Positions 1 to 64,000 of a DNA stretch of 64,000 nt are shown here, one piece after another. The position numbers were made by a program, and so were the translations under genes. The notes beneath the pieces are model-generated. The model ran no database searches. It had not been told where the DNA came from and saw only the letters and a list, made by a program, of their open reading frames with translations. How positions within the stretch are numbered: the stretch's first letter is position 1; every line of letters starts with the position of its first letter. The stretch is from an uncultured Clostridia bacterium (lineage in GTDB: Bacteria; Bacillota; Clostridia; Christensenellales; Borkfalkiaceae). The stretch lies in the NCBI GenBank assembly GCA_949290575.1, contig CASESJ010000004.1, forward strand, positions 48,981-112,980, read 5' to 3'.

Positions 1-4
1 CCTT

Positions 5-2137
5 TTGTTATTTATCAGTTGCATTATCTGTGCGCTTGGATTTTCAGCATGTTCGTCAACCAATAAATACGGAAAAGAGGAAACCTATTATGACTTAAAC
101 AACGGCAATACCTTCTATTTCGACGGCAAAGGGAATTGCAATTACGCCGGTCTTGAATGTACATATGAAATCATGGATGATAATTATCGTATTTATTTCG
201 ACAAAACGGACAAAATGCTTATTTTTAAAAAAGTAAAAGATGGTGTTTTAATAGAAACGTTTAAGAATTTGAATTCATTTTTGAACGTACCCGTTCGTAG
301 CGGTTATATAAGCGGTAGCACAACAATAAATAATTCACTTGTCAATTATCATGAGGATGGTACATATGAAATGTATTTAGAGAATACACTTGTCGGAATT
401 GGAAATTACTATTTTAACGACGGTGTATTAATAACCGAGCAAACGTACGGAATGACAAGTAGCGGGTTTTGGCTTGAAGGTACATTATATTCTGCGGCTT
501 ATATAAATGAAGACACTGGAAAGTTATCAGGCGTAATATTGGCAAATCCTTCCTATTATCTGCAATGGCATTTTAATGATAACAATGATAATGAAGGCGA
601 CACGTCAACAAACACTCAGCATACGTTGACTTACGATTTGGATTATGACGGCTTAACCGTTACTGCAGAGCAAGTTGTAAAAGGCGAAATCGTAAATCTT
701 ATTACGCCCGAAAGAGCAGGCTACAAATTTTTAGGTTGGTATTACAACGGAAGTAAAATTGACAGCGGTGTTTGGGTATATGATTGCGATGTTACGCTCA
801 CGGCACATTGGGAAGCGATAAATTATTCTATTAAATATCATACAAATGGCGGGATATTGCCCGATTACTATTTAGAATCTTATACTGTATTAAGCGATTT
901 GCCGTACACGCTTCCCATCCCCATAAAGCAAGGGTTTAATTTTTTGGGTTGGTATGAGACATCTGACTTTTCCGGCGAACCAATAACAGACATACCAAAA
1001 AACAGTTTGCAAAATTATGTGTTATATGCGAAATATACCGATGAACAGTTATTGGAATTTGAACTTTCTTTTGACGAAACATATTATAGTGTTGTCGGCT
1101 ATAAGGGCTCGCCCCAATATATATCAATTCCAAAAGAAATAAACGGTTTGCCGGTAAAAGAAATAGCGGCTAAAGCATTTTCAGCGTGCGATAGTTTAAT
1201 TAATATATCTTTGCCCGACAGTGTAACAAGTATAGGTAATTGTGCGTTTTCTTATTGTTATTGGTTGACAAGTATAACTATACCCGACTGTGTAGCAGAA
1301 TTAGGTGAGTTCGCGTTTGAAGGTTGTAATAGATTGACGAATATAACTATTCCAACTAACGTAACAACTATTGGCCACGGTTTATTTTTGGGTTGCAGTA
1401 GTTTGATAAGCGTAACAATACCTGACAGTGTAACAAGTATTGGCGATTCGGCGTTTTCTTATTGCAGTAGTCTTACAAGCGTAACAATACCCAACAGTGT
1501 AACTAGCATCGGCAGATGGGCGTTTTCTGATTGCAGTAGTCTGACGAACATAACAATACCCGACAGTGTAACGGGTATTGGCGAGGGGGCGTTTTCTGAT
1601 TGCAGTAGTCTGACGAACATTACCATACCCGACAGTGTAACGAATATTGGCAGTTCGGCATTTCCAAATCATTTATACAATCGATATAGCGGGTGTTATT
1701 ATTTGCCGACAAAAAGCAGCGATTACGGCTTCTTATACGAACCGATAGATAAAGATACTATTGTAAACGTAAAAATACATACCGATTGCAAAATAATTAA
1801 TTATTCGGTATTTTCTAATTGTGACAACCTTACAAACGTAATTATGCCTGAAGGTGTAACAAAAATAGGCGATTACGCGTTTGCTTATTGTAGTAGTCTG
1901 ACTAGCGTAACAATTCCCGACAGTGTGACGAGTATCGGCAATTATACGTTTTATTATTGTGATAGCATGACAAGCGTATTTTATAAAGGTACTGCGGAGG
2001 ATTGGAACCATATAACACTTGGAGAATCCGCATTTATTCCGCAAAGTAAAATTTATTATTTCTCGGTCACAGAGCCTATAGATGGTGGAAACTATTGGCA
2101 TTACGATACAGACGAAACTACGCCTGTTATTTGGTGA
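5..2137 (+). CDS. Surface lipoprotein with Listeria-Bacteroides (InlB B-type) repeats and BspA-type leucine-rich repeats. It may be 5'-truncated by the window edge.
   Basis: Lipobox-like N-terminus LGFSAC. Two 'GY/FxFLGWY...LTAHWE/LYAKYT' repeats. Many 23-aa units 'IPDSVTSIGxxAFSxCSSLTSVT'. Confidence 0.8.
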   Translation: MLFISCIICALGFSACSSTNKYGKEETYYDLNNGNTFYFDGKGNCNYAGLECTYEIMDDNYRIYFDKTDKMLIFKKVKDGVLIETFKNLNSFLNVPVRSGYISGSTTINNSLVNYHEDGTYEMYLENTLVGIGNYYFNDGVLITEQTYGMTSSGFWLEGTLYSAAYINEDTGKLSGVILANPSYYLQWHFNDNNDNEGDTSTNTQHTLTYDLDYDGLTVTAEQVVKGEIVNLITPERAGYKFLGWYYNGSKIDSGVWVYDCDVTLTAHWEAINYSIKYHTNGGILPDYYLESYTVLSDLPYTLPIPIKQGFNFLGWYETSDFSGEPITDIPKNSLQNYVLYAKYTDEQLLEFELSFDETYYSVVGYKGSPQYISIPKEINGLPVKEIAAKAFSACDSLINISLPDSVTSIGNCAFSYCYWLTSITIPDCVAELGEFAFEGCNRLTNITIPTNVTTIGHGLFLGCSSLISVTIPDSVTSIGDSAFSYCSSLTSVTIPNSVTSIGRWAFSDCSSLTNITIPDSVTGIGEGAFSDCSSLTNITIPDSVTNIGSSAFPNHLYNRYSGCYYLPTKSSDYGFLYEPIDKDTIVNVKIHTDCKIINYSVFSNCDNLTNVIMPEGVTKIGDYAFAYCSSLTSVTIPDSVTSIGNYTFYYCDSMTSVFYKGTAEDWNHITLGESAFIPQSKIYYFSVTEPIDGGNYWHYDTDETTPVIW
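1451..1657. repeat. Three tandem 69-bp units (each one 23-aa LRR unit) inside the LRR gene
   Basis: Units start at 1451, 1520 and 1589, each beginning gcgttttct(t/g)attgcagtagtct. The last two are nearly identical over the first ~60 nt. Confidence 0.8.
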
Positions 2138-2147
2138 AAATAAGATT

Positions 2148-2447
2148 ATGGAGGCAATTATGAAACCTGAAAATGCAATTTGTCCGCGTAAAAGAATAAA
2201 AGATTTGAAAATTCTCTATACTGACGAAACAGACAATTTTTCTATTGCTTCGTTACTTTGGGATAAAAACAAGCGCATTGCTATACGTTGGAATGGCAGC
2301 GGAGATAGTTTAGGCTATCCTCAATCACGCGGGAAAGCTACTTGGTTTATTTTGCCGCAAAAGGTTGCTTTAGCGTTTGCTTTGTCTATTGGCAATGCAG
2401 AAATGGCACAAGTAATAAAAGCAACAACATCTACCCCGTTAATGTAG
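2148..2447 (+). CDS. Hypothetical small protein (99 aa; alternative start at 2160 behind GGAGG)
   Basis: Open frame directly after the LRR gene, with GGAGG at 2150-2154 five nt before ATG 2160. I recognise no motif. Confidence 0.4.
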   Translation: MEAIMKPENAICPRKRIKDLKILYTDETDNFSIASLLWDKNKRIAIRWNGSGDSLGYPQSRGKATWFILPQKVALAFALSIGNAEMAQVIKATTSTPLM

Positions 2448-2508
2448 TCGATGCTACTATTAAAATGATATTTAAGTAGCGAAACCCAAACAAACGTTTG
2501 TATTTCTA

Positions 2509-2537
2509 TTGACAGTAGCAACTTTATATGATATAAT
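2509..2537 (+). promoter_or_regulatory. Perfect sigma-70/sigA consensus promoter (TTGACA-17-TATAAT) preceded by the 12-nt palindrome ACAAACGTTTGT
   Basis: TTGACA 2509-2514, 17-nt spacer, TATAAT 2532-2537, palindrome 2490-2501. No convincing ORF lies downstream. Confidence 0.5.
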
Positions 2538-3365
2538 GCGAGAGTACAGGCGGATATGTTGCCTGTGCTCTTTTGCTGTGCATTTAATGTTGTACAGGTA
2601 CTCCTCTTCTACGAGAGGGTTAGCGCAGATATGACTGCGCCGCAGAGCGCAATGCTCTGTATGGATTTCAGCGCAAAATGCGCTGCACCCGAGCCGTCTG
2701 AAAGACGCGCCATAACGGGGTTTTGTAAGCGTACAATTTTTTGCTTAAATCCCGATAAATGGTCGTCTTTCTTCAAGCGAAGACAGACTTATTTTGTGTT
2801 ACAGTTTTTTACGAAATAAGTTGTTATCGCCTTTGTTTGGAAAAGATGTGCGATGGTAGGCTTTTAAGATGCCTTAAACTTTTGCCAAGCGGCGCGAAGC
2901 GACATTTGAGCAAAAGTTGCCGGTATCGCAATCGCAAAAATACTTTTTTGCGATTATTGTTGTACTCTTTTTTATGGAGTTAAGCCTTTTTATCTCACAT
3001 TTTTGGACGTGCCTTGATGGGCTTTTTCAGCGTACAAATTTTCAGATAACCGAGGAGAAAACAAAAGTTAATAAACCGAAAATTACATAGAATGGCTAAC
3101 CACCATAGAGCTTACAGCTAAACAAGGTTTTAAGTCGGTGATCGCGTTACAAGCATCAGCGGCTTTTTTGCGTTCTTTTTAGGCTATCGAACCCATGATT
3201 TTGCTCGTGGGTAATGATAAATAACAATCAAATCAGGAGGTAAAAAATGAACAAGCAAACGACAATCAGACCGCCATAAATCAGGCAAGCAAACGGAAAT
3301 TACAAAGCACTCAAAAGTCTTATTTCGGCAAGCAAACGTGAAGTGTTTTATAGATATTTCTTCCA

Positions 3366-3420
3366 CTTCGTGGGCTCGAAGTATAGCTCACTATACTTCG
3401 CAAGCGAAGTACCGTTCGCT
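3366..3420. other. Candidate oriT of the MobV relaxase (overlapping inverted repeats)
   Basis: CGAAGTATAG(3377-3386)-ctca-CTATACTTCG(3391-3400) is a perfect 10-bp IR. It overlaps CTTCG/CGAAG (3366-3381), ACTTCG/CGAAGT (3395-3410) and AGCGAA/TTCGCT (3403-3420). It sits 65-120 nt upstream of mob. Confidence 0.5.
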
Positions 3421-3483
3421 CTGCCGAGGGCTTTTAAAACAAAATAACGGGAGGTAAAAATTATAAGCTACTTAGTTTGTCAC

Positions 3484-4512
3484 ATGGAAAAATATCACAA
3501 GACGGATATTGCGCCCGTCGAACAGGAGAACGAGCGAGACGAAAATTATGTTGCCAACAATCCGCAGATAGACTGCACTCGTACCCGAAACAACTACAAC
3601 GTCATTAAGCGACAATGCTCCTACACTCAGCATATCAACAAAAGGATAGCGGACCTTGACTTGCCTACAAAAGTTCGCAAGGACGCAGTTCTAATGTGTT
3701 CGTTTGTCGTGGGTTCGGACAGAGAGTTTTTCAAAAATCTGTCGGCGCGTGAACAGGAAAAATTTTTTGCAGACTGCACCCGCTTCTTTGCGGACAGATA
3801 CAGCGAAGAAAATATTATTTCCGCCGTAGTCCACATGGACGAAAGCACGCCGCACCTGCACTTAAATTTAATCCCGATTGCAGACGGCAGGCTCTGCGCC
3901 AAGCAACTGTTTAACCGCAAGGCGCTGCAAACCTTGCAGACAGACTTTCACGCTTTCGTGGGAAAGAAATGGAACTTACAGCGCGGCAAGGAAGGCAGCA
4001 CTGCCAAGCACCTTGACACTATGTCGTACAAGGTCAAAAAGATGAAAGACGAAGCCGTAGCCGCCGTATTGCAAGCATCCGACGCCGAAAGACGAAAAGA
4101 AGCCGCAGAGCAAAGCCAAGCCCACGCGGAACAAGTCACGCATGAGCTTGAGGAAAAGCGTGAGCAATTACAACGTGAAGTTGCTCCTCTTCAAGCCGCC
4201 GCGGACGCCGCACAGGAATACAATGCAGGAAAGAGAAAACCTAACAAGAGAGACGTGCCGGCACTTGCCGCCGAGAATGCAAGATTAAAACAAGAGCTCG
4301 AATACAGTATCAAAGACCAGCATGACGTCTTTCAGCTCTACCAGAAGACCGAACGCGAGCGGCTGTCGCTACAAGAGGACGCCAAGACTTTGAGAGAGCT
4401 ACGAGAGCAAGCGCCTGACAAGCTCAAAGAGGCGATTGCAACTGCTGAGCAGCGAAAGGCGGCAAAGCGCAACACTCCCTTCAAAAGTGCTGGCAATGGT
4501 TGGAGCAAGTAA
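3484..4512 (+). CDS. mob: MobV-family plasmid recombination/mobilisation relaxase (Mob_Pre)
   Basis: HxDExxPHxH motif 'VVHMDESTPHLHLNLIP' and an N-terminal relaxase region followed by a long coiled-coil, Glu/Ala/Lys-rich C-terminus. Confidence 0.9.
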   Translation: MEKYHKTDIAPVEQENERDENYVANNPQIDCTRTRNNYNVIKRQCSYTQHINKRIADLDLPTKVRKDAVLMCSFVVGSDREFFKNLSAREQEKFFADCTRFFADRYSEENIISAVVHMDESTPHLHLNLIPIADGRLCAKQLFNRKALQTLQTDFHAFVGKKWNLQRGKEGSTAKHLDTMSYKVKKMKDEAVAAVLQASDAERRKEAAEQSQAHAEQVTHELEEKREQLQREVAPLQAAADAAQEYNAGKRKPNKRDVPALAAENARLKQELEYSIKDQHDVFQLYQKTERERLSLQEDAKTLRELREQAPDKLKEAIATAEQRKAAKRNTPFKSAGNGWSK

Positions 4513-4558
4513 AACTGAATAACCGCTAAAAAGGAGGAATTTTTATCGAATAAAATTT

Positions 4559-4726
4559 ATGTCGAGAAGAAGGAAAAATGATACAGGGATACCCGATTAC
4601 ATAATTGATTCCCTTGCAAGGGCAATGTTGCCCGCCATTCAAGAATACCTTTCCACAGAAGAAGGACAACGCGAATTTGAAGAATGGCGAGCGCATAGAA
4701 ATTCACAACTTAATAACAAAACTTAA
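4559..4726 (+). CDS. Possible small ORF (55 aa, MSRRRKNDTGIPDYIIDSLARAMLPAIQEYLSTEEGQREFEEWRAHRNSQLNNKT)
   Basis: My own translation; it is below the ORF-track cutoff. The sequence looks helical and protein-like, but AGGAGG (4532-4537) is 21 nt from the ATG. Confidence 0.25.
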   Translation: MSRRRKNDTGIPDYIIDSLARAMLPAIQEYLSTEEGQREFEEWRAHRNSQLNNKT

Positions 4727-4862
4727 TATTTGTTCCCTTTAAAATGTACAGGGATAACCGTTAAATGTGTACGGTATATGCGAACCGCCGTGTGAGCGGT
4801 ATACAAATAGATTTACAGCCAGTCAAAAAGTTAAGCCGAGGGTTAAACCCACATAAACGGCA

Positions 4863-4901
4863 GGCGGTGGGTGCATTGCAATGCGCCCGCCGCCATTTTT
4901 G
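4863..4901 (+). terminator. Rho-independent terminator closing the mob transcription unit
   Basis: A 13-bp stem GGCGGTGGGTGCA/TGCGCCCGCCGCC (two G:U pairs, so specific to the plus strand) is followed by ATTTTTG. Confidence 0.7.
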
Positions 4902-4966
4902 TCAAAAAAATAAAAATATATGTGATTTAAATGTTTAACCTATGAAAAAGGTGTGTATTATATAAT

Positions 4967-5215
4967 AGCTAATACTCATGGTCGCATTATATTACCTCGC
5001 AAGGTTCGCGCATAGCGAATGGACCCTAATGGGTATTTCGTCGGGAGGAGTGCATGAAATCCAGACAGGTATTTAATTATTTCTACCTGTTCCTCTTGGG
5101 CGAGGGGCGCTTTGCGCCTCAGAAAAATTGATAATTACGATTCTAAACCATCCTGACATTACCGAAATTGTTTAATGGCATGGGCGAGGGTCTCAAGCTA
5201 ATTGAGATACTATTA
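4967..5215 (+). ncRNA. Candidate retron msr-msd-type structured leader RNA (boundaries unresolved)
   Basis: ORF-free stretch between the terminator and the SD of the 76-aa ORF, with TATAAT at 4961-4966. Hairpins at 5005-5019, 5023-5034, 5039-5102 (composite), 5104-5120 and 5191-5207. TGGGCGAGGG is duplicated at 5097-5106 and 5181-5190. Confidence 0.3.
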
Positions 5216-5235
5216 AACAAGGAGGTGTTAAACAA

Positions 5236-5466
5236 ATGTCAGCGAATAAAAATTTTGATAAGCATAACATTACTAATATTACTATCAATATTGGTAATGT
5301 CTATGTGCAAAACAATGTCTCTGCTACCAATGATTTACTTAAAAATGGTAGTGCTACTGAAAAATCAAGTTTTTATAATGTATTAGCTAGAATCGGTGGT
5401 TTTTTCAAAAGATTAGCAACAAAAATACTTTGTTTTATTCGCAATCTGTTGCTACTCTTGAACTAA
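5236..5466 (+). CDS. 76-aa protein of unknown function with a basic/hydrophobic C-terminal tail (candidate retron effector)
   Basis: AAGGAGG 5219-5225 lies 10 nt before the ATG. The C-terminus is FYNVLARIGGFFKRLATKILCFIRNLLLLLN. It sits directly upstream of the RT in the same orientation. Confidence 0.5.
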   Translation: MSANKNFDKHNITNITINIGNVYVQNNVSATNDLLKNGSATEKSSFYNVLARIGGFFKRLATKILCFIRNLLLLLN

Positions 5467-5507
5467 CATTATCAATTAATTTCTGATCAATAAATAAGTG
5501 ATAGCTT

Positions 5508-6473
5508 ATGAATTATAAATTATGCCCTCTGTACGGACTTAAATCCAAAAAAACGTTAAAAGAATTGCTAGGAATGGATACTCCTAGCTTTTTAACTATT
5601 AATGCCAAATCCATATCAGGTACAATAAAACCCAGAATTGACTACAAAAAGGGAAAGAGCAGATTAGTTGAGCCGCCGTATTACCAATTAAAACTAGCAC
5701 AAGCTAGATTATTAAAATATCTTCAAAAAATAGATTACGAGCCGTATGTTTTTTCTGGAATTAAGGGACGCACTGTAGCAGATAATGCTAGAATACATTG
5801 CGGTTACAAATATGTATATCAAACAGATTTGTCAAAATTTTTTCCGCATATAACCCGAAATAAGGTTTATTATTTCTTTTTAAAAAAAATGGCAATGTCA
5901 GAGGATGTATCCAAGATTTTGGCGGATATTTGCACGATTGATTATAAGTATGTAGACAATCAAAAATATAAAGAAGTATATGACTTTCTCATCTCTAATG
6001 GGCTCAAACCAAATACGCATTTAATGACAGGCTCTCCTGTAAGTTGCATTTTATCATATCTGGTAAACCTTGATATGTTTAATCTTATTTATCATAAAGG
6101 AATAAAAAATAATATAGCTATTAGTATTTACATAGACGATATAACCTTCTCATCAATCAACCCAATATCCAATAGTTTTATCTCATGTATAACTAAAACA
6201 TTAAAGCATTTTGGATATAAAATTTCTGCGCATAAATGTGAATATAATATACCGGGCAAAGTAAAGAAAATAACTGGCGTTATCATTGATAAAAACGGTG
6301 CAATGAAAGTTGCTAACCATATCAAATATCGTGTCCATTCAGGACTTAGCGCATTAAAACGATTTGAAAGCACTGATATGAGTAAATTGAAAGGCTATCT
6401 CAGTTTTAGCGCGATAATAGAGCCAAAATATGCAACAACACAAAAGCTGATTTATGAAAAATACCAAACATAA
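5508..6473 (+). CDS. Retron-type reverse transcriptase (stand-alone RT, 321 aa)
   Basis: Ordered motifs: RLVEPPYYQLKLAQ; ADNARIH (NAxxH); YQTDLSKFFPHI; TGSPVSCILSYLVNLDM; YIDDITFS (YxDD); GYKISAHK; KKITGVIID (VTG-type); KGYLSFS tail. No maturase, endonuclease or other fused domain. Confidence 0.85.
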   Translation: MNYKLCPLYGLKSKKTLKELLGMDTPSFLTINAKSISGTIKPRIDYKKGKSRLVEPPYYQLKLAQARLLKYLQKIDYEPYVFSGIKGRTVADNARIHCGYKYVYQTDLSKFFPHITRNKVYYFFLKKMAMSEDVSKILADICTIDYKYVDNQKYKEVYDFLISNGLKPNTHLMTGSPVSCILSYLVNLDMFNLIYHKGIKNNIAISIYIDDITFSSINPISNSFISCITKTLKHFGYKISAHKCEYNIPGKVKKITGVIIDKNGAMKVANHIKYRVHSGLSALKRFESTDMSKLKGYLSFSAIIEPKYATTQKLIYEKYQT

Positions 6474-6477
6474 AGTG

Positions 6478-6512
6478 AGGGATTGCTATTTACAGCAATC
6501 CCTTAAATTTTA
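6478..6512 (+). terminator. Intrinsic terminator after the RT gene
   Basis: 10-bp stem AGGGATTGCT/AGCAATCCCT with a 6-nt loop, followed by taaatttt (weak U-tract). Confidence 0.5.
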
Positions 6513-6530
6513 CTTACACTCACTTATAAT

Positions 6531-6578
6531 AAGAGAAAATCCGAACCATTCGCTGGATATCAGCAAATAATTCGGATT
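6531..6578 (-). terminator. Probable terminator of the tRNA operon
   Basis: AATCCGAA(6538-6545)/TTCGGATT(6571-6578) stem with an inner GCTG/CAGC stem. On the minus strand it is followed by TTTTCTCTT. The loop is large. Confidence 0.4.
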
Positions 6579-6587
6579 ATACCTCTT

Positions 6588-6663
6588 TGGTGCACCTTCA
6601 GGGACTCGAACCCTGGGCCCACTGATTAAGAGTCAGTTGCTCTACCAACTGAGCTAAAGGTGC
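6588..6663 (-). tRNA. tRNA-Lys (anticodon CTT)
   Basis: Manual cloverleaf. Acceptor GCACCTT/AAGGTGC plus A-CCA, anticodon arm ACTGA-CTCTTAA-TCAGT, T-arm CAGGG-TTCGAGT-CCCTG. Confidence 0.9.
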
Positions 6664-6697
6664 ATCTGTATTATTTACACTTGTGTGCGTTATGACA

Positions 6698-6773
6698 TGG
6701 TGATCCATCCGAGATTCGAACCCGGGACACCGTGATTAAAAGTCACGTGCTCTGCCGACTGAGCTAATGGACC
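6698..6773 (-). tRNA. tRNA-Lys (anticodon TTT)
   Basis: Acceptor GGTCCAT/ATGGATC plus A-CCA, anticodon arm CGTGA-CTTTTAA-TCACG, GTTCGAATC T-loop. Confidence 0.9.
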
Positions 6774-6782
6774 AGAATAATT

Positions 6783-6857
6783 TGGCTGGGGTGGCAGGAT
6801 TTGAACCTACGAATGCGGGAATCAAAATCCCGTGCCTTACCGCTTGGCGACACCCCA
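6783..6857 (-). tRNA. tRNA-Gln (anticodon TTG)
   Basis: Acceptor TGGGGTG/CACCCCA plus G-CCA, anticodon arm CGGGA-TTTTGAT-TCCCG. Confidence 0.9.
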
Positions 6858-6889
6858 ATAATTTTCGCGTGGGGGCGCTGTTTAATTTG

Positions 6890-6966
6890 TGGGGCGGGCG
6901 ACAAGTTTCGAACTTGCTACCTCCAGAGCCACAATCTGGCGCTCTACCGATTGAGCTACGCCCGCC
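6890..6966 (-). tRNA. tRNA-His (anticodon GTG) with encoded G-1
   Basis: 5' GGCGGGCG (extra G-1), discriminator C then CCA, anticodon arm CCAGA-TTGTGGC-TCTGG. Confidence 0.9.
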
Positions 6967-6978
6967 ATAAGTAGTTTG

Positions 6979-7055
6979 TGGTGCGCCTGGAGAGATTCGA
7001 ACCCCCGACACACGGCTTAGAAGGCCGTTGCTCTATCCTACTGAGCTACAGGCGC
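6979..7055 (-). tRNA. tRNA-Arg (anticodon TCT)
   Basis: Acceptor GCGCCTG/CAGGCGC plus A-CCA, anticodon arm ACGGC-CTTCTAA-GCCGT. The T-stem has two G:U pairs. Confidence 0.85.
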
Positions 7056-7087
7056 ATATCAGCATTGCGCCGCGAGCCTTATTTTAC

Positions 7088-7161
7088 TGGAGCGGGTGAT
7101 GGGAATCGAACCCACGCAACCAGCTTGGAAGGCTAGTGTTCTACCATTGAACTACACCCGC
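7088..7161 (-). tRNA. tRNA-Gly (anticodon TCC)
   Basis: Acceptor GCGGGTG/CACCCGC plus T-CCA, anticodon arm CTAGC-CTTCCAA-GCTGG. Confidence 0.9.
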
Positions 7162-7223
7162 ATTCGTCCGCTTCGGTTACAAACGCACGAGGGAAGCACT
7201 TTCGCACAACTCAATGCTAAACG

Positions 7224-7252
7224 ATTATATCAAATACAATTTTCTATGTCAA
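7224..7252 (-). promoter_or_regulatory. Consensus promoter of the tRNA operon (TTGACA-17-TATAAT on the minus strand)
   Basis: The plus strand shows attata at 7224-7229 and tgtcaa at 7247-7252 with a 17-nt spacer, and an AT-rich UP-like region further upstream. Confidence 0.6.
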
Positions 7253-7292
7253 CTTATTTTTAAAACTAATTTTACATAATTTATACAGAAAA

Positions 7293-8144
7293 TTATTTTC
7301 TCTCCGCGAGAAAATCGCACACGGTGTGCGCGGCGATATTGCCCTCGCCCACTGCCTTTGCGTACTGATAAGGTCTGCCCGTGCAATCGCCGGCGGCAAA
7401 CACTCCGTCTATGTTAGTGCGCATCTGTCTGTCGACCGCCACATGTCCGCCCTCGCTCCTGAGCCCCGGCACGAGCGCGGACGGAGCCATTGAACTTTTA
7501 AGCATGAAAATGCCGTCGACATCCAACGTCGTCTTGCGGAAAACCAGCCTCTCCGCACGCATATTTCCCTCGATTGCCTGCGGCATATCCTTGATATAAT
7601 GCACATTTCCGCTTTTTAATTCCGCGTCTTTGTACAGCGGCACGAAGTACACCTCCGCAGCGAGCGAGGCAAGATACTCCGCCTCTTCTTCCATGCTCTT
7701 TGACGTGCAAACGACGGCTATCTTCTTGCCCTTGTACAGCATGCCGTCGCAGGTCGCGCAGTAGCTCACCCCTCTGCCGAGAAATTCCAGCTCGCCGACG
7801 ACGGGCTTTACAGCCTCTACTCCCGTGGCAAGAATTACGCTCTTTGCTTCGTAAACCTGCTGCCCGCACAGCACGCCGATATGTCCGCCCATATCGTACA
7901 CGCCAGTGACCTGCGCGGAGGTAATTTCTATCCCCTCCGCCTCAAGCTGAGACGAAAACGCCTCCTTGAGATGCTCTCCGCTGACCGCGCACAGCCCCGG
8001 ATAGTTGCTTATCTTTTCCGCCGCATTGATTTTTGCCGAAAGTTGAGGGCTGCCCAGAAGCAGAAAATTCTTTCCCCTCGCCTTTAACGTGAGCGCCGCG
8101 GAAATACCTGCCGCTCCCGTACCTATGATTATGCAATCGTACAT
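7293..8144 (-). CDS. Thioredoxin-reductase-like FAD-dependent pyridine nucleotide-disulfide oxidoreductase
   Basis: IIGTGAAG dinucleotide-binding motif, redox CATCDG, C-terminal GVFAAGDC. Lies directly downstream of glpK. Confidence 0.8.
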   Translation of the reverse strand: MYDCIIIGTGAAGISAALTLKARGKNFLLLGSPQLSAKINAAEKISNYPGLCAVSGEHLKEAFSSQLEAEGIEITSAQVTGVYDMGGHIGVLCGQQVYEAKSVILATGVEAVKPVVGELEFLGRGVSYCATCDGMLYKGKKIAVVCTSKSMEEEAEYLASLAAEVYFVPLYKDAELKSGNVHYIKDMPQAIEGNMRAERLVFRKTTLDVDGIFMLKSSMAPSALVPGLRSEGGHVAVDRQMRTNIDGVFAAGDCTGRPYQYAKAVGEGNIAAHTVCDFLAERK

Positions 8145-8162
8145 ATCGCTCTCCTGTAATTT

Positions 8163-9644
8163 TTAATTCTGTCTTGCCGCGCTCACCGCCGAACGCCAGC
8201 CTGCAAGCTTTTTCTCGCGCTCGGGCTCCGCCATATCGGGAGCAAATGCGCGCTCCACTCCGTTCATCTTCTTAAGCTCTTCCACTCCGCTCCACATGCC
8301 GCAGCCCAAACCTGCGAGATATGCAACACCAAGTCCCGTTGTCTCTATAATCTGCGGACGGAGCACCCTGCAATCGAGGATATCCGACTGGAACTGCATC
8401 AAAAAATTATTCGCCGCCGCGCCGCCGTCGACGCGCATTTCGTCTATCCCGACACCTACGTCGCGCTGCATTGCGCGCACTATATCGCTGACCTGATAGG
8501 CTATGCCCTCGAGCGCGGCTCGCACTATGTGCTCGCGCCTTGTGCCTCTGGTTATGCCGACTATCGTCCCCCTCGCGGAGGCGTCCCAATAGGGCGCGCC
8601 AAGTCCCGTGAAGGCGGGAACCAGGTACACGCCCTCGGTTGAACTGACCCGATTTGCACACTCTTCGCTCTCTGCCGCCGAGGAGATAAGTTTCATTTCG
8701 TCGCGCAGCCACTGAACTGCCGCACCGCCGACAAAGACCGAGCCCTCGAGCACATACGGCGGTCTCTGACCCGTTCCCGCGCCGAGCGAGGTTATAAGTC
8801 CGTTTTTACTTGCGACCGCCTCGTCCCCCGCATTCATTAAGAGGAAACAGCCCGTGCCGTAAGTCGTCTTAATCTGACCCTTTTCGGTACAGAGATGTCC
8901 GAACAGCGACGCCTGCTGGTCGCCCGCGACTGCGCGGATTTCAATCTCTCTGCCCAACAGCCGACTGTCCGTTCTGCCGAACAGACTGCCCGAAGGCTGA
9001 ACCTCGGGAAACATTGAACGCGGTATACCGAACAACTTTAACAGGTCGTCGTCCCACTTGAGGGTATGTATGTTGAACAGCATAGTCCTCGCCGCATTGG
9101 TGTAATCCGTGGCGAACACTCTGCCGCGCGTCAGCGAATACAGAAGATAGGTATCCACCGTTCCGAAGCGCAGTTCGCCGCGCTCTGCGCGGGCGCGCGC
9201 ACCCGGGACGTTGTCGAGTATCCACTTTATCTTCGTTGCAGAAAAGTATGCGTCGGCTACAAGTCCCGTCTTTTTATAAATAAGGTCCGCGAGCCCCTCC
9301 TCTTTGAGCCGCTCGCACATATCCGCCGTCCTTCTGCACTGCCAGACGATGGCATTGTATACGGGCTTGCCGCTCTTCGCGTCCCACACGAGAGTGGTTT
9401 CGCGCTGATTGGTTATGCCTATCGCCTCCACTTCCGAAATGTCTGCACCCGCCCTTACGAGAGCTTCGGCAACCACGCCGACCTGCGTGCCCAGAATGTC
9501 CTTCGGGCCGTGTTCAACCCAGCCCGCGCGGGGATATATCTGCCTGAATTCCTGATATGCCTTACCCGCAACCCTGCCTCGTTCGTCGAAGAGTATGGCG
9601 CGGGAACTTGTCGTGCCCTGGTCGAGCGCGAGAATATACTTCAT
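8163..9644 (-). CDS. glpK: Glycerol kinase
   Basis: FGGY-kinase N-terminus MKYILALDQGTTSSRAILFD, 493 aa, collinear with GlpK throughout. Confidence 0.95.
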   Translation of the reverse strand: MKYILALDQGTTSSRAILFDERGRVAGKAYQEFRQIYPRAGWVEHGPKDILGTQVGVVAEALVRAGADISEVEAIGITNQRETTLVWDAKSGKPVYNAIVWQCRRTADMCERLKEEGLADLIYKKTGLVADAYFSATKIKWILDNVPGARARAERGELRFGTVDTYLLYSLTRGRVFATDYTNAARTMLFNIHTLKWDDDLLKLFGIPRSMFPEVQPSGSLFGRTDSRLLGREIEIRAVAGDQQASLFGHLCTEKGQIKTTYGTGCFLLMNAGDEAVASKNGLITSLGAGTGQRPPYVLEGSVFVGGAAVQWLRDEMKLISSAAESEECANRVSSTEGVYLVPAFTGLGAPYWDASARGTIVGITRGTRREHIVRAALEGIAYQVSDIVRAMQRDVGVGIDEMRVDGGAAANNFLMQFQSDILDCRVLRPQIIETTGLGVAYLAGLGCGMWSGVEELKKMNGVERAFAPDMAEPEREKKLAGWRSAVSAARQN

Positions 9645-9849
9645 ATCTTCCCTTCCTTAAAACTTATGCTATTATTATAAACCATTGAACGAAATAATTC
9701 AACACCGCGCCCGAAAAATGTTTGTCGCACTTCTTAACTCGGGCTTTCACTCCTTGCAGTCCGCGCAGCCGTCGAAGACATATTAACGACATTAAAAATT
9801 AATGTGCCGCGCCTCTTATGCATAAGCCGACGCGACTTAAAAAAGGCTG

Positions 9850-9886
9850 AAAAAAAGCGGCGCGCAAGCCCAAGCTTGCGCGCCGC
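9850..9886 (-). terminator. Intrinsic terminator after the purine permease gene
   Basis: GCGGCGCGCAAGC/GCTTGCGCGCCGC 13-bp stem, followed by a T-run on the minus strand. Confidence 0.7.
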
Positions 9887-9903
9887 AAAACAATTTTATC
9901 TTA

Positions 9904-11436
9904 TCAGGTGAGAAGGAAGGTTGCAAGGAACACAATGCCGATTACCCAGGTGGGTATGGAAACTTCCTTGACCTTGCCCGTGCATACGCACACGATGATG
10001 TAAGCGATAATGCCGATACCGATACCCTTTGATATCGAGTAGCCGAGCACCATTACGATGAAGGTGAGGAAAGCTACGATAGCTTCAGCAGCGTCGGACC
10101 AGTCAATCTTGGTGACGGAGGTCATCATGAGGACGCCGACCCAGATGAGAGCGGTTGCCGTAGCGCAGGAAGGAATGAGCTGAGCTATGGGCGAAAGGAA
10201 CATTGCTATTATGAAGCATACGCCCGTCACGAGAGCGGTGAAGCCCGTCTTGCCGCCTGCAGCGACGCCGGAGGAGCTTTCAACGAAAGTCGTAACCGTA
10301 GAAGTACCTGCGATTGCACCCGTGCAGGTTGCGATAGCGTCGGAGAGCATCATCTTGTTCATGTTGATGGGCGTGCCGTTTTCGTCGAGGAGGTTACCCT
10401 TCGAGCATGCGCCGTAGAGAGTGCCGATGGTATCGAACATATCTATCATGCAGAGCGAAAGAGCCGTGGTGATGATGAGAACGACGAGCGTACCGGCATT
10501 GTTGCCTGCTGTGCCGAGGTAAGCGGAGAAGTCAAAGCCTTCGTAGAATACTACGCCTACGGAATCCTTACCCCAGGCAGCGAATGCGTTGAAGGGATTG
10601 GAGAGAGAAATGCTTTCGAAGAGCGATACGCAAGCAGCGTCGTTCCAGGCGCAGCCGAGACCTGCGAGAGCGTAGTAGAGAACAGCCGTACCGAGGATAC
10701 CCCAGAGGATTGCGCCCTTGACATTCTTCTTTGTCATGATGGCGATAGCAATTACGCCGACGAGAGCTACGAAAGGAACAATCATTCCGCCGTAAGTGTT
10801 GGCATCGCTCAAAACATTGAAAGAAACGAAGCCTACAAGAGTACCGGGGTTAATTGAGCCGTCGGCATTGAGAGAAGCGTTGCTGACGATAATGCCTGCA
10901 TTCTGCATACCGATGAAAGCGATAAACAGACCGATACCAACGGGGATAGCGTGACGAACGCCTGCGGGGATAGCTTCGAAAATCTTCTGTCTGAGACCTG
11001 TTGTGGTGAGGATGAGGAAGATTACGCCGTCAAGCAGAGTGAATACCATGCAGTTTGCATAGGAAAGACCCGTGCCGCCGAGTACGAGCGTATAAACTAT
11101 GAATGCGTTTACGCCCATGCCCGAAGCCTGTGCGAGGGGCATTTTTGCAAGGAACGCCATCAGAAGAGTACCTACGATTGCGCCGATTGCGGTAGCTATA
11201 TAAGCCGCACCGTAGGGGTCGTCGCCGCCGATAACCAACTGGAACATTCCTGCGTTGACCATAAGGATGTAAACCATCGCCATGAAAGTCGTGAGACCTG
11301 CGACGATTTCCGTGCGGAAGTTGGAGCCGCTCTTTTTAACGCCGAAGAAATTATCTACCTTGCCAAGGAAACCCTTGGGTGCCTGTTCTTCGGAAACGAC
11401 CTCTTCCTGTTCTGTCTGCTGTGTCTGTTCAGACAT
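9904..11436 (-). CDS. NCS2/AzgA-family purine (adenine/guanine/hypoxanthine) permease
   Basis: FFGVKKSGSNFRTEIVAGLTTFMAMVYILMVN and about 12-13 TM segments. The start is moved to MSEQTQ (11436), which has GGAGG 8 nt upstream. Confidence 0.85.
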   Translation of the reverse strand: MSEQTQQTEQEEVVSEEQAPKGFLGKVDNFFGVKKSGSNFRTEIVAGLTTFMAMVYILMVNAGMFQLVIGGDDPYGAAYIATAIGAIVGTLLMAFLAKMPLAQASGMGVNAFIVYTLVLGGTGLSYANCMVFTLLDGVIFLILTTTGLRQKIFEAIPAGVRHAIPVGIGLFIAFIGMQNAGIIVSNASLNADGSINPGTLVGFVSFNVLSDANTYGGMIVPFVALVGVIAIAIMTKKNVKGAILWGILGTAVLYYALAGLGCAWNDAACVSLFESISLSNPFNAFAAWGKDSVGVVFYEGFDFSAYLGTAGNNAGTLVVLIITTALSLCMIDMFDTIGTLYGACSKGNLLDENGTPINMNKMMLSDAIATCTGAIAGTSTVTTFVESSSGVAAGGKTGFTALVTGVCFIIAMFLSPIAQLIPSCATATALIWVGVLMMTSVTKIDWSDAAEAIVAFLTFIVMVLGYSISKGIGIGIIAYIIVCVCTGKVKEVSIPTWVIGIVFLATFLLT

Positions 11437-11574
11437 AAAAGAAACCTCCATAAAATTTTTTCATGAGTTTTTTGTCGCGACGGCGTTTTCACGCACTTTT
11501 CACACGACAGAACAATATTAACACACGCCCCCGATAAAAGCAAACGCTTGCGCCGTTCATTTCAAATTTTGGCG

Positions 11575-11608
11575 AATAAAAAAGGCGGAAAAAATCAATT
11601 TTCCGCCT
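11575..11608 (-). terminator. Intrinsic terminator after the P-type ATPase gene
   Basis: GGCGGAAAA/TTTTCCGCC stem followed by a T6 run on the minus strand. Confidence 0.7.
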
Positions 11609-11663
11609 GAAGTCGGGCGACAAAACCGCCGCCGCGCAAAATATTTGATATTTTAAACCAATA

Positions 11664-13979
11664 TTATTTAATAAGCCCCGTTCTCATTGCGTTCAGAATG
11701 GCTAATAGCATAACGCCCACGTCGCCGAAGATAGCAATAATCAGCGGGAATTCGGGAAGTGCCACGCCCAGAACCATTATCGCAAGTTTCAGAGCGAGCG
11801 AGCCGACTATGTTCTGGAAGACTATTGAGCGCGTGCCTTTAGCAATTCTCTTCGCCTTGGGAAGAAGGGTCAAATTGTCGGAAACGAGCACGATATCGCT
11901 CGCCTCGATAGCCGCGTCCGAACCCACTTTACCCATGGATACGGCGCAGTCTGCAACCGTCATTACGGGCGCGTCGTTTATGCCGTCTCCAACGTATATG
12001 AGCTTGCCGCGCGATTTGAGCTCCTCCGCCGCCGCAAGTTTTTCGTCGGGCAGAAGTCCCGCTCTGCAATCGTCCAGCCCCACCTCTTCCGCTACGGCGC
12101 GCGCACGGCGTTCGCCGTCGCCCGTCAGCATTACGGAGGAAGTAACGCCGAGCGTCCTGAGCTCCTTTATTGCCTGCCTTGCGTCCTCCTTTATCTTATC
12201 GTCCACCTCTATGACGCCGACGTATTCCCCGCCGAGCGCGACATATATTACCGTCGATACGCTGTCAAGCGGCGCGAATTGAATGCCGTTTTCCTCCAGC
12301 ATAGCCCTGTTGCCGCAGAGCAGAACCCTGCCGTCCGAAAGGCACTTAACTCCCCTGCCCGCAATCTCCTCCGCGTCGGTCACGACTTTATCTGTGGAAA
12401 CATCGGCAAACGCCGCGGCAATGGGGTGAGAGGAATATCTTTCTGCCGCCGCGGCGAGGGCTAAAGCCTCGGGCGACGAGCTGCTCTTCACGGTGAACAC
12501 GCCCTCGGTTATCGTGCCCGTCTTATCGAACGCGGCAACGGACGAAAGCGCGAGTTCGTCGAGGCAGGTAGAGCCCTTTGCAAGTATGCCGAAGCGCGCC
12601 ATCGCGCCTATTCCGCCGAAATAGGAAAGAGGCACGGAAATGACCAATGCGCAGGGGCAGGAAATGACTAAAAATGACAGCGAACGGTATATCCACTCGC
12701 GGTATGTCTCCCACAAAAACGCGCTTTGGAAGGCGCATATCACGGTGGGAACGAGAGTTGCGACCAGCACCGCCGCGATTACGACGACGGGCGTATAGTA
12801 GCGCGCGAATTTGGTTATGAATTTTTCGGGCTTTGCCTTTTTAGCCGTAGAATTTTCTACGAGTTCGAGTATCTTTGCAACCGCCGAGTTGCTGTATTCG
12901 CGCACCACGCGCGCCTTTATAACGCCCGAAATATTTATTGAGCCGGAGAGTATTTCGTCGCCCTCTTCAACCTCTTTGGGCATAGCCTCGCCGTTCAGGG
13001 ACTTCATGTCGAGCGCGGTCTGCCCCTCCGTCACCACGCAGTCGACTGGCACTTTTTCGCCCGCCTTTATTAAAATTATGTCGCCGACAATGAGCTCTTC
13101 GGGCGAGATTACGAGAGTTTTTCCCTCTCTTATAACCGTTGCCGTGTCGCTTCTGAGGTCCATAAGGCGGGCAATCGAGCGGCGCGACGAGCCGACGGCT
13201 ATCGACTGCAACAGCTCGCCTATCTGGTAGAGCAGCATTACGGCAACGCCCTCCATTATGCCGTCGCCCGTGAATATGCCGAGTATGACTGCGCCGATTG
13301 CGGCAATCGTCATAAGAAAGTTTTCGTCGAAAATCTTTCCGCCGAGGATATTGCGCACGGTGCCGCGCAGCACGGGCAATCCGACTGGTATGAACGCGAG
13401 CGCGTACAGTCCGTAGCAGACATAGGTTGCGACATCGCCCGAGAGCGCGAGTTCGACTATGAGAGCGGGTATGAAGAACAGAGCAGAAACCGCTACGGCT
13501 ATTATGTCTTTGAGGTGCTCTTTTAAAATGCCCTTCGCCCTCTCCCTGCCGTCGTCTATCTCGACGTCCTCGAAATGAGTGATTGCATAGACGGCTTTTT
13601 CATAAGCCTCCGCACTCTCCGCTCTTAAAATGACCGTCATCTTCATAAAGTCGACTATCGCCTCTACGCCGTCTATGGCGTTGAGCTCCTCTTCAAGCTC
13701 CCTGCCACAGTTGGCACAGCAGAGATTTTTAATCTTTATGCGCTTGCCCCCGACTACACAATTATCCTGTGCGCAGTCGCAGACCACCTTTACCTCTTCG
13801 AAGTGGTTACAGCAGTCCTCCACGGCGGAAACCGCGCTCTCGTCGCAGTCGAGCACTACTTTTTGTCCGACAAAGTCGACGGAGACATTTTTTACGCCGT
13901 CTATCTTTGAAATTTCCTCCTCAAGCTCGCCCGCGCAAGCCGCACAGTCGAGACCCGTTATCTTTATTATCTTATTCAT
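11664..13979 (-). CDS. cadA: Heavy-metal (Cd/Zn/Co-type) translocating P1B-type ATPase
   Basis: Two N-terminal HMA CxxC motifs (GLDCAACAG, CCANCGRE), SCPCALVIS (CPC), DKTGTIT, GDGINDAP. Confidence 0.9.
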   Translation of the reverse strand: MNKIIKITGLDCAACAGELEEEISKIDGVKNVSVDFVGQKVVLDCDESAVSAVEDCCNHFEEVKVVCDCAQDNCVVGGKRIKIKNLCCANCGRELEEELNAIDGVEAIVDFMKMTVILRAESAEAYEKAVYAITHFEDVEIDDGRERAKGILKEHLKDIIAVAVSALFFIPALIVELALSGDVATYVCYGLYALAFIPVGLPVLRGTVRNILGGKIFDENFLMTIAAIGAVILGIFTGDGIMEGVAVMLLYQIGELLQSIAVGSSRRSIARLMDLRSDTATVIREGKTLVISPEELIVGDIILIKAGEKVPVDCVVTEGQTALDMKSLNGEAMPKEVEEGDEILSGSINISGVIKARVVREYSNSAVAKILELVENSTAKKAKPEKFITKFARYYTPVVVIAAVLVATLVPTVICAFQSAFLWETYREWIYRSLSFLVISCPCALVISVPLSYFGGIGAMARFGILAKGSTCLDELALSSVAAFDKTGTITEGVFTVKSSSSPEALALAAAAERYSSHPIAAAFADVSTDKVVTDAEEIAGRGVKCLSDGRVLLCGNRAMLEENGIQFAPLDSVSTVIYVALGGEYVGVIEVDDKIKEDARQAIKELRTLGVTSSVMLTGDGERRARAVAEEVGLDDCRAGLLPDEKLAAAEELKSRGKLIYVGDGINDAPVMTVADCAVSMGKVGSDAAIEASDIVLVSDNLTLLPKAKRIAKGTRSIVFQNIVGSLALKLAIMVLGVALPEFPLIIAIFGDVGVMLLAILNAMRTGLIK

Positions 13980-14346
13980 CGCAGTCGAGGTGCTCCTTTG
14001 CCACCGAAATCATAGTCATTATATGTTCGTCCGAAACAGAGTATATAATCTGCTTGCCGCTCCTTCTCGCCTTGACTATCCTGTTGTCCTTGAGCGTCTT
14101 GAGTTGGTGCGAGACGGCACTCTGATTGCCGCCCACCGCCTGCGTTATGTGCTCCACGCACAATTCCCCGCAGGAGAGAGCCAGCAGTATCTTGAGCCTC
14201 GACGGCTCGGAAATCGCCTTGAACCTCGCCGCCATTTCGGCTATCTGACCCTCTTCGGGCATGCCCGAGAGCGCGACTTTTACTCGCTCTTCGTGCTCAA
14301 GTCTCTCTTCTGTAGTATCCATAAAACTCCTTTTTGCGCGGCGCAA
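13972..14346 (-). CDS. ArsR/SmtB-family metalloregulator
   Basis: LSCGELCVEHI...SAVSHQLKTLK winged-HTH. The stop overlaps the ATPase start by 8 nt. Confidence 0.9.
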   Translation of the reverse strand: MRRAKRSFMDTTEERLEHEERVKVALSGMPEEGQIAEMAARFKAISEPSRLKILLALSCGELCVEHITQAVGGNQSAVSHQLKTLKDNRIVKARRSGKQIIYSVSDEHIMTMISVAKEHLDCDE

Positions 14347-14451
14347 TCTTCAGCTTTGCATATTCAGCCGCCGTAAAAACCCCGCCGCAAACAATCCATC
14401 ATATCCTCACTGCCCCCTTAAGACCTGAAACGCCTCGGTCTGAGCAATTAA

Positions 14452-14471
14452 ATATGAATGGTTATTCATAT
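14452..14471. promoter_or_regulatory. Candidate ArsR/SmtB operator (inverted repeat)
   Basis: ATATGAAT-ggtt-ATTCATAT upstream of the arsR-ATPase operon. It resembles TGAA..TTCA-type SmtB/CzrA operators. Confidence 0.45.
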
Positions 14472-14527
14472 GATAATATGTATTTTTCATTTTGTCAAGG
14501 GGACGAGAGAAAAAAATAAATAAAAAA

Positions 14528-14557
14528 ACGCGCGGCAAAATTTGCCGCGCGTCATAA
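14528..14557 (-). terminator. Intrinsic terminator after the lipoprotein gene
   Basis: ACGCGCGGCAAA/TTTGCCGCGCGT stem followed by a T-run on the minus strand. Confidence 0.65.
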
Positions 14558-14580
14558 AACAATTTTATGCAGAACAATAA

Positions 14581-15045
14581 TTACTCCGAAGCCTGATATA
14601 TCAAAACCATTATTGAAAGTTCTTCCCCGTTTTCAGCCGAATAAACAACGGTCACATACTGCAATTCATCTTCCGTGAACTCGACATACATTTCCTGATG
14701 TGCTGCAGAAGGAAAAGAGGACTGCGAATAATCGATGTCAAGTACATACCTGCCTTCATCATAATGATAATCGTAAGCGTATGTAATACCTGCGGTAAGT
14801 CTCACACGGAACTCACCGTATCTGAAACACGCGTTCGAACCGACATAGAGAGTGCTTACCGTGGCATCAGAGTCGGGATCGTAGTCGCTAATTTCAGAGC
14901 CGCAAAAATAATAAACCGTATCTGTAGGATTTTCACTCTCCTGCTGACAGGCGCAAACTACCGCACACATAATAATCGCCGAAAGCATCAAAACTGAACA
15001 AAAAAACTTCTTAACCAATGTTATCTCCTGAAAAATCTTTCGCAT
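14581..15045 (-). CDS. Hypothetical lipoprotein
   Basis: Signal peptide with lipobox (AVVCAC). No recognisable domain. Confidence 0.6.
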   Translation of the reverse strand: MRKIFQEITLVKKFFCSVLMLSAIIMCAVVCACQQESENPTDTVYYFCGSEISDYDPDSDATVSTLYVGSNACFRYGEFRVRLTAGITYAYDYHYDEGRYVLDIDYSQSSFPSAAHQEMYVEFTEDELQYVTVVYSAENGEELSIMVLIYQASE

Positions 15046-15074
15046 AAAAAATATATTCTGCAGATATTATTATA

Positions 15075-15118
15075 TAAGAAGATTTCTTCTTAGTCAGGAT
15101 TATTAAGAAGATTTCTTC
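15075..15118. promoter_or_regulatory. Two identical 16-nt palindromic boxes (candidate XRE operators)
   Basis: TAAGAAGATTTCTTCT at 15075-15090 and 15103-15118, each containing AGAAGA-tt-TCTTCT. The second box ends 12 nt before the XRE ATG. Confidence 0.5.
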
Positions 15119-15130
15119 TAAAATATTCGT

Positions 15131-15331
15131 ATGAATATAGGTACGAACATAAAAGAACTGCGCATTGAGCGCGGGCTGTCGCAGGCGGCATTGGCGAAAG
15201 CCATAGGCGTAAGCCAGAAGGCGATAGACTATTGGGAACGGGGCATAAACGAACCGAAAGCAAGTTTTATAGTTATGCTTTCAGATTTTTTTGAAGTGAG
15301 TTGCGACGAACTGCTGCGCAGACAGCCTTAA
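15131..15331 (+). CDS. XRE-family HTH transcriptional regulator (66 aa)
   Basis: LRIERGLSQAALAKAIGVSQKAIDYWERG is a classic Cro/C1 HTH. Confidence 0.85.
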   Translation: MNIGTNIKELRIERGLSQAALAKAIGVSQKAIDYWERGINEPKASFIVMLSDFFEVSCDELLRRQP

Positions 15332-15373
15332 TTGAGCATGTTTATGCAGCTGATCTGTACGCTCCGCAAAAAC

Positions 15374-15413
15374 AAAGCCCGCCCGCAGACAGAACCGTCT
15401 GCGGGCGGGCTTT
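15374..15413 (+). terminator. Strong bidirectional-type intrinsic terminator
   Basis: AAAGCCCGCCCGCAGAC/GTCTGCGGGCGGGCTTT 17-bp stem. Confidence 0.7.
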
Positions 15414-15563
15414 AAATTTATAGGGCGCGACGGAAAAATTTTTCCGCCGCGCCAAGCAAATTTTAAAATATTCATTTTTCCGCCGCAAGGTTTTTAAGCA
15501 CAGCTTTTTGCGCGGATTTTAAAAATAAAATTAATCACATTCAATCAAATTTATTTGCAACAT

Positions 15564-16616
15564 TTATCTGTCCTTATCGTCGCTCTCGCCGAGGAACTGC
15601 TTGACGATTGACGCGCCTATCTTTTTGCCTATGCGCACCTTGAAAGGCTCTTTTTTGGGCTTGGAATAGACCTCGATACTGCCCGTAAGGCGCATATCCC
15701 TGCAGGGGCTTTCGGCGACGTATTTGCATTCCACAGCATAATCGAATACGTTTTTCAGAATACCCTCAACCATAGCTCTGTCCGACTGAGGCGCGTTGTC
15801 TATGGCGGCGAAGATGTGACTTACGCCTATCGCGCCTATCTTGCGGTTGCCGAGCGCGGGGATTATGTAATCGTCAATGCACCTGCCGATATCTTCGAGC
15901 TTGGATTTTTCCACCTTCTGCGTGGAGGCGAACGCGGGGCTTGAAGACGAAGCGTATTCGTACCATTCGAGAGCGACTGCGGAGAACTTGATATTAACCT
16001 TTGCGGGCGAAATCAGCCAGCGCGCCATTCCGCCGATGCCGCCGCACAGAATGGGCACGAGCGCGATTATTATGGAGATTATGGAAATTATCAGCGCGAC
16101 CGTCTTTACCGCCAGCCCCATGCTGTCGGCGGCGTTTTCCGAGAACGCCACAACGACTGCAAATATACTCATTATGAGCGAAGCCACGCGGACGAGGTAA
16201 CGGATAATTCTCAGTGCCTTATTGTTGCGACTGACCGTCTTTGTGGTAGAGCTTTTTCTCGTTACGATGGCACATATGCCGAGGGTAACCACAAAAACGC
16301 CGTATGCGCCGAGTATGCCGTACACGGCTATCTGCCAGCCCAGAGAGAGGGTTGAAGATATGCCCACATACAGCATAAGCGCGACATAAATCGCCGTGAA
16401 CACGAGGGAAAATACCAGCGAGACAAAGTTGAGCCTTCTGGCTATGTGCGCACGGTTGGCATAGATTTTTTTGATGAGACAGCGCAAATCGTAGATGTCC
16501 TTTGCGAGGGTGAAAGTTTCCTCGCTCGAGATGGTGTGACGCACCTCGCGGACTTCCTGTTCCTCGACTTCGGCGTCGGCTGCCGCCGTCTCTTTTAAAT
16601 TTTTATCGTCTTTCAT
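15564..16616 (-). CDS. Hypothetical polytopic membrane protein with a soluble C-terminal domain
   Basis: About 4 TM helices in the centre, an acidic N-terminus, and a ~130-aa C-terminal domain of unknown function. Confidence 0.6.
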   Translation of the reverse strand: MKDDKNLKETAAADAEVEEQEVREVRHTISSEETFTLAKDIYDLRCLIKKIYANRAHIARRLNFVSLVFSLVFTAIYVALMLYVGISSTLSLGWQIAVYGILGAYGVFVVTLGICAIVTRKSSTTKTVSRNNKALRIIRYLVRVASLIMSIFAVVVAFSENAADSMGLAVKTVALIISIISIIIALVPILCGGIGGMARWLISPAKVNIKFSAVALEWYEYASSSSPAFASTQKVEKSKLEDIGRCIDDYIIPALGNRKIGAIGVSHIFAAIDNAPQSDRAMVEGILKNVFDYAVECKYVAESPCRDMRLTGSIEVYSKPKKEPFKVRIGKKIGASIVKQFLGESDDKDR

Positions 16617-16620
16617 AATC

Positions 16621-18501
16621 TTAACCTATGAGCTGCGCGTACTCTTCGTACAGCTCGTCTATTTTTTGTCTGAGCAGGGAAATTTTATTGAGTATCTCCC
16701 CCGCCTTTTTATAGTCTGAAGAATTTTCAGGCAGCGCGAGACTTGCATTGAGCTCCTGCTCCTCGTCCTCGAGCGAGCTTATCTCGCCCTCCAGCCGCTT
16801 TATGTTCTGCTTTCTCGCAACCTCCTCCGCCCTCTCCTTTTTAGAGCGGTAACCCGCCTTGCTCTCAGCCTCGGCAGCCCTCTGCGGCTGCGCCGCCTCC
16901 GCCTGCCTCTCGGCGCGGGAATTTATAAAGCTTGTATAATCACCCTCAAATATATTTAATCTGCCGTCTGCTATTTCAAACACTCTGTCGGCTATAGCCG
17001 ATATAAAATATCTGTCGTGCGATACGAATATAACCGTTCCGTCGAAATCTTTCAGAGCCTTTTCAAGGCTCTCCCTTGCAGGCAGGTCGAGGTGGTTTGT
17101 AGGCTCGTCCATCACAAGCACGTTGCCCTGCTCGTTCTCAAACACGCACAGCGCGAGCTTTGCCCTCTCGCCGCCCGAGAGCGAGCCCACCTTTTTATCC
17201 ATATCCTCGGGCACGAGCCCGCAACGCGCAAGCGAGGCGCGAACCTGCGTCTGTCCGTAGGCTACATGTCTGCCCCACAGCTCTTCAAGCACGGTGTTGT
17301 GAGGGTCGAGATTGAGGTTTTCCTGGTCGTACACGGCAAAACGCACGTGTCTGCCCTCCTCCACCTGTCCGCCTCCGCCCTCGACGAGCCGCTTTATAAG
17401 GGTAGATTTGCCCGCGCCGTTCTTGCCGACGATAGCGATCTTCTGTCCGCGAAGCACTTCGAACGAGGCGTCCTCAATCAGCGTCTTTCCGCCCGCACAG
17501 AGCTTTAAATTCCTGACGGTGAGCACCCTCTCGTATGGCGGACGGGTATAGCTAAAGGTGAACCTCGGCGGCGCGGGAGGAATGTACGGCGGGGATAAAA
17601 GCTCCATCTTTTCGAGCTGTTTTACCCTGCTCTGCGCAGATTTTGCCGTAGTGGCGCGCACTATGTTTCTGTCGACGTAATCCTGAAGTTTTGCTATCTC
17701 TTCGCGCTGTCTTTCGTATTCCTTGAGCGCGAGAGCGTTTCTCTCAGCCTTTAAAATTTTGTACTTGCTGTAATTTCCGGGGAAAGAAGAGAGCGTTTTG
17801 TTTTCGAGCTCGAGCGTGCGCGACGAAACTTTATCGAGAAAGTACCTGTCGTGCGACACGACGAATACCGCCCTCTTGAACTCCGAAAGATAGTCTTCGA
17901 GCCAATACATCGTCTCGACGTCGAGGTGGTTTGTCGGCTCGTCCAGAATGAGAAGGTCTGGCTGCTCCAGAAGTAGTTTTGCAAGCTTTAATCTCGTCTT
18001 TTCCCCGCCCGACATCGTGGAAATGACCCTGTCGTAAAAGGAGGAAAAGCCCATGCCGTTGAGAACGCGCCTCACCCTCACTTCCACGTTGTAGGCGTCG
18101 CGTGCCGCGACGAATTTTGAAAGGCTGTCCAGCTTTGCCGAGAGCACGCCGTATTCCCGACTGTCCGGAACGCAGCGCGACAGCTCGTCCGAAAGGCGCG
18201 AAAGCCTTTCAACTGCGTCCAGCTCGGCGGAAAATACGCTCATCATCTCGTCAAAGACGGTACTCTGACTTTCCAGTCCGCCGTTCTGCTCGAGCCAGCC
18301 TATGCGCGCGCCGTTCTTTACGGTAACGCTGCCAGCCTCGGGCACATATGTGCCCGTAATGAGCTTTATAAGCGTAGTCTTTCCCTCGCCGTTCGCACCG
18401 ATGAGAGCAATCTTTTCGCCCTCGTTTATGCTGAAGCTCACGCCCCCGAATATTAAATTGTCGCCGTAAGAAAAGGCTGTGTCGTTAAAGTTTACTAACA
18501 T
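16621..18501 (-). CDS. ABC-F family ATPase (translation-factor type, no membrane domain)
   Basis: Two cassettes: Walker A GANGEGKTT and GKNGAGKST, signatures LSGGEKTRL and LSGGERAKL. Charged coiled-coil C-terminus. Confidence 0.9.
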   Translation of the reverse strand: MLVNFNDTAFSYGDNLIFGGVSFSINEGEKIALIGANGEGKTTLIKLITGTYVPEAGSVTVKNGARIGWLEQNGGLESQSTVFDEMMSVFSAELDAVERLSRLSDELSRCVPDSREYGVLSAKLDSLSKFVAARDAYNVEVRVRRVLNGMGFSSFYDRVISTMSGGEKTRLKLAKLLLEQPDLLILDEPTNHLDVETMYWLEDYLSEFKRAVFVVSHDRYFLDKVSSRTLELENKTLSSFPGNYSKYKILKAERNALALKEYERQREEIAKLQDYVDRNIVRATTAKSAQSRVKQLEKMELLSPPYIPPAPPRFTFSYTRPPYERVLTVRNLKLCAGGKTLIEDASFEVLRGQKIAIVGKNGAGKSTLIKRLVEGGGGQVEEGRHVRFAVYDQENLNLDPHNTVLEELWGRHVAYGQTQVRASLARCGLVPEDMDKKVGSLSGGERAKLALCVFENEQGNVLVMDEPTNHLDLPARESLEKALKDFDGTVIFVSHDRYFISAIADRVFEIADGRLNIFEGDYTSFINSRAERQAEAAQPQRAAEAESKAGYRSKKERAEEVARKQNIKRLEGEISSLEDEEQELNASLALPENSSDYKKAGEILNKISLLRQKIDELYEEYAQLIG

Positions 18502-18507
18502 TTATAA

Positions 18508-19359
18508 TCAGAAGTCCCAATCGGGTATGAACTGTTCGTCCGCGCTTGCCGCGTCCTGCAGATAGACCCTTTCAAGTCCGTATTCTTCGACCGCGGCGAG
18601 CACCTTTTTATACTCCCTCTGAGTGATTTTTCGCTGCAGTTCGGGAAATTTTTCAATCTCGCCGAAGGGCGTATACTGGCTCATCAGACTGAAACAGACG
18701 TCCTTGCCCAGCCCGGAGACGAACTTTACCGCCTCTATGCTGTCGTATGAAGCGAGGGGCAGAATTAAGTGCCTTATTATGCAGCCGGACAGCATCTTGC
18801 CGTCCTCGCGCATTACAAGCGGCTTTTTTGCCATAAAGCGTATTGCGGGCAGAGCGAACTCGGCATAATTTTTCTTGCCCGTGTACCTCTGCGAGAGAGC
18901 GGGGTCAATGAACTTCAGGTCGGGCAGATAGATATCCGTGAACGTATCGGCAATTTCCAGAGCGGAAAGTTTTTCGTAGCCGTGAGTGTTGTACACTACG
19001 GGGATTGACGGACGGTAAATATCAAACGCGCGCGCAATGTGTTCTACATAGTGCGTGGGGTTCACGAGGTTTATGTTGTCCGCCCCCTGCTCTTCGAGCT
19101 GACGGAAGATATCCGCAAGCTCCTGCACGGAGATATCCTTGCCGCGGCGCACGCGCGAGAGGTCGTAGTTCTGACAGAACACGCACTTTAAAGAGCAGCC
19201 GCAGAAGAACACGCAGCCGCTGCCCTTTGAAAAGGATATGGGCGGTTCTTCGAAGGGATGAAGATAATATTTTGCTATTTTTATACCGCTAACGCCGCAA
19301 TAGCCGACAGATACATTTCTGTCCGCGCCGCAGCTTACGGGGCAGAGCGAGCAATTCAT
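18508..19359 (-). CDS. Radical SAM protein (PflA-like activase family)
   Basis: CSLKCVFCQNY CxxxCxxC cluster motif. The start is set to MNCSLCP because the longer ORF runs into the metK promoter. Confidence 0.75.
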   Translation of the reverse strand: MNCSLCPVSCGADRNVSVGYCGVSGIKIAKYYLHPFEEPPISFSKGSGCVFFCGCSLKCVFCQNYDLSRVRRGKDISVQELADIFRQLEEQGADNINLVNPTHYVEHIARAFDIYRPSIPVVYNTHGYEKLSALEIADTFTDIYLPDLKFIDPALSQRYTGKKNYAEFALPAIRFMAKKPLVMREDGKMLSGCIIRHLILPLASYDSIEAVKFVSGLGKDVCFSLMSQYTPFGEIEKFPELQRKITQREYKKVLAAVEEYGLERVYLQDAASADEQFIPDWDF

Positions 19360-19403
19360 GGTTACATTATAAAATAAAACGGGGCGAAATGCAAATAAAA
19401 TAT

Positions 19404-19432
19404 TTGACAAAGCATTTCCATACAGCTATAAT
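19404..19432 (+). promoter_or_regulatory. Consensus promoter for the SAM riboswitch-metK unit
   Basis: TTGACA 19404-19409, 17-nt spacer, TATAAT 19427-19432. Confidence 0.65.
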
Positions 19433-19440
19433 GTACTAGC

Positions 19441-19568
19441 AAACATCAAGAGTGTGCGAGGGACCGGCCCGTTGACCACACAGCAACCTGCTTTAGGCAA
19501 GGTGCTAATGCCGTACCGATGGGAACATTAAAACAATACACCCGTTCGGTAACCCGAGCGGGTTTTTC
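19441..19568 (+). promoter_or_regulatory. SAM-I (S-box) riboswitch with intrinsic terminator expression platform
   Basis: ATCAAGAG..GCGAGGGACCGGCCCGTTGA..CAGCAACC..AAGGTGCTAATGCC..GATG matches the S-box core. Terminator is ACCCGTTCGG-taac-CCGAGCGGGT plus TTTTT (19540-19568). Confidence 0.9.
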
Positions 19569-19596
19569 ATTTATACAAGAAAAAAGGAAGGACACA

Positions 19597-20766
19597 ATGA
19601 AGAAATTTTTTACGAGCGAAAGCGTAACGGAAGGACATCCCGATAAGCTCTGCGACGGAATTGCAGACGCGATACTCGACGAAATACTTGCTAAGGACCC
19701 CGCAGCGCGCTGTGCGATTGAGTGCTGCGCCGCATACGACAGACTGCTGATTATGGGCGAAGTTACAACCACTGCAGAGGTCGACTATGAAAAGACAGCG
19801 CGCGAAAAGATAAAAAACACGGGCTATACATTCGGCAATTTTTGTTATGACAAATGCAGAATAGACGTAGCCGTTCACGGACAGAGCGCGGATATCGCGC
19901 TCGGCGTGGACAAGTCGCTCGAGGCAAAGGGCGGCTCTTGCGAGGACGAGGCAGAAATAGGCGCGGGCGACCAGGGAATGATGTTCGGCTATGCCTGCCG
20001 CGAAACGGAGGAGCTCATGCCCCTGCCCATATCGCTTGCGCACAGGCTTTCGGCAAGGCTTACAGAGGTAAGAAAGAACGGAACTCTCCCCTACCTCCGT
20101 CCCGACGGCAAGACGCAGGTGACGGTGGAATACGACGGCGACAAGCCCGTGAGAGTTGAGACGGTGGTAGTTTCAGCTCAGCACGACGAAAAGGTGAGCG
20201 CGGACAAGCTCAGAGCCGACATATTGCAGCATGTAGTAAAGGAAATTATCCCCTCTTCCCTGCTCGACAGCGATACAAAGTATTTCGTCAACCCCACGGG
20301 CAGGTTCGAGATAGGCGGTCCCGAGGGCGACAGCGGACTGACGGGCAGAAAGATAATTGTCGATACCTACGGCGGAAAATGCGCGCACGGCGGCGGAGCT
20401 TTTTCGGGCAAGGACGCCACAAAAGTTGACCGTTCGGCGGCATATATGTCGAGGTATATCTGCAAAAACCTCGTCGCGGCGGGACTGTGCGACAGAGTGG
20501 AACTTCAGGTCGCTTACGCGATAGGCGTCAGCCGTCCCGTATCGGTGTTTGTCAATACTTTCGGCACGGGAAAGCTGCCCGACGATAAAATCTGCGACAT
20601 AGTGACAGAGACTTTCGACCTCCGCCCCTACGCCATAATAAAGACGCTCGGTCTGCGCGCGCCCATCTATTCGGCGACTTCGGCATACGGTCATTTCGGA
20701 AAGGCGGGTCTGCCGTGGGAAAAGTGCGACAGAGCCGACGAGCTTAAAAAATACCTCGGCAAATGA
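19597..20766 (+). CDS. metK: S-adenosylmethionine synthase
   Basis: [20 protein letters not shown]..., [21 protein letters not shown]. The start is placed after the riboswitch, with an AAGGAAGG RBS. Confidence 0.95.
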
Positions 20767-21470
20767 TGAGGCTTGCAAAAGAGGTGCTTGAAACGCTCTT
20801 TCCGCAAAACCTCACCTGCGAGCTGTGCGGAAAGGAAGTTTTCAAGGGCGAAAAACTGTGTCAGGACTGCGTCAGGCGCGTGACTTTCAACGACAAAAAC
20901 ACCTGCTCTGTGTGCGGCAGAATGACGCAGACGGACGGCGTCTGTCTGGAATGTAAAAAGTATGCGCCCGCATACGACAGGGCGGTATCTGCGATAGTCT
21001 ACGACGACGGCGGACTGCAACTCATATTAAAATTCAAAAACGGCGGCGCGTACCTTAAAGAATACTTTGCCGACCTCCTCGCGGAAAAATGCGCATGCCT
21101 CGGCGCGGATATGATATGTTACATACCGATGACGGCAAGAGCCGTGCGCGCGAGGGGATATAATCAGGCTGAACTTCTGGCAAGAGCCCTTGCCGAACGG
21201 CTGAACCTGCCCGTGCTCGGACAGGCACTTAAAAAGACGCGCGAAACCGAGGAACAGAAATCGCTCACCCGCGCGGAGCGGCACAACAACCTGAAGGGCT
21301 GCTTCTCCGCCGACAGAAATACAGTGAGCGGCAGAAAAGTTCTGTTAGTCGACGACGTGATGACTACGGGCGCAACCCTGGAAGAGGCGAGCGTCCGTCT
21401 AAAAAAGAAGGGCGCGAAAGCCGTCTTTGCCGCAACCGCAGCCTCGGTTAAATTCAAGGGCGATATTTAA
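20763..21470 (+). CDS. comFC: ComF-family protein (ComFC-like phosphoribosyltransferase)
   Basis: N-terminal CxxC pairs (CELCG, CQDC, CSVCG, CLEC) and the PRTase motif [14 protein letters not shown]. Confidence 0.85.
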
Positions 21471-21562
21471 AAAATTCAATCAGAACGTCTTACTTGACTT
21501 CGCACATAAACGCCGCAAAAATCTGAGATGTGCAGATATATGCGTTATGCAGGTTAAAATAC

Positions 21563-21600
21563 AGGCGCGGGACGACTTTTCGTCGTCCCGCGCCTTTTTA
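21563..21600 (+). terminator. Strong intrinsic terminator
   Basis: AGGCGCGGGACGAC/GTCGTCCCGCGCCT 14-bp stem followed by TTTTTA. Confidence 0.8.
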
Positions 21601-21686
21601 TCAGTATTACGTCTTTCAGATATCATATGCGCGCTTATGCCGCCAGCATACCGTTAAATGAGTACCAAGACGGCGCAATCGGCGTT

Positions 21687-22250
21687 TTAAATATATTTTA
21701 TAATCTTTGCGGGCACGCCGCCGACCACCGCGCGGGCGGGCACGTCCTTGTTTACGAGCGCGCCTGCGGCGATTACCGCGCCGTCGCCCACCGTAACGCC
21801 GGAGAGTATGGTCGCATGCGCGCCCACCCAGACGTCCTTGCCGAGTTTTATGGGAGCAAAGGTCATATCTCCCCTCTTTTCGGGGTCAAGGTCGTGATTG
21901 ATTGTAGCAAATACAACCTGATGACCTATGAGACAGCCATCGCCTATTTCAATTCCGCCCTGGTCCTGAAAGCAGCAACCGCTGTTTATAAACACATTTC
22001 TGCCTGCAACTATATTCAGCCCGAAGTCGCTGTAAAGGGGAGGAAAAATTCTCAGTCCCTCGGGCGCAGGTCTGCCCGTAAGACGCGAAAAGAGGGTGCG
22101 CAACTCTTCATCCGTGCGGAAACCGCTGTTCATTTCTGCAGTAACCCGCCTTGCATTCTCTGCGGCAACGTGCATAAAAGAGTGCACTGCGCTGCCCGCA
22201 GACACTTTGCCCTCCGCTCTTATAATCCCGTTGAATTGTCTTATGTCCAT
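21687..22250 (-). CDS. Sugar O-acetyltransferase (Maa/LacA-like, left-handed beta-helix)
   Basis: Hexapeptide repeats ([38 protein letters not shown]) and a Mac-type N-terminus. Confidence 0.85.
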
Positions 22251-22299
22251 AATCTGACCTTATATGCGGCTGCCCCTGCGCTGAAAAGCGCGAAGGCTG

Positions 22300-26576
<4,277 letters not shown>

Positions 26577-26661
26577 AGCCTTGTCTTTGAGTAAAAGAAA
26601 AAATTCTGCAAATTGCAGGTACTTAATTATTATACCACACGCGCGCGCGTTTGACAAACGC

Positions 26662-27039
26662 TTAAATGTTCATTTCCTTTTCGCGGCGGTACTTTTCGAG
26701 GGCGGCGAGATACTTTTCGGAGAGCTTTAAAGTATACCTCTGCCTCTCCTCGTAGGAGAGCTTTTCATAGTACTCCCTGTCGGTCAGTCTGCCTATGGCG
26801 TCGGACACTTCGCCGTACGTATCCAAAAGCTCCTTGACCCTGAGGTAGAACTCGTCAGGCTTTTCGCCCTTTATGCTGCTTTTGACCTTGCCGTATATAG
26901 TTGATTTTACTTTGCTTTCGTTCAGACCCTTCTGCCTTGCCGCGATTGCGCCGCTGTCGACGTCGTCCTTGCATTTCTGCCAGAAGTCGCTCTTGAGCCG
27001 CCTCTTCGCGTTGCGCGCCGCACTCTTCAAATCTTCCAT
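26662..27039 (-). CDS. Hypothetical charged helical protein (125 aa)
   Basis: ORF sitting tightly between pcrA and rpsU. No motif recognised. Confidence 0.5.
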   Translation of the reverse strand: MEDLKSAARNAKRRLKSDFWQKCKDDVDSGAIAARQKGLNESKVKSTIYGKVKSSIKGEKPDEFYLRVKELLDTYGEVSDAIGRLTDREYYEKLSYEERQRYTLKLSEKYLAALEKYRREKEMNI

Positions 27040-27113
27040 AATTCACCCGTTTTCGACTTATTTTATAAAGAAAAAACTCTACCGAACGTCGCCGTTTGGT
27101 AGAGTTTGATAAC

Positions 27114-27290
27114 TTAGTTTCTGCTGCGCTTTCTTGCCGCTTCAGACTTCTTGCGTCTCTTTACGGAAGGAGATTCGTAAAACTCTTTCTTTCTGAGGTC
27201 GCCTATGATGCCGTCGCGCGAGCACTTTCTCTTAAATCTTCTGAGCGCGCTTTCAACCGACTCGTTTTCACCGACTTTAATCGTGGACAT
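27114..27290 (-). CDS. rpsU: 30S ribosomal protein S21 (58 aa; below the ORF-track cutoff)
   Basis: My own translation: [67 protein letters not shown] upstream. Confidence 0.9.
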
Positions 27291-27483
27291 GTTCTTCTAC
27301 CCTCCTTCGCCTGCGCAGTTATTTTTGAAATGCTCAATCATTATACCAAAGCCCCGAGGAATAAGTCAACTCAAATGACCCGCCTGCCTTAAAAAAATTT
27401 TGTCTTTTCCGCCGCCTCGCCGCGACACATAAAATCAGGCAGACGTCGGGCTTTTCCACTCTTGAAAAAAGTTTGAATGCAAT

Positions 27484-27519
27484 TAAAAAGCCCGCCCCGC
27501 GGCTCGCCGCGGGGCGGGC
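27484..27519 (-). terminator. Intrinsic terminator
   Basis: GCCCGCCCCGCGG/CCGCGGGGCGGGC 13-bp stem followed by T5 on the minus strand. Confidence 0.75.
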
Positions 27520-27534
27520 GGAAAATCCACAAAA

Positions 27535-28410
27535 TCAGACCATTCCGCAGGCGACCATCACGCCGTTTACGGCTATGCCCACCACTACGGACACGGCATA
27601 GAGCGTTATTACAAGCAGGATGTTGCGCTTGATTTTTTTGGTGTTCCTTAAGAGTATCACAAAGCCCAGCCCGGCGTTGCAGCACAGTCCCGCCGTCATG
27701 CTGCCGAACATTATGCCGCCGGCGACGTAAGTCTGGGTTATGATTGTGCTCGAGGCGCAGTTGGGAATGAGCCCTACAGCCGAAGTTATGAGGGGCTGAA
27801 GATACGGACCGCCGATAAGGCTTGCCGATATCGCGTCCTCGCCGACGGCGTCGACAATGAAGCCGAAGACGAGGTTGACTATGAGAATATAGAGCGCGAT
27901 TTTGAGCGAATGAATGAGCGGCTCGACGAGGTAAACTTTGACCGCCGTCTTGCCCTCGTGCTCTCTGCCGCAGGAGTAACCGTGAATTTCCTCGTGGTCC
28001 TCCTCGCTTATTTCAGCGAGTTTTTCGCCCGAGAGCAGAAAATTGACGAGGTATCCGACGGCGAGCCCGACGACTATCTTTATTGCAATGAGAGGCATGA
28101 CCGCCGCGGCGGAAGCCCCGCTCGAGATTAAAATGATTAACGCCTCGTCGCTGGTGGCAAGAAATACCGCCAATAGCGTGCCCGTGCGGATAAAGCTCTT
28201 GTCGTACAGCTTTGCCGCCATTACCGAAAAGCCGCACTGGGGAATTATGCCCGTGACCGTTCCGATGAGGGGCGCAAGCTTGCCCTGCAACAGTTTATGA
28301 TTTTTCGTAAACGACGTGCGGTGTTCGAGAAGTTCGATAAGTATATAAATTATAAGTATGAACGGGAACACCTTCAGCGTGTCCAGCAGGGCGTCTAAAA
28401 CAACTTCCAT
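27535..28410 (-). CDS. Polytopic membrane protein, putative 10-TM metal-exporter-like family
   Basis: N-terminus MEVVLDALLDTLKVFPFILIIYILIELLEH and about 10 TM helices. The family assignment is from memory only. Confidence 0.5.
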   Translation of the reverse strand: MEVVLDALLDTLKVFPFILIIYILIELLEHRTSFTKNHKLLQGKLAPLIGTVTGIIPQCGFSVMAAKLYDKSFIRTGTLLAVFLATSDEALIILISSGASAAAVMPLIAIKIVVGLAVGYLVNFLLSGEKLAEISEEDHEEIHGYSCGREHEGKTAVKVYLVEPLIHSLKIALYILIVNLVFGFIVDAVGEDAISASLIGGPYLQPLITSAVGLIPNCASSTIITQTYVAGGIMFGSMTAGLCCNAGLGFVILLRNTKKIKRNILLVITLYAVSVVVGIAVNGVMVACGMV

Positions 28411-28566
28411 AAAATAACTTTCTTTCCTTTGGCGGCATTGACTGCAATACAGAAATATTATAGTCATTCCCGCACCTTTTTAAACGCAAACGCCCCCTCA
28501 CTTTAATCGGGAGCGTCTGAAAATTCACATTTTAAACCGCAACTTTGTGCGGCGGCATTGTATATC

Positions 28567-29787
28567 TTATCTCTTTTTCTTTGAAGGAGGAGCTACGGGT
28601 TTGAGGTCGGCTTTGAGCTTTTCTTCGTCTGCGTAAGCCATTGCCGAAGCGTCCGCGTCGGCATAGCCCGTATTTTTATACCCCTCGTCCCTGCTGAGAA
28701 CGGTAAGTCTCGTCTCCGCGTCGAAGAGGTACATATGTCCGAGGTCTGGTGCAAGCTTTACCTTGTCGCCCTTAGAGACGTCTTCGCCGCAGACTGCAAG
28801 AAGGGACACGCCTGGAATGACTTCACAGTCGGCATACCTGCCGTCCCCCTCCTTCTCGACAGCCGAAACCGTGCCGTCGAGGTCGCCTTCGCCGCACTTT
28901 ATATCCTCGGGACGGATACCGCATATAATCTTCTTGCCCGTGCCGATGTATTCTTCCGCGCCGACAATGCGCGAAACTATCTCTTCGGGTACAGGGAGAC
29001 AGATGTCCTTGTAGACAACGCAAACGACCTCTTCGCGGCGTTCGAGCGTCGCACCGTTGATAAAGTTAATCGTGGGCGAACCGATACAGAACGCGACGTA
29101 TGCGTTTGCGGGGTAATCGTAGAGATTTGCAGGGGTGTCAATCTGCTGAACGACGCCCTCGCGCAGCACGACGACGCGCGTCGCCATGGTGAGAGCCTCG
29201 TTGACGTTCTTGGTCGCATAGATGAAAGTGCCCTGCATGCGCGCCTGAAGATTGATTATGACGTTGCGTATACGCGTCCTGAGTTGTACGTCAAGTCCCG
29301 CGATGGGGTCGTCGAAGAGATAGAGTTTGGGCTCTCTGACAATCGCCCTGCCGAGAGCAACCCTCTGACGCTGCTCTGCGGTGAGCTGCTTGGGCTTGCG
29401 GGTGAGAACGTCCGAAAGTCCGAGAATTTCCGCTACGACTTTGACCCTCTGCTCTATTACGGCATGAGGAGCTTTGCGCAGTTTCAGACCGAACGCCAGA
29501 TTTTCGAACACGTTTATCGTGGGGTAGAGCGTATCGTTGCGGAATATCATGGCGACGTCCCTGTCCTTGGGCGGAACGGAGGAGACCTCCTTGTCGCCTA
29601 TATAAATTTCTCCCGCGGTGGGCTCTTCAAGACCCGCTATCACGCGGAGAAGGGTAGATTTGCCGCTCTTTTCCGCGCCCACGACTGCAATGAATTCTCT
29701 GTCTGAAAATTCGAGATTGACGTTGCACAGAGCCAGCGTTCCCGACGGGAAAAGTTTGTTTACACCCTTGAGTTTAAGACTTGCCAT
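28567..29787 (-). CDS. MalK/MsmX-like ABC ATPase paralogue with degenerate catalytic motifs
   Basis: Collinear with MalK including the C-terminal regulatory domain. However: Q-loop IFRND, signature LTAEQ, Walker B LFDDP, H-loop ATKN. Confidence 0.8.
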   Translation of the reverse strand: MASLKLKGVNKLFPSGTLALCNVNLEFSDREFIAVVGAEKSGKSTLLRVIAGLEEPTAGEIYIGDKEVSSVPPKDRDVAMIFRNDTLYPTINVFENLAFGLKLRKAPHAVIEQRVKVVAEILGLSDVLTRKPKQLTAEQRQRVALGRAIVREPKLYLFDDPIAGLDVQLRTRIRNVIINLQARMQGTFIYATKNVNEALTMATRVVVLREGVVQQIDTPANLYDYPANAYVAFCIGSPTINFINGATLERREEVVCVVYKDICLPVPEEIVSRIVGAEEYIGTGKKIICGIRPEDIKCGEGDLDGTVSAVEKEGDGRYADCEVIPGVSLLAVCGEDVSKGDKVKLAPDLGHMYLFDAETRLTVLSRDEGYKNTGYADADASAMAYADEEKLKADLKPVAPPSKKKR

Positions 29788-29922
29788 AATAATTCCTCTT
29801 TAAGGTTTTATATTACAATGATAACATATTCACTTGATTTTTACAAAGGGCTTTGGGGCAGTTTTTTTAATTTTTTATTTTTTTCTTGAAATATCGGTCA
29901 GAAAGTGGTAAATTTATAGTGT

Positions 29923-30531
29923 ATGAACGCTACAGATTTCAACAAAAAGATGTTCAAAGAGATTGAAAACGGCGCAAAGGGCAAAAAACTTCTGCTGCAC
30001 GCCTGCTGCGCCCCCTGTTCGACAGCCTGTCTCGAGAGGATAAAAGATTATTTCGATATATCCGTCCTCTTCTATAACCCCAACATATACGGCGACGAAT
30101 ACCGTAAGCGGCTGGAAGAGCTTGAAAATTTTCTCGACCGCACGGGCTGGGCAAAGACAGAGCCCTGCGAGCGCGACGAGGCACTGTTTTACTCCGCCGT
30201 AAAGGGTCTCGAGAAAGAAAAAGAGGGCGGCGCGAGGTGCACAGAGTGTTTCAGGCTGCGCCTTGAAAAGACAGCGCGCACAGCCGCCGAGAGGGGATAT
30301 GAATACATTGCCACCACCCTTACGGTAAGTCCTTTGAAGAATGCGCAGGCGATAAACGAAATAGGCGAAAAGTGCGCCGCGGAATACGGCGTGAAGTGGC
30401 TGCCGAGCGACTTCAAAAAGGGCAACGGATATCTGAGGAGCTGCCAGCTCTCGCGCGAGTATTCGCTCTACCGCCAGAATTTTTGCGGGTGCGTATTTTC
30501 AAAAGGGCTTGAAAACGGCGGCGGGTCGTGA
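29923..30531 (+). CDS. queH: Epoxyqueuosine reductase QueH (DUF208)
   Basis: LLLHACCAPCS, CTECFRLR and FCGCVFS cysteine motifs. Confidence 0.85.
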   Translation: MNATDFNKKMFKEIENGAKGKKLLLHACCAPCSTACLERIKDYFDISVLFYNPNIYGDEYRKRLEELENFLDRTGWAKTEPCERDEALFYSAVKGLEKEKEGGARCTECFRLRLEKTARTAAERGYEYIATTLTVSPLKNAQAINEIGEKCAAEYGVKWLPSDFKKGNGYLRSCQLSREYSLYRQNFCGCVFSKGLENGGGS

Positions 30532-30647
30532 TATAATCAAAACAACCGGAGCGTTCAGCGCGACAGCGTCTGAACGGAAATATAATTTCCGCACCGTGCG
30601 GCTCTGCGGCTGCGTCAAGCGGCTGAACTAAAAATCAAGGAAAGATT

Positions 30648-31586
30648 ATGGATATCAATCGTTATTCGCCCAGATACGGCGTAAGCTACAAACACATGAC
30701 CAAACTTGCAGACTTCTCCACGGAGGAAATTTTTGAATTCCTCTATGCGACGAAGGCTATGAAGGACAAGTTTATCGCGCACGAAAATACGAGAATTTTC
30801 AACGACGTCACCCTCGCCCTGCTCTTCGGCGACACGTCGCTGCGCACGCGCTCCGCGCTCGAGATAGGCATCTATCAGCTGGGCGGAAACTGCATAAATC
30901 TGCCCTACAGCGAAAGGGATATGCGCGCTGGCGAGAATATCACCGACATCGTCAACGTGCTCGCGCGCTACGGCGTGGGCGCACTCGTCACGCGCGGCAT
31001 AAAGCAGAAGGAACTGGACGATTACGTAGCCGTATCGCCCATTCCCATAATAAACTCTACAAACGACGACTTCGACCCCATTCAGACGGTGTGCGACCTG
31101 TTCACCATATGGGAAAAGAAGAAAAAGCTCGAAGGGCTGAAAATTGCCTATATAGGCAAGGGCTCGCACGTTGCCGCCTCCCTCATTATGGGCGCGGTAA
31201 AGTGCGGAATGGAACTTTCGGTTGCCACGCCCAACGAATTCAGAATAAAGCGCGAGCATGTATACAGGGCGGAACAGTACGGCAGCATCACGCTGACCGA
31301 CGACCCCTACTTTGCCGCAAAGGACGCCGACATCGTCTATACTGACAGCTACCGCTACCATTCCAAGCCCGACGCCGAAGAAATGGAAATAATGGCACCC
31401 TATAAGATAAACAATTCCGTTATGTCCGTCGCAAAGCCCGACGCAATGTTCATGCACCCCCTGCCCGCCTCCCGCGGACTGGAAGTGACTGCGGACATAA
31501 TCGACGGCAAGCACAGCGCGGTCATGGAACAGGCTGAAAACAAACTTCACGCGATAAAGGGTATTCTGGCTCTGCTCATCGACTGA
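30648..31586 (+). CDS. Aspartate/ornithine carbamoyltransferase-family protein, divergent
   Basis: SLRTRSALE (SxRTR) and FMHPLPA (HxLP) are present. HPxQ is replaced by DPIQ, and no DxxxSMG ornithine motif is present. Confidence 0.7.
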   Translation: MDINRYSPRYGVSYKHMTKLADFSTEEIFEFLYATKAMKDKFIAHENTRIFNDVTLALLFGDTSLRTRSALEIGIYQLGGNCINLPYSERDMRAGENITDIVNVLARYGVGALVTRGIKQKELDDYVAVSPIPIINSTNDDFDPIQTVCDLFTIWEKKKKLEGLKIAYIGKGSHVAASLIMGAVKCGMELSVATPNEFRIKREHVYRAEQYGSITLTDDPYFAAKDADIVYTDSYRYHSKPDAEEMEIMAPYKINNSVMSVAKPDAMFMHPLPASRGLEVTADIIDGKHSAVMEQAENKLHAIKGILALLID

Positions 31587-31587
31587 C

Positions 31588-31938
31588 GTGAAATTTCTTA
31601 AAAATGCGCCCGTACTTCTGCTCGCCTGTGCGTTAAGCGCGCTGATTGTATGGGCTCTGACTTACAGCGTTACGGAAAACAACGCCGTAAACGCCGCCAA
31701 CATAACAGCAATAGTTGTTGCGGGACTATATGCGTTTACCCTTCCGCCGGCCTATGCCTATTCTTTCCGGGTGGTTAAAAACGCAGATTTCTGCAACCCG
31801 ACACAGGCAAATTTTGTAATGCGTATGTATATGGGCTACGGACATAGCGCGATATGGACTTTGCCGATATTTGTTTCGCCATTGTTCTTTTATTACTACC
31901 TCAAAGAACTGTTCAGAAAAACTGAATATCCGAACTGA
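31588..31938 (+). CDS. Hypothetical membrane protein (GTG start)
   Basis: Three or four hydrophobic helices, starting 2 nt after the upstream stop. Confidence 0.4.
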   Translation: MKFLKNAPVLLLACALSALIVWALTYSVTENNAVNAANITAIVVAGLYAFTLPPAYAYSFRVVKNADFCNPTQANFVMRMYMGYGHSAIWTLPIFVSPLFFYYYLKELFRKTEYPN

Positions 31939-31993
31939 AAATTTAAAAGCCCCCGCCGCAAGTTTTGCGGCGGGGGCTTTAAGTTCAATTTAT

Positions 31994-32800
31994 TCAGTTG
32001 CGCTTTTTTATGTCGATTACAAGCACTTCGGGTCGATTGAAAATGCGCAGGGGGAATTCCGAATTTCCCAGCCCACGGGAGATTATCATCAGCGTAGACC
32101 CGCATATATGTTCGCCCGAAGTGAGGTCGGGCAGCAGTCCCTGACCGGGCGCATAGACGCCCTGCCCCGTGAAGGGCATGCGCCACTGTCCGCCGTGGGC
32201 GTGACCGCTCAATACGAGGTCATACCCCGCCCTCGCGTACCGCGCGAGGTACTGCGGCTCGTGGGCGAGCAGTATTTTGAAGCAGTCGAACTCAGGCGTG
32301 ATTTCAAAAATCTTGTTGTTTTTGAGGTTTGCGCAACCCAGCCCGACGAGCGCGACGCCGTGCGTCATCACGTACTCGTTTTCGAGTATCACAGCACCCG
32401 CGTCGGCAAGTTTTACAGAAAATTCGCGGTAGTTTTTATACCTCATTTCGTGGTTGCCCGAAACGTAGTAAAAGGGCGCGACCAAGGCGAGCTGTTCGAC
32501 CAGCTCAATCGCCGCCTCCTCGCCGGGTTTGCGATAGAGGTGAATTATGTCGCCAGTAAAGACTATTATGTCGGGGCGGGCTCTCTTCACCGCCGCAACA
32601 AGCCGCCTGTTCCTTGCGCCGAAACGCTTGGCGTGCAGGTCGGAAAGGTGCACTATTCTGAACGGCAGAGTAACTTTAGGGCTCTCCACCTCGTATTCTG
32701 TGACGGAGAACTTGCTGTTGGAGTACCAGCAGAAAAATATTATGCCGCCGACAGCCGCGGCGCACGCGACAACTATGATTACAATTTCAGCAGGGCTCAT
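31994..32800 (-). CDS. Calcineurin-like metallophosphoesterase with N-terminal TM anchor
   Basis: HLSDLH, GDI, GNHE and GHAHGGQ motifs. Confidence 0.85.
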   Translation of the reverse strand: MSPAEIVIIVVACAAAVGGIIFFCWYSNSKFSVTEYEVESPKVTLPFRIVHLSDLHAKRFGARNRRLVAAVKRARPDIIVFTGDIIHLYRKPGEEAAIELVEQLALVAPFYYVSGNHEMRYKNYREFSVKLADAGAVILENEYVMTHGVALVGLGCANLKNNKIFEITPEFDCFKILLAHEPQYLARYARAGYDLVLSGHAHGGQWRMPFTGQGVYAPGQGLLPDLTSGEHICGSTLMIISRGLGNSEFPLRIFNRPEVLVIDIKKRN

Positions 32801-33474
32801 GAGCGTTTCACCACCGCCCTGAATATTTTTTTGCCCTCCGACATAAACCGCCTTTCGTGTTCGGTCACGACGTTGCCCTCGAACGGCTGCGCCGCGAGGT
32901 CGCGGCAGACGGATATTATTTCAAAACCGCATTCGCGGAAACACGCGAGCGAGTAATCGAAAAACGGCTCGTCGTCCGTCTTTTGCCAGATTTCCCCTCC
33001 CTCCTTTAAAATGTCCGCGTAGATGGCGAGAAATCTGGGATTGGTCAGCCTCTGTCTGACATATCCGAGTTTGGGCAGAGGATTGGAAAAGTTGAGATAA
33101 ATGCGCGAAACCGAGCCCTGAGGGAAATATTTGGGCAGCACTTCCGCGGCACAGTTGAGATAGTGCACGTTAGCAAGTCCGCAGGATAAAGTCTGTTCGC
33201 ACGCCTCTATGAGCACGTTGGAAATTTTTTCCACGGCGACGAAATTGACGTCAGGATGAAGCTGCGCCATTGTATTGACGAACGCGCCCTTGCCGCAGCC
33301 GATTTCGAGGTGAACCTCGTTGTCGTTGCCGAAAATTTTTTCAAGGGACAGATATTCCTTGCGCTCTGCGGCGAGCTTCATATTCTTTTGGCAGAGGTCG
33401 GCCATTGTAAGAATATCCCCGCAGGCGGCGAGGCGTTCTTCGAGGTGACCTTTCTTGTGCATTCTCATAGACAA
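32797..33474 (-). CDS. trmB: tRNA (guanine-N7)-methyltransferase
   Basis: HLEIGCGKGAF SAM-binding motif and TrmB length and pattern. Confidence 0.85.
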   Translation of the reverse strand: MSMRMHKKGHLEERLAACGDILTMADLCQKNMKLAAERKEYLSLEKIFGNDNEVHLEIGCGKGAFVNTMAQLHPDVNFVAVEKISNVLIEACEQTLSCGLANVHYLNCAAEVLPKYFPQGSVSRIYLNFSNPLPKLGYVRQRLTNPRFLAIYADILKEGGEIWQKTDDEPFFDYSLACFRECGFEIISVCRDLAAQPFEGNVVTEHERRFMSEGKKIFRAVVKRS

Positions 33475-33530
33475 ATATTACCATATTTCGACCGCGGGGC
33501 GCAAGTGAAATGGCGCGATGGTCGGACACA

Positions 33531-33556
33531 TTTTTATTTTATTTTTATTTTATTTG
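33531..33556. repeat. Phased T-tract microrepeat (TTTTTATTTTA x2 plus partial)
   Basis: An 11-nt unit is repeated at 33531 and 33542 in a divergent intergenic region. Confidence 0.6.
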
Positions 33557-33669
33557 CCAACGTTTGAAAACCATGCGCGCAAGTTACAGAATATTCGTCG
33601 GGTAAAACAAGTCTCTGAAGGTCGAAAACCCTTCGCGCGTCGGGAGGGACAGACTTAAGGAGGTAAACA

Positions 33670-34227
33670 TTGAGTTATTACAACATTGTAAACACCCTGA
33701 CGTTTTACGGTCTGGATATTGCACTTCTTTCCGCCGCAACCTGCGCTCTGGTGCAGATTGCAAAAAAGACGTTTTTAAAAAATTGTCAGAAGAAAATTCT
33801 GACCTTTGCGCCCTTTGTGACGGGCACGGTGCTGTATGCGGCGTACTTCGTCATAAGCAGACTGGACATAAGCTGCATTTTAACCTCTTTCCACGAAATT
33901 TCCGAAAGAGGCTTTACCGTAGGCGCGCTGTCCACCGTGGTGTACGTATGGTACGAACAGTTCATACGCCGCGATTCGAGCGCGACGAAAAATGAGGCTG
34001 TCATTTCGACGCTCATTGCGGGATATGTGCCGACGGACGAGGTCGAAAGCGCGGCAAAGCGCATAGCCGAAGCCATTCAGCAGGACGTGACGGGCGAAGG
34101 AGCGAAAAAGACGGCGGAAATTCTTTTAACCTGCTCGGACGAGGGCGTCACCGAAAGGGACATAACCCTGCTTTCCAAACTGATTATAGAAACTCTGGCA
34201 CACATAAACGTGCAGACCTCATCGTAA
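33670..34227 (+). CDS. Hypothetical membrane protein (TTG start behind AAGGAGG)
   Basis: Two or three N-terminal TM helices and a strong RBS. Confidence 0.55.
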   Translation: MSYYNIVNTLTFYGLDIALLSAATCALVQIAKKTFLKNCQKKILTFAPFVTGTVLYAAYFVISRLDISCILTSFHEISERGFTVGALSTVVYVWYEQFIRRDSSATKNEAVISTLIAGYVPTDEVESAAKRIAEAIQQDVTGEGAKKTAEILLTCSDEGVTERDITLLSKLIIETLAHINVQTSS

Positions 34228-34306
34228 AACCTTCAAGGGGGCGGGCGCAAGCCCGCCCCCTCACTTTGTCTGAGACAGGGCGCAGTCCTTCCCTCGCTCT
34301 TTAATA

Positions 34307-35566
34307 TCAGCCCGCCGAACGCAGTTTCACCCTCGCCTCCGCCCCATTAGAAAGTATCACGTCCTTAAGCCTGCCGTAGTCGGCATAGTGAAATTTGTAC
34401 AGCATAGTCCGCACGCCCAACGCGTCGCAGTCAGCCTCCGCGAGAGTTGAAAACAGACTTTCTATTCTGCTCTTTATGGTCTCTTCCGCTCCCTTTAAAA
34501 CTTCGGGCGGAACTACCCCCTCGGCGGCAGACTGCGGGTCGGACGGCTTAGTCACGTCGTAAATCTGCGCCGCAGCGGAGAATTGAGCGACTATCCTGCC
34601 CTCGCCGCTTACGTCCACGTCCAGCCCGCCCCTGCAGCTGCGCAGCCCGAGAACGTACTCGTTGCCCTCAGCCTCGCAGGGAACGAACACGTGCCGCACG
34701 CTGCCGTTCAGAATGTTCAGGGCAAAGGTCTGCTCCGCAGTCAGCACGCCCGCAAACATTCCGTCCGCAAAGACCGCCGTGCCGTTGCAGAGAAATTCCT
34801 GCTCGCCCGACGACTTGCCCTGTCCGCCCTGACTTTGCCCCGTGCCGCTCTGTCCTCCGCTTTGTCCTCCGCTCTGGTCGCCCGTGCCGCTCTGACTTTG
34901 CGACAAACCGCCTTGCCCCTGCTCCGAACCTCCCTGTTCTCCGACCGAAGCCGAACTGCTTTCAATATAGGGCATAAAGCACGCCGCGGCGGGTGAATAT
35001 TGGGCTTTGCCTAGCATTTTCAGGTTGACTGTAGAGGCGTTGCCGCTCTTTTTCGCCTCGTCGGAGAGCAGGCGTTCTATCGACACCGTGGAGGTATTGC
35101 CGAAGCGCATCTGCGAGGAGAGAAGCTCCGCCGCACTGCCCTTGCACATGGCAATAAGGGGCGTAAGCTGGGTGTAGTCGTCGCGATAGAAATAGTCCAG
35201 AATTTCAAATATGTTCTTCTGCTTGCAGCTTTCGCCCAGAACTATCAGTTTACAGAATACGAGTTTGGGCAAAAATCCCGTCTTGGCATTTATTTCGTTC
35301 AGCGCGTCGGCAACCGTGACGCCCTCGCCTTCGATTTCGATAAACTGTGTGTTTTCTCCGTTCTCCGACGGCTGCGGCACGGCAATCTGCGCCGTCACCG
35401 CAACGCCGTTTTCGTTCAGATCGATGCCCGCGCCTATTATTACCGCCGTCTTGCGTATGTCGACAAGTCCGAAGTCGTTGGTAAAGAATAAAAAGGACAT
35501 TGCCAGAATGACTATCGCATAGACGAGCGCGGAAAGCCGACGCAGTCTGATGGAATAATCTTTCAC
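34307..35566 (-). CDS. gerAC: Spore germination protein, Ger(x)C family, with a G/S/Q-rich insertion
   Basis: GerC-like N-terminus (IIGAGIDL). Its GTG start overlaps the gerAB stop (GTGA), behind a GGGAGGGGG RBS. Confidence 0.8.
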   Translation of the reverse strand: MKDYSIRLRRLSALVYAIVILAMSFLFFTNDFGLVDIRKTAVIIGAGIDLNENGVAVTAQIAVPQPSENGENTQFIEIEGEGVTVADALNEINAKTGFLPKLVFCKLIVLGESCKQKNIFEILDYFYRDDYTQLTPLIAMCKGSAAELLSSQMRFGNTSTVSIERLLSDEAKKSGNASTVNLKMLGKAQYSPAAACFMPYIESSSASVGEQGGSEQGQGGLSQSQSGTGDQSGGQSGGQSGTGQSQGGQGKSSGEQEFLCNGTAVFADGMFAGVLTAEQTFALNILNGSVRHVFVPCEAEGNEYVLGLRSCRGGLDVDVSGEGRIVAQFSAAAQIYDVTKPSDPQSAAEGVVPPEVLKGAEETIKSRIESLFSTLAEADCDALGVRTMLYKFHYADYGRLKDVILSNGAEARVKLRSAG

Positions 35567-36648
35567 TTCGCCCCCTCCCTTCCGCCGCCGAGCGCGTACA
35601 ACACCCACGCCGAGACAGGCAGGGCGTACGCAAAGAGTATGACGGCATAGACGAAGAAGTCCGAACCCATCCTCTGCACGAGCGAAAATTTATTGTTGAA
35701 GAGCACGGCAAGCGTCAGCAAAATACCCGTAGCGACGAGCGAAAAGAGCGGACGAACGGGTTTTTGAAAGACCTCCTCCGCGCAATGGCAGGCGAGCTGA
35801 ATATTTAAAACGAGCGCGAACAGCATTACGATATCCAGCGCGTACACGGCAAACAGGTCTGTTCTGCCGATTAAGGCAATCGCAGAAAAGAATATGGAAA
35901 TTTTAGTGACCGCAAAGTACTGCACCTGCGCGAGGTTGCCGTAGATTGCATAAAAGACGACGGCGACAAACGCCACAATCAGCCCGCCCGCCGCGCACGA
36001 CAGCGTGATTTTGGTACAGTCGCCCTTTTTATATTTAAAGTGACCCATAAACATAATGAGATACGCCCCCGACGAAAAGCGGAAAAAGCCCGAAAAGCAG
36101 CCCGAAAAGATTGAGCCCGCACCCTCATTGAAAAAGGGCAGAAGTTCGGAAAAATCGCTCTCGAACAGCCCCATAACGACGAGCAATAACAACGTCAGAA
36201 CAAAGATTGGCAGGCATATATCCGCCGTTCTTCCCGTATTCGTCAACCCCTTTGCACCCGCATAGGCGGCGAAGAAAAAGAAGGGCAGAAAGACTAAAAG
36301 AGAGGGTATCGTATCGTAGAAAACTTCGTGCACCATGAGTTGCTGTTCGGACATGGGCACAAAGGCGTTGGCGACAAAGAACAGCGCGAACAGCGCGTAT
36401 ACCGCCCTCGCCGCCCACTTGCCGCCCACTCCCTCTATGAGGGCAAAGAGCGTTTTATCCGTCTTAGAGCACAGAAAAGCCACCGCCCAGACGCACAGCG
36501 TCTCTATCGCGGTATCGGCTAAGACGGGCAGCCAGAGCGCGTTTCCACACGCCGCCGCCATTGTGGTCGGATAGAGCATGAGCTTCAACGCCCCGCTCAG
36601 ACAACACATAATTATGCAAATCTGTCTTACGCTTATCTTATCTGTCAT
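35563..36648 (-). CDS. gerAB: Spore germination protein GerAB-type (APC-like permease)
   Basis: About 10 TM helices, MTDKISVRQ N-terminus, positioned between the gerAA and gerAC homologues. Confidence 0.8.
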   Translation of the reverse strand: MTDKISVRQICIIMCCLSGALKLMLYPTTMAAACGNALWLPVLADTAIETLCVWAVAFLCSKTDKTLFALIEGVGGKWAARAVYALFALFFVANAFVPMSEQQLMVHEVFYDTIPSLLVFLPFFFFAAYAGAKGLTNTGRTADICLPIFVLTLLLLVVMGLFESDFSELLPFFNEGAGSIFSGCFSGFFRFSSGAYLIMFMGHFKYKKGDCTKITLSCAAGGLIVAFVAVVFYAIYGNLAQVQYFAVTKISIFFSAIALIGRTDLFAVYALDIVMLFALVLNIQLACHCAEEVFQKPVRPLFSLVATGILLTLAVLFNNKFSLVQRMGSDFFVYAVILFAYALPVSAWVLYALGGGREGAK

Positions 36649-38089
36649 TGCCTTTAAGCCTCGTCTTGTTGGAAGATTTCAAAGTGGAAGGTCGCTGCGA
36701 CAGCGAATAGAGATTGCTCTTTAAAAGCGCGTCCTTCATATCACCGGGAACGAGGGGCGCGAAGGGCGACAACAGCGGCACGCCGTAGGACTGTTCGGTG
36801 CACAGATAGCAAAGTATGAACGCCGACAGCAGCACTATGCCGAATATGCCCACCGAGCCGCCGACTATGAGATACAGAAGGCGCAGAGTGGTCGTCGTTT
36901 CGACGAGGTCGGGCACGGTGTACAGGCAGATGGCGGAAAAAGCCACTATTATGACTGCGGGCGTGGAGATAATGCCCGCCTTTACCGCGGTATCGCCGAG
37001 AACGAGCGCGCCCACCACCGAGAGCGCGAGCCCGACGTACTTGGGCATGCGCACGGACGCCTCGTTGAGCACTTCGAGAACGAACAGAGTAAAAAACATT
37101 TCCACGCTGGGCGAGAGCGGAATGCCCGAAACCGAGCTGGCAATCTTAAACAGCAATTTTACGGGAATGAGCTGAATTTTAAACAGCTGCGCGCAGATAT
37201 AGATGGCGGGCAGCAGCACGCCGACGAGCACGGCAATCAGTCTCAACGCCCTTATGATCGAGGCGCGGAAGGAAGTTATATAGTAGTCCTCCGCCGACTG
37301 AAAATCTTCTGCAATCATATACGGCGCGGTGATGGCGATGGGCGAGCCGTCGACAATCAGTCCCGCCCTGCCCTCGCACAGTTTAGCGCAGAAGATATCG
37401 GGCTTTTCGCTGGTTGCGCACCTCTTGAAGAGCGAGCGCGGTCTGCCCGAAATAAAGGACGAAATATACGAAGAATCCGGCACGAGGTCTATCTTGTTTT
37501 TTTCTATCTGTTTTTCTATCTCGCGCGGAACGCTCGCGGGACAGACGCCTTCAATATAGCAGAGCGCAATCGCCGTCGCGCTCTGCTTTCCGCACTTTAG
37601 CATCTTAACCTGCAGTTTTCTGCTCTTGAGCCGCTTCCTGACAAGCCCGAGATTGGTCTTTATATCCTCGGTAAACCCCTCCCTCGGACCCTTTATGGCA
37701 ATCTGCGTGGGCGGCTCTGTAACCGTCCTCCCGGGCGGATTTTTGAGCCCTATGATATAAAACGTCTGCGCTCCGTCTATAAACAGGACGGCGTTGCCGT
37801 CGAGTATCTGCGCCACGGCTTCGTTGACGTTCTCTCCCTCGCTGACCTCGGGCGACGCCAGAAGGGACGCAACCTTTTCCGCTCCGTCCCCCACCTTCGC
37901 CGCGCGCAGCGGCTTGACCACCAACTCGCCTAAAAGATGCTTGTCCGTCACTCCGTCAAGATACATCGCCGCAAACTTTTTGCCGTCGAGCGAGGCAAAT
38001 TCAAACGCTATGACGTCGGGCGACGTCAGTATACCCTTTATTTTTTCCGTCGTCTGCTGTAAATTTTCCATTCTGCCGCTGTTCTCCAT
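36638..38089 (-). CDS. gerAA: Spore germination protein GerAA-type
   Basis: GerA-family soluble N-domain plus C-terminal TM bundle. First gene of the tricistronic operon. Confidence 0.85.
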   Translation of the reverse strand: MENSGRMENLQQTTEKIKGILTSPDVIAFEFASLDGKKFAAMYLDGVTDKHLLGELVVKPLRAAKVGDGAEKVASLLASPEVSEGENVNEAVAQILDGNAVLFIDGAQTFYIIGLKNPPGRTVTEPPTQIAIKGPREGFTEDIKTNLGLVRKRLKSRKLQVKMLKCGKQSATAIALCYIEGVCPASVPREIEKQIEKNKIDLVPDSSYISSFISGRPRSLFKRCATSEKPDIFCAKLCEGRAGLIVDGSPIAITAPYMIAEDFQSAEDYYITSFRASIIRALRLIAVLVGVLLPAIYICAQLFKIQLIPVKLLFKIASSVSGIPLSPSVEMFFTLFVLEVLNEASVRMPKYVGLALSVVGALVLGDTAVKAGIISTPAVIIVAFSAICLYTVPDLVETTTTLRLLYLIVGGSVGIFGIVLLSAFILCYLCTEQSYGVPLLSPFAPLVPGDMKDALLKSNLYSLSQRPSTLKSSNKTRLKGNDR

Positions 38090-38376
38090 CTATGTATTCT
38101 TATTTCCCTGCAATATACGCGCACGCACCGCCGCATTCTGTTAATCAATCAGCCCCTGACCGATTTGGCTGCCGCCCCTGTCCGACCGACACGCCGCACG
38201 CCGCAACCGCCGCCGTCCGCCACACCTGCCGCAACCGCCCTGTCTGCCCGAACAACAAACCTGTCCGTCTGCTGCACCTGCCAGACCTGACAGCCTGCCA
38301 CACTCGTCAAACTGCAACGTCCCCGCTCATGTTCGGGCGGCTGAAAATATTTTTTGCATAAATTTTAAAAAAATAC

Positions 38377-38407
38377 TTGACAATGCATACTATGTAATGT
38401 ATAGTAT
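38377..38407 (+). promoter_or_regulatory. padR promoter (TTGACA-17-TATAGT) overlapping an inverted repeat
   Basis: TTGACA 38377-38382 and TATAGT 38400-38405. The IR ATACTAT..ATAGTAT spans the spacer and -10 element. Confidence 0.6.
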
Positions 38408-38428
38408 TAGACGAAACGAGGTATTATT

Positions 38429-38734
38429 TTGGACGCACAGATTAAAAAAGGCATACTTGACGCCTGCGTGCTGTACGCACTGCGCGGCGGAGAGAGCTAC
38501 GGTTATCAGATAATAAACGAGCTGAAGGGCATTATAGCCGTATCGGAGAGCACGCTCTATCCCATTTTGAAGAGGCTTGAGGGTGCGGGCGCGCTCAGAA
38601 CGCGCACGGAGGAATTCAACGGCAGGCTGAGGAAGTATTACTCCCTGACGAGTGGCGGCAGGCAGAAACTTGAAGAATACCGCTATGAATTTGAGGAGCT
38701 TATCACAATTTATAAAAAAATATTTGGAGAATGA
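38429..38734 (+). CDS. PadR-family transcriptional regulator
   Basis: YGYQIINEL...STLYPILKRLEGAGAL...RKYYSLTSGG. Confidence 0.9.
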   Translation: MDAQIKKGILDACVLYALRGGESYGYQIINELKGIIAVSESTLYPILKRLEGAGALRTRTEEFNGRLRKYYSLTSGGRQKLEEYRYEFEELITIYKKIFGE

Positions 38735-39723
38735 TTATGAAATACATTGATTGGCGGGACGAACTTGAACGTTTTCTCATTGACGTGAGCGCGGAAGAAC
38801 GCAAGCGCGTGCTTGACTATTACAGCGAGATGTATGCCGACAAGCGCGACGCGGGCTACAGCGAGGATGAAGCGGTAGCCGAGTTCGGCGCGCCCTACGA
38901 TGCGGCGAGAAAAATTCTGGACGAAGAGAGAGAAGACGAAAAGGGCGCGGAGAACAAAAAGTCGGACAAGAGGGAAAAAGATGACGCCGAAGAGAACAAG
39001 ACGCTCACCTTCATATCGGAGGGCAGCGTGGACTGTATAAGGCTCGAATGTGCGGTAGGCAAGGCATATATGCGGTTCTATGACGGCGACAAGGTAAAAG
39101 TTGAATACCCCTCCACCTCTCTGCTTGCCTACACGGTAGACCAGAAAGGCGGCTGCATAAACATAAAGTGCAAGGCAAACATAAAGACCTTCACGCTCAA
39201 GAGCAAGAAAGTGCCCGACATAATTATAGATATGCCGCGCGGTCTCACCGCCGACTGCGAGATTAATATTTCTGCGGGTAAGCTCTGCCTTGAGAGCGGA
39301 GAATACGGCAACATCGTGGGCGAGATAAGCGCGAGCTCCGTCGATATGCGCGAGATAACCTGCTCGGACATGAGGCTCAACCTCGACGCAGGCGCGCTGA
39401 CCGCAGGCAGCATCATCTGCCACAGGTTCGAGGCGGAAGTCAACGCGGGCAAGATGGAAATTGCCGAAGTCTGCGGAAGCGATGCAAAACTCAGCGTCAA
39501 CGCAGGCAAAGCGACGGTAAACTCCTTCGACTGCCGCCGCACCTCCGTGGACGTGAGCGCGGGCGCGGCGAGCATTACAATGTTCGGCAGAAAGGAAGAT
39601 TTCGACATAGACATAACCAAAACGCTCGGCTCGTGCAATATAAAATCGAGCGGTTCGGACAGCGAAAAGAGCCTTACGGCACGCGTGAACTTCGGCTCGC
39701 TGTCGGTAACATTCTCAAAATAA
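38731..39723 (+). CDS. PadR-associated DUF1700-like N-terminal domain plus DUF4097-like beta-helical domain protein
   Basis: The N-terminus (ELERFLIDVSAEERKRVLDYYSEMY) is typical of PadR partners. Repetitive beta-strand C-terminus. 4-nt overlap with padR. Confidence 0.7.
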   Translation: MIMKYIDWRDELERFLIDVSAEERKRVLDYYSEMYADKRDAGYSEDEAVAEFGAPYDAARKILDEEREDEKGAENKKSDKREKDDAEENKTLTFISEGSVDCIRLECAVGKAYMRFYDGDKVKVEYPSTSLLAYTVDQKGGCINIKCKANIKTFTLKSKKVPDIIIDMPRGLTADCEINISAGKLCLESGEYGNIVGEISASSVDMREITCSDMRLNLDAGALTAGSIICHRFEAEVNAGKMEIAEVCGSDAKLSVNAGKATVNSFDCRRTSVDVSAGAASITMFGRKEDFDIDITKTLGSCNIKSSGSDSEKSLTARVNFGSLSVTFSK

Positions 39724-39916
39724 TAATTGCCACCTCCATAAAAGCCCCGCCCGCCGCACATGCGGCGGGCGGGGCTATTTTATCAGAAACCTGTCACCTC
39801 ACGATAAATTGCAAAGCCCCGCCGCTATTGCGGCGGGGCTTTGCAAATGCGCCTCACTCCTTCCGACGCGTTGACTTACAGCGCATAAGATGATAAAATG
39901 CAGTAAAGAACATTGA

Positions 39917-40750
39917 GTGGTGCACAAGATGAAATTCGATTACGACGCACAATATTTCAATCCCCGCGACGTGCTTGAGTGCGGACAGGTATTCCGTTTC
40001 TATCCCTTTGAAGAGGGTTACAGGGTATTTTCCGCGGATAAGGAATGTTATCTGCACAGCGACGGCATAAAGACCGTCGTCGAGAGCGAGGATACAGACT
40101 ATTTTTATGACTACTTCGACCTTGCGCGCGACTACTCGCGCATAATTTCAGCCGCCCGCGCGTTCGGCGTAAAGGTGCTCGACGAGGCGTGCGACAAAGC
40201 TGCGGGACTGCGACTTTTAAATCAGGACAAGGAGGAAATGATATTTTCCTTTATTATTTCGCAGAATAACAATATACCCCGCATAAAGGGCATTATCTCG
40301 CGCATATGCGAGGGGCTGGGGCAGAAAACGGAAAACCCGAGGGGCGCGTATTACACCTTTCCCTCCGCCTCCGCTCTCGCCTCAAGAGAGGCAGATTATT
40401 ACAAATCTTTAGGCGCAGGCTACCGCGACGCTTTTATCTGCGACACCGCGCGGCGCATAGCCGACGAGGGCATTTCAAAACTTTTTAACCTTTCGGACGA
40501 GGATTTGAGACGCGAACTTTTGAGCTACCGCGGAATAGGTCCGAAGGTCGCCGACTGCATAAGTCTGTTCGGCTTCGGCAGGAGGGCGTGCTTCCCCGTG
40601 GATACGTGGATAGAAAAACTCTACCTTGAGGACTTCGGCGGACAACCCGCCGACAGAAAGAAGATAAACGCGTACTTTATGCAGATGTTCGGCGAGTATT
40701 CGGGATACATACAACAGTATTTATTTTACGCCAAAAGGTCAAACTTGTAA
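39917..40750 (+). CDS. HhH-GPD DNA glycosylase (Ogg/AlkA-like); alternative start ATG 39929
   Basis: LLSYRGIGPKVADCISLFGFG...FPVDTWI helix-hairpin-helix and catalytic Asp region. Confidence 0.8.
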   Translation: MVHKMKFDYDAQYFNPRDVLECGQVFRFYPFEEGYRVFSADKECYLHSDGIKTVVESEDTDYFYDYFDLARDYSRIISAARAFGVKVLDEACDKAAGLRLLNQDKEEMIFSFIISQNNNIPRIKGIISRICEGLGQKTENPRGAYYTFPSASALASREADYYKSLGAGYRDAFICDTARRIADEGISKLFNLSDEDLRRELLSYRGIGPKVADCISLFGFGRRACFPVDTWIEKLYLEDFGGQPADRKKINAYFMQMFGEYSGYIQQYLFYAKRSNL

Positions 40751-40751
40751 T

Positions 40752-41453
40752 ATGCCCGACTATTTCACTCACGCGATACTTGCCGATTATATCTACGAAA
40801 AACTGCCCAAGTCCTACAGGGAACGCATAACAGATAAAAAACTCTATGCCGTCGGCGCGCAGGGCGGCGACGTATTCTTCTTTTACCGCGCAGATTTCTC
40901 GACTGCAAACGAAGGCAAAAAACTGCACCGCATGCAGCCCGAGCAGCTCTTTTCCGCTCTCTGTAACGTTCAGCCGTCGTATGCCGCAGGCTTTGCCGCG
41001 CATTACGCGCTCGACTGCACCATTCACCCCGCAGTTTATTCCTTTCAGGAGGGCAAAAGCTCCCCTCTCGCCCACGTCAACTTCGAAAAAGACCTGGGAC
41101 TTTACGTCTCGCGCAGGTTCTCAACCCCGCGCAAAATCATGCCCAGAGAGGACGTGACAAGCACCGCTTTTGCCGTATATGACGCAATTAACGCCGTCAA
41201 CGGCGAGCTCACGCTTACGGGCACGGAGCGGTGTCTTAAAAGGTTTTTCGCCTACTCCAGAGCCGTCTACGCAAAAAAACGCCAGCACTACAAGTACGAA
41301 TACGACTACTCAAAGCTCAATCCGCTCATTGACAACTCCGTGGAATTGGGAATAAGAGCCGTATGCTGCGTGCTCGACAAGCAGATAGACGGCGAAGTCT
41401 TTTCCCGCCCCTTCCTCTGCAAAGACCCCTCCCCCGAAGAACAGAACAGCTGA
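40752..41453 (+). CDS. Zinc-dependent phospholipase C-like family protein (tentative)
   Basis: MPDYFTHAIL N-terminus and scattered His residues. Family recalled from memory. Confidence 0.4.
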   Translation: MPDYFTHAILADYIYEKLPKSYRERITDKKLYAVGAQGGDVFFFYRADFSTANEGKKLHRMQPEQLFSALCNVQPSYAAGFAAHYALDCTIHPAVYSFQEGKSSPLAHVNFEKDLGLYVSRRFSTPRKIMPREDVTSTAFAVYDAINAVNGELTLTGTERCLKRFFAYSRAVYAKKRQHYKYEYDYSKLNPLIDNSVELGIRAVCCVLDKQIDGEVFSRPFLCKDPSPEEQNS

Positions 41454-41560
41454 CCGTCTGACGTCGGACAGCAGAGGCACATAAAAAATCTGACGCCCGC
41501 GCACGAAAATTCGTGCGCGGGCGTATTATGTAATTACCGCAGTGCAGAGCAGGCACGCGT

Positions 41561-42355
41561 TCAGTCAAAGACTTTGTCGGTATAATTTCTGCTGCACATC
41601 AGCTCATAGAGTTCGTCCTGCGAAATTTCCCTGCCGCTCGAGGCGCACTTTAAAATGAGGTAACGCCTGTCGTCGAGATAGCGAAGAGCCTGCCTGAACG
41701 TGAGTTCGTCGCCGACGAGCACGCACTTCACCTCCACCCCGCGTCTGAGCGCGGCGGGCGAGGAAAAATTTATGCGGACGGCGGGCGCGCTCTTTTCGAA
41801 GGCGGCACAGAGCAGAAAGAGCGAAAAAAAGATGTAAGTTATGTTATATCCGCTCAGAAAGAACATCACAAACAGCGCGGCGGAGATGAGCCCGTTCACA
41901 ATTCGCAGCGTGATATCCGCCGCCCTTTGGGAAAAAAGGCGGGCAAGCACGCACCTTGCCACTCTGCCTCCGTCTAAAGGATAGGCGGGCAGAAGATTGA
42001 CGACGAGCATGGCGAGCGACGCCGTCATTATGGCGTCGGTATAGGCATACGTCTGGGGAAAAAACCACCAAAGTCCAGCGGTTGCGACGCAGATTGCCCC
42101 GTTGACAGCCGGACCTGCAAGGGCGAGAGCGATTTCGTCCCGCACGGTTATGCCGTCTATTTCGCACACCGCCGCCGCGCCGTAGGGCATGAGCTTTATG
42201 CGCGTGCACCTGTAGCCCATTTTCGCCGCGCAAAAAGCATGACCGCACTCGTGCAGGAGGGCGGTCAGGGCAAAGATTATGCTGATGAAAAATCCGCCGA
42301 AGAATGCGCAGAAAATTATGACTGCGAAGAACAGCGGATGTACGCTTATTTTCAC
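41561..42355 (-). CDS. spoIVFB: Site-2 (M50) metalloprotease, SpoIVFB-like
   Basis: LLHECGHAF (HExxH) and NLLPAYPLDGGR. The GTG start overlaps the upstream stop (GTGA), and the longer ORF-track extension is rejected. Confidence 0.85.
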   Translation of the reverse strand: MKISVHPLFFAVIIFCAFFGGFFISIIFALTALLHECGHAFCAAKMGYRCTRIKLMPYGAAAVCEIDGITVRDEIALALAGPAVNGAICVATAGLWWFFPQTYAYTDAIMTASLAMLVVNLLPAYPLDGGRVARCVLARLFSQRAADITLRIVNGLISAALFVMFFLSGYNITYIFFSLFLLCAAFEKSAPAVRINFSSPAALRRGVEVKCVLVGDELTFRQALRYLDDRRYLILKCASSGREISQDELYELMCSRNYTDKVFD

Positions 42356-43122
42356 GAATTCCAGACGGGTACCGCGCCCGACAGAGTGTAACCGCTTAAA
42401 AGCGTCTGTCCGTCGTACATGCTTACGCGCACTTCGCTCTGTCCGTCGGAATAGGCGAAGGGTATGTTGGCTCTGACCTCGTCGCCCGCCGAGCAATACA
42501 CCTCGCTGAGCCCCGTGAACACGCTGGAAAAACTTGAAGTGTGCTCGATAGTCACGGTGTAAAGTCCGTCCGCGGATGTGACCGAGGCTATCTTCCCTTC
42601 GCACACGGGATAGACAGCCGTCTGGTCGGTAAAGCACAGCACGCCGCCGTCGGTTACGGTAACTTCCGCGTCCGAGAGCGCGCTGACCACAGGCGAGAGC
42701 GTGAAATCGTAATATTCCGCCTCCTCCGACGCAGTCTGGCTGAAGCCCGACACGAGATTATTTATCGCCGTGTTGTCGACGAGCGTATTTGTCACGAATA
42801 TGCCGCCCGCGAGCAGACATGCCGCCACCGCCTCGGCTATGAGAATGGTGTTGACGCCGTCGCGCTTTTTCGTCACCTTAATCTGCGGCTCGTTGAGATT
42901 TTCCGTCTGTATGAAATCGGCTCTCGGCGAGTATTCCTGCTCGTCTTCCAGCCTGCTGTTTACGCTTTCGAGGACGTCTTCTTTAAGGTCCTCTTTTTCC
43001 TGACCTTTGCGCCTGAAAAGGCTCTTCTTTTTTACTACATTGACCGTATTTACGGGTATTTCGAGCATTTCGGCGTATTCCAGATTATCCATATCTGCCT
43101 CCATCTTTGAGCTATACTCCAT
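42352..43122 (-). CDS. spoIVFA: SpoIVFA-like protein (TM anchor plus degenerate LytM/M23-like C-terminal domain)
   Basis: Single TM helix and a C-terminal beta-rich domain, translationally coupled to the S2P protease. Confidence 0.6.
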   Translation of the reverse strand: MEYSSKMEADMDNLEYAEMLEIPVNTVNVVKKKSLFRRKGQEKEDLKEDVLESVNSRLEDEQEYSPRADFIQTENLNEPQIKVTKKRDGVNTILIAEAVAACLLAGGIFVTNTLVDNTAINNLVSGFSQTASEEAEYYDFTLSPVVSALSDAEVTVTDGGVLCFTDQTAVYPVCEGKIASVTSADGLYTVTIEHTSSFSSVFTGLSEVYCSAGDEVRANIPFAYSDGQSEVRVSMYDGQTLLSGYTLSGAVPVWNS

Positions 43123-43343
43123 TATACGTCGGGGACAAACCGATTAGAACAATAAATAATCGCTCTTGCATTTTGCGACAAATTAAGACTTTTTTTGCCC
43201 CGCCGCCGCGCTCCTGTCAGGTAAAAATGCAGGCAAAACAGCCGCGCCCTGCTTTTTCCTGACAGGAAAAAGCGGGGCTTTAATTATATACATTATTAAA
43301 TAAATGCTCGTCAGAGCTACGGCGCGCCCTGAGACAGAGGCAA

Positions 43344-44189
43344 TCACTTGCCCGGGTTTATAAATTGTAAAAGTTTTTCCGAAAGCGCGGCGAACTGCTC
43401 GGGCGAGAGCTTTTCGCCGCGCGTCATTACGTCAATTCCGCAGTCGGCGAGGACCTCGCGGACCTGCTCGCGGGAGAGCGAAAACTCCTTGCAGAGATTG
43501 TTTTCGAGCGTCTTTCTGCGCGATGAAAAAGCCGCGCGCACTACGCGCTTGTACATGCTCTCGTCCGCAACGCCCAGTCTGCCGCGTTCGAAGTCTATGC
43601 GCACGACCGCGCTGTCGACATTGGGCGAGGGGAAGAATTTTTCCCTGCCGACGCGCATCACCTTGCTGCAGGTCGCGCACAGCGCGACGGACGCGGTGAT
43701 TGCTCCGTATTCTGGCGTGCCGGCAGCCGCGCACAGCCTGTCGGCTACCTCCTCCTGCACCATTACCGTCATCGAAAGGCACTTCTGCGAGTGCTCGGCT
43801 ATCATCATTATGAGGGGCGTGGTGATATAGTAAGGCAGGTTGGCGACCACTCTGTAGGGCGGCATATCCCTTTCAATCTCGTCGAGACGAAGCTTTAAGA
43901 AGTCGGCAAAGATTACTTCGGCATTGTCCGTGCCTGCAAGCGTGCGCGCGAGCACGGGGCGCAGACTTCTGTCTATTTCATAGCCGCGCACAAACTGCGC
44001 TCTGCGCGCGAGAGCGCGCGTAAGCGTGCCCGCGCCGCAGCCTATTTCGACGACGAAACACCCCTCCGCGCCCGAGCCTTCGACTATTTTATCCAGCAGT
44101 CCGTCGTCGGTTATGAAGTTCTGGCCGAACTGCTTTTTGAATGAAAAGCCGCACTCCGAGAGCACGCTCTTTACGTTTTTATCATCCAT
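43344..44189 (-). CDS. rsmA: 16S rRNA (adenine1518/1519-N6)-dimethyltransferase
   Basis: FGQNFI, VVEIGCGAGTLT, VVANLPYYITTP. Confidence 0.95.
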   Translation of the reverse strand: MDDKNVKSVLSECGFSFKKQFGQNFITDDGLLDKIVEGSGAEGCFVVEIGCGAGTLTRALARRAQFVRGYEIDRSLRPVLARTLAGTDNAEVIFADFLKLRLDEIERDMPPYRVVANLPYYITTPLIMMIAEHSQKCLSMTVMVQEEVADRLCAAAGTPEYGAITASVALCATCSKVMRVGREKFFPSPNVDSAVVRIDFERGRLGVADESMYKRVVRAAFSSRRKTLENNLCKEFSLSREQVREVLADCGIDVMTRGEKLSPEQFAALSEKLLQFINPGK

Positions 44190-44321
44190 AATTTACCTGC
44201 CGCGCGCAGACATAACTTTTGCGCGCATTAAAGATAATAATATTGTGAACGCGGGCAACCCCCGCCTTCGCCTCACAAAAGATAAAGGGGGCGGCAGACG
44301 CGAAGTCTGCCGCCCCGCTCT

Positions 44322-45101
44322 TTATCTCGCTTTTATTCTGGGGAATAACTTCAGAGCATTATCCCTGATAATTCTGCACATTTCACCCTCTTCAAGCCCC
44401 TTTATCTGCGCCATAGACGCGGTTATCTCGGGGATATTTGCGGGGGTATTGGGAAATTGTCCGTGTTTCGACGACGGGGCGAGATAGGGACTGTCCGTCT
44501 CGGTGAGCAGCCGCTCCGCGGGCACAGCCTCGATTGCGCGCCTCGGTTTTTTGCTCTTGCGGTAAGTTGAAGTGCCGCCGAACGAGAAGTACGCGCCCAT
44601 TCGCGCAAATTCCTGCGCCATTTCGGGCGAGTGGGAATAGCAATGCAGCAGCGCGCCGCTTGCGAACACATAAGCGTGCGAAGAAAGAAACTCCGCCATA
44701 TCCGCGGCGCAATCGCGCGAATGTATCTGCACGGGCATACCGAGGTCCGACGCAAGCTGCGTCTGCGCCTCAAAGAATGCAAACTGCCTGACCTTGTCCG
44801 TGTCGGGATAGTGATAGTCCAACCCGATTTCGCCGAGAGCGACGCACTTGGGGTGCGCGCACAGCTCCTCCACCCTCTTCAGATCGGAGAGCTCGTATCC
44901 TTTCAGTTCCGTGGGGTGCAGTCCCGCCGTAAAAAATACATTTTTGTACCTTTCGGCGAGCTTCATGCCCTCTTCGGAGGAGGGAATGTCGAACCCTGCC
45001 GTGATTATCAGGTCAACGCCGCTTAAAAGGCAGCTTTCGATAAGTTCGTCCGTATCTCCGTAGTCTTTGAAGTTGATATGACAATGTACGTCGGTGTACA
45101 T
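44322..45101 (-). CDS. tatD: TatD-family metal-dependent hydrolase
   Basis: MYTDVHCHINF start, with His and Asp ligands along the TIM barrel. Start trimmed to abut the metG stop. Confidence 0.85.
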   Translation of the reverse strand: MYTDVHCHINFKDYGDTDELIESCLLSGVDLIITAGFDIPSSEEGMKLAERYKNVFFTAGLHPTELKGYELSDLKRVEELCAHPKCVALGEIGLDYHYPDTDKVRQFAFFEAQTQLASDLGMPVQIHSRDCAADMAEFLSSHAYVFASGALLHCYSHSPEMAQEFARMGAYFSFGGTSTYRKSKKPRRAIEAVPAERLLTETDSPYLAPSSKHGQFPNTPANIPEITASMAQIKGLEEGEMCRIIRDNALKLFPRIKAR

Positions 45102-45102
45102 A

Positions 45103-47100
45103 TCAGGAAAGCACGCTGCCGTCGGGCAGATCCTTTTCGGGGCAGACGAGAGAGAGCGTTCCGTCGGGCGCTTCGGCACAGATAATCATGCCCTCGCTGA
45201 CAAGCCCCTTCATCTGTCTGGGCGGAAGATTGGTGACGACAATCACCCTCTTGCCGACCATCTCTTCTGCGGTGTAATGCGCCGCAATGCCCGAAAGCAC
45301 GGATATTGTCCTGCTGCCGATATTTACAGTCTCGTGCAGAAGTTTGCTCTTTTTGACCGCCTCGCACGCAACTACCGTGCCGACCTGCATTCTGACCTTT
45401 GCGAAGTCGTCTATAGTTATGGGTGCGACTTCGGGCTCTTCCTTTGCAGGGGCAGCCTCGGCTTTCTGCTTTTGCTCTATCTGTTTTACTATGGGTGCGA
45501 TATCCTCGCTCTTAAGCCTTGCAAAGAGCTGTTCGGGCGCATTGGTTACGCAATATTGTGCCACCAATCCGAATTTATCGAGGTCCTTGAAGTCCCTGCG
45601 CTTACCGCCCGTTTCGGCAAGAATTTTATCCGAAGTCGAGGGCATGAAGGGCTTGAGAAGGTTTGCACCCACATTGATTGCCTCGAGGAGGTTATACAAA
45701 ACGCGCTCGAGACGCGCACGCTTTTCTTCCTGCTTTGCAAGCACCCAGGGCGTCGTTTCATCGATATATTTGTTTGCCCTGCGGAAGAGCTGCCACAGCT
45801 CGTCGAGGGCGTCGGCAACCTTATACTCGTCCATCTTCGCCGCAACTTTATCGCGTATGCCGCAGACGAAGCTTTCAAGTTCGCCGTCCACCTCTTCGCA
45901 CGCGTCAGCCTTTGCAACCTTGCCTCCGAAGTACTGATTTGCCATCGAAACCGTGCGCTTTACGAGGTTGCCTAAAGTGTTTGCAAGGTCGGAATTGTGC
46001 CTGTCCGTCATCAGCTCCCACGTGATTATTCCGTCGTTGAGGTAGGGCATTTCGTGCAGCACGAAATATCTTACGCTGTCCACGCCGTAGACCGAGGCGA
46101 GGTCGTCGGCATACATGACGTTGCCCTTTGACTTGGACATCTTGTCCCCGCCCTGCAGAAGCCAGGGGTGACCGAAGACCTTTTCGGGCAGGTCAATGCC
46201 CAGAGCCATAAGGAATATCGGCCAGTAGATTGTATGGAAACGTATTATATCCTTGCCTATGACGTGCACGTCGGCAGGCCAGTATTTTTTAAATTTCTCG
46301 TCGGGATTTTCCCCGTCGAAACCTATGCCTGTTATATAGTTAGTCAGCGCGTCCAGCCATACATATACGACGTGACGGCTGTCGAAGTCGACGGGAATGC
46401 CCCACTTGAACGAGGTGCGCGATACGCACAAATCCTGCAATTTGGTCTTTAAAGTGCCGTTCTCTGCGGCGGCAAGAATTTCCTCGTCGCTCTTGCCGAT
46501 AAACTCGTCGGCGAGCAGGAAGTTATTCATCATCTCGTTCTTTCTCGCCACGGGCTGTATGAACCCGGGGTGAGTGACTATGTGCTTTACAAGTCTGTCG
46601 GCATACTTGCCCATCTTGAAGAAGTACGCCTCCTCCTCTGCGGGCTTGACTTCTCTGCCGCAGTCGGGGCATTTGCCGTTTATAAGCTGACTTTCCGTCC
46701 AGAAGCTCTCGCAGGGCGTGCAGTACAAGCCCTTATACGAGCCCTTGTAGATATCGCCGTTGCGATAGAACTGTTTGAAAATCTTCTGAACCTGCGCGCA
46801 ATGATAGTCGTCCGTGGTGCGTATGAATTTATCATACGAGGTATCCATCATATCCCATATGCGCTTTATCTCCGCGGCGACATCGTCGACGAACTGCTTG
46901 GGGGTTACGCCCTTTTCGGCAGCTTTGAGCTCGACTTTCTGTCCGTGCTCGTCCGTGCCGGTCATAAAATACACGTCATAGCCCTGCATTCTCTTCATGC
47001 GGGCGATAGCGTCGGATAAAATTATTTCGTAGGTGTTGCCTATGTGAGGCTTGCCCGAGGTGTAAGTTATAGCCGTAGTGATATAAAATTTCTCCGCCAT
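45103..47100 (-). CDS. metG: Methionine--tRNA ligase with C-terminal tRNA-binding domain
   Basis: KPHIGNTYE (HIGH), KMSKSKGN (KMSKS), zinc knuckle CPDCG. Confidence 0.95.
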   Translation of the reverse strand: MAEKFYITTAITYTSGKPHIGNTYEIILSDAIARMKRMQGYDVYFMTGTDEHGQKVELKAAEKGVTPKQFVDDVAAEIKRIWDMMDTSYDKFIRTTDDYHCAQVQKIFKQFYRNGDIYKGSYKGLYCTPCESFWTESQLINGKCPDCGREVKPAEEEAYFFKMGKYADRLVKHIVTHPGFIQPVARKNEMMNNFLLADEFIGKSDEEILAAAENGTLKTKLQDLCVSRTSFKWGIPVDFDSRHVVYVWLDALTNYITGIGFDGENPDEKFKKYWPADVHVIGKDIIRFHTIYWPIFLMALGIDLPEKVFGHPWLLQGGDKMSKSKGNVMYADDLASVYGVDSVRYFVLHEMPYLNDGIITWELMTDRHNSDLANTLGNLVKRTVSMANQYFGGKVAKADACEEVDGELESFVCGIRDKVAAKMDEYKVADALDELWQLFRRANKYIDETTPWVLAKQEEKRARLERVLYNLLEAINVGANLLKPFMPSTSDKILAETGGKRRDFKDLDKFGLVAQYCVTNAPEQLFARLKSEDIAPIVKQIEQKQKAEAAPAKEEPEVAPITIDDFAKVRMQVGTVVACEAVKKSKLLHETVNIGSRTISVLSGIAAHYTAEEMVGKRVIVVTNLPPRQMKGLVSEGMIICAEAPDGTLSLVCPEKDLPDGSVLS

Positions 47101-47225
47101 AGAGCGTGCTCCTTGAGTGCGCGGCGCGAAACCGCAGTTTTTTTCCTTTAAAATATACCATATTTTAACTCAAAAGTAAATTGATTAAAGGCATATTCGG
47201 GCGCGCGAAAAAATAATAATAAGCA

Positions 47226-47777
47226 ATGAATGCAATTTTTACGGCAATTTTTATAGCTTCGGGCATAATTTTATGTCTGACCGCGCCAGACAAATTCATC
47301 CCCGCTCTGCTTGACGGCGGCAAACAGGCGGCGAGCGCATTTTTAACGCTTTTGTGCATATACGCCGTATGGACGGGACTTTCCCGCCTCTCCGAAGACG
47401 CGCATATCAACAGCGTGATAGCTAAAAAAATGCAGCCGCTGTGCCGCAGAATTTTCAGAACGAAAAGTAAAGCGGGCGGGCAGGATATAGCTATGAACCT
47501 GACCTGCAACCTACTGGGTCTGGGCGGCGCGGCTACGCCTTACGGCGTAAAAGCCATGTCGGAGCTCGACAAAGAGGGCAACAACTTCGGCAGAAATCTT
47601 CTGTTTATCATAAATGCGACTTCCATACAGATAGTGCCCTCGACCGTCATCGCGCTGAGGGCGTCGTACGGCAGCGCGGCGGCGGCAGATATATTTTTGC
47701 CCTCGCTCATTGCCACCACCGTCTGCACGGGCGTGGCTGTAACCCTCTACCTGCTGGCGGAAAAGATATGGCACTGA
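47226..47777 (+). CDS. spmA: Spore maturation protein A (nucleoside-recognition domain membrane protein)
   Basis: Gate-domain pattern, paired with and overlapping spmB. Confidence 0.8.
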   Translation: MNAIFTAIFIASGIILCLTAPDKFIPALLDGGKQAASAFLTLLCIYAVWTGLSRLSEDAHINSVIAKKMQPLCRRIFRTKSKAGGQDIAMNLTCNLLGLGGAATPYGVKAMSELDKEGNNFGRNLLFIINATSIQIVPSTVIALRASYGSAAAADIFLPSLIATTVCTGVAVTLYLLAEKIWH

Positions 47778-48271
47778 TTATCCCCGTAATTTTTGTGATA
47801 ATAATTATTGTCGCCGTCGCAAAGAAGGTAAACGTGTTTTCCTCCTTCTGCGCAGGCGCGGAGGAGGGAATGAAGTTCGCACTCTCCCTTCTGCCGCTAC
47901 TCGCCTGCGTATTCATGATGTGCAACCTGTTTGAAATTTCGGGAATTTCCGCCGCGCTTACCAAGGCATTGAGCCCCGTAACGGGCGCGCTGGGCATTCC
48001 CGAAGAGCTTACAAAACTCATGCTCATAAAGCCCTTTTCGGGAAGCGGCTCTTTGACCCTTCTTACAGAAATACTCGAAAAATACGGCTCAGACAGCTAC
48101 ATATCGCGCTGCGCCTGCACAATTTACGCCTCGAGCGAGACGGTATTCTACGTATTCGCAGTGTATTTTGCAAAGAGCAGACGCCGCCCGCCCGCGCTTC
48201 CGCTTGCCATAGTGCTGCTCTCGGCATTTTTGAGCACCGTAATCTCCTGCCTTTTGTGCAGGTTTATGTGA
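47768..48271 (+). CDS. spmB: Spore maturation protein B
   Basis: SpmB-like membrane protein with a 10-nt overlap with spmA. Confidence 0.8.
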   Translation: MALIIPVIFVIIIIVAVAKKVNVFSSFCAGAEEGMKFALSLLPLLACVFMMCNLFEISGISAALTKALSPVTGALGIPEELTKLMLIKPFSGSGSLTLLTEILEKYGSDSYISRCACTIYASSETVFYVFAVYFAKSRRRPPALPLAIVLLSAFLSTVISCLLCRFM

Positions 48272-48528
48272 TACTCAGGCAAAATGGCAATTTTATGCTC
48301 TGAAATGTGAATGTCGTCCGTATCGGTAAAATGAGCCCGAATTCATATAAAACAGCGAAAAAGTGCCGCCATAGCCCGCTAAAAAAGCACCTGAGCCGCC
48401 GCAAGAGCGACAAAAATGCCGCAAATGACAAATGTTGAAGTCTGAGCAAAGCGAAATTTGTTATGCTTTTTCAAAATTTGAGTGCTATTAAAATTAAACG
48501 CGCAAATCAAAATTTTTCGACAAATTAA

Positions 48529-48556
48529 TTTACTTTCGCGCAAATAAATATATAAT
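48529..48556 (+). promoter_or_regulatory. Candidate promoter of a small RNA (TTTACT-16-TATAAT)
   Basis: TTTACT 48529-48534 and TATAAT 48551-48556. Confidence 0.35.
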
Positions 48557-48562
48557 TGTTAA

Positions 48563-48678
48563 TGTAATCGGTTGCGGACAGCCGCAACGTTACAGATCTT
48601 GCTCATCATTTTCCCCCTTATCATATAGAAGTGACACAAGCTCAGGCTTGTGTCATTTCTTTTATGTTTTTATTTTTT
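48563..48678 (+). ncRNA. Candidate ~100-nt sRNA: 5' hairpin, unpaired UUUUCCCCCUUAUC, and an intrinsic terminator
   Basis: 5' hairpin TGTAA..GTTGCGG/CCGCAAC..TTACA at 48563-48595. C-rich stretch at 48609-48622. Terminator TGACACAAGC/GCTTGTGTCA at 48632-48655 followed by a long T-rich tail. No credible ORF. Confidence 0.3.
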
Positions 48679-48842
48679 CGTTCATACGGCTTAAGCCCCA
48701 AAAAACAGCACTCGTCTGGACACGGAAGAAGTTTTTTGACGAAGTCCGCCCTCACCGCTCCGAAAAAGTGCGACGGGATTAAATGTGTCAAGCATGAACA
48801 GCTGCGCACCTGTGCATATTTACATAATTAAATATGATTTTT

Positions 48843-48910
48843 TGTATTAATTGTATTGACAAAACATTATTTTAGGTATATAGTTAATACAATAAATACA
48901 GTTAATACAA
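48843..48910 (+). promoter_or_regulatory. gntR promoter (TTGACA-17-TATAGT) flanked by TGTATTAA / TTAATACA boxes
   Basis: TTGACA 48856-48861 and TATAGT 48879-48884. GTTAATACAA is repeated at 48883 and 48901, with the inverted copy TGTATTAA at 48843. Confidence 0.55.
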
Positions 48911-48922
48911 AAGGAAATCAAT

Positions 48923-49261
48923 ATGAAAGAACAGAAAATGAGCTTATACCTCGTCATAGCAGAGAACATAAGGCGCAAGATTGCTGCGGGAGTGCTTACG
49001 GACGGCGACAAACTGCCCAGCTGTCGCGACTATGCGGCGGAACTGGGAGTAAACCCCAACACCGTGCAAAGGGCGTATACTCTGCTTGAGGAAGGCGGCG
49101 TTGTTTTTACCATAGCAAAGAAGGGCGTATTTGTTTCGAGCGGAAAAAAGATGCCCGAGCGCAGCCAGCTTGCGATTGCGAGAATTTCCGAGCTCAGGAG
49201 CGCGGGTTTTTCCAAACAGGAAATTCTGAACACGGTTGAGCTCGTTTTCAGACAGGACTGA
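48923..49261 (+). CDS. GntR-family (YtrA-like, short) transcriptional regulator
   Basis: LPSCRDYAAELGVNPNTVQRAY winged-HTH, 112 aa. Confidence 0.85.
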   Translation: MKEQKMSLYLVIAENIRRKIAAGVLTDGDKLPSCRDYAAELGVNPNTVQRAYTLLEEGGVVFTIAKKGVFVSSGKKMPERSQLAIARISELRSAGFSKQEILNTVELVFRQD

Positions 49262-49284
49262 AAATTCGAGATATTTTATTTAAA

Positions 49285-49315
49285 AGCCCCGCGCGGATAC
49301 TCCGCGCGGGGCTTA
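49285..49315 (+). terminator. GC-rich hairpin terminator
   Basis: AAGCCCCGCGCGG/CCGCGCGGGGCTT 13-bp stem. Confidence 0.65.
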
Positions 49316-49572
49316 AATTATTTTTATGCAATGCTGCACCCGAACGACAGTCGCCTGAACAAAAAAAGGCTATTTTATTTAATTTCGGGTTCAATCAAAG
49401 CGGCGTTATTTTATCAGTTATAGTGCGATGTTTTATAATTTAATGAATTATAGTTGTAATTTAATATTTTATAATTAATTTTAAAATCAGCGCGCTATCG
49501 GTTTAAATTTTCGGGTTACTTCTCATAAATTCCGCGCAAATTCCCCGTTCCGTGCAAAGCCGCAAGGCGGGT

Positions 49573-50727
49573 TTATAAGCTTTTGCGTATAGACGAGACG
49601 ACTTGTGCGAGAATGTGAGCCGCGCGCTCGGCTTCTTGGGGAGTGTTTTCCCTGCCGAAGGAAAATCTCACTCCGCCGCGCACGAGGTCCTCGCTCAGAC
49701 CCATAGCCGACAGAACGTGCGAAGGCGTAGTCGCACCCGAAGAGCAAGCCGCGCCCGTCGACGCAGCCACGCCCTGCATATCGAGCAGCATGACAACGTT
49801 CTGTCCGTCGCAGCCGCCAATGCTCATATCGCTGTGGGAGGGCAATCTTCGGGCATTTGCGCCGTTTATGCGCACGCCCTCGCACAGCTTCAGAACGCAG
49901 CTTTCAAAGCTGTCGCGAAGAGACGAGACGTACGCATTGACTTTTTCTGAGTTATTCTGAGACATTTTCAACGCCTCGGCAAGCCCGACTATTGCGGGAG
50001 TATTGATAGTTCCGCCGCGCAGTCCGCGCTCCTGATGACCGCCGCACATCTGCGGATCGAAGCGCACACCCGACCTTATGCGGGCTACGCCGACGCCCTT
50101 GGGTCCGTTGAATTTATGTGCGGAAATCGCCCAGCCGTCCGCGGGAAAGAGTTCGAACGGCAGCGCGCCTGCCGACTGAACACAGTCGCACCAGAGGTAC
50201 GCGCCCGCAGCGTGAACGCGCTCATAAATTTCCCTTATGGGCTGTATTGCGCCCGTCTCGTTGTTAGCCGACATCACGGCAACGAGCACGGTATCGGGGC
50301 GAAGAGCTTTTTCCACGCTCTCGGGGCGGATTACGCCGTCGCCGTCGGGCATAACCAAAGTTATTTCATAGCCGAATTTTTTAAGGCTGAACGCGCTTTC
50401 AAGCACGGCTGGGTGCTCGATGGCAGAAACTATTATGTGCTTTCCCCTGTCGGCGTTGGCGAGACTTATGCCCTTTATGCCGAGGTTGTCCGCCTCCGTG
50501 CCGCCGCTCGTAAAGTAAATTTCTTTCGAGGCAACGCCAACGGCGCGCGCGACCTCGTCGCGCGCGCAGGTAAGCGCGTTTGCCGCCTCGCGCCCGAAAC
50601 AATGCTGCGAGGAGGCATTTCCGAAGACGTCCGTAAAATAGGGCGTCATTTTTCTGAATACCTCGGTATCGAGCGGCGTTGTTGCCGCGTGGTCGAGGTA
50701 AATTTTATCACTTCGATAAGCAGTCAT
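49573..50727 (-). CDS. nifS: Cysteine desulfurase (NifS/IscS class V aminotransferase)
   Basis: SAHKFNGPKG PLP-lysine and GAACSSG active-site Cys loop. Confidence 0.9.
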   Translation of the reverse strand: MTAYRSDKIYLDHAATTPLDTEVFRKMTPYFTDVFGNASSQHCFGREAANALTCARDEVARAVGVASKEIYFTSGGTEADNLGIKGISLANADRGKHIIVSAIEHPAVLESAFSLKKFGYEITLVMPDGDGVIRPESVEKALRPDTVLVAVMSANNETGAIQPIREIYERVHAAGAYLWCDCVQSAGALPFELFPADGWAISAHKFNGPKGVGVARIRSGVRFDPQMCGGHQERGLRGGTINTPAIVGLAEALKMSQNNSEKVNAYVSSLRDSFESCVLKLCEGVRINGANARRLPSHSDMSIGGCDGQNVVMLLDMQGVAASTGAACSSGATTPSHVLSAMGLSEDLVRGGVRFSFGRENTPQEAERAAHILAQVVSSIRKSL

Positions 50728-51589
50728 AAATCTCCTGCAGAGCGTTCATCCGATCAGTCAGAGCGATATATTCTCTGCCGATTTCCGTACGGGAATTGTC
50801 GCGATTGAGGCGCACTCTGCGCGCCGCAATATTGAGAAAGCGCGCCATGAACGCCAGCACGATTAACGCTATAAAAGCCAGACCGCCGAACACGGCAGTC
50901 AGCACTATAAACCTGCCCGTGGTATCCGAATACATCATGGTTGAAAAACAGCACGCAAGCACCAGAAATACCGCAAAGGGCAGGGCGGCGAATAAAAATC
51001 TTACAAAAGCTTTCTTCCTCGCCGCAAGAAAGACAGTTGCGCGCTCGGACTTTTTCTCTTCGTTGACCCTTCCGACCTCTTCAGCCTGAGCCCTCAACTG
51101 AGCTATCATGCCCTTGAGTTCAGAGCCCGCGCGGGCACAGAGCTCCTCGCGGCAGGACGGAGACGAAAACCTTGCGACCTGTCTTGCAGCTTTTACGGCT
51201 TCGGGCAGAATTTTGTCGGCATAATCGGAAAAATCGCTCGTGTACGCCTCGAGCCTGAGCGCGCACAGCTCGCCGTCCGAAGGGCATATCTCCTGCGCCT
51301 TAACTATGCTTTCGAGCGCGGTCGAATACCTCGCGTTGGCGACTTCTTCCCTCGCGTTCTGCGTAAGCGCGGTGAACTTTTCGCCCATCTCCTCGGTCAG
51401 GGGAGCGTCTTCGCCGCCGTAAAAGAGTTCCGCTTCGGATGCGGCTTCGTCAAAGGATATCTCCGCCTCTTCGTGCACGCTGTCCTCACCCTCGCCCTCG
51501 TCAATGACCAGTTCCTCTTCGCCCTTTTCATTGATGCGGAAGCGATATTTTTTGTCCTTGTCGTCGTCTATAAGTCTCTCTTCAGCCAT
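50708..51589 (-). CDS. Hypothetical membrane protein with acidic N-terminal region
   Basis: Two TM helices near the C-terminus. No motif recognised. Confidence 0.55.
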   Translation of the reverse strand: MAEERLIDDDKDKKYRFRINEKGEEELVIDEGEGEDSVHEEAEISFDEAASEAELFYGGEDAPLTEEMGEKFTALTQNAREEVANARYSTALESIVKAQEICPSDGELCALRLEAYTSDFSDYADKILPEAVKAARQVARFSSPSCREELCARAGSELKGMIAQLRAQAEEVGRVNEEKKSERATVFLAARKKAFVRFLFAALPFAVFLVLACCFSTMMYSDTTGRFIVLTAVFGGLAFIALIVLAFMARFLNIAARRVRLNRDNSRTEIGREYIALTDRMNALQEIYDCLSK

Positions 51590-51591
51590 AT

Positions 51592-52455
51592 TCAGCCCCT
51601 CTTTGGAATGTATGTTTTAACCTGCAACGCGCGGCAGTTCCCGCGGTATCGGCTGCGCGCGTAGGACGCAAAGCTGTCGTTTTCGAACAGCGCGTAGACG
51701 CAGCTGCCCGAGCCCGTCATATTGACGCCCAGAGGCGCAAATTCATTGAGCTCCGACGCCGCCTCGCTCACCTCGGGGTTGAGCGTCTGTGCGGCGGCGA
51801 AAAGCCCGTTAGACAGAGCCGCGCCCAGCGCAGACTTGTCTCCGCTTAAAAGCGCGCTTTCAACCCTGTCGCTTGCAGGCGGCAGGGCGGGCATATTGTC
51901 GCTCGTCGCGTAGCACTGCCCCGTCGAGACGCCGCTTTTTGGCAACAGCAGCAGCAAGTCGAGTTTCAGACGGCAGTCGAGCTGTCCGACGAGCTGTCCC
52001 CTGTCTTTAATGCGGGCATATCCCCCGCCCAACATGTAGCCCGTGTCGCTGCCGGTGGCGTCGGCAATGTCCTTAAGTCCGTCGTAATCGTCAACTTTGT
52101 GCAGAGCCGCAAGCGCGTTCAGAACGCCCGCCGCGTCCGCCGAAGAGCCGCCCAGTCCCGCACCCATGGGTATGTTTTTATCAATATATATATCCGCGCC
52201 GCACACGCCGTATTTTTGTATGAAAAGCCCCGCGGCGATTGCGGCATTGTTGGTCTCTGAAGGAATGGTTTCGCTGCCCATTCCGCGCATGTACACATTT
52301 ACGAGCTTGTCCTTTTTGCGCTTGCAGACTTTGACGACGTCGTACAAGTCGATATTTGTAACAACGCTGTCTATCATATGATAGCCCGCCCTCACGCCGA
52401 GGATATCGAGGCTCAGATTGATTTTTGCATAAGTTTTTACGCGGATGGTGTCCAT
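51592..52455 (-). CDS. ispE: 4-diphosphocytidyl-2-C-methyl-D-erythritol kinase
   Basis: KINLSLDILG and the GHMP motif PMGAGLGGSSADAA. Start set to MDTIRV. Confidence 0.9.
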   Translation of the reverse strand: MDTIRVKTYAKINLSLDILGVRAGYHMIDSVVTNIDLYDVVKVCKRKKDKLVNVYMRGMGSETIPSETNNAAIAAGLFIQKYGVCGADIYIDKNIPMGAGLGGSSADAAGVLNALAALHKVDDYDGLKDIADATGSDTGYMLGGGYARIKDRGQLVGQLDCRLKLDLLLLLPKSGVSTGQCYATSDNMPALPPASDRVESALLSGDKSALGAALSNGLFAAAQTLNPEVSEAASELNEFAPLGVNMTGSGSCVYALFENDSFASYARSRYRGNCRALQVKTYIPKRG

Positions 52456-52563
52456 AGAAAAATTATACCACGTCGCGGCTGTGTTTTCAATTATTTGCAT
52501 AAAAAATTTGCCGCGGCGCGCAAAAACAGCGCGCCGCGGCGACTAAATTCAATGAAAATTTTT

Positions 52564-54054
52564 TCAGCCCGTCTTTATGCGATAGATTAAAAGGCGTTCC
52601 TTGCCCGTGAGAGGATATTTTATGTCAGGGTTAGCCGAGGCGAGCTCGTCGGGCGGACAATTGAGCTTTCTGGCGGCGTCCCAGAGCCCGTCGCCGCGCG
52701 AGGGAATGAGCACGCTTATAGCACCGTCCGAAGGCTGCAAGGCGTCGCCCTCTTCCAAAGACGAGAGGTATTCCGCCTGAGTTTTTCTCATATAGCAGAC
52801 AGAAATTTTTAAAAGAGCTTCGCCCTCCGCCTGACCCTCTACGGGCTGTTTTACGCTCACGCCGCAGACGGCTGCGCTGACAGAGATTTCGTCGCTGTCG
52901 GGCGCGCCTACGCGCACGGCAAAGGGAATTTTTATTTCCGAGGAGCGGATTTCTCCGCCCTGTTCGTATATGAGAACGGCATTCGCGCTGCCTTCTACAG
53001 CTCCGCTTGCGCGGCAGTATTCATACTCTGCCGAGGGCAGAGCCACCGCGAGGAAACGGCAGGTGAAGTCGAGCTTCGCGCTCGTCGCCGCCGCGGAAGA
53101 TATGCGCTCGGAGAAGAGTTTTCTCTCGCCCACGCAATCGAAAGTTTCGCTCTCTTTTGTCGCGATAAGCCTGTTTTCGCAGCTGAACGCGTCGCAGGGC
53201 AGGGGCACTTCGCTCTTTAGAACAAAACTGCCGCTGACTGCGAGAGTGCAGGAAAATTCCACCCTGCATTTACCCCTTTCGCCGTCGACCGTGGCATTTA
53301 CTGTCATGTCGCGCACTTCGGCGTTCACAAGCGGCAACGCACCCGCGGGGCTGTCTTCGCAGGCGACTGTGCACCTGAACGGTATGACCCTCTCCATGCT
53401 GGCGGGCGAGGAACGGCGCATTGCGAGCATTGAAAGATTTATGTCGCCCGACACGTTTATTTCGCCCGTGCCGCACTCCGCCGAGGTAACTATTGCCGAG
53501 GCGGCGGGCAGAAGTATATCCTCCACGCCGTCGGCGTCGAAGTCGTCCTCAACCTCGCACTCGCCCGAAAAGGTTATTGAGGAGCAGAGCTCTGCCGACC
53601 GCGTTTTGAGATACGCGCCCTCGCAGGCGGATATATAGGTGCGTTCTGCAGGGGCGAAGACGGATATCTGCGCCGTGATTATCGCGCTGACCACAAAGGA
53701 CGAACCTTCGCGGCGGACGTTCGTCTTGTCGCAGGACAGCGCGCAGACCGCCGTCTGTGCGGGGGCGAGGTTGTCGTTGTCGCAGAAGTGGGAAAATTCA
53801 GCCCCCTTCTGAATGCGGCACATCTTGCCTTCCTCGTCTGCGTAGACGAGAGTGATTATGAGTTTTCCGCTGTAATTTACCCTGCCGGAAGCCACTTCGC
53901 AGGTCAGAAGGCTGACCTGAGGGCATACCGCCAGAACTTCGCCCGCGAACTCGGACGCGGTGAATTTTGTCTCCGCCACCGACTGCGGTGTGAGAGCGGC
54001 GACCTGCCTCGTATATGCGAGAGAACTTGTTTGGGGCTTTATCATATTTTGCAC
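52564..54054 (-). CDS. DUF3794-repeat protein with C-terminal LysM domain (spore-coat/cortex-associated type)
   Basis: The C-terminal LysM-like segment is LWDAARKLNCPPDELASANP. Repeated beta-rich modules. Confidence 0.65.
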   Translation of the reverse strand: MQNMIKPQTSSLAYTRQVAALTPQSVAETKFTASEFAGEVLAVCPQVSLLTCEVASGRVNYSGKLIITLVYADEEGKMCRIQKGAEFSHFCDNDNLAPAQTAVCALSCDKTNVRREGSSFVVSAIITAQISVFAPAERTYISACEGAYLKTRSAELCSSITFSGECEVEDDFDADGVEDILLPAASAIVTSAECGTGEINVSGDINLSMLAMRRSSPASMERVIPFRCTVACEDSPAGALPLVNAEVRDMTVNATVDGERGKCRVEFSCTLAVSGSFVLKSEVPLPCDAFSCENRLIATKESETFDCVGERKLFSERISSAAATSAKLDFTCRFLAVALPSAEYEYCRASGAVEGSANAVLIYEQGGEIRSSEIKIPFAVRVGAPDSDEISVSAAVCGVSVKQPVEGQAEGEALLKISVCYMRKTQAEYLSSLEEGDALQPSDGAISVLIPSRGDGLWDAARKLNCPPDELASANPDIKYPLTGKERLLIYRIKTG

Positions 54055-54100
54055 TCCTTGTTTTGTTACAAGGTATAATATGCCCCGCGGCTGGCAATTA

Positions 54101-54346
54101 TTACTTGTTGTCCCTGATAATTCTCACTCTGCCGCAGAGAATTTCGGAATAGGAAAAGGACGTCTTGCCTATGAAGTTGGCATCCTCGGGCTGAACGGTG
54201 AAGATTGAGGGATATATGCCCGAAAGCGTTGCGGGATAGCTGACGAATTTATTTCTGCCGAGGTTGAGTTTTACGATTATGCGGTTATTGCTCAGTTCGC
54301 GCACGCACTGCTTTATTGAACTTATTGTGTTATCTGCCTTTATCAT
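54101..54346 (-). CDS. veg: Veg protein (DUF1021)
   Basis: IVKLNLGRNKFVSYPATLSGIYPSIFTV...SFSYSEIL pattern. Start trimmed to MIKADN. Confidence 0.8.
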   Translation of the reverse strand: MIKADNTISSIKQCVRELSNNRIIVKLNLGRNKFVSYPATLSGIYPSIFTVQPEDANFIGKTSFSYSEILCGRVRIIRDNK

Positions 54347-54422
54347 AATATAATTATTGACAGAAAAAGGAAAAAAATGCGCCGTGCGCAAAAAGCGCAC
54401 GGCGCATGTATTTTTAACTTAA

Positions 54423-54932
54423 TCAGAACAAGTCGTCGTCATCGTCGTCGTCATCCTCATCGTCGTCTTCGAACTCCTCGTCCTCGAGGTCGGAAAGCGA
54501 ATCGACGTCCTCTTCGAAGAAGTCGTCGGCGTTCTCTTCGCTCTCTTCTTCCTCGTCGTCCTCACCGTCGAGGTCCTTTTTGAGCTCCTCTTCCAAATCC
54601 TCGTCGTCGATTGTCAGATCGTCCATATCGTCGTCGAGATAGCTCTTCCACTCCTCGTCCTTCTCGGGGTCAATCTCCTCTTCCTCGTCATACTCCGACT
54701 TGCGGCGGCAGGCTTCGCACATCTTTTCGCCGTAGCGCATGCGGTTGACGCCACATACGGGACAGAGTTCGGTGTTCTCCGCTTCGAGAGCTTCATCCAG
54801 CTCCTCATCCTCGAGGTCGGCAAACTGAAGTTTGTTGCCCTTCATCTCGGCTATGCACACGTCGCAGTATTCCTGCTTGTCGGCGTCTATATAGTTGAGC
54901 TCGCACCTCGGACATTTGATATATCTTACCAT
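54423..54932 (-). CDS. Zinc-ribbon protein with extremely acidic C-terminal half
   Basis: CPRC...CDVC and CPVCG...CEAC pairs, then about 90 aa dominated by D/E and ending DDDEDDDDDDDDLF. Confidence 0.65.
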   Translation of the reverse strand: MVRYIKCPRCELNYIDADKQEYCDVCIAEMKGNKLQFADLEDEELDEALEAENTELCPVCGVNRMRYGEKMCEACRRKSEYDEEEEIDPEKDEEWKSYLDDDMDDLTIDDEDLEEELKKDLDGEDDEEEESEENADDFFEEDVDSLSDLEDEEFEDDDEDDDDDDDDLF

Positions 54933-55095
54933 ACGATTTTCTCCCGTTCACATACAAAATAATCAGCACTGCTGTTCGGTGCTAACATTATATTAATATT
55001 TATTGCGTTTGTAAACTGTTTTATAAGAATAATTGCACGGTTTTTAAAATTTATTCGCGCGCCCCGCCCGCGAGCGGGCAGGGCGCGCAGACAGG

Positions 55096-55425
55096 TCATT
55101 CGTATTCGCCCGTATCCCGCCTGCCGTCGCCGCATTCCCCGACGAAGGGCGGCGGACAACAATTCTTTTCCCGCCGCGGCGGGCATTTGTCGCGTTTTTC
55201 TTCGCGTCTGACTAAAATTACGTCCTCGCCTATCTTGGTTACGGCTGCAATGGGAATGAACTCCTCCTGCCGCACGAACCTGAAGCCCTTGCCGCCCGTC
55301 ACCGTAAAGCCCTTTATGCGGTTTTCGGGGTAAAGAAATATCAGGTCGCACACTCTGCCGAGGTTTTTTCCGTCGTTGAGACAGACCACGTCCAGCTTTT
55401 TTATGACATTATACGAAAGTTCCAT
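55096..55425 (-). CDS. ylmC: YlmC/YmxH-family sporulation protein (PRC-barrel)
   Basis: VVCLNDGKNLGRVCDLIF...IKGFTV...IGEDVILV. Confidence 0.8.
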   Translation of the reverse strand: MELSYNVIKKLDVVCLNDGKNLGRVCDLIFLYPENRIKGFTVTGGKGFRFVRQEEFIPIAAVTKIGEDVILVRREEKRDKCPPRREKNCCPPPFVGECGDGRRDTGEYE

Positions 55426-55491
55426 AGTATAATGTTATGCGGCGGGCAACTGATAGTTGCCCGCCGCATTAAAAGTGTTATTCAGAATTTT

Positions 55492-56061
55492 TTAGATTAC
55501 GGATGCGAAATAGTCCACCATGCTGCGAAGAGGGTTATTCTCGTACAGCCAGTCGAGCTTTAACACGCTGTTTTCAAACGCATCGGTAACCTGCTGCGCG
55601 CTCTCGCCGCCCACCCAGTAGATTATCTGGAAAACTATGAGCCCGAGCATGAATGCGACAGCCACCATTAAAGCCATGCCGAGAAGCTTGTTTATGACCT
55701 TGAAAACGGGGTTGTTTATTTCCATCACGCCCGCAATAATCTTGACAATTATAATGCGCAAAATCTGAATGACTATGAACATTACGATGCAGAGAACTAT
55801 GACTTCGAAGTGAATATTAATAAGGAAATCGGTAAATACGTTGTTGCCGGCAGACACACTGTCCTTGAGCTTTACGAGCAGGTCGTTTACGAAAGACCAA
55901 TCGGATACGACGCCGTAAAGGAAATAGCATACTATTATCGAAATGATTATGCCGAAAATACCGCCGGTGAAAAACCTGAGACCGCCGGCGAAGCCCGCTA
56001 TAAGTCCTAAAAGAAGAGCAACCGCGAGAACTGCGACGGCTATCCAATCGGCCAGAAGCAT
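55492..56061 (-). CDS. CvpA-like 4-TM membrane protein (tentative)
   Basis: The hydrophobic profile and N-terminus resemble the CvpA family. Confidence 0.35.
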   Translation of the reverse strand: MLLADWIAVAVLAVALLLGLIAGFAGGLRFFTGGIFGIIISIIVCYFLYGVVSDWSFVNDLLVKLKDSVSAGNNVFTDFLINIHFEVIVLCIVMFIVIQILRIIIVKIIAGVMEINNPVFKVINKLLGMALMVAVAFMLGLIVFQIIYWVGGESAQQVTDAFENSVLKLDWLYENNPLRSMVDYFASVI

Positions 56062-56393
56062 CAGAACTACCTCCCTGTCTGTTTATGCGCTTTATATTAT
56101 ATCACGCTTTAAGGCAAATTGTAAATAATTATTACAAAAATTTTTTGCATTACCTTAATTTTCCGTCTTTGACGCCCGAAAGGCGAAAAAACGCCGCACA
56201 AAACAGTACATTTATTGCCAGAATTTCCCTCATATACACATTTCAAAGGTCGTCAAATTCATTTAGAACGCAGAAAATTCATCTCACGTTGCCCTCCGCC
56301 GCCCTCGTGCGCGCCGAAGTACAGGCTTTGCCGCCACGAAATTCCCGTCCCGGCACGGCTGACAAGGGGTTATACACAAGCGCAATCCCCGTA

Positions 56394-58472
56394 TCAGTCG
56401 GATGAAGGCGCACCCGCCTTAAGGAAGTACTGCTGACTGTCCAGCGGCGGCTGCCCCTCTACGGGACGGTACTTGCCGTCCGCACACAGCCTTTTTGCCC
56501 TGACGTTGTCGCGCAGCATCGTTTCGAGAATGTTTATAATTTTTTCCTCTATGCCCTTATCGAGTACGGGCGCGGCGATTTCCACGCGCTTATCGACGTT
56601 GCGCGTCATCAGGTCGGCGGAGGAAATATACGTTATTCTGTCCCTGCCCCTGCCGAAGGAATACACCCTGGAATGTTCTAAAAACCTGCCGACGATGCTT
56701 ATGACGGTTATATTTTCCGTCCTGCCCTCGACCTCGGGCAGAATACAGCATATGCCGCGCACTATGAGGCGTATGCGCACGCCTGCGCCGCTCGCCTCGC
56801 ACAGTTTATCTATTATGACCTTGTCTGTAAGGCTGTTCATCTTTGCAAGTATGAACCCGCCCTTGCCCGCCTTTGCCCGTTCGGTTTCGCGGTCTATGCA
56901 GGCGATAAGCCCGCTCTTGAGCGTTTCGGGCGCGACCAGCAGCTTTTTGTACCTGAAATCAGTGTTGCAGATGGCTATGTTGCGGAAGAATGCCGCAGCG
57001 TCCTCGCCGATTTCCCTGTCAGAAGTTATAATGTTGAGGTCGGTGTACTGTTTGCTCGTGGCTTCGTTGTAATTGCCCGTGCCGAGGTGAGTTATGTAGC
57101 TTATGCCCTCTTCGCCCTGCATCACGACAGAGATTATCTTGGAATGCACCTTGAAATTTTCCATTCCGTATATAATGGTACAGCCCGCCTCCTGAAGTTT
57201 GCGCGCGAAGTACATGTTGTTCTCCTCGTCGAAGCGCGCGCAGAGCTCTATGACGACGGTCACGAGCTTGCCGTTCTCGCTCGCGCGGCAGAGAATATCC
57301 GCAATGCGCGAGTGGTGCGCGAGGCGATAGATGGTTATGGCTATCGAGCTCACTCTGTTGTCGCGCGAACACTGCTCCAAAAGGTCCTCGAGCGGCGTCA
57401 TTGCGTCGTACGGATAGGAGAGAAAGATGTCGCGCGAGAGCACTTCGTCTATTAAAGAGGGACACGCGGCAAGTTTTTCGTCCACCGCGCCCCTGAAGGG
57501 TCTGTATTTAAGCTCTGCCGCCAGCTCTGCGGGCAGGAATTTTTCGAGCGAAAAGAGAAATTTATAATCGAAAACCCTCTTGTCGTAAAAACAGAACTCG
57601 GGCGGAATTTTTATGAGTTTGAGCACGAACTCTTTAAGCCTGCTCTCCTCCTTGTCGAGCTCGACGCGCACTATGTTCATTCTCGCGCGCGAGGCGACTT
57701 TGCTCTTCATTATCTGCGAGAAGTCGTGCTCGACGTCGCTGTCGTCTATAAACGTATCGAAATCGGCGTTGCGAGTGACGCGCATGAGCATGCTGTCCTT
57801 GACGTCGTATCCCGTAAAAGCCGTGTGCCCGAATGAGCGCACAAGCTCTTCGAGCGTGACGAGCCTTATGTTCTCGCCCGAGCCAATGCGGTAAATTTTG
57901 GGCAGATTGTCGTTGAGAGCCATTACTCCCACCATTCGTCTGTCGCCCCTTACGAGGTCAAAGAGCATATAGTTGCGCTTGTTTTCAAACTGCATCATGG
58001 GGTGCTTTGCGTCGAGCACCATCATTGAAAGCATGGGCAGTATGTTGTTTTTAAAGAGGTTTTCGCACTCCTTGATGCGCTTGGGCGAAAGGCGCGCGAC
58101 CTTGACAATGCGCACCCCTCGCTCCGAAAGAGCCTTATTGAGCGCGACATAGCAGGCAGAGCGCGCAGAGTAATATTCCCTTACGACCTTGCTTATGCCG
58201 TCGAGCTGTTTTTGCGCCGTCAGTCCCGTTTTATTTTCCTTCTCCTGCGGATCGGAGATGAGTTCGTTGTACAGACTGCCCACTCTGACCATAAAAAACT
58301 CGTCGAGGTTGGAGGCGGAAATTGCGAGAAACTTCGCCCTTTCGAGCAGGGGATTTGTCTCGTCCGAAGCCTGTTCAAGCACGCGGTTATTGAAGAGCAG
58401 CCAGCTGTATTCTCTGTTGACGTAAATGCCTTTTATGAAAGATTTTTTGATTTTGCCCTTTTGACAAGCCAT
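56394..58472 (-). CDS. ppk1: Polyphosphate kinase 1
   Basis: NREYSWLLFNNRVLEQA...NPLLERAKFLAISASNLDEFFMVRV, 692 aa. Confidence 0.95.
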   Translation of the reverse strand: MACQKGKIKKSFIKGIYVNREYSWLLFNNRVLEQASDETNPLLERAKFLAISASNLDEFFMVRVGSLYNELISDPQEKENKTGLTAQKQLDGISKVVREYYSARSACYVALNKALSERGVRIVKVARLSPKRIKECENLFKNNILPMLSMMVLDAKHPMMQFENKRNYMLFDLVRGDRRMVGVMALNDNLPKIYRIGSGENIRLVTLEELVRSFGHTAFTGYDVKDSMLMRVTRNADFDTFIDDSDVEHDFSQIMKSKVASRARMNIVRVELDKEESRLKEFVLKLIKIPPEFCFYDKRVFDYKFLFSLEKFLPAELAAELKYRPFRGAVDEKLAACPSLIDEVLSRDIFLSYPYDAMTPLEDLLEQCSRDNRVSSIAITIYRLAHHSRIADILCRASENGKLVTVVIELCARFDEENNMYFARKLQEAGCTIIYGMENFKVHSKIISVVMQGEEGISYITHLGTGNYNEATSKQYTDLNIITSDREIGEDAAAFFRNIAICNTDFRYKKLLVAPETLKSGLIACIDRETERAKAGKGGFILAKMNSLTDKVIIDKLCEASGAGVRIRLIVRGICCILPEVEGRTENITVISIVGRFLEHSRVYSFGRGRDRITYISSADLMTRNVDKRVEIAAPVLDKGIEEKIINILETMLRDNVRAKRLCADGKYRPVEGQPPLDSQQYFLKAGAPSSD

Positions 58473-58541
58473 AATATTCTCCGTTTTATGTGTCCTGCGC
58501 TCTGTTAAAGGTTACTGTCCTGCGCTCTTGCAAAGCCGACT

Positions 58542-59618
58542 TCAGCCGAGGAAAATTCCCAGCTCTTCCGCGCACCTGACCATTCTGTCGCCGCGGGTGA
58601 CGTATTTATATTTGCCCGCAACGTCCTCCAGCCTGTTGACGGCGAGGGAATTGCCCTTTACCGCCACAGTCACGCCGAACCTGCCCTCTGCAACGAGGTT
58701 TGCCGCCTGTTCGCCGAGGCGGGTGCAGAGCAGTCTGTCGTAGGCGCAGGGCGCGCCGCCCCTCTGCACATACCCCAGAACTGAGGTGCGCGCGGCATAG
58801 CCCGTATTCTGTTCGATATATTCGGCGAGGTGATTTGTTATAGTCTTTTCACCGAGATTTGCGCGGGCGAAGGAACGCTGTTTGCGCTTGAGCCCCGCCT
58901 CCGCGCGAATGTGCGCGCCCTCGGCAACGGCTATGAGCACGCTGCGCGCGCCGTCCTTCTTTTTATCCTCTATGAACCTGCAAAGTTCGTCCTCGGCAAA
59001 TGGCATTTCGGGTATCAAAATTGCGTCCGCTCCCGCGGCTATGCCCGAATGAAGCGCGAGCCAGCCCGCCTTATTGCCCATTATTTCAACCAGCATAACT
59101 CTTGAATGGCTCTCTGCCGTGGTACGAATTCTGTCCATGCACGAGCAGGCGACTTCCACCGCCGTCTGAAAGCCGAACGTGACGTCCGTACCCCAGATGT
59201 CGTTATCGATAGTCTTGGGCACGCCGATAACCTTGCACCCCTCGCGCATAAGCAGCGCGGCGTTCTTGTGCGTGCCTGCTCCGCCTATGGCGATAAGACA
59301 GTCCAGCCCCAGCTTTTTATAGTTTGCAGCCATCTTTTCAAGCTTTGTCTGACCGTCCTCGCCGCGTATCTGCATCTGCTTGAACGGCTGACGTGAAGAG
59401 CCGAGCAACGTTCCGCCCTCGGCTAAAATACCCTCTATGTCGCGCGGGCGCAATTTTACGCTCTCGCCGTCTATCAGACCGCCGTAACCCTCCGGAATGC
59501 CGATAAGTTCCGCTCCCTTTATATTGCGGAATATCGAAATGCCCGCCGCTCTTATCACGGCGTTGAGCCCTGCGCAGTCGCCACCGCTCGTCAGAATGCC
59601 GATTTTCATGTCTTTCAC
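58542..59618 (-). CDS. pfkA: 6-phosphofructokinase
   Basis: GILTSGGDCAGLNAVIR, IGGAGT, PKTIDNDI. Confidence 0.9.
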   Translation of the reverse strand: MKDMKIGILTSGGDCAGLNAVIRAAGISIFRNIKGAELIGIPEGYGGLIDGESVKLRPRDIEGILAEGGTLLGSSRQPFKQMQIRGEDGQTKLEKMAANYKKLGLDCLIAIGGAGTHKNAALLMREGCKVIGVPKTIDNDIWGTDVTFGFQTAVEVACSCMDRIRTTAESHSRVMLVEIMGNKAGWLALHSGIAAGADAILIPEMPFAEDELCRFIEDKKKDGARSVLIAVAEGAHIRAEAGLKRKQRSFARANLGEKTITNHLAEYIEQNTGYAARTSVLGYVQRGGAPCAYDRLLCTRLGEQAANLVAEGRFGVTVAVKGNSLAVNRLEDVAGKYKYVTRGDRMVRCAEELGIFLG

Positions 59619-59736
59619 CCGCGGGATATTCCCCCGCCCTTTATTCTACTTATTTTTCGCATACAATTATACCACAACCGCCGCCGCAAAAAAAGCACCT
59701 TTCCGCAAAAAGTTTGTAAAAATTGCATAGCTGAAA

Positions 59737-59770
59737 GGCTGCGCCCGCGACGGCCGTCGCGGGCGCAGCC
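59737..59770 (-). terminator. GC-rich hairpin downstream of the hydrolase gene
   Basis: GGCTGCGCCCGCGAC/GTCGCGGGCGCAGCC 15-bp stem with a short T-run. Confidence 0.5.
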
Positions 59771-59914
59771 CAAATTTTACACAGAAATTTACTTATCTGC
59801 TTTATTTACATTCTTGCCTGCGCACGCTTTATCGTCACAGCATTTGCGCAACAAGTGAATTACAGGCGTTTTTTTATATTATACCTATGTTTCAGACTTA
59901 ACCACACAGCACCT

Positions 59915-60865
59915 TTACACAAGAGTTATTCTCTCCTCCCTTTCGAGGGGGAAGCGGTAAAGCTCGGATGAGTTGAGGTCGCGCGAGCGCATACCCACGC
60001 CCGTTATGGCGTGGTTTTCGTACAGCGTGTAGTAATAAATGCCCGCCGAGGCGTCGCAGCACGAGGTGTACAGCGTAGTTTCGCAGCCGTCTTTTATTAC
60101 ATTGCAGCCGCGCACCTGCCGCACGCTGCCGAGAATGTTAAAAAGAGCGTTGACGCCGTCTGTATTCCCGTCTCCGCATATGCAGTTGTTTCTTACGAAC
60201 GCCGCCCGCACGAAGCGCGAGCGGGACGACAAATCTCCCGGCAGACCTATAGCACCCATACCGAGGCTGTAACGCTGCATATCGACGCCTTTGAAGAAGT
60301 TGTTTTCGGGCTGACTTGCAGACAGGTGCATATAGTCGCTGACGTTCAACAGCTGCTCGCCGAACGGCGGGTTATTTGTCAGAACGCCAAAGGCGTTTTC
60401 AAATATTTGCATGCCCGACTTTGTACATTCGACGACTATGTCCCTCTCTGCGTCCGAAATCATCCAATGCAGCTGCGCACAGGGCAGATTTTCGCAAAAC
60501 TGACGGTCGGTAAGTCTGATTTTTCGGATAACTTCAACCGCCTCCTCGACGCTCTGACAGCGCGAGAGAATAAACGGTATAAACTCATACTGCGCCACCT
60601 CGTCCCGCGCGCCGACAGATTTGAAATATTGAGCATTCCCCACAAAGTTAAGCCCCGCCATGCACAGCCCCGCCTCGTTCATGGCGTCGTAAAATAGCGG
60701 ATAGCCGCCCTGCACGAGTGCCATGCCGACAATCGCGTACCGACCTTTGAAGCCGAAGTCGAACGCGCGCGGCGCGATTACCGCCTCTTCGCCGTAGGAC
60801 ATATGATTGTCGAGCGTTCTGCCGAAATACAGCCCGCCCTTTCTGAAACTTGCCGCAGTACACAT
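59915..60865 (-). CDS. Choloylglycine hydrolase-family Ntn hydrolase (bile-salt-hydrolase/penicillin-V-acylase type)
   Basis: MCTAAS N-terminus (Cys2 nucleophile) behind a GGAGGAAC RBS. The long upstream ORF extension is rejected. Confidence 0.85.
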   Translation of the reverse strand: MCTAASFRKGGLYFGRTLDNHMSYGEEAVIAPRAFDFGFKGRYAIVGMALVQGGYPLFYDAMNEAGLCMAGLNFVGNAQYFKSVGARDEVAQYEFIPFILSRCQSVEEAVEVIRKIRLTDRQFCENLPCAQLHWMISDAERDIVVECTKSGMQIFENAFGVLTNNPPFGEQLLNVSDYMHLSASQPENNFFKGVDMQRYSLGMGAIGLPGDLSSRSRFVRAAFVRNNCICGDGNTDGVNALFNILGSVRQVRGCNVIKDGCETTLYTSCCDASAGIYYYTLYENHAITGVGMRSRDLNSSELYRFPLEREERITLV

Positions 60866-61086
60866 AGATGTTCCTCCCCTTCTATTATGCACACTTTTTC
60901 TGCTTTGCACGCAAAATCGCAAAAAAAGCGCGTTCGCGCGGGGATATCCCCGCGCGAACGCGCTTTTATAATTAATTGATAGTCCCTTCCCCCTCAGTTC
61001 TGAATTGCCGCGCTCTGTCCCAGGTGGAAAGACCTGAAGACTATTTGCACCGCCCGCGCAACAAGCGCGGGCGGCGCGACAATTTA

Positions 61087-63582
61087 TCATTCTATACTCT
61101 TGAGCGATTCAATCATATCTATTTTCTGCAGACTTTTATACATCACGAGGTTTATTATAACCGAGAATGCGAGAGTTATCAGTCCGCCGATTATGTAGCT
61201 GTACCAATATATGCTCCTGCCGAACATAATGAGGTCGACCTCAATGGACTTTATTACATACTGGTGCAGCAGCACGCCCAGCCCGACGCCCAGCAGAATG
61301 CCTATGACAGTCAGCAGCACGTTTTCCTTATAGACGTAGACGGCGACCTCCTTGTCGTAGAAACCGAGCACTTTCAGCGTTGCAAGTTCGCGCTTTCTTT
61401 CGGCAATGTTTATGCTGTTGAGATTGTACAGTACAACTATTGCAAGCAATGCCGCCGCGGCGAGCACTATGAGCACTATCGTATTGAGCGAAGAGAGCGT
61501 ATCGTCCGCCCATTCCACGAGCGCGGACGTAAACGACACTCCCTGCACGGCGTCGTTTTCCAGAATGTAACTGCCGAGCGAGCTTTCAAAACTCTCCGAC
61601 GCGGAGGGATAGGTGACAAGTATCTGATTGTATGACGGCTCTTTTGAAAAAAGTTCTTCGTACAGTCTGCTGTCTATGAAGAGATAGTGTCCTATATAAT
61701 TTTCATACACCGCCGTGATTTTTACCGTAACGCCGTTCGAATTTCCGTCCCTGAAAGTTACGCTGTCCCCCGTCCATACGCCGAGCGAACGCGCCGTCTT
61801 TTCGCTTATTATGCCGCCTTCGGACGAAATAACAATGCCTTTTTTGTCCTCTCTGTAGCGGAAAGTGAAGTAATCTTCTATTCCGTCAAGGCTCTCGGGC
61901 ACGCACAGCGTAACCGTCTGAATGCTGTCCTCGCCCTGAATGTCTACAGATTTCTGATAGAGCGAAAAGGTCTTTACTCCCTCGCCCTGCCCCTCTATGC
62001 CGAGCATGAGCTCGTACCTGTCCTCGTCGGGAATACCCTCCTGCACGGTGACCGAGGCTTTATAGTGAGTGAGGTCGGTGTACTGCATATCTGCGACGTC
62101 CATTATGCTGTCCTGCAGTCCCAGCCCGACAAGCACAAGTCCCATACAGCCCGCCACGCCGATTATCGTCATAAGAAAGCGTTTCTTATTGCGGAACATA
62201 TTGCGCACGGTAGATTTTTGCGTAAAACTCAGCCTCTTCCATATAAACGGAATTCGCTCTATCAGCACCCTCTTGCCCGGTTTCGGGGCTTCGGGACGCA
62301 TTATCTGCGCGGGGCAGGAGCGCGAGACCGAAAGACACGCCGCAACGGTAGCAACGCCTGTAGAGAGCACGCTTGCCGCGACGGCAATCGCGCCCTCGAC
62401 AAAGTTATAGGGAAGTACAAAGGATGTGAGCCCCTGATAGAGCAGGGCGTACGTATTGAGTATGGCGAGCGGGAAGAGTTTTTCGCCTATCAGCACGCCG
62501 ACAACCGAGCCCGTCAGCGTGGGAATGAGCGCGTAACAGAGATATCGCGCCAGCACCGAGCCGTTGCCGCAGCCGAGGGCTTTGAGAGTACCAATCTGCT
62601 GCCTCTCCTCCTCGACCATTCGCGTCATAGCCGTCAGACTGACGAGCGCAGCCACGAGAAAAAAGACTATGGGCAGCAGCTCGCCCAGACTTGCAATTCT
62701 GTCGGCGTCGCTGCGGTAATTGACGTAAGAAAACACCGTCTCGCGCCCGACGACGTACCACTCGGGTTCGGGAATTAACTCCTCCAACGCCTCGGGCGGT
62801 ATGGGAAGTCCCGCATACTGCTCTTTGAGCTCCTCATATCTCCGGGCGCAGGCTTCATCCGCAATGGAATTTATACTCTCTTTCGCGCCGTCGATGAGGT
62901 TGTCGTACTCCTCTTCAAAGCTGTCCTTTTCTTCCGCGCCCTCGACAAGGACGTTAATCTGCGTGTAATAGTCCGCGGTGAACGCCTCGGAAGAAACGAG
63001 CACAAAGCCATCTATTTCGCCGTTTCCCACAGTGCCCGTGCCTCTGCTGAGGTCCATATACTGCGGCAGGTCGGCAAAGCCCGTTATCGTATATTCGGTG
63101 TGGACGAGCTGACCCGAAAGGTCGTCCTCGCCGCCCGAAAGAAATTGTATTTTATCTCCCGTTTTATATGTGCCAAGCTCCAAAAGCAGGGCATCGAGCA
63201 GACATTCGTCGCTGTTTTTCGGCAGAGTGCCGTCGACGACGGGCACATTTACGCGCTGCGAGAGCGAAATGAGTTTGACGGCGCGCTTTTCCTCGGTATT
63301 GCACAAAACGTCGAGAGAGTTGACGCCCTCGGCATAGCTCACCTCGTCCAGAGCCTCAAGCGCGGATACGTCGTCGTCCGTCAGTCCCGCCGTGCTGACT
63401 ACCGAGATATCGAAAAGATGCTGCGCGTCATAATAGTTTTCGGCGGAGAAGAGCATGTCGTTCTTGCTCGAACGCAGTCCCGAAAAGAATGCCGCGCCCA
63501 GCAGTATAATGAAGAATACCGAGATAAATTTGCCCTTATTTTTAAGTATTCCCCTGAAAAAATCTTTATAAAGAGGTCTCAT
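61087..63582 (-). CDS. ABC transporter permease with two FtsX-type domains (MacB-like)
   Basis: 831 aa, with two 4-TM FtsX modules each preceded by a large extracytoplasmic domain. Confidence 0.85.
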   Translation of the reverse strand: MRPLYKDFFRGILKNKGKFISVFFIILLGAAFFSGLRSSKNDMLFSAENYYDAQHLFDISVVSTAGLTDDDVSALEALDEVSYAEGVNSLDVLCNTEEKRAVKLISLSQRVNVPVVDGTLPKNSDECLLDALLLELGTYKTGDKIQFLSGGEDDLSGQLVHTEYTITGFADLPQYMDLSRGTGTVGNGEIDGFVLVSSEAFTADYYTQINVLVEGAEEKDSFEEEYDNLIDGAKESINSIADEACARRYEELKEQYAGLPIPPEALEELIPEPEWYVVGRETVFSYVNYRSDADRIASLGELLPIVFFLVAALVSLTAMTRMVEEERQQIGTLKALGCGNGSVLARYLCYALIPTLTGSVVGVLIGEKLFPLAILNTYALLYQGLTSFVLPYNFVEGAIAVAASVLSTGVATVAACLSVSRSCPAQIMRPEAPKPGKRVLIERIPFIWKRLSFTQKSTVRNMFRNKKRFLMTIIGVAGCMGLVLVGLGLQDSIMDVADMQYTDLTHYKASVTVQEGIPDEDRYELMLGIEGQGEGVKTFSLYQKSVDIQGEDSIQTVTLCVPESLDGIEDYFTFRYREDKKGIVISSEGGIISEKTARSLGVWTGDSVTFRDGNSNGVTVKITAVYENYIGHYLFIDSRLYEELFSKEPSYNQILVTYPSASESFESSLGSYILENDAVQGVSFTSALVEWADDTLSSLNTIVLIVLAAAALLAIVVLYNLNSINIAERKRELATLKVLGFYDKEVAVYVYKENVLLTVIGILLGVGLGVLLHQYVIKSIEVDLIMFGRSIYWYSYIIGGLITLAFSVIINLVMYKSLQKIDMIESLKSIE

Positions 63583-63586
63583 AGCC

Positions 63587-64000
63587 TTACCACTCTATCT
63601 CTTCGACGGAGACAGGCGCAGAATTAATTTCACAGCTCTCCGCCCTGCCGTTTTTGATATGAATTACTCTGTCCGCCATGGGCGTGAGCGCGCTGTTGTG
63701 CGTGATTATTATTACAGTCATTCCGCGCTCGCGACAGGTGTCCTGCAGGAGCTTTAAAACGGCTTTGCCCGTGACATAGTCGAGCGCGCCCGTCGGCTCG
63801 TCGCACAGTAAAAGTTTGGGATTTTTTGCGAGGGCGCGCGCAATAGCCACCCTCTGCTGTTCGCCGCCAGAAAGCTGCGAAGGGAAGTTATTTTTGCGCT
63901 CCGAAAGTCCGACTTCGTCCAGAACAAGCGAGGCGTCGAGCGGCTTTTTGCTTATCTGCAGAGCGAGCTCGACATTTTCAAGCGCGGTGAGGTTCTGCAT
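63587..64000 (-). CDS. ABC transporter ATP-binding protein (partial; N-terminus beyond the window)
   Basis: [15 protein letters not shown] signature, [12 protein letters not shown] Walker B, ITHN H-loop. Confidence 0.9.

Follow-up and report, generated by a model that had tools for sequence, protein, structure and literature searches.

A probable two-gene retron of the Type VI clade, with a hybrid RNA, a small protein and no HTH gene, from a Clostridia-type gut bacterium

Both Type VI retrons that have been studied, Vpa2 and Sen3, protect against phage. In Retron-Vpa2 of Vibrio parahaemolyticus, the toxic small protein (SP) is encoded within a hybrid RNA together with the template, and an HTH protein represses reverse transcription, loss of the HTH being toxic (Zhang et al., bioRxiv 10.1101/2025.10.22.683967). 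In Retron-Sen3, a Type VI retron of the cl2075 lineage, the HTH protein instead serves as the antitoxin and as the connector to the reverse transcriptase (RT), and the SP is present in uninfected cells and neutralised after its translation, despite a conserved RNA scaffold (Garcia-Rodriguez et al., bioRxiv 10.64898/2026.04.27.721009). The described Type VI SP clusters are cl2075, cl2760, cl3272 and cl3897, the published SPs have a two- or three-helix core, and small proteins of this kind were already listed as Type VI accessory proteins (PMC7736814). According to the literature, the HTH gene of Type VI retrons is of the Cro/C1 type (cluster 2_1, 91–110 aa), lies immediately upstream of the RT gene or overlaps it, and accompanies approximately 78% of the Type VI entries; the 22% of catalogued entries without it (Mestre et al. 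2020) may include the Clostridia RTs described here. Since regulation centres on the HTH in each of the two characterised Type VI retrons, a system lacking it may follow neither mechanism.

In the window, by which we mean the whole 64,000-nucleotide stretch of DNA analysed, positions 4934–6505 probably hold a self-contained two-gene retron of the Type VI RT clade, consisting of a hybrid RNA, an SP and an RT, and lacking an HTH gene. The cassette is a variant within the known Type VI retrons; its novelty, and its most unusual point, is the absence of this gene, on which the first-pass annotation had not remarked. Its genes, borders and surroundings are as follows:

3484–4512, + strand: MobV-family relaxase gene (context), on the low-GC island that carries the cassette
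4863–4894, + strand: upstream intrinsic terminator from the hairpin scan, with a 14-bp GC-rich stem and a T run
4934–4961, + strand: candidate promoter read from the sequence, with −35 TTTAAC (4934–4939), a 16-nt spacer and −10 TATTAT (4956–4961)
4968–5490, + strand: candidate hybrid RNA (hyRNA) from the MFE and consensus folds, with a structured non-coding part, the embedded SP coding sequence and a 3' clamp
5236–5466, + strand: SP gene, 76 aa, candidate toxin, supported by its SD, codon constraint and homologues beside the RT
5508–6473, + strand: retron RT gene, 321 aa, YIDD active site, Type VI clade according to its ORF, motifs, profiles and homologue alignment
6476–6505, + strand: downstream intrinsic terminator from the hairpin scan, a terminator-like hairpin on both strands
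6588–6663, − strand: tRNA-Lys(CTT) (context), flanking the island

The unit bracketed by the two terminators (4863–6505) contains the structured leader, the 76-aa ORF and the 321-aa RT; the two-gene cassette itself measures approximately 1.6 kb. Terminators had previously been placed at 4863–4901 and 6478–6512, and T-run hairpins were indeed found at 4863–4894 and 6476–6505, the region containing 7 terminator-like hairpins with T runs compared to 1.1 ± 1.1 in shuffled sequences. The upstream terminator insulates the cassette from the MobV operon, and the ORF list contains no ORF between the RT stop codon (6473) and the terminator or tRNA. The cassette is also, as had been noticed, the most AT-rich part of the window, the 5001–6000 block having the lowest GC content (0.33, against approximately 0.53 in the host). 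We infer the promoter rather than take it as predicted, because a generic promoter scan does not list 4934–4961 among its predictions; the promoter block is kept in six homologous loci in the leader alignment, and the transcript probably starts near 4968.

The translated RT contains, in agreement with the first-pass annotation, the motifs RLVEPPYYQLKLAQ, ADNARIH, YQTDLSKFFPHI, TGSPVSCILSYLVNLDM, YIDDITFS, GYKISAHK, KKITGVIID and KGYLSFS, and residues N93/H97 (NAxxH), Y208/D210/D211 (YxDD) and T256/G257 (xTG) are invariant in 33 RT homologues. Pfam recognised RVT_1 alone, with no maturase or endonuclease, so that the RT indeed has no second domain. Among the PADLOC profiles the best match was RT_VI (1.2e-65, 219.6 bits, full length), with the runner-up at 122 bits. 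All of the 25 best PADLOC matches listed were retron RT models, RT_IV and RT_V not being among them, and the Abi, UG/DRT, group II intron and DGR families were absent from the listed PADLOC and NCBIfam matches; the NCBIfam retron models matched below their cut-offs. The profile search therefore puts the RT with the retron RTs and not with other RT classes, as had been supposed, and among the retrons its profiles assign it to the Type VI clade of clade 3. Ec86 and Sen2 (Type II-A), to which it had been compared, proved to be the wrong neighbours. In a neighbour-joining tree the HTH-linked RTs were split from the HTH-less ones (60/100 bootstrap); this tree has no Type IV or V outgroup, and the Type VI placement therefore rests on the profiles. 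Against RT_VI, the HTH-linked reference RTs scored 263–351 bits and the relatives of the window RT 220–238 bits. The window RT is approximately 25–33% identical to the HTH-linked Type VI RTs and carries a lineage-specific insertion of approximately 25 aa (about residues 146–172), which is common to the HTH-less RTs and not present in 8 of 9 HTH-linked RTs.

A Cro/C1 HTH gene abuts the RT in 9/9 reference Type VI loci, whereas it is absent from the window cassette and from approximately 84 related Clostridia loci, whose RTs carry the insertion. Pfam found no HTH in the ORFs tested in 4559–6473, the SP and RT genes of related loci are separated by at most 84 nt or overlap, and no third conserved gene was present among 87 loci. 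Two ORFs of 55 aa (4559–4726) and 57 aa (4765–4938) were considered as hidden HTH genes and rejected: neither has a Pfam match, and both occur only beside the window's own identical cassette (L082–L084), not beside its homologues.

The 76-aa ORF (5236–5466) follows the structured leader and precedes the RT (5508–6473) by only 41 nt, which confirms the order ncRNA–effector–RT, and the SD reported upstream of it is found as AAGGAGGTG at 5219–5227, 8 nt before the ATG. Differences by codon position (0.30/0.25/0.40) and indels that are all multiples of 3 mark the SP as a real gene. Its proposed co-occurrence with the RT was also observed: SP homologues adjoin the RT in 5/6 close homologues (L086, L089, L090, L092 and L093), and a functionally equivalent small ORF does so in approximately 78/80 more distant loci. 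These 80 genome loci represent a range of bacterial species, for the most part Clostridia of the gut and rumen. A word-indexed search with the SP returned only itself and one 64%-identical protein, and no family was found in Pfam, PADLOC or NCBIfam; a match to DUF6199 (13.9 bits) was below threshold and disregarded. BLAST against the SPs of the nine reference Type VI loci gave no similarity (E > 2), even though those SPs have the same design, with a hydrophobic C-terminal helix. The N-terminus of the window SP is polar and Asn-rich and its C-terminal helix is cationic and amphipathic/hydrophobic; residues 44–76 have a helical hydrophobic moment of 0.5–0.74 and a net charge of +5, in line with the amphipathic tail noticed previously. 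AlphaFold2 predicted a helix over residues 31–75 (pLDDT approximately 90 for 50–76), and modelled the protein as a beta-hairpin and a single long helix, its confidence being low for the N-terminal half; this prediction is based on two sequences, because the search gave only the SP itself and one relative. The predicted fold differs from the two- or three-helix core of published SPs, the model being weak in the N-terminal half. The first-pass annotation saw a retron-type module whose candidate effector is a tiny protein with a basic/hydrophobic tail, which the retron RT profiles and the linkage of the SP to the RT support. Its further statement that there is no effector of a recognised class is outdated, since SPs are demonstrated Type VI toxins (bioRxiv 10.1101/2025.10.22.683967; 10.64898/2026.04.27.721009). 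As Type VI retrons use tiny SP toxins, the effector is of a recognised kind, though its sequence matches no known SP, and the SP of the window is probably toxic.

The leader had been described as hairpin-rich and ORF-free. Together with the small ORF, the sequence 4968–5500 is strongly structured (MFE z = −5.88, 0/100 shuffles), while the leader alone is only weakly above chance (z = −1.85), and since a 72-aa alternative-frame ORF (5168–5386) overlaps the leader and the SP gene, the leader is without listed ORFs (at least 40 aa) only over approximately 4939–5167. A consensus fold of 6 homologues contains 134 pairs with 95.3% of cells paired, and 21 of the pairs show double changes, compared to 9.4 ± 2.1 in shuffled alignments (0/500) and 3–7 when slid, as counted on the same six sequences from which the consensus structure was derived. 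In a distant family whose RTs are only approximately 40% identical, the same RNA architecture is formed by different sequences, with 34 covarying pairs in 13 sequences; the fold is thus conserved, with covariation in six close and 13 distant homologues. A repeat of at least 8 nt together with an inverted repeat of at least 8 bp was present in 60/84 loci versus 1% of shuffles. This geometry test had been tuned to the present lineage, and in the nine HTH-bearing reference loci it failed to recover the layout; it does not serve to detect Type VI retrons in general, and the likeness to the published hyRNA is therefore one to the descriptions in the papers. At a permissive threshold Rfam gave no match to the leader and only six tRNAs, and DNA-pattern scans of metagenome contigs and viral contigs with the leader motif CCTCGCAAGGTTC...GAATGGAC gave no match. 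The hybrid RNA is made up of the following elements:

4971–5037, + strand: 5' domain (msr-like), stem 4971–4983/5022–5037 around hairpins 4994–5005 and 5006–5018
5038–5103, + strand: msd-like arm, conserved base UCGUCGGGAGGA / UCCUCUUGGGCGA closing a hypervariable hairpin
5097–5106, + strand: direct repeat copy 1, 10 nt, UGGGCGAGGG, at the 3' base of the msd-like arm
5104–5120, + strand: small conserved hairpin GGGGCGC-UUU-GCGCCUC with two covarying pairs
5121–5133, + strand: 5' arm of the long-range inverted repeat, AGAAAAAUUGAUA, pairing with 5470–5483
5137–5145, + strand: leader segment pairing with SP coding sequence 5388–5397 (helix 8, double changes in 4/10 pairs)
5151–5163, + strand: anti-AUG/anti-SD strand, in which UCCUGACAUU pairs with AAUGUCAGCGA (5235–5245, including the start codon)
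5168–5220, + strand: riboregulator stem-loop abutting the SD, stem 5168–5179/5209–5220, inner hairpin 5190–5208
5181–5190, + strand: direct repeat copy 2, 10 nt, identical to copy 1, in the internal loop of the riboregulator stem-loop
5470–5483, + strand: 3' arm of the long-range inverted repeat, 4 nt past the SP stop codon

The base of the msd-like arm (5038–5049/5091–5103) covaries at columns 80/146 and 82/144, and its interior forms a hairpin of 66–84 nt and −17 to −25 kcal/mol in 6/6 homologues, whose sequences differ and barely align in this part. The hairpin at 5104–5120 covaries as well (CG to UA in 3 sequences, AU to GC in 1), and the template for reverse transcription is probably the msd-like arm together with 5104–5120. 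Within the 5' domain, an invariant CCUCGC (4995–5000) complements both direct repeats, and this 6-nt type of motif and the repeats co-vary across subfamilies. Candidates for a1/a2 are the inverted repeat 5121–5133/5470–5483 or the CCUCGC motif, no branch G being assignable from sequence. The long-range helix has 97% of its cells paired and one double change, and the distant family has an inverted repeat of other sequence arranged alike (UGUGCUGGUG/CACCAGCACA). Around the translation start, the ACC of the anti-SD strand pairs with the GGU of the SD (5224–5226), and in helices 9 and 10 (anti-AUG/anti-SD) two pairs are doubly changed, one of them in 2 sequences and the other in 3. In the riboregulator of the distant family, UUCCUUU pairs directly with the SD AAGGAGG, and three of these pairs show 4 double changes each. 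Repeat copy 1 of this family is partly within a closing stem and not in a loop.

Compared to Retron-Vpa2, the cassette has the same RT_VI profile family, the same order of ncRNA, small protein and RT, and a toxin candidate with a hydrophobic C-terminal helix. By description, it also shares a small toxin gene embedded in a structured hybrid RNA of approximately 470–520 nt, a sequestered SD and AUG, an SP gene whose 3' end pairs back to the msr/msd arm, and short direct repeats, the first accompanying the msd and the second located in the riboregulator loop; the msDNA of Vpa2 measures 86 nt and the predicted template here approximately 83 nt. In contrast to the cassette, Vpa2 has an HTH, and its RT belongs to those HTH-linked RTs from which the window RT differs by its insertion and low identity. 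The Vpa2 SP has 55 aa and is not similar in sequence to that of the window, which has 76 aa and an Asn-rich N-terminal part; the Vpa2 repeats measure 7 nt rather than 10 nt; and its host is V. parahaemolyticus rather than a Clostridia-type gut bacterium, as the hosts of the homologues suggest for the window. Retron-Sen3 likewise has its SP coding sequence within a conserved RNA scaffold with a sequestered SD, a long internal stem-loop with a non-conserved centre, and an amphipathic C-terminal SP helix (hydrophobic moment approximately 0.6 in both). It differs in that it depends on its HTH, in that the two SPs are unrelated in sequence, and in that its SP is made constitutively, whereas the anti-SD/anti-AUG helices of the window argue for translational repression. 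The Type IV and V retrons, which the literature gives as sister groups of Type VI in the RT phylogeny, have small or membrane-associated effectors and are triggered by phage recombination and RecBCD-inhibiting functions, in which they would resemble the cassette. However, their effector is another protein, which in Type IV lies downstream of or overlaps the RT (literature), and they are described as abundant msDNA producers; a partner of this kind (2-TM or cold-shock-domain protein) is missing here, with no ORF between the RT and its terminator and no significant Pfam match in the SP.

By analogy with Retron-Vpa2, on which we draw for the stretch to be reverse transcribed, the derepression of translation by the DNA, the toxicity of the SP and the defence against phage, we consider the cassette most likely to be an msDNA-derepressed toxin switch. 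A single promoter would give a transcript of approximately 520 nt, whose 5' half would fold into the msr/msd-like domain with the hypervariable hairpin (5038–5103) and whose 3' half would be the SP mRNA, with conserved helices holding SD and AUG and the long-range helix 5121–5133/5470–5483 clamping the SP gene at its ends. With SD and AUG locked and the gene clamped, the SP would therefore remain untranslated in uninfected cells. Upon infection, ssDNA made by the RT from approximately 5038–5120 would accumulate; its 5' part, being the complement of repeat copy 1 (UGGGCGAGGG), could hybridise to copy 2 (5181–5190) and open the riboregulator structure, allowing translation of the SP, and the cationic amphipathic/hydrophobic protein might then stop or kill the cell, an abortive infection that would amount to anti-phage defence, a role for which the defence islands around close homologues give contextual support. 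More tentatively, and with the odds somewhat against it, the cassette could represent a minimal retron without a protein regulator in a large Clostridia lineage, in which the hybrid RNA alone silences the toxin and the reverse-transcribed DNA activates it in trans. The 5' anti-repeat and the two direct repeats, which co-vary across subfamilies, would then form a three-way switch, and the RT insertion may have taken over the role of the HTH.

A classical retron toxin–antitoxin, in which the SP is constitutive and neutralised by RT–msDNA or by the RT protein, perhaps via the insertion, is an unlikely explanation of the cassette, though the most serious of the competing ones. RT–msDNA or the RT would here replace the Sen3-type HTH antitoxin, and interference of phage factors with the msDNA or RT would free the toxin. 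This would match the role of RT–msDNA as the antitoxin in many other retron types, and the insertion of approximately 25 aa could offer a new interaction surface. Moreover, since the Sen3 SP is neutralised after translation although it lies in a conserved RNA scaffold, a conserved fold does not prove translational control. However, the SD/AUG helices stay paired through double changes in close and distant families, which is a signature of translational repression, the repeat pair required by the Vpa2 model keeps its position while its sequence changes, and there is no sign of contact between RT and SP.

Lower still is the probability that the cassette is an addiction module stabilising a MobV mobilisable island, with phage defence secondary or absent. 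The cassette does sit on a low-GC island with the MobV relaxase beside a tRNA gene, and the Mob–retron block was found in a second context, another contig in which identity ends at the far (5') end of tRNA-Lys(CTT); no attL-type repeat of the tRNA-Lys end was found within 1–6587. The plasmid-borne reference Type VI loci also adjoin Hok/Gef, Fst and MazF toxin genes. Hok/Sok and Fst produce very small hydrophobic toxins whose translation is blocked by the folding of their own mRNA until a nucleic-acid event refolds it, so that a hydrophobic toxin silenced by mRNA folding resembles these modules. The likeness to type I toxin–antitoxins lies at the last step, with a tiny hydrophobic/cationic toxin and an mRNA fold that blocks translation; the activator would here be reverse-transcribed DNA and not RNA processing or antisense decay, and the cassette encodes an RT, has no evident gene for an antisense RNA and is no member by any sequence test. 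Against an addiction module stands that the MobV link is seen only in the window's own element, while its close homologues sit in defence contexts, beside TIR/ThsB and HsdM, a methylase with NgoFVII and Z1, a TIR-LRR protein, or integrases. Furthermore, both studied Type VI retrons defend against phage, and an RT and a hypervariable template hairpin would have no obvious role in addiction. That the locus is not a retron at all, its RT belonging to another class (Abi, UG/DRT, group II intron or DGR) or its small ORF being due to chance, is very improbable: Pfam sees only a generic RVT_1, the NCBIfam retron models stay below their cut-offs, the SP has just two database matches and no family and the leader has no Rfam match, but all 25 listed PADLOC matches are retron RTs with RT_VI ahead by approximately 100 bits, the RT lacks any additional domain such as an intron maturase or endonuclease, its retron-specific NAxxH and xTG positions are invariant, and the small ORF shows a third-position excess and in-frame indels only and is kept in approximately 78/80 distant loci.

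If the cassette is an msDNA-derepressed toxin switch, its two genes and approximately 1.6 kb would make it a possible DNA-responsive translational switch. The lineage is broad, with 425 RT relatives in the database at E ≤ 1e-10 and the 80 mostly gut and rumen loci, and it extends Type VI retrons to bacteria of which defence research centred on E. coli takes little account. The HTH stands at the centre of both mechanistic studies of these retrons, yet Vpa2 and Sen3 disagree on how the toxin is controlled. A lineage that has RT, hybrid RNA, repeats and SP but lacks the HTH offers a clean test of whether RNA structure and reverse-transcribed DNA are sufficient. Should the cassette behave as a classical toxin–antitoxin instead, it would simply be another Type VI relative; should the hybrid RNA and the reverse-transcribed DNA act without a protein regulator, Type VI immunity would have DNA-triggered riboregulation as its ancestral and sufficient core, with the HTH as an add-on.

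The cassette is a real retron, correctly spotted in the first-pass annotation, and it very probably belongs to the Type VI clade with the 76-aa small protein (SP) as its effector. The ORF and terminator read-out bore out the terminator-bracketed unit of leader, 76-aa ORF and 321-aa reverse transcriptase (RT) described there, and all the RT motifs it quoted were found in the RT translation. The unit is compact, with a terminator at both ends:

4863–6505, forward strand: retron unit
4863–4894, forward strand: strong upstream terminator, marking the start of the unit
~4939–5167, forward strand: leader, free of listed ORFs
5236–5466, forward strand: SP ORF, 76 aa, with ribosome binding site AAGGAGGTG
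between 5466 and 5508: SP-RT spacer, 41 nt
5508–6473, forward strand: RT ORF, 321 aa
6476–6505, forward strand: downstream terminator, marking the end of the unit

No other kilobase in the window is as AT-rich as the cassette block (GC 0.33 versus ~0.53), as had also been noted.

The assignment as a retron-type RT was confirmed by profile comparison, as all 25 PADLOC matches listed for the RT are retron RT models. The best defence-system profile was PADLOC RT_VI (E 1.2e-65, 219.6 bits; RT residues 6–309 on model positions 1–276 of 279), and the runner-up, RT_III-A, scored 122 bits. RVT_1 was the only Pfam domain, and NCBIfam retron models matched with scores under their cut-offs. As a calibration set we used nine plasmid/phage relatives of the RT, hereafter the reference loci, from a P2-like coliphage, Aeromonas, Staphylococcus, two Enterococcus, a Klebsiella phage, a Shewanella Mu-like phage, Burkholderia phage KS5 and Acinetobacter. 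The four of these run against PADLOC (coliphage, Aeromonas, Staphylococcus and E. casseliflavus) scored 263–351 bits on RT_VI, and six relatives of the window RT scored 220–238 bits, again ~100 bits over the runner-up. Furthermore, the positions of the NAxxH, YxDD and xTG boxes were invariant among 33 homologues. Given the RT_VI lead, the calibration scores and these invariant signature positions, the RT is classified, by sequence, as a retron RT that either falls within the Type VI group or lies right next to it.

Type VI retrons were defined by clade-3 RTs linked to a 91–110-aa Cro/C1 HTH protein, with accessory proteins of 75–79 aa in some entries (Mestre et al. 2020, PMC7736814), and of the 158 Type VI entries in the catalogue ~78% have the HTH (Garcia-Rodriguez et al. 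2026, bioRxiv 10.64898/2026.04.27.721009). The window cassette has no HTH gene. No HTH family match was obtained with Pfam among the ORFs tested at 4559–6473 on both strands, and when ORFs lying up to 2.5 kb from the RT were clustered all against all across 87 loci, no conserved RT neighbour emerged besides the small ORF, with XRE-type genes in just 5 loci and at scattered positions. All nine reference loci carry a 93–108-aa ORF that touches or overlaps the start of the RT gene; the annotation calls seven of them HTH, XRE or transcriptional regulators, and three of the four scanned with Pfam passed the HTH_3 cut-off. In a neighbour-joining tree that included no Type IV/V outgroup, the HTH-less RTs parted from the HTH-linked ones with a bootstrap of 60/100, and the window's own subgroup was recovered with 100/100. 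The HTH-less Clostridia RTs have in common an insertion of ~25–28 aa between RT motifs (IDYKYVDNQKYKEVYDFLISNGLKPNTH at residues ~146–172 of the window RT, ~5943–6023, forward strand), which is absent in 8/9 reference HTH-linked RTs; among the proteobacterial references, the five RTs from phages and Aeromonas instead carry a ~15-aa basic N-terminal extension. This common insertion supports a single lineage of HTH-less RTs and hints that it compensates for the missing HTH.

The statement that the cassette has no effector of a recognised class had to be abandoned: SP toxins have been described for the Type VI retrons Vpa2 and Sen3, and the window SP is therefore of a recognised effector kind. 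Its co-occurrence with the RT also held up. The database contains 425 RT relatives at E ≤ 1e-10, and for the six closest, with 56–68% identity and located on contigs, a clear SP homologue was present in five loci, ending 28–93 nt ahead of the RT (for example ...KSSFLDVLARIGGFIKRLATKLIAFIRKVLLSLI in L086). At L085, which holds the closest RT homologue (P0002, 68% identical), only the final ~90 nt of the SP gene are left (L085:4695–5000), there is no leader, and a 410-aa gene in the opposite orientation truncates the cassette; the RT stands alone in this copy, which has decayed or been re-purposed. Among the close homologues, SP differences by codon position 1/2/3 were 0.30/0.25/0.40 and all indels were multiples of three. 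Judged by these comparisons, the 76-aa ORF is a genuine gene that travels with the RT.

We extended the comparison to a distant set of 80 genome loci with RTs 35–42% identical, almost all from Clostridia (Oscillospiraceae, Christensenellaceae, Faecalibacterium etc.). A 60–95-aa ORF, ending at most 84 nt ahead of the RT start or slightly overlapping it, was found in ~78 of them. By sequence they form several families, all of one design, in which a polar N-terminus, frequently with an xVVINxxGDNNxV-type motif, leads to a C-terminus that is hydrophobic or cationic and amphipathic. The window SP has a predicted helix at 31–75, with pLDDT ~90 for residues 50–76 and a low-confidence N-terminal half, and its residues 44–76 have a net charge of +5 and a hydrophobic moment of 0.5–0.74. 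All nine reference loci (L094–L102) likewise carry an unannotated or 'hypothetical' 47–67-aa ORF, 35–67 nt upstream of the HTH, which has the same design as the window SP, polar and basic at the N-terminus and, at the C-terminus, amphipathic and rich in Trp, Leu and Ile; BLAST found no similarity between the window SP and these ORFs, which are probably the SP toxins of their loci. Several reference loci adjoin Hok/Gef, Fst or MazF toxin genes.

In Retron-Vpa2, a ~470-nt hybrid RNA (hyRNA) carries the SP toxin gene alongside msr-msd, and the SD and AUG of SP are sequestered; msDNA is undetectable before phage triggers and is required for SP translation, an effect that the authors propose is mediated by 7-nt direct repeats in the msd and the riboregulator loop, and the HTH represses reverse transcription (Zhang et al. 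2025, bioRxiv 10.1101/2025.10.22.683967). The window leader had been called hairpin-rich. By itself the leader beats shuffled sequence slightly in folding (z = −1.85); 4968–5500 (533 nt, small ORF included) folds much better than each of 100 shuffles (z = −5.88). In a six-locus alignment, a promoter-like block and the putative transcript start near 4968 were both conserved, and so was the leader among these close loci, highly and apart from one hypervariable stretch. RNAalifold on 4968–5492 and homologues predicted 134 pairs, with 95.3% of cells paired in the six close loci. The number of pairs changed on both sides, counted on a structure derived from the same six sequences, was 21 versus 9.4 ± 2.1 in shuffled controls (0/500), and it dropped to 3–7 when partners were slid by 1–3 columns. 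The predicted elements are:

4971–4983 with 5022–5037, forward strand: closing stem of the 5′ domain
5038–5049 with 5091–5103, forward strand: base of the msd-like hairpin, conserved and covarying
5104–5120, forward strand: small hairpin
5121–5133 with 5470–5483, forward strand: long-range helix (clamp), second arm beginning 4 nt past the SP stop codon
5137–5145 with 5388–5397 of the SP gene, forward strand: leader-coding helix, four compensated pairs
5151–5163, forward strand: anti-AUG/anti-SD strand, pairing with the start codon region 5235–5245 and the GGU of the SD
5168–5179 with 5209–5220, forward strand: riboregulator stem, ending at the SD
5097–5106 and 5181–5190, forward strand: 10-nt direct repeat UGGGCGAGGG, copy 1 at the 3′ base of the msd-like arm, copy 2 in the riboregulator internal loop

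In a different frame, a 72-aa ORF starting with TTG (5168–5386) spans the riboregulator and the initial two thirds of the SP gene; it matched no family and is probably spurious.

The interior of the msd-like hairpin varies among homologues and still folds in 6/6 (66–84 nt); a covarying base with a variable interior, as predicted here, is a hallmark of an msd. In addition, a 5′ motif at 4995–5000 is complementary to both direct repeats, and motif and repeats change together across subfamilies (the window and loci L003, L012, L014, L024 and L005): CCUCGC with UGGGCGAGGG, CUCUCGC with AAGCGAGAGG, GACUUC with UGGGAAGUC, CUCCUGC with GUGCAGGAG and CGUUCCACA with UGUGGAACGC. The chance of each match is modestly low (0–0.15 of shuffles equal the observed one), and the motif could form an a1/a2-like stem or a three-way switch.

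A large distant family repeats this layout with different sequences. RNAalifold on 13 non-redundant members predicted 116 pairs, 34 of them compensated, including UUCCUUU paired straight to the AAGGAGG SD, a clamp (UGUGCUGGUG/CACCAGCACA) directly past the SP stop and a leader-to-coding helix; the direct repeat is UGGGAAGUC. A positional test that jointly required a repeat of at least 8 nt common to the msd region and the 70 nt preceding the SD, and an inverted repeat of at least 8 bp between the copy 1 flank and the SP stop flank, was positive in 60/84 loci versus 1% of shuffled controls, a count that is not a probability, the loci being related. What matters in this test is that the layout is retained as the sequence changes, with six or more distinct repeats and several clamp sequences. 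The anatomy and its conservation are documented here. The likeness to the published hyRNA is by description and not by a shared model, because the test did not recover the layout in the nine HTH-bearing reference loci.

A low-GC island (1–6590; 33–45% versus ~53%) ends with the cassette; it also carries a MobV relaxase (3484–4512) and borders on tRNA-Lys(CTT), which heads a series of six tRNA genes on the minus strand (6588–7161). An identical Mob-retron-tRNA-Lys block occurs in another contig (L082), followed by unrelated DNA; no attL-type repeat of the tRNA-Lys end that would mark the island's left end was found within 1–6587. Elsewhere in the island, a large surface-type protein (5–2137) has LRR_5 and Flg_new domains in the precomputed annotation of L081 and includes a 69-nt (23-aa) unit repeated eight times in tandem (1201–1978), and the ~1 kb between a 121-aa ORF and the relaxase gene (2450–3480) has short ORFs only, on either strand, and could hold the island's oriT or gene remnants. 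The close cassette homologues adjoin TIR/ThsB genes and a type I methylase (L086–L088), a methylase-NgoFVII-Z1 set and an integrase (L089) or a TIR-LRR protein (L091), settings that by gene content are defence islands.

The window hyRNA matches that of Retron-Vpa2 by description, and by this analogy our preferred model is a Vpa2-type switch without an HTH, with about even chances that it operates here. The anti-SD/anti-AUG helices and the clamp would hold SP untranslated on the transcript, and the RT would copy a putative template at ~5038–5120 into DNA of ~83 nt. The 5′ part of this DNA, which would contain the complement of copy 1, could anneal to copy 2 in the loop of the riboregulator and, as an activator, open the structure, so that SP, a candidate toxin, would be made and the cell arrested, presumably in defence against phage. 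The main rival starts from Retron-Sen3, in which SP is constitutive and neutralised by the HTH, and in which a long-range inverted repeat clamps the SP gene, its second arm directly past the stop codon (10.64898/2026.04.27.721009). A constitutive SP might here be neutralised by RT-msDNA or by the RT itself in place of that HTH, which we regard as unlikely. The HTH is central in both published mechanisms, and in this respect the window cassette differs from Vpa2 and Sen3 alike. The retron is not categorically new, because papers of 2020–2026 had already described its clade of RTs, its kind of effector and its RNA logic; it is a distinct, widespread and uncharacterised variant that lacks the component on which both published mechanisms hinge.

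What the first reader, a model, noticed from the sequence alone, without database searches (positions are those of the whole stretch)
4967..5215. Candidate msr/msd leader: several hairpins and a duplicated 10-mer, but no clear a1/a2 pair
SEEN in the sequence:
- TATAAT at 4961-4966, with only a poor -35 element.
- Small hairpins TTCGC/GCGAA (5005-5019) and ACCC/GGGT (5023-5034).
- A composite hairpin at 5039-5102, with inner stem ACAGGTA/TACCTGT and outer stem CGTCGGGAGG/CCTCTTGGGCG using G:U pairs and a 15-nt asymmetric bulge.
- GGGGCGC-ttt-GCGCCTC at 5104-5120.
- TCTCAA-gctaa-TTGAGA at 5191-5207, just before the SD.
- An exact direct repeat TGGGCGAGGG at 5097-5106 and 5181-5190.
Either copy of the repeat can pair with CCTCGC at 4995-5000, but only over 6 bp. 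An alternative AU-rich pairing is TAATAG..AT.CTCA (4963-4978) with TGAG.AT..CTATTA (5203-5215). INFERENCE. Small 5' hairpins followed by a longer 3' hairpin is the layout expected of msr then msd. Retron ncRNAs normally show a clearer terminal a1/a2 duplex, so the boundaries and the branching G are unresolved.
Basis: partly seen in the sequence, partly recalled or inferred. Interest (0 to 1): 0.6.

Follow-up and report, generated by a model that had tools for sequence, protein, structure and literature searches.

The report
Retron template RNA fused to toxin mRNA
The hairpin-rich leader is very likely the template RNA (msr-msd) of a phage-defence retron, fused in one transcript to a switch that keeps a small toxin gene silent; it belongs to a gut-Clostridia branch of Type VI retrons that lacks the usual HTH regulator protein.

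Summary
The downstream 321-aa ORF is a retron reverse transcriptase (RT) of PADLOC class RT_VI (E 1.2e-65).

I compared the window with 22 parsed Clostridia loci (RT 38-42% identical), out of 26 such loci recovered. All 23 sequences share one layout:
- a -10 box 28-31 nt upstream of a1;
- a1 (4995-5000), an invariant GG (5003-5004), hairpin H1, NGG, hairpin H2;
- a long variable hairpin (the msd);
- direct-repeat copy 1, then IR1;
- a long hairpin that holds repeat copy 2 in a bulge and ends at the SD and AUG;
- the small ORF (SP), then IR2 right after its stop codon.

The repeat sequence differs between lineages. Within each locus the two copies stay identical and a1 stays complementary to them.

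H1 is paired in 100% of cells, and all five pairs show compensatory changes. A model of the msr built without the window finds 4990-5038 as its best hit in 64 kb.

The layout matches the "hybrid RNA" described in 2025-26 preprints on Type VI retrons. This clade, however, has no HTH gene.

Priming site, msDNA ends and the toxin switch are inferred, not shown. I rate it a new variant of a known kind, of moderate interest.

The parts
4863..4901 (+). Intrinsic terminator that closes the upstream (relaxase) unit, so the retron has its own transcript.
   Evidence: 14-bp stem with 10 GC pairs, followed by a T tail.
4961..4966 (+). -10 box TATAAT. The predicted transcription start is near 4973.
   Evidence: In most homologous loci a -10 box lies 28-31 nt upstream of a1. 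The -35 is poor in the window (2/6).
4995..5000 (+). a1 (CCUCGC), complementary to both copies of the direct repeat.
   Evidence: a1 changes with the repeat in every lineage. Duplex energy with a locus's own repeat averages -12.0 kcal/mol, against -7.3 +/- 2.4 across lineages.
5003..5004 (+). Invariant GG, the candidate branching (priming) G. A second invariant GG lies at 5021-5022.
   Evidence: both GG pairs are invariant in all 23 sequences of alignment A6.
5005..5019 (+). msr hairpin H1 (UUCGC/GCGAA).
   Evidence: 100% of 109 cells are paired. All 5 pairs show changes on both sides. Covariation score is 0.873 against 0.412 for shuffles (0 of 500 reach it).
5023..5034 (+). msr hairpin H2 (ACCC/GGGU).
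   Evidence: a hairpin of 4-10 bp follows the NGG in all 23 sequences. It is compensated against group A (ACAUC/GAUGU).
5039..5099 (+). Long, lineage-variable hairpin: the presumed msd, i.e. the template for the cDNA.
   Evidence: Its length (about 60-150 nt) and sequence vary between lineages, as expected of an msd. A metagenome variant, T5041C, turns a U.G pair into C-G at the base of the stem (low depth).
5097..5106 (+). Direct-repeat copy 1. Its core, 5100-5105, is a2, the partner of a1.
   Evidence: The a1:copy-1 stem closes the minimum-free-energy fold of 4993-5108 and of the full RNA.
5104..5120 (+). Hairpin H3 (GGGGCGC uuu GCGCCUC). It overlaps the 3' end of repeat copy 1.
   Evidence: A hairpin is present at this place in groups A and B but absent in group C.
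5119..5135 (+). IR1, the 5' arm of the long-range duplex that encloses the switch and the ORF76 coding sequence.
   Evidence: (I14: 10 of 10 nt complementary).
5153..5163 (+). Anti-start and partial anti-SD strand. CUGACAU pairs with AUGUCAG (5236-5242). UACC pairs with GGUG (5224-5227).
5168..5178 (+). 5' strand of stem Pr.
   Evidence: Four consecutive pairs are compensated relative to group A.
5181..5190 (+). Direct-repeat copy 2, unpaired in a 5'-side bulge of the SD-proximal hairpin.
   Evidence: it holds the same position (31-42 nt before the SD) and the same bulged context in all 22 sequences folded.
5191..5207 (+). Hairpin H4 (UCUCAA gcuaa UUGAGA).
5210..5220 (+). 3' strand of stem Pr, abutting the SD.
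5219..5225 (+). Shine-Dalgarno sequence AAGGAGG of ORF76.
   Evidence: It is conserved in all loci.
5236..5466 (+). ORF76, the small protein (SP) and presumed toxic effector. It has a polar N-terminal half and a basic amphipathic C-terminal helix.
   Evidence: one 64%-identical homologue; an SP gene lies directly upstream of the RT in all 26 Clostridia loci; shared layout; helix at residues 43-75, pLDDT about 80-87; 6 K/R, no D/E.
5467..5487 (+). IR2, the 3' arm of the long-range duplex. It starts one base after the ORF76 stop codon, and the functional RNA probably ends here.
   Evidence: IR1:IR2 energy within a locus averages -17.1 kcal/mol, against -9.7 +/- 2.8 across lineages. Four different sequences keep the pairing.
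5508..6473 (+). Retron reverse transcriptase.
   Evidence: PADLOC RT_VI, E 1.2e-65, over the full length. RVT_1; the NAxxH (NARIH), YIDD and ITG motifs are present.
6476..6505 (+). Terminator that closes the cassette.

Best explanation
Window ~4973-5487 encodes one structured transcript of about 515 nt. It is the counterpart of the 'hybrid RNA' (hyRNA) of Type VI retrons. The finding (4967-5215) is its non-coding 5' part.

SHOWN by sequence comparison:
- an msr: a1 4995-5000, invariant GG 5003-5004, H1, UGG, H2;
- a variable long hairpin (msd, 5039-5099);
- a2, which is direct-repeat copy 1 (5097-5106);
- IR1 (5119-5135), which pairs with IR2 (5467-5487) just past the ORF76 stop codon;
- a long hairpin (5151-5245) that carries repeat copy 2 in a bulge and pairs the start codon and part of the SD.

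INFERRED from the family, by analogy with Retron-Vpa2 (bioRxiv 10.1101/2025.10.22.683967):
- the RT (5508-6473) binds the msr and primes from a G next to the a1/a2 duplex;
- it copies the long hairpin into single-stranded DNA;
- this DNA, or the a1 strand it sets free, then binds the bulged repeat copy 2 and opens the hairpin;
- ORF76, a small membrane-active toxin, is then translated and stops growth of the phage-infected cell.

Unlike the described Type VI retrons, there is no HTH protein. Silencing would therefore rest on the RNA alone.
For: RT class:
- PADLOC RT_VI at 1.2e-65, against 6e-36 for the next class;
- retron motifs present;
- it is the only RT_VI in the genome.

Conserved layout in the window and 22 parsed Clostridia loci whose RTs are 38-42% identical to the window's.

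Direct repeat:
- present at the same two places in the window and 21 of the 22 other loci checked;
- at least seven different sequences across lineages.

a1:
- complementary to a locus's own repeats, -12.0 against -7.3 +/- 2.4 kcal/mol across lineages;
- ensembles pair it with copy 1.

H1: 100% paired, 5 of 5 pairs compensated, 0 of 500 shuffles reach the score.

SD-proximal hairpin: 24 pairs, 16 of them with changes on both sides, 0 of 500 shuffles.

IR1:IR2: -17.1 against -9.7 +/- 2.8 kcal/mol.

Leave-one-out msr model: its best hit in the 64-kb window is 4990-5038, at 23.7 bits and E 0.0045.

Fold z-scores: -2.6, -3.3 and -5.7.

Link to canonical Type VI:
- HTH-bearing loci carry direct repeats with the same GGGCGA core;
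- the published description of the hyRNA matches: msr-msd arm, sequestered RBS and AUG, inverted repeats around the SP gene, 7-nt direct repeats.
Against: - No experimental data exist for this locus: no RNA run holds it, and no msDNA evidence is available.
- The a1/a2 stem is only 6 bp in the window.
- A leave-one-out model of the SD-proximal hairpin does not recover the window's copy. That part therefore rests on the window's own fold, the position of repeat copy 2, and compensated pairs relative to group A.
- The msr model does not detect canonical HTH-bearing Type VI leaders, so RNA homology with the studied systems is architectural, not demonstrated.
- In the window the SD is only partly paired (2 of 5 nt). 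In most relatives it is fully paired.
- If a1:copy 1 is the priming duplex in the classical manner, repeat copy 1 would not be reverse-transcribed. This conflicts with the simple 'cDNA of copy 1 binds copy 2' model.
- ORF76 has no significant sequence similarity to the SPs of canonical loci.
Confidence: 0.8

Rival explanations
1. The region is a retron hyRNA, but with different template limits and a different switch. Reverse transcription would start at the IR1 boundary (about 5125), as mapped in Retron-Vpa2. The msDNA (about 85 nt) would then include H3 and the complement of repeat copy 1, and that DNA would pair directly with bulged repeat copy 2. The complementarity of a1 to the repeats would be regulatory rather than the priming duplex.
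For: The Vpa2 msDNA is a 63-nt stem-loop plus a 23-nt 5' extension, which contains a stem-loop and the repeat. The window offers 5039-5102 (64 nt) plus 5103-5125 (23 nt, containing H3). The two repeat copies are identical over 1-3 nt beyond the part complementary to a1. In L037 repeat copy 1 sits in the loop of a small hairpin 3' of the long one.
Against: No conserved G follows IR2 where a primer would be needed; in group C that stretch is U-rich. The invariant GG lies next to a1. In folds of most loci a1:copy 1 closes a classical retron shape. In group C, IR1 follows copy 1 directly and there is no H3.
Confidence: 0.3
2. The leader is only a cis-acting translational regulator (5' UTR) of ORF76. 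No cDNA is made from it, and the RT either acts on another template or is non-catalytic.
For: No msDNA was seen for any of six Type VI retrons in a census, or for Vpa2 and Eco12 at baseline. The SD-proximal hairpin by itself explains part of the structure.
Against: The 5' half (a1-GG-H1-NGG-H2-long hairpin-a2) plays no part in occluding the SD, yet it is conserved and covaries. The RT keeps its catalytic YIDD. In Vpa2 and Sen3, RT-dependent ssDNA from the equivalent hairpin was eventually shown.
Confidence: 0.08
3. The hairpins and the 10-mer repeat are chance features of an AT-rich intergenic region.
For: The leader alone has only a modest fold z-score of -2.05. The a1/a2 stem is short.
Against: Position-for-position conservation in the window and 22 other loci despite sequence turnover, with compensatory changes. 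All control tests are exceeded.
Confidence: 0.02

Closest known systems
Retron-Vpa2 (Type VI retron, Vibrio parahaemolyticus) and its hybrid RNA; Zhang et al., bioRxiv 10.1101/2025.10.22.683967
   Same: Both have an RT of class VI and a small toxic protein gene directly after a structured leader. In both, one transcript joins the msr-msd to the SP coding sequence. The RBS and start codon lie in stem-loops, and inverted repeats tie the 3' end (after the SP gene) back to the msr-msd arm. Both have a short direct repeat with one copy next to the msd and one in a loop of the translational switch. The long hairpin is about 63-64 nt.
   Different: The window has no HTH gene; in Vpa2 the HTH represses reverse transcription, and its loss is toxic. 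The host is a Clostridia bacterium rather than a Vibrio. There is no detectable RNA or SP sequence similarity. Here a1 is complementary to both repeat copies, and copy 1 lies at the foot of the long hairpin rather than in a hairpin loop. Nothing has been tested experimentally.
Retron-Sen3 and the cl2075 lineage (Type VI, Salmonella); Garcia-Rodriguez et al., bioRxiv 10.64898/2026.04.27.721009
   Same: Both have a structured ncRNA within about 280 nt of the SP start, with terminal inverted repeats. Both have a long variable internal hairpin as msd candidate, an occluded SP RBS, and an IR1 (3' of the msd hairpin) that pairs with an IR2 just after the SP stop codon.
   Different: Sen3 has an SP-HTH-RT gene order, with the HTH acting as a protein antitoxin; the window has SP-RT only. 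Sen3 makes ssDNA constitutively. The lineage is proteobacterial.
Classical retrons (e.g. Ec86/Eco1): msr-msd with a1/a2 and a branching G
   Same: Both have a 5' a1 and a 3' a2 around small msr hairpins and a long msd hairpin, a conserved G next to a1, and an RT with the NAxxH, YxDD and VTG-like motifs.
   Different: In the window a1/a2 is only 6 bp and the conserved GG lies 2 nt (2-9 nt in relatives) from the stem. a2 is duplicated downstream. The ncRNA continues into an effector mRNA. No Rfam family matches the leader.

Membership tests
Retron (RT + msr-msd ncRNA) | A reverse transcriptase of the retron clade. | tested here: met
   The 25 best of 36 PADLOC matches (those listed) are all retron RT models, RT_VI best at 1.2e-65. 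NCBIfam retron_St85_RT scores 6.9e-36, below its cutoff. The NARIH, YIDD and ITG motifs are present.
Retron (RT + msr-msd ncRNA) | An adjacent ncRNA with terminal inverted repeats a1/a2 around msr hairpins and an msd hairpin. | tested here: met
   a1 4995-5000 pairs with a2 5100-5105 over 6 bp. The pairing covaries across at least 7 repeat types. It closes the minimum-free-energy fold. A leave-one-out msr model hits 4990-5038.
Retron (RT + msr-msd ncRNA) | A conserved priming G next to a1. | tested here: inconclusive
   GG 5003-5004 is invariant in all 23 sequences, but so is GG 5021-5022. Which G branches cannot be read from sequence.
Retron (RT + msr-msd ncRNA) | Production of msDNA with a 2'-5' branch. 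| not testable with these tools
   No RNA or ssDNA data exist for this organism.
Type VI retron (Mestre et al. 2020, PMC7736814) | An RT of clade 3 / class VI. | tested here: met
   also a genome search with PDLC02952.
Type VI retron (Mestre et al. 2020, PMC7736814) | An adjacent Cro/C1-type HTH gene (cluster 2_1). | tested here: not met
   Only 41 nt separate ORF76 from the RT. No Pfam HTH is found in any ORF of at least 35 aa within 4520-6600. tblastn with three Type VI HTH proteins finds them in 16 other loci, but in none of the 26 Clostridia loci or the 64-kb window. The rest of the genome gives only weak XRE-like hits, E 0.004.
Type VI retron (Mestre et al. 2020, PMC7736814) | A small accessory protein (SP) gene upstream of the RT. 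| tested here: met
   ORF76 holds that position. It has a basic hydrophobic C-terminal helix. It shows no sequence similarity to the SPs of canonical loci.
Type VI hyRNA (Zhang et al. 2025) | Conserved direct repeats, one by the msd and one in the translational switch. | tested here: met
   The core GGGCGA is shared with canonical loci L037 and L029.
Type VI hyRNA (Zhang et al. 2025) | Inverted repeats that join the 3' end (after the SP gene) to the msr-msd arm. | tested here: met
   IR1 5119-5135 pairs with IR2 5468-5486, and the pairing covaries across four groups.
Type VI hyRNA (Zhang et al. 2025) | [quoted passage not shown] | tested here: inconclusive
   In the window the AUG is fully paired and 2 of 5 SD nt are paired (z -3.3). 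Relatives pair the whole SD. The leave-one-out model R3 does not recover the window's copy.

The most novel reading that the evidence does not exclude
This gut-Clostridia clade would be a natural two-gene, HTH-less Type VI retron in which the toxin is held off by RNA alone. a1, repeat copy 1 and repeat copy 2 would form a three-way switch. In the resting RNA, a1 pairs with copy 1. When cDNA synthesis, or accumulating msDNA that hybridises to the msd, displaces a1, either the freed a1 or the cDNA copy of repeat 1 (which has the same sequence as a1) docks on the bulged copy 2. This opens the SD/AUG hairpin. If so, the msDNA-dependent translational switch proposed for Vpa2 works without any protein repressor or antitoxin. 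The conserved 7-nt repeats of all Type VI retrons would then be read by an RNA strand as well as by DNA.
Probability: 0.3. Interest if true: 0.7.

Novelty: new variant of a known kind. Interest (0 to 1): 0.5.

Why it matters
Type VI retrons invert the usual retron logic: the reverse-transcribed DNA switches the toxin on instead of holding it off. Their mechanism is only now being worked out, in two proteobacterial systems, and those two disagree on the role of the HTH protein (repressor of reverse transcription versus protein antitoxin).

A widespread gut-Clostridia clade that keeps the RT, the small toxin, the direct repeats and the inverted repeats around the toxin gene, but has no HTH, is a natural deletion experiment. 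It lets one ask whether the RNA switch alone can keep the toxin silent and fire it.

The comparative data also give something the published work on Proteobacteria may lack: repeat sequences that differ between lineages. They show that a1 and both repeat copies co-evolve as a triplet.

For annotation, the work gives exact coordinates of a retron ncRNA that no Rfam model detects. It also shows that tools requiring an HTH gene will miss or mislabel this clade.

Tried and rejected
The closest RT homologues (P0002-P0007, 56-68% identical) and the only ORF76 homologue (P0122) could therefore not be placed on DNA. Fine-scale covariation within the window's own lineage could not be tested.
- Scans for close relatives found nothing in genome contigs with the single protein, in metagenome contigs or in viral contigs. 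Plasmid hits were at most 32% identical.
- None of 60 related genomes has this RT.
- Rfam gave no family in the leader at E up to 10.
- No RNA holder is listed for this DNA. The laid DNA contigs gave only one SNP.
- RNAalifold on plain MAFFT alignments recovered only part of stem Pr. MAFFT misaligned the msr hairpins, so I parsed the helices by anchors.
- The leave-one-out model R3 of the SD-proximal hairpin does not find the window's copy. The 40.5-bit hit of R1 came from a model that contained the window and is not independent.
- The msr model R2 finds nothing in canonical HTH-bearing loci.
- a1:copy 2 as the main pairing is rejected. It appears only in the leader-only fold of the window.
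- An anti-SD role for a1 (ACCUC/GAGGU) is rejected because it is not conserved in group A.
- The overlapping ORF 5168-5386 has no family match in Pfam and is taken as spurious.

Full report
**Observation.**
- the -10 box TATAAT at 4961-4966;
- the small hairpins at 5005-5019 and 5023-5034;
- the composite hairpin at 5039-5102;
- GGGGCGC-ttt-GCGCCTC at 5104-5120;
- TCTCAA-gctaa-TTGAGA at 5191-5207;
- the exact 10-mer TGGGCGAGGG at 5097-5106 and 5181-5190;
- CCTCGC at 4995-5000, complementary to both copies.

The leader alone folds only slightly better than shuffles (z -2.05). Its two modules do better: 4993-5108 gives z -2.6 and 5150-5245 gives z -3.3. The whole stretch through ORF76 to the RT start gives z -5.7.

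**Context.**
- The ORF at 5508-6473 is a reverse transcriptase (RT) (RVT_1). Its best model is PADLOC RT_VI (E 1.2e-65, full length; next class 6e-36). It keeps the NARIH, YIDD and ITG motifs.
- ORF76 (5236-5466) has no family and one 64%-identical homologue.
- An intrinsic terminator lies upstream (4863-4894) and another downstream (6476-6505), so the cassette is bracketed.
- The cassette lies between a Mob_Pre relaxase gene (3484-4512) and six tRNA genes on the other strand.
- None of 60 related genomes has this RT, so it is mobile cargo.

**What is known.** Type VI retrons were defined by a clade-3 RT, a Cro/C1 HTH protein and often a small protein, SP (PMC7736814). Two recent preprints describe their RNA.
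- In Retron-Vpa2, a ~470-nt 'hybrid RNA' joins the msr-msd to the SP coding sequence. The RBS and AUG sit in stem-loops. The 3' end pairs back to the msr-msd arm. A 7-nt direct repeat occurs once by the msd and once in the translational switch. msDNA (a 63-nt stem-loop plus a 23-nt 5' extension) accumulates only on triggering and is needed for SP translation (10.1101/2025.10.22.683967).
- In Retron-Sen3, IR1 (3' of the long hairpin) pairs with IR2 just after the SP stop codon, and the HTH acts as the antitoxin (10.64898/2026.04.27.721009).

**Comparative evidence.** Scans for them found nothing.

An alignment-based scan of species genomes gave 72 loci. Twenty-six of these are from Clostridia, with RTs 38-42% identical to the window's. 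In all 26 a 60-115-aa ORF lies directly upstream of the RT, at most 41 nt away or overlapping it, and no HTH gene lies between them.

The leaders of the window and 22 of these loci share one layout:
- a -10 box 28-31 nt upstream of a1;
- a1;
- a 2-9-nt spacer;
- an invariant GG;
- hairpin H1;
- (U/C)GG;
- hairpin H2;
- a U-rich linker;
- a long hairpin of variable length and sequence;
- direct-repeat copy 1;
- a hairpin H3 (in some groups only);
- IR1;
- a long imperfect hairpin whose 5'-side bulge holds repeat copy 2 and whose base contains the SD;
- the SP gene;
- IR2 at the stop codon.

**The repeat and a1.** A direct repeat of at least 7 nt is found at the two homologous places in the window and 21 of the 22 other loci checked. 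Its sequence differs by lineage: GCGAGG, GCGAGAG, CAGGAG, GAAGGAG, GGGGAG, GAAGTC, GTGGAACG and GGGAG.

In each locus a1 is complementary to that locus's own repeat. Duplex energy of a1 with its own copy 1 averages -12.0 kcal/mol, against -7.3 +/- 2.4 with repeats of other lineages. For copy 2 the figures are -11.3 against -6.5. For the window, none of 21 cross-lineage pairings is as good as its own.

In partition-function folds, a1 pairs with copy 1 in most loci and almost never with copy 2. In the window, P is 0.48 against 0.00 in the full RNA; the leader-only fold flips to copy 2.

The second repeat copy must serve a partner that has the sequence of a1.

**Helices.**
- H1: on alignment A6, all 109 cells are paired and all 5 pairs show changes on both sides. 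The covariation score is 0.873 against 0.412 for shuffles (0 of 500 reach it). Slid controls give at most 0.21.
- GG motifs: both (window 5003-5004 and 5021-5022) are invariant in all 23 sequences.
- SD-proximal hairpin: 24 consensus pairs, 81% of cells paired, 16 pairs with changes on both sides, 0 of 500 shuffles. The structure was derived from the same sequences, which favours it.
- IR1:IR2: energy within a locus averages -17.1 kcal/mol against -9.7 +/- 2.8 across lineages. Four unrelated sequences keep the pairing, and IR2 always starts at the SP stop codon:
  - window: AAUUGAUAAU / AUUAUCAAUU
  - group A: UUUUGGUAUUA / UAAUACCAAAA
  - group B: UUGUGCUU / AAGCACAA
  - group C: UGUGCUGGUG / CACCAGCACA

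**Independent tests for the window.**
- A covariance model of the msr built without the window (R2) has its best hit in the whole 64-kb window, on either strand, at 4990-5038 (23.7 bits, E 0.0045).
- The matching leave-one-out model of the SD-proximal hairpin (R3) does not find 5152-5229. The 40.5-bit hit of model R1 came from a model that contained the window and is not independent.
- The window's copy of that hairpin therefore rests on three things. The first is its own fold. The second is the homologous position of repeat copy 2. The third is four consecutive compensated pairs in stem Pr relative to group A, read.
- In the window the start codon is fully paired (AUGUCAG with CUGACAU) but only 2 of 5 SD nucleotides are. 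Most relatives pair the whole SD with a CCUC/UCUC strand.

**HTH.**
- No ORF of at least 35 aa within 4520-6600 has an HTH domain.
- tblastn with the HTH proteins of three canonical loci finds that gene just upstream of the RT in 16 non-Clostridial loci. It finds it in none of the 26 Clostridia loci and nowhere in the window.
- The rest of the genome gives only weak XRE-like hits.
- A metagenome survey likewise lists HTH_3 in only 21 of 93 Type VI candidates, 23 of which are from Bacillota (PMC13712802). HTH-less Type VI RTs are therefore on record but have not been studied.

**Link to canonical systems.**
- HTH-bearing loci also carry the direct repeat: GGGCGAA in L037, GGGCGA in L029 and GGGGAAC in L033/L028. 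The window's repeat shares the GGGCGA core.
- Their 5' leaders also contain a short complement of the repeat. I read this by eye.
- Models R1 and R2 do not detect these leaders.
- ORF76 has no significant similarity to their SPs.
- ORF76 does share the design: a polar N-terminal half and a basic amphipathic C-terminal helix. AlphaFold predicts a helix at residues 43-75 with pLDDT about 80-87. The helix has 6 K/R and no D/E.

**Mechanism.** The RNA architecture and its co-evolution are shown. The rest is inferred:
- The RT primes from a G beside a1/a2 and copies the long hairpin.
- The product, or the displaced a1, binds bulged repeat copy 2 and frees the AUG and SD.
- ORF76 is the toxin.

Two points stay open. 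First, classical priming at a1:copy 1 would give a cDNA of about 60 nt that lacks the complement of the repeat. A start at the IR1 boundary, as in Vpa2, would give about 85 nt that includes it; the window offers 64 + 23 nt against 63 + 23 nt in Vpa2. Second, it is unknown what replaces the HTH.

**Verdict.** It is an HTH-less Clostridial variant of the recently described Type VI retron hybrid RNA: a new variant of a known kind.

Noticed in passing
window 5119-5135 and 5467-5487: A long-range inverted repeat encloses the translational switch and the whole ORF76 coding sequence. IR2 starts one base after the stop codon. The pairing is kept by four unrelated sequences in other lineages.
   Followed up: yes
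window 5155-5163 and 5293-5301: The anti-start strand GACAUUACC is also perfectly complementary to GGUAAUGUC inside the ORF76 coding sequence (I4). This could be an alternative pairing that frees the start codon.
   Followed up: no
window 5041: A second gut-metagenome study (run X3) holds the locus with one difference, T5041C. The change turns a U.G pair at the foot of the msd hairpin into C-G. The contig depth is low (2.7), so it may be an error.
   Followed up: partly
window 3484-4512 and 6591-7161: The retron cassette sits between a Mob_Pre (MobV) relaxase gene and a block of six tRNA genes on the minus strand. The RT is absent from 60 related genomes. In group B homologues the cassette lies directly downstream of a tyrosine-recombinase-like ORF. 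It looks like cargo of small mobilisable elements.
   Followed up: partly
L012, L016, L017, L021, L027 (region after the SP stop codon): In group C the GC-rich IR2 (CACCAGCACA) is followed by a run of U. Together with IR1 this resembles an intrinsic terminator with a ~330-nt 'loop'. It might set the 3' end of the hybrid RNA ahead of the RT gene.
   Followed up: no
L037:1486-1831, L029:1628-1973, L033:1715-2060: Canonical HTH-bearing Type VI loci carry the direct repeat (GGGCGAA, GGGCGA, GGGGAAC) and a short 5' complement of it. In L037 copy 1 lies in the loop of a small hairpin 3' of the long one.
   Followed up: partly
window 5508 (RT start): The RT gene has only a weak SD-like sequence (AAGUGA) upstream of its AUG, whereas most relatives have GAGG. 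RT expression may be low or coupled to the upstream RNA.
   Followed up: no
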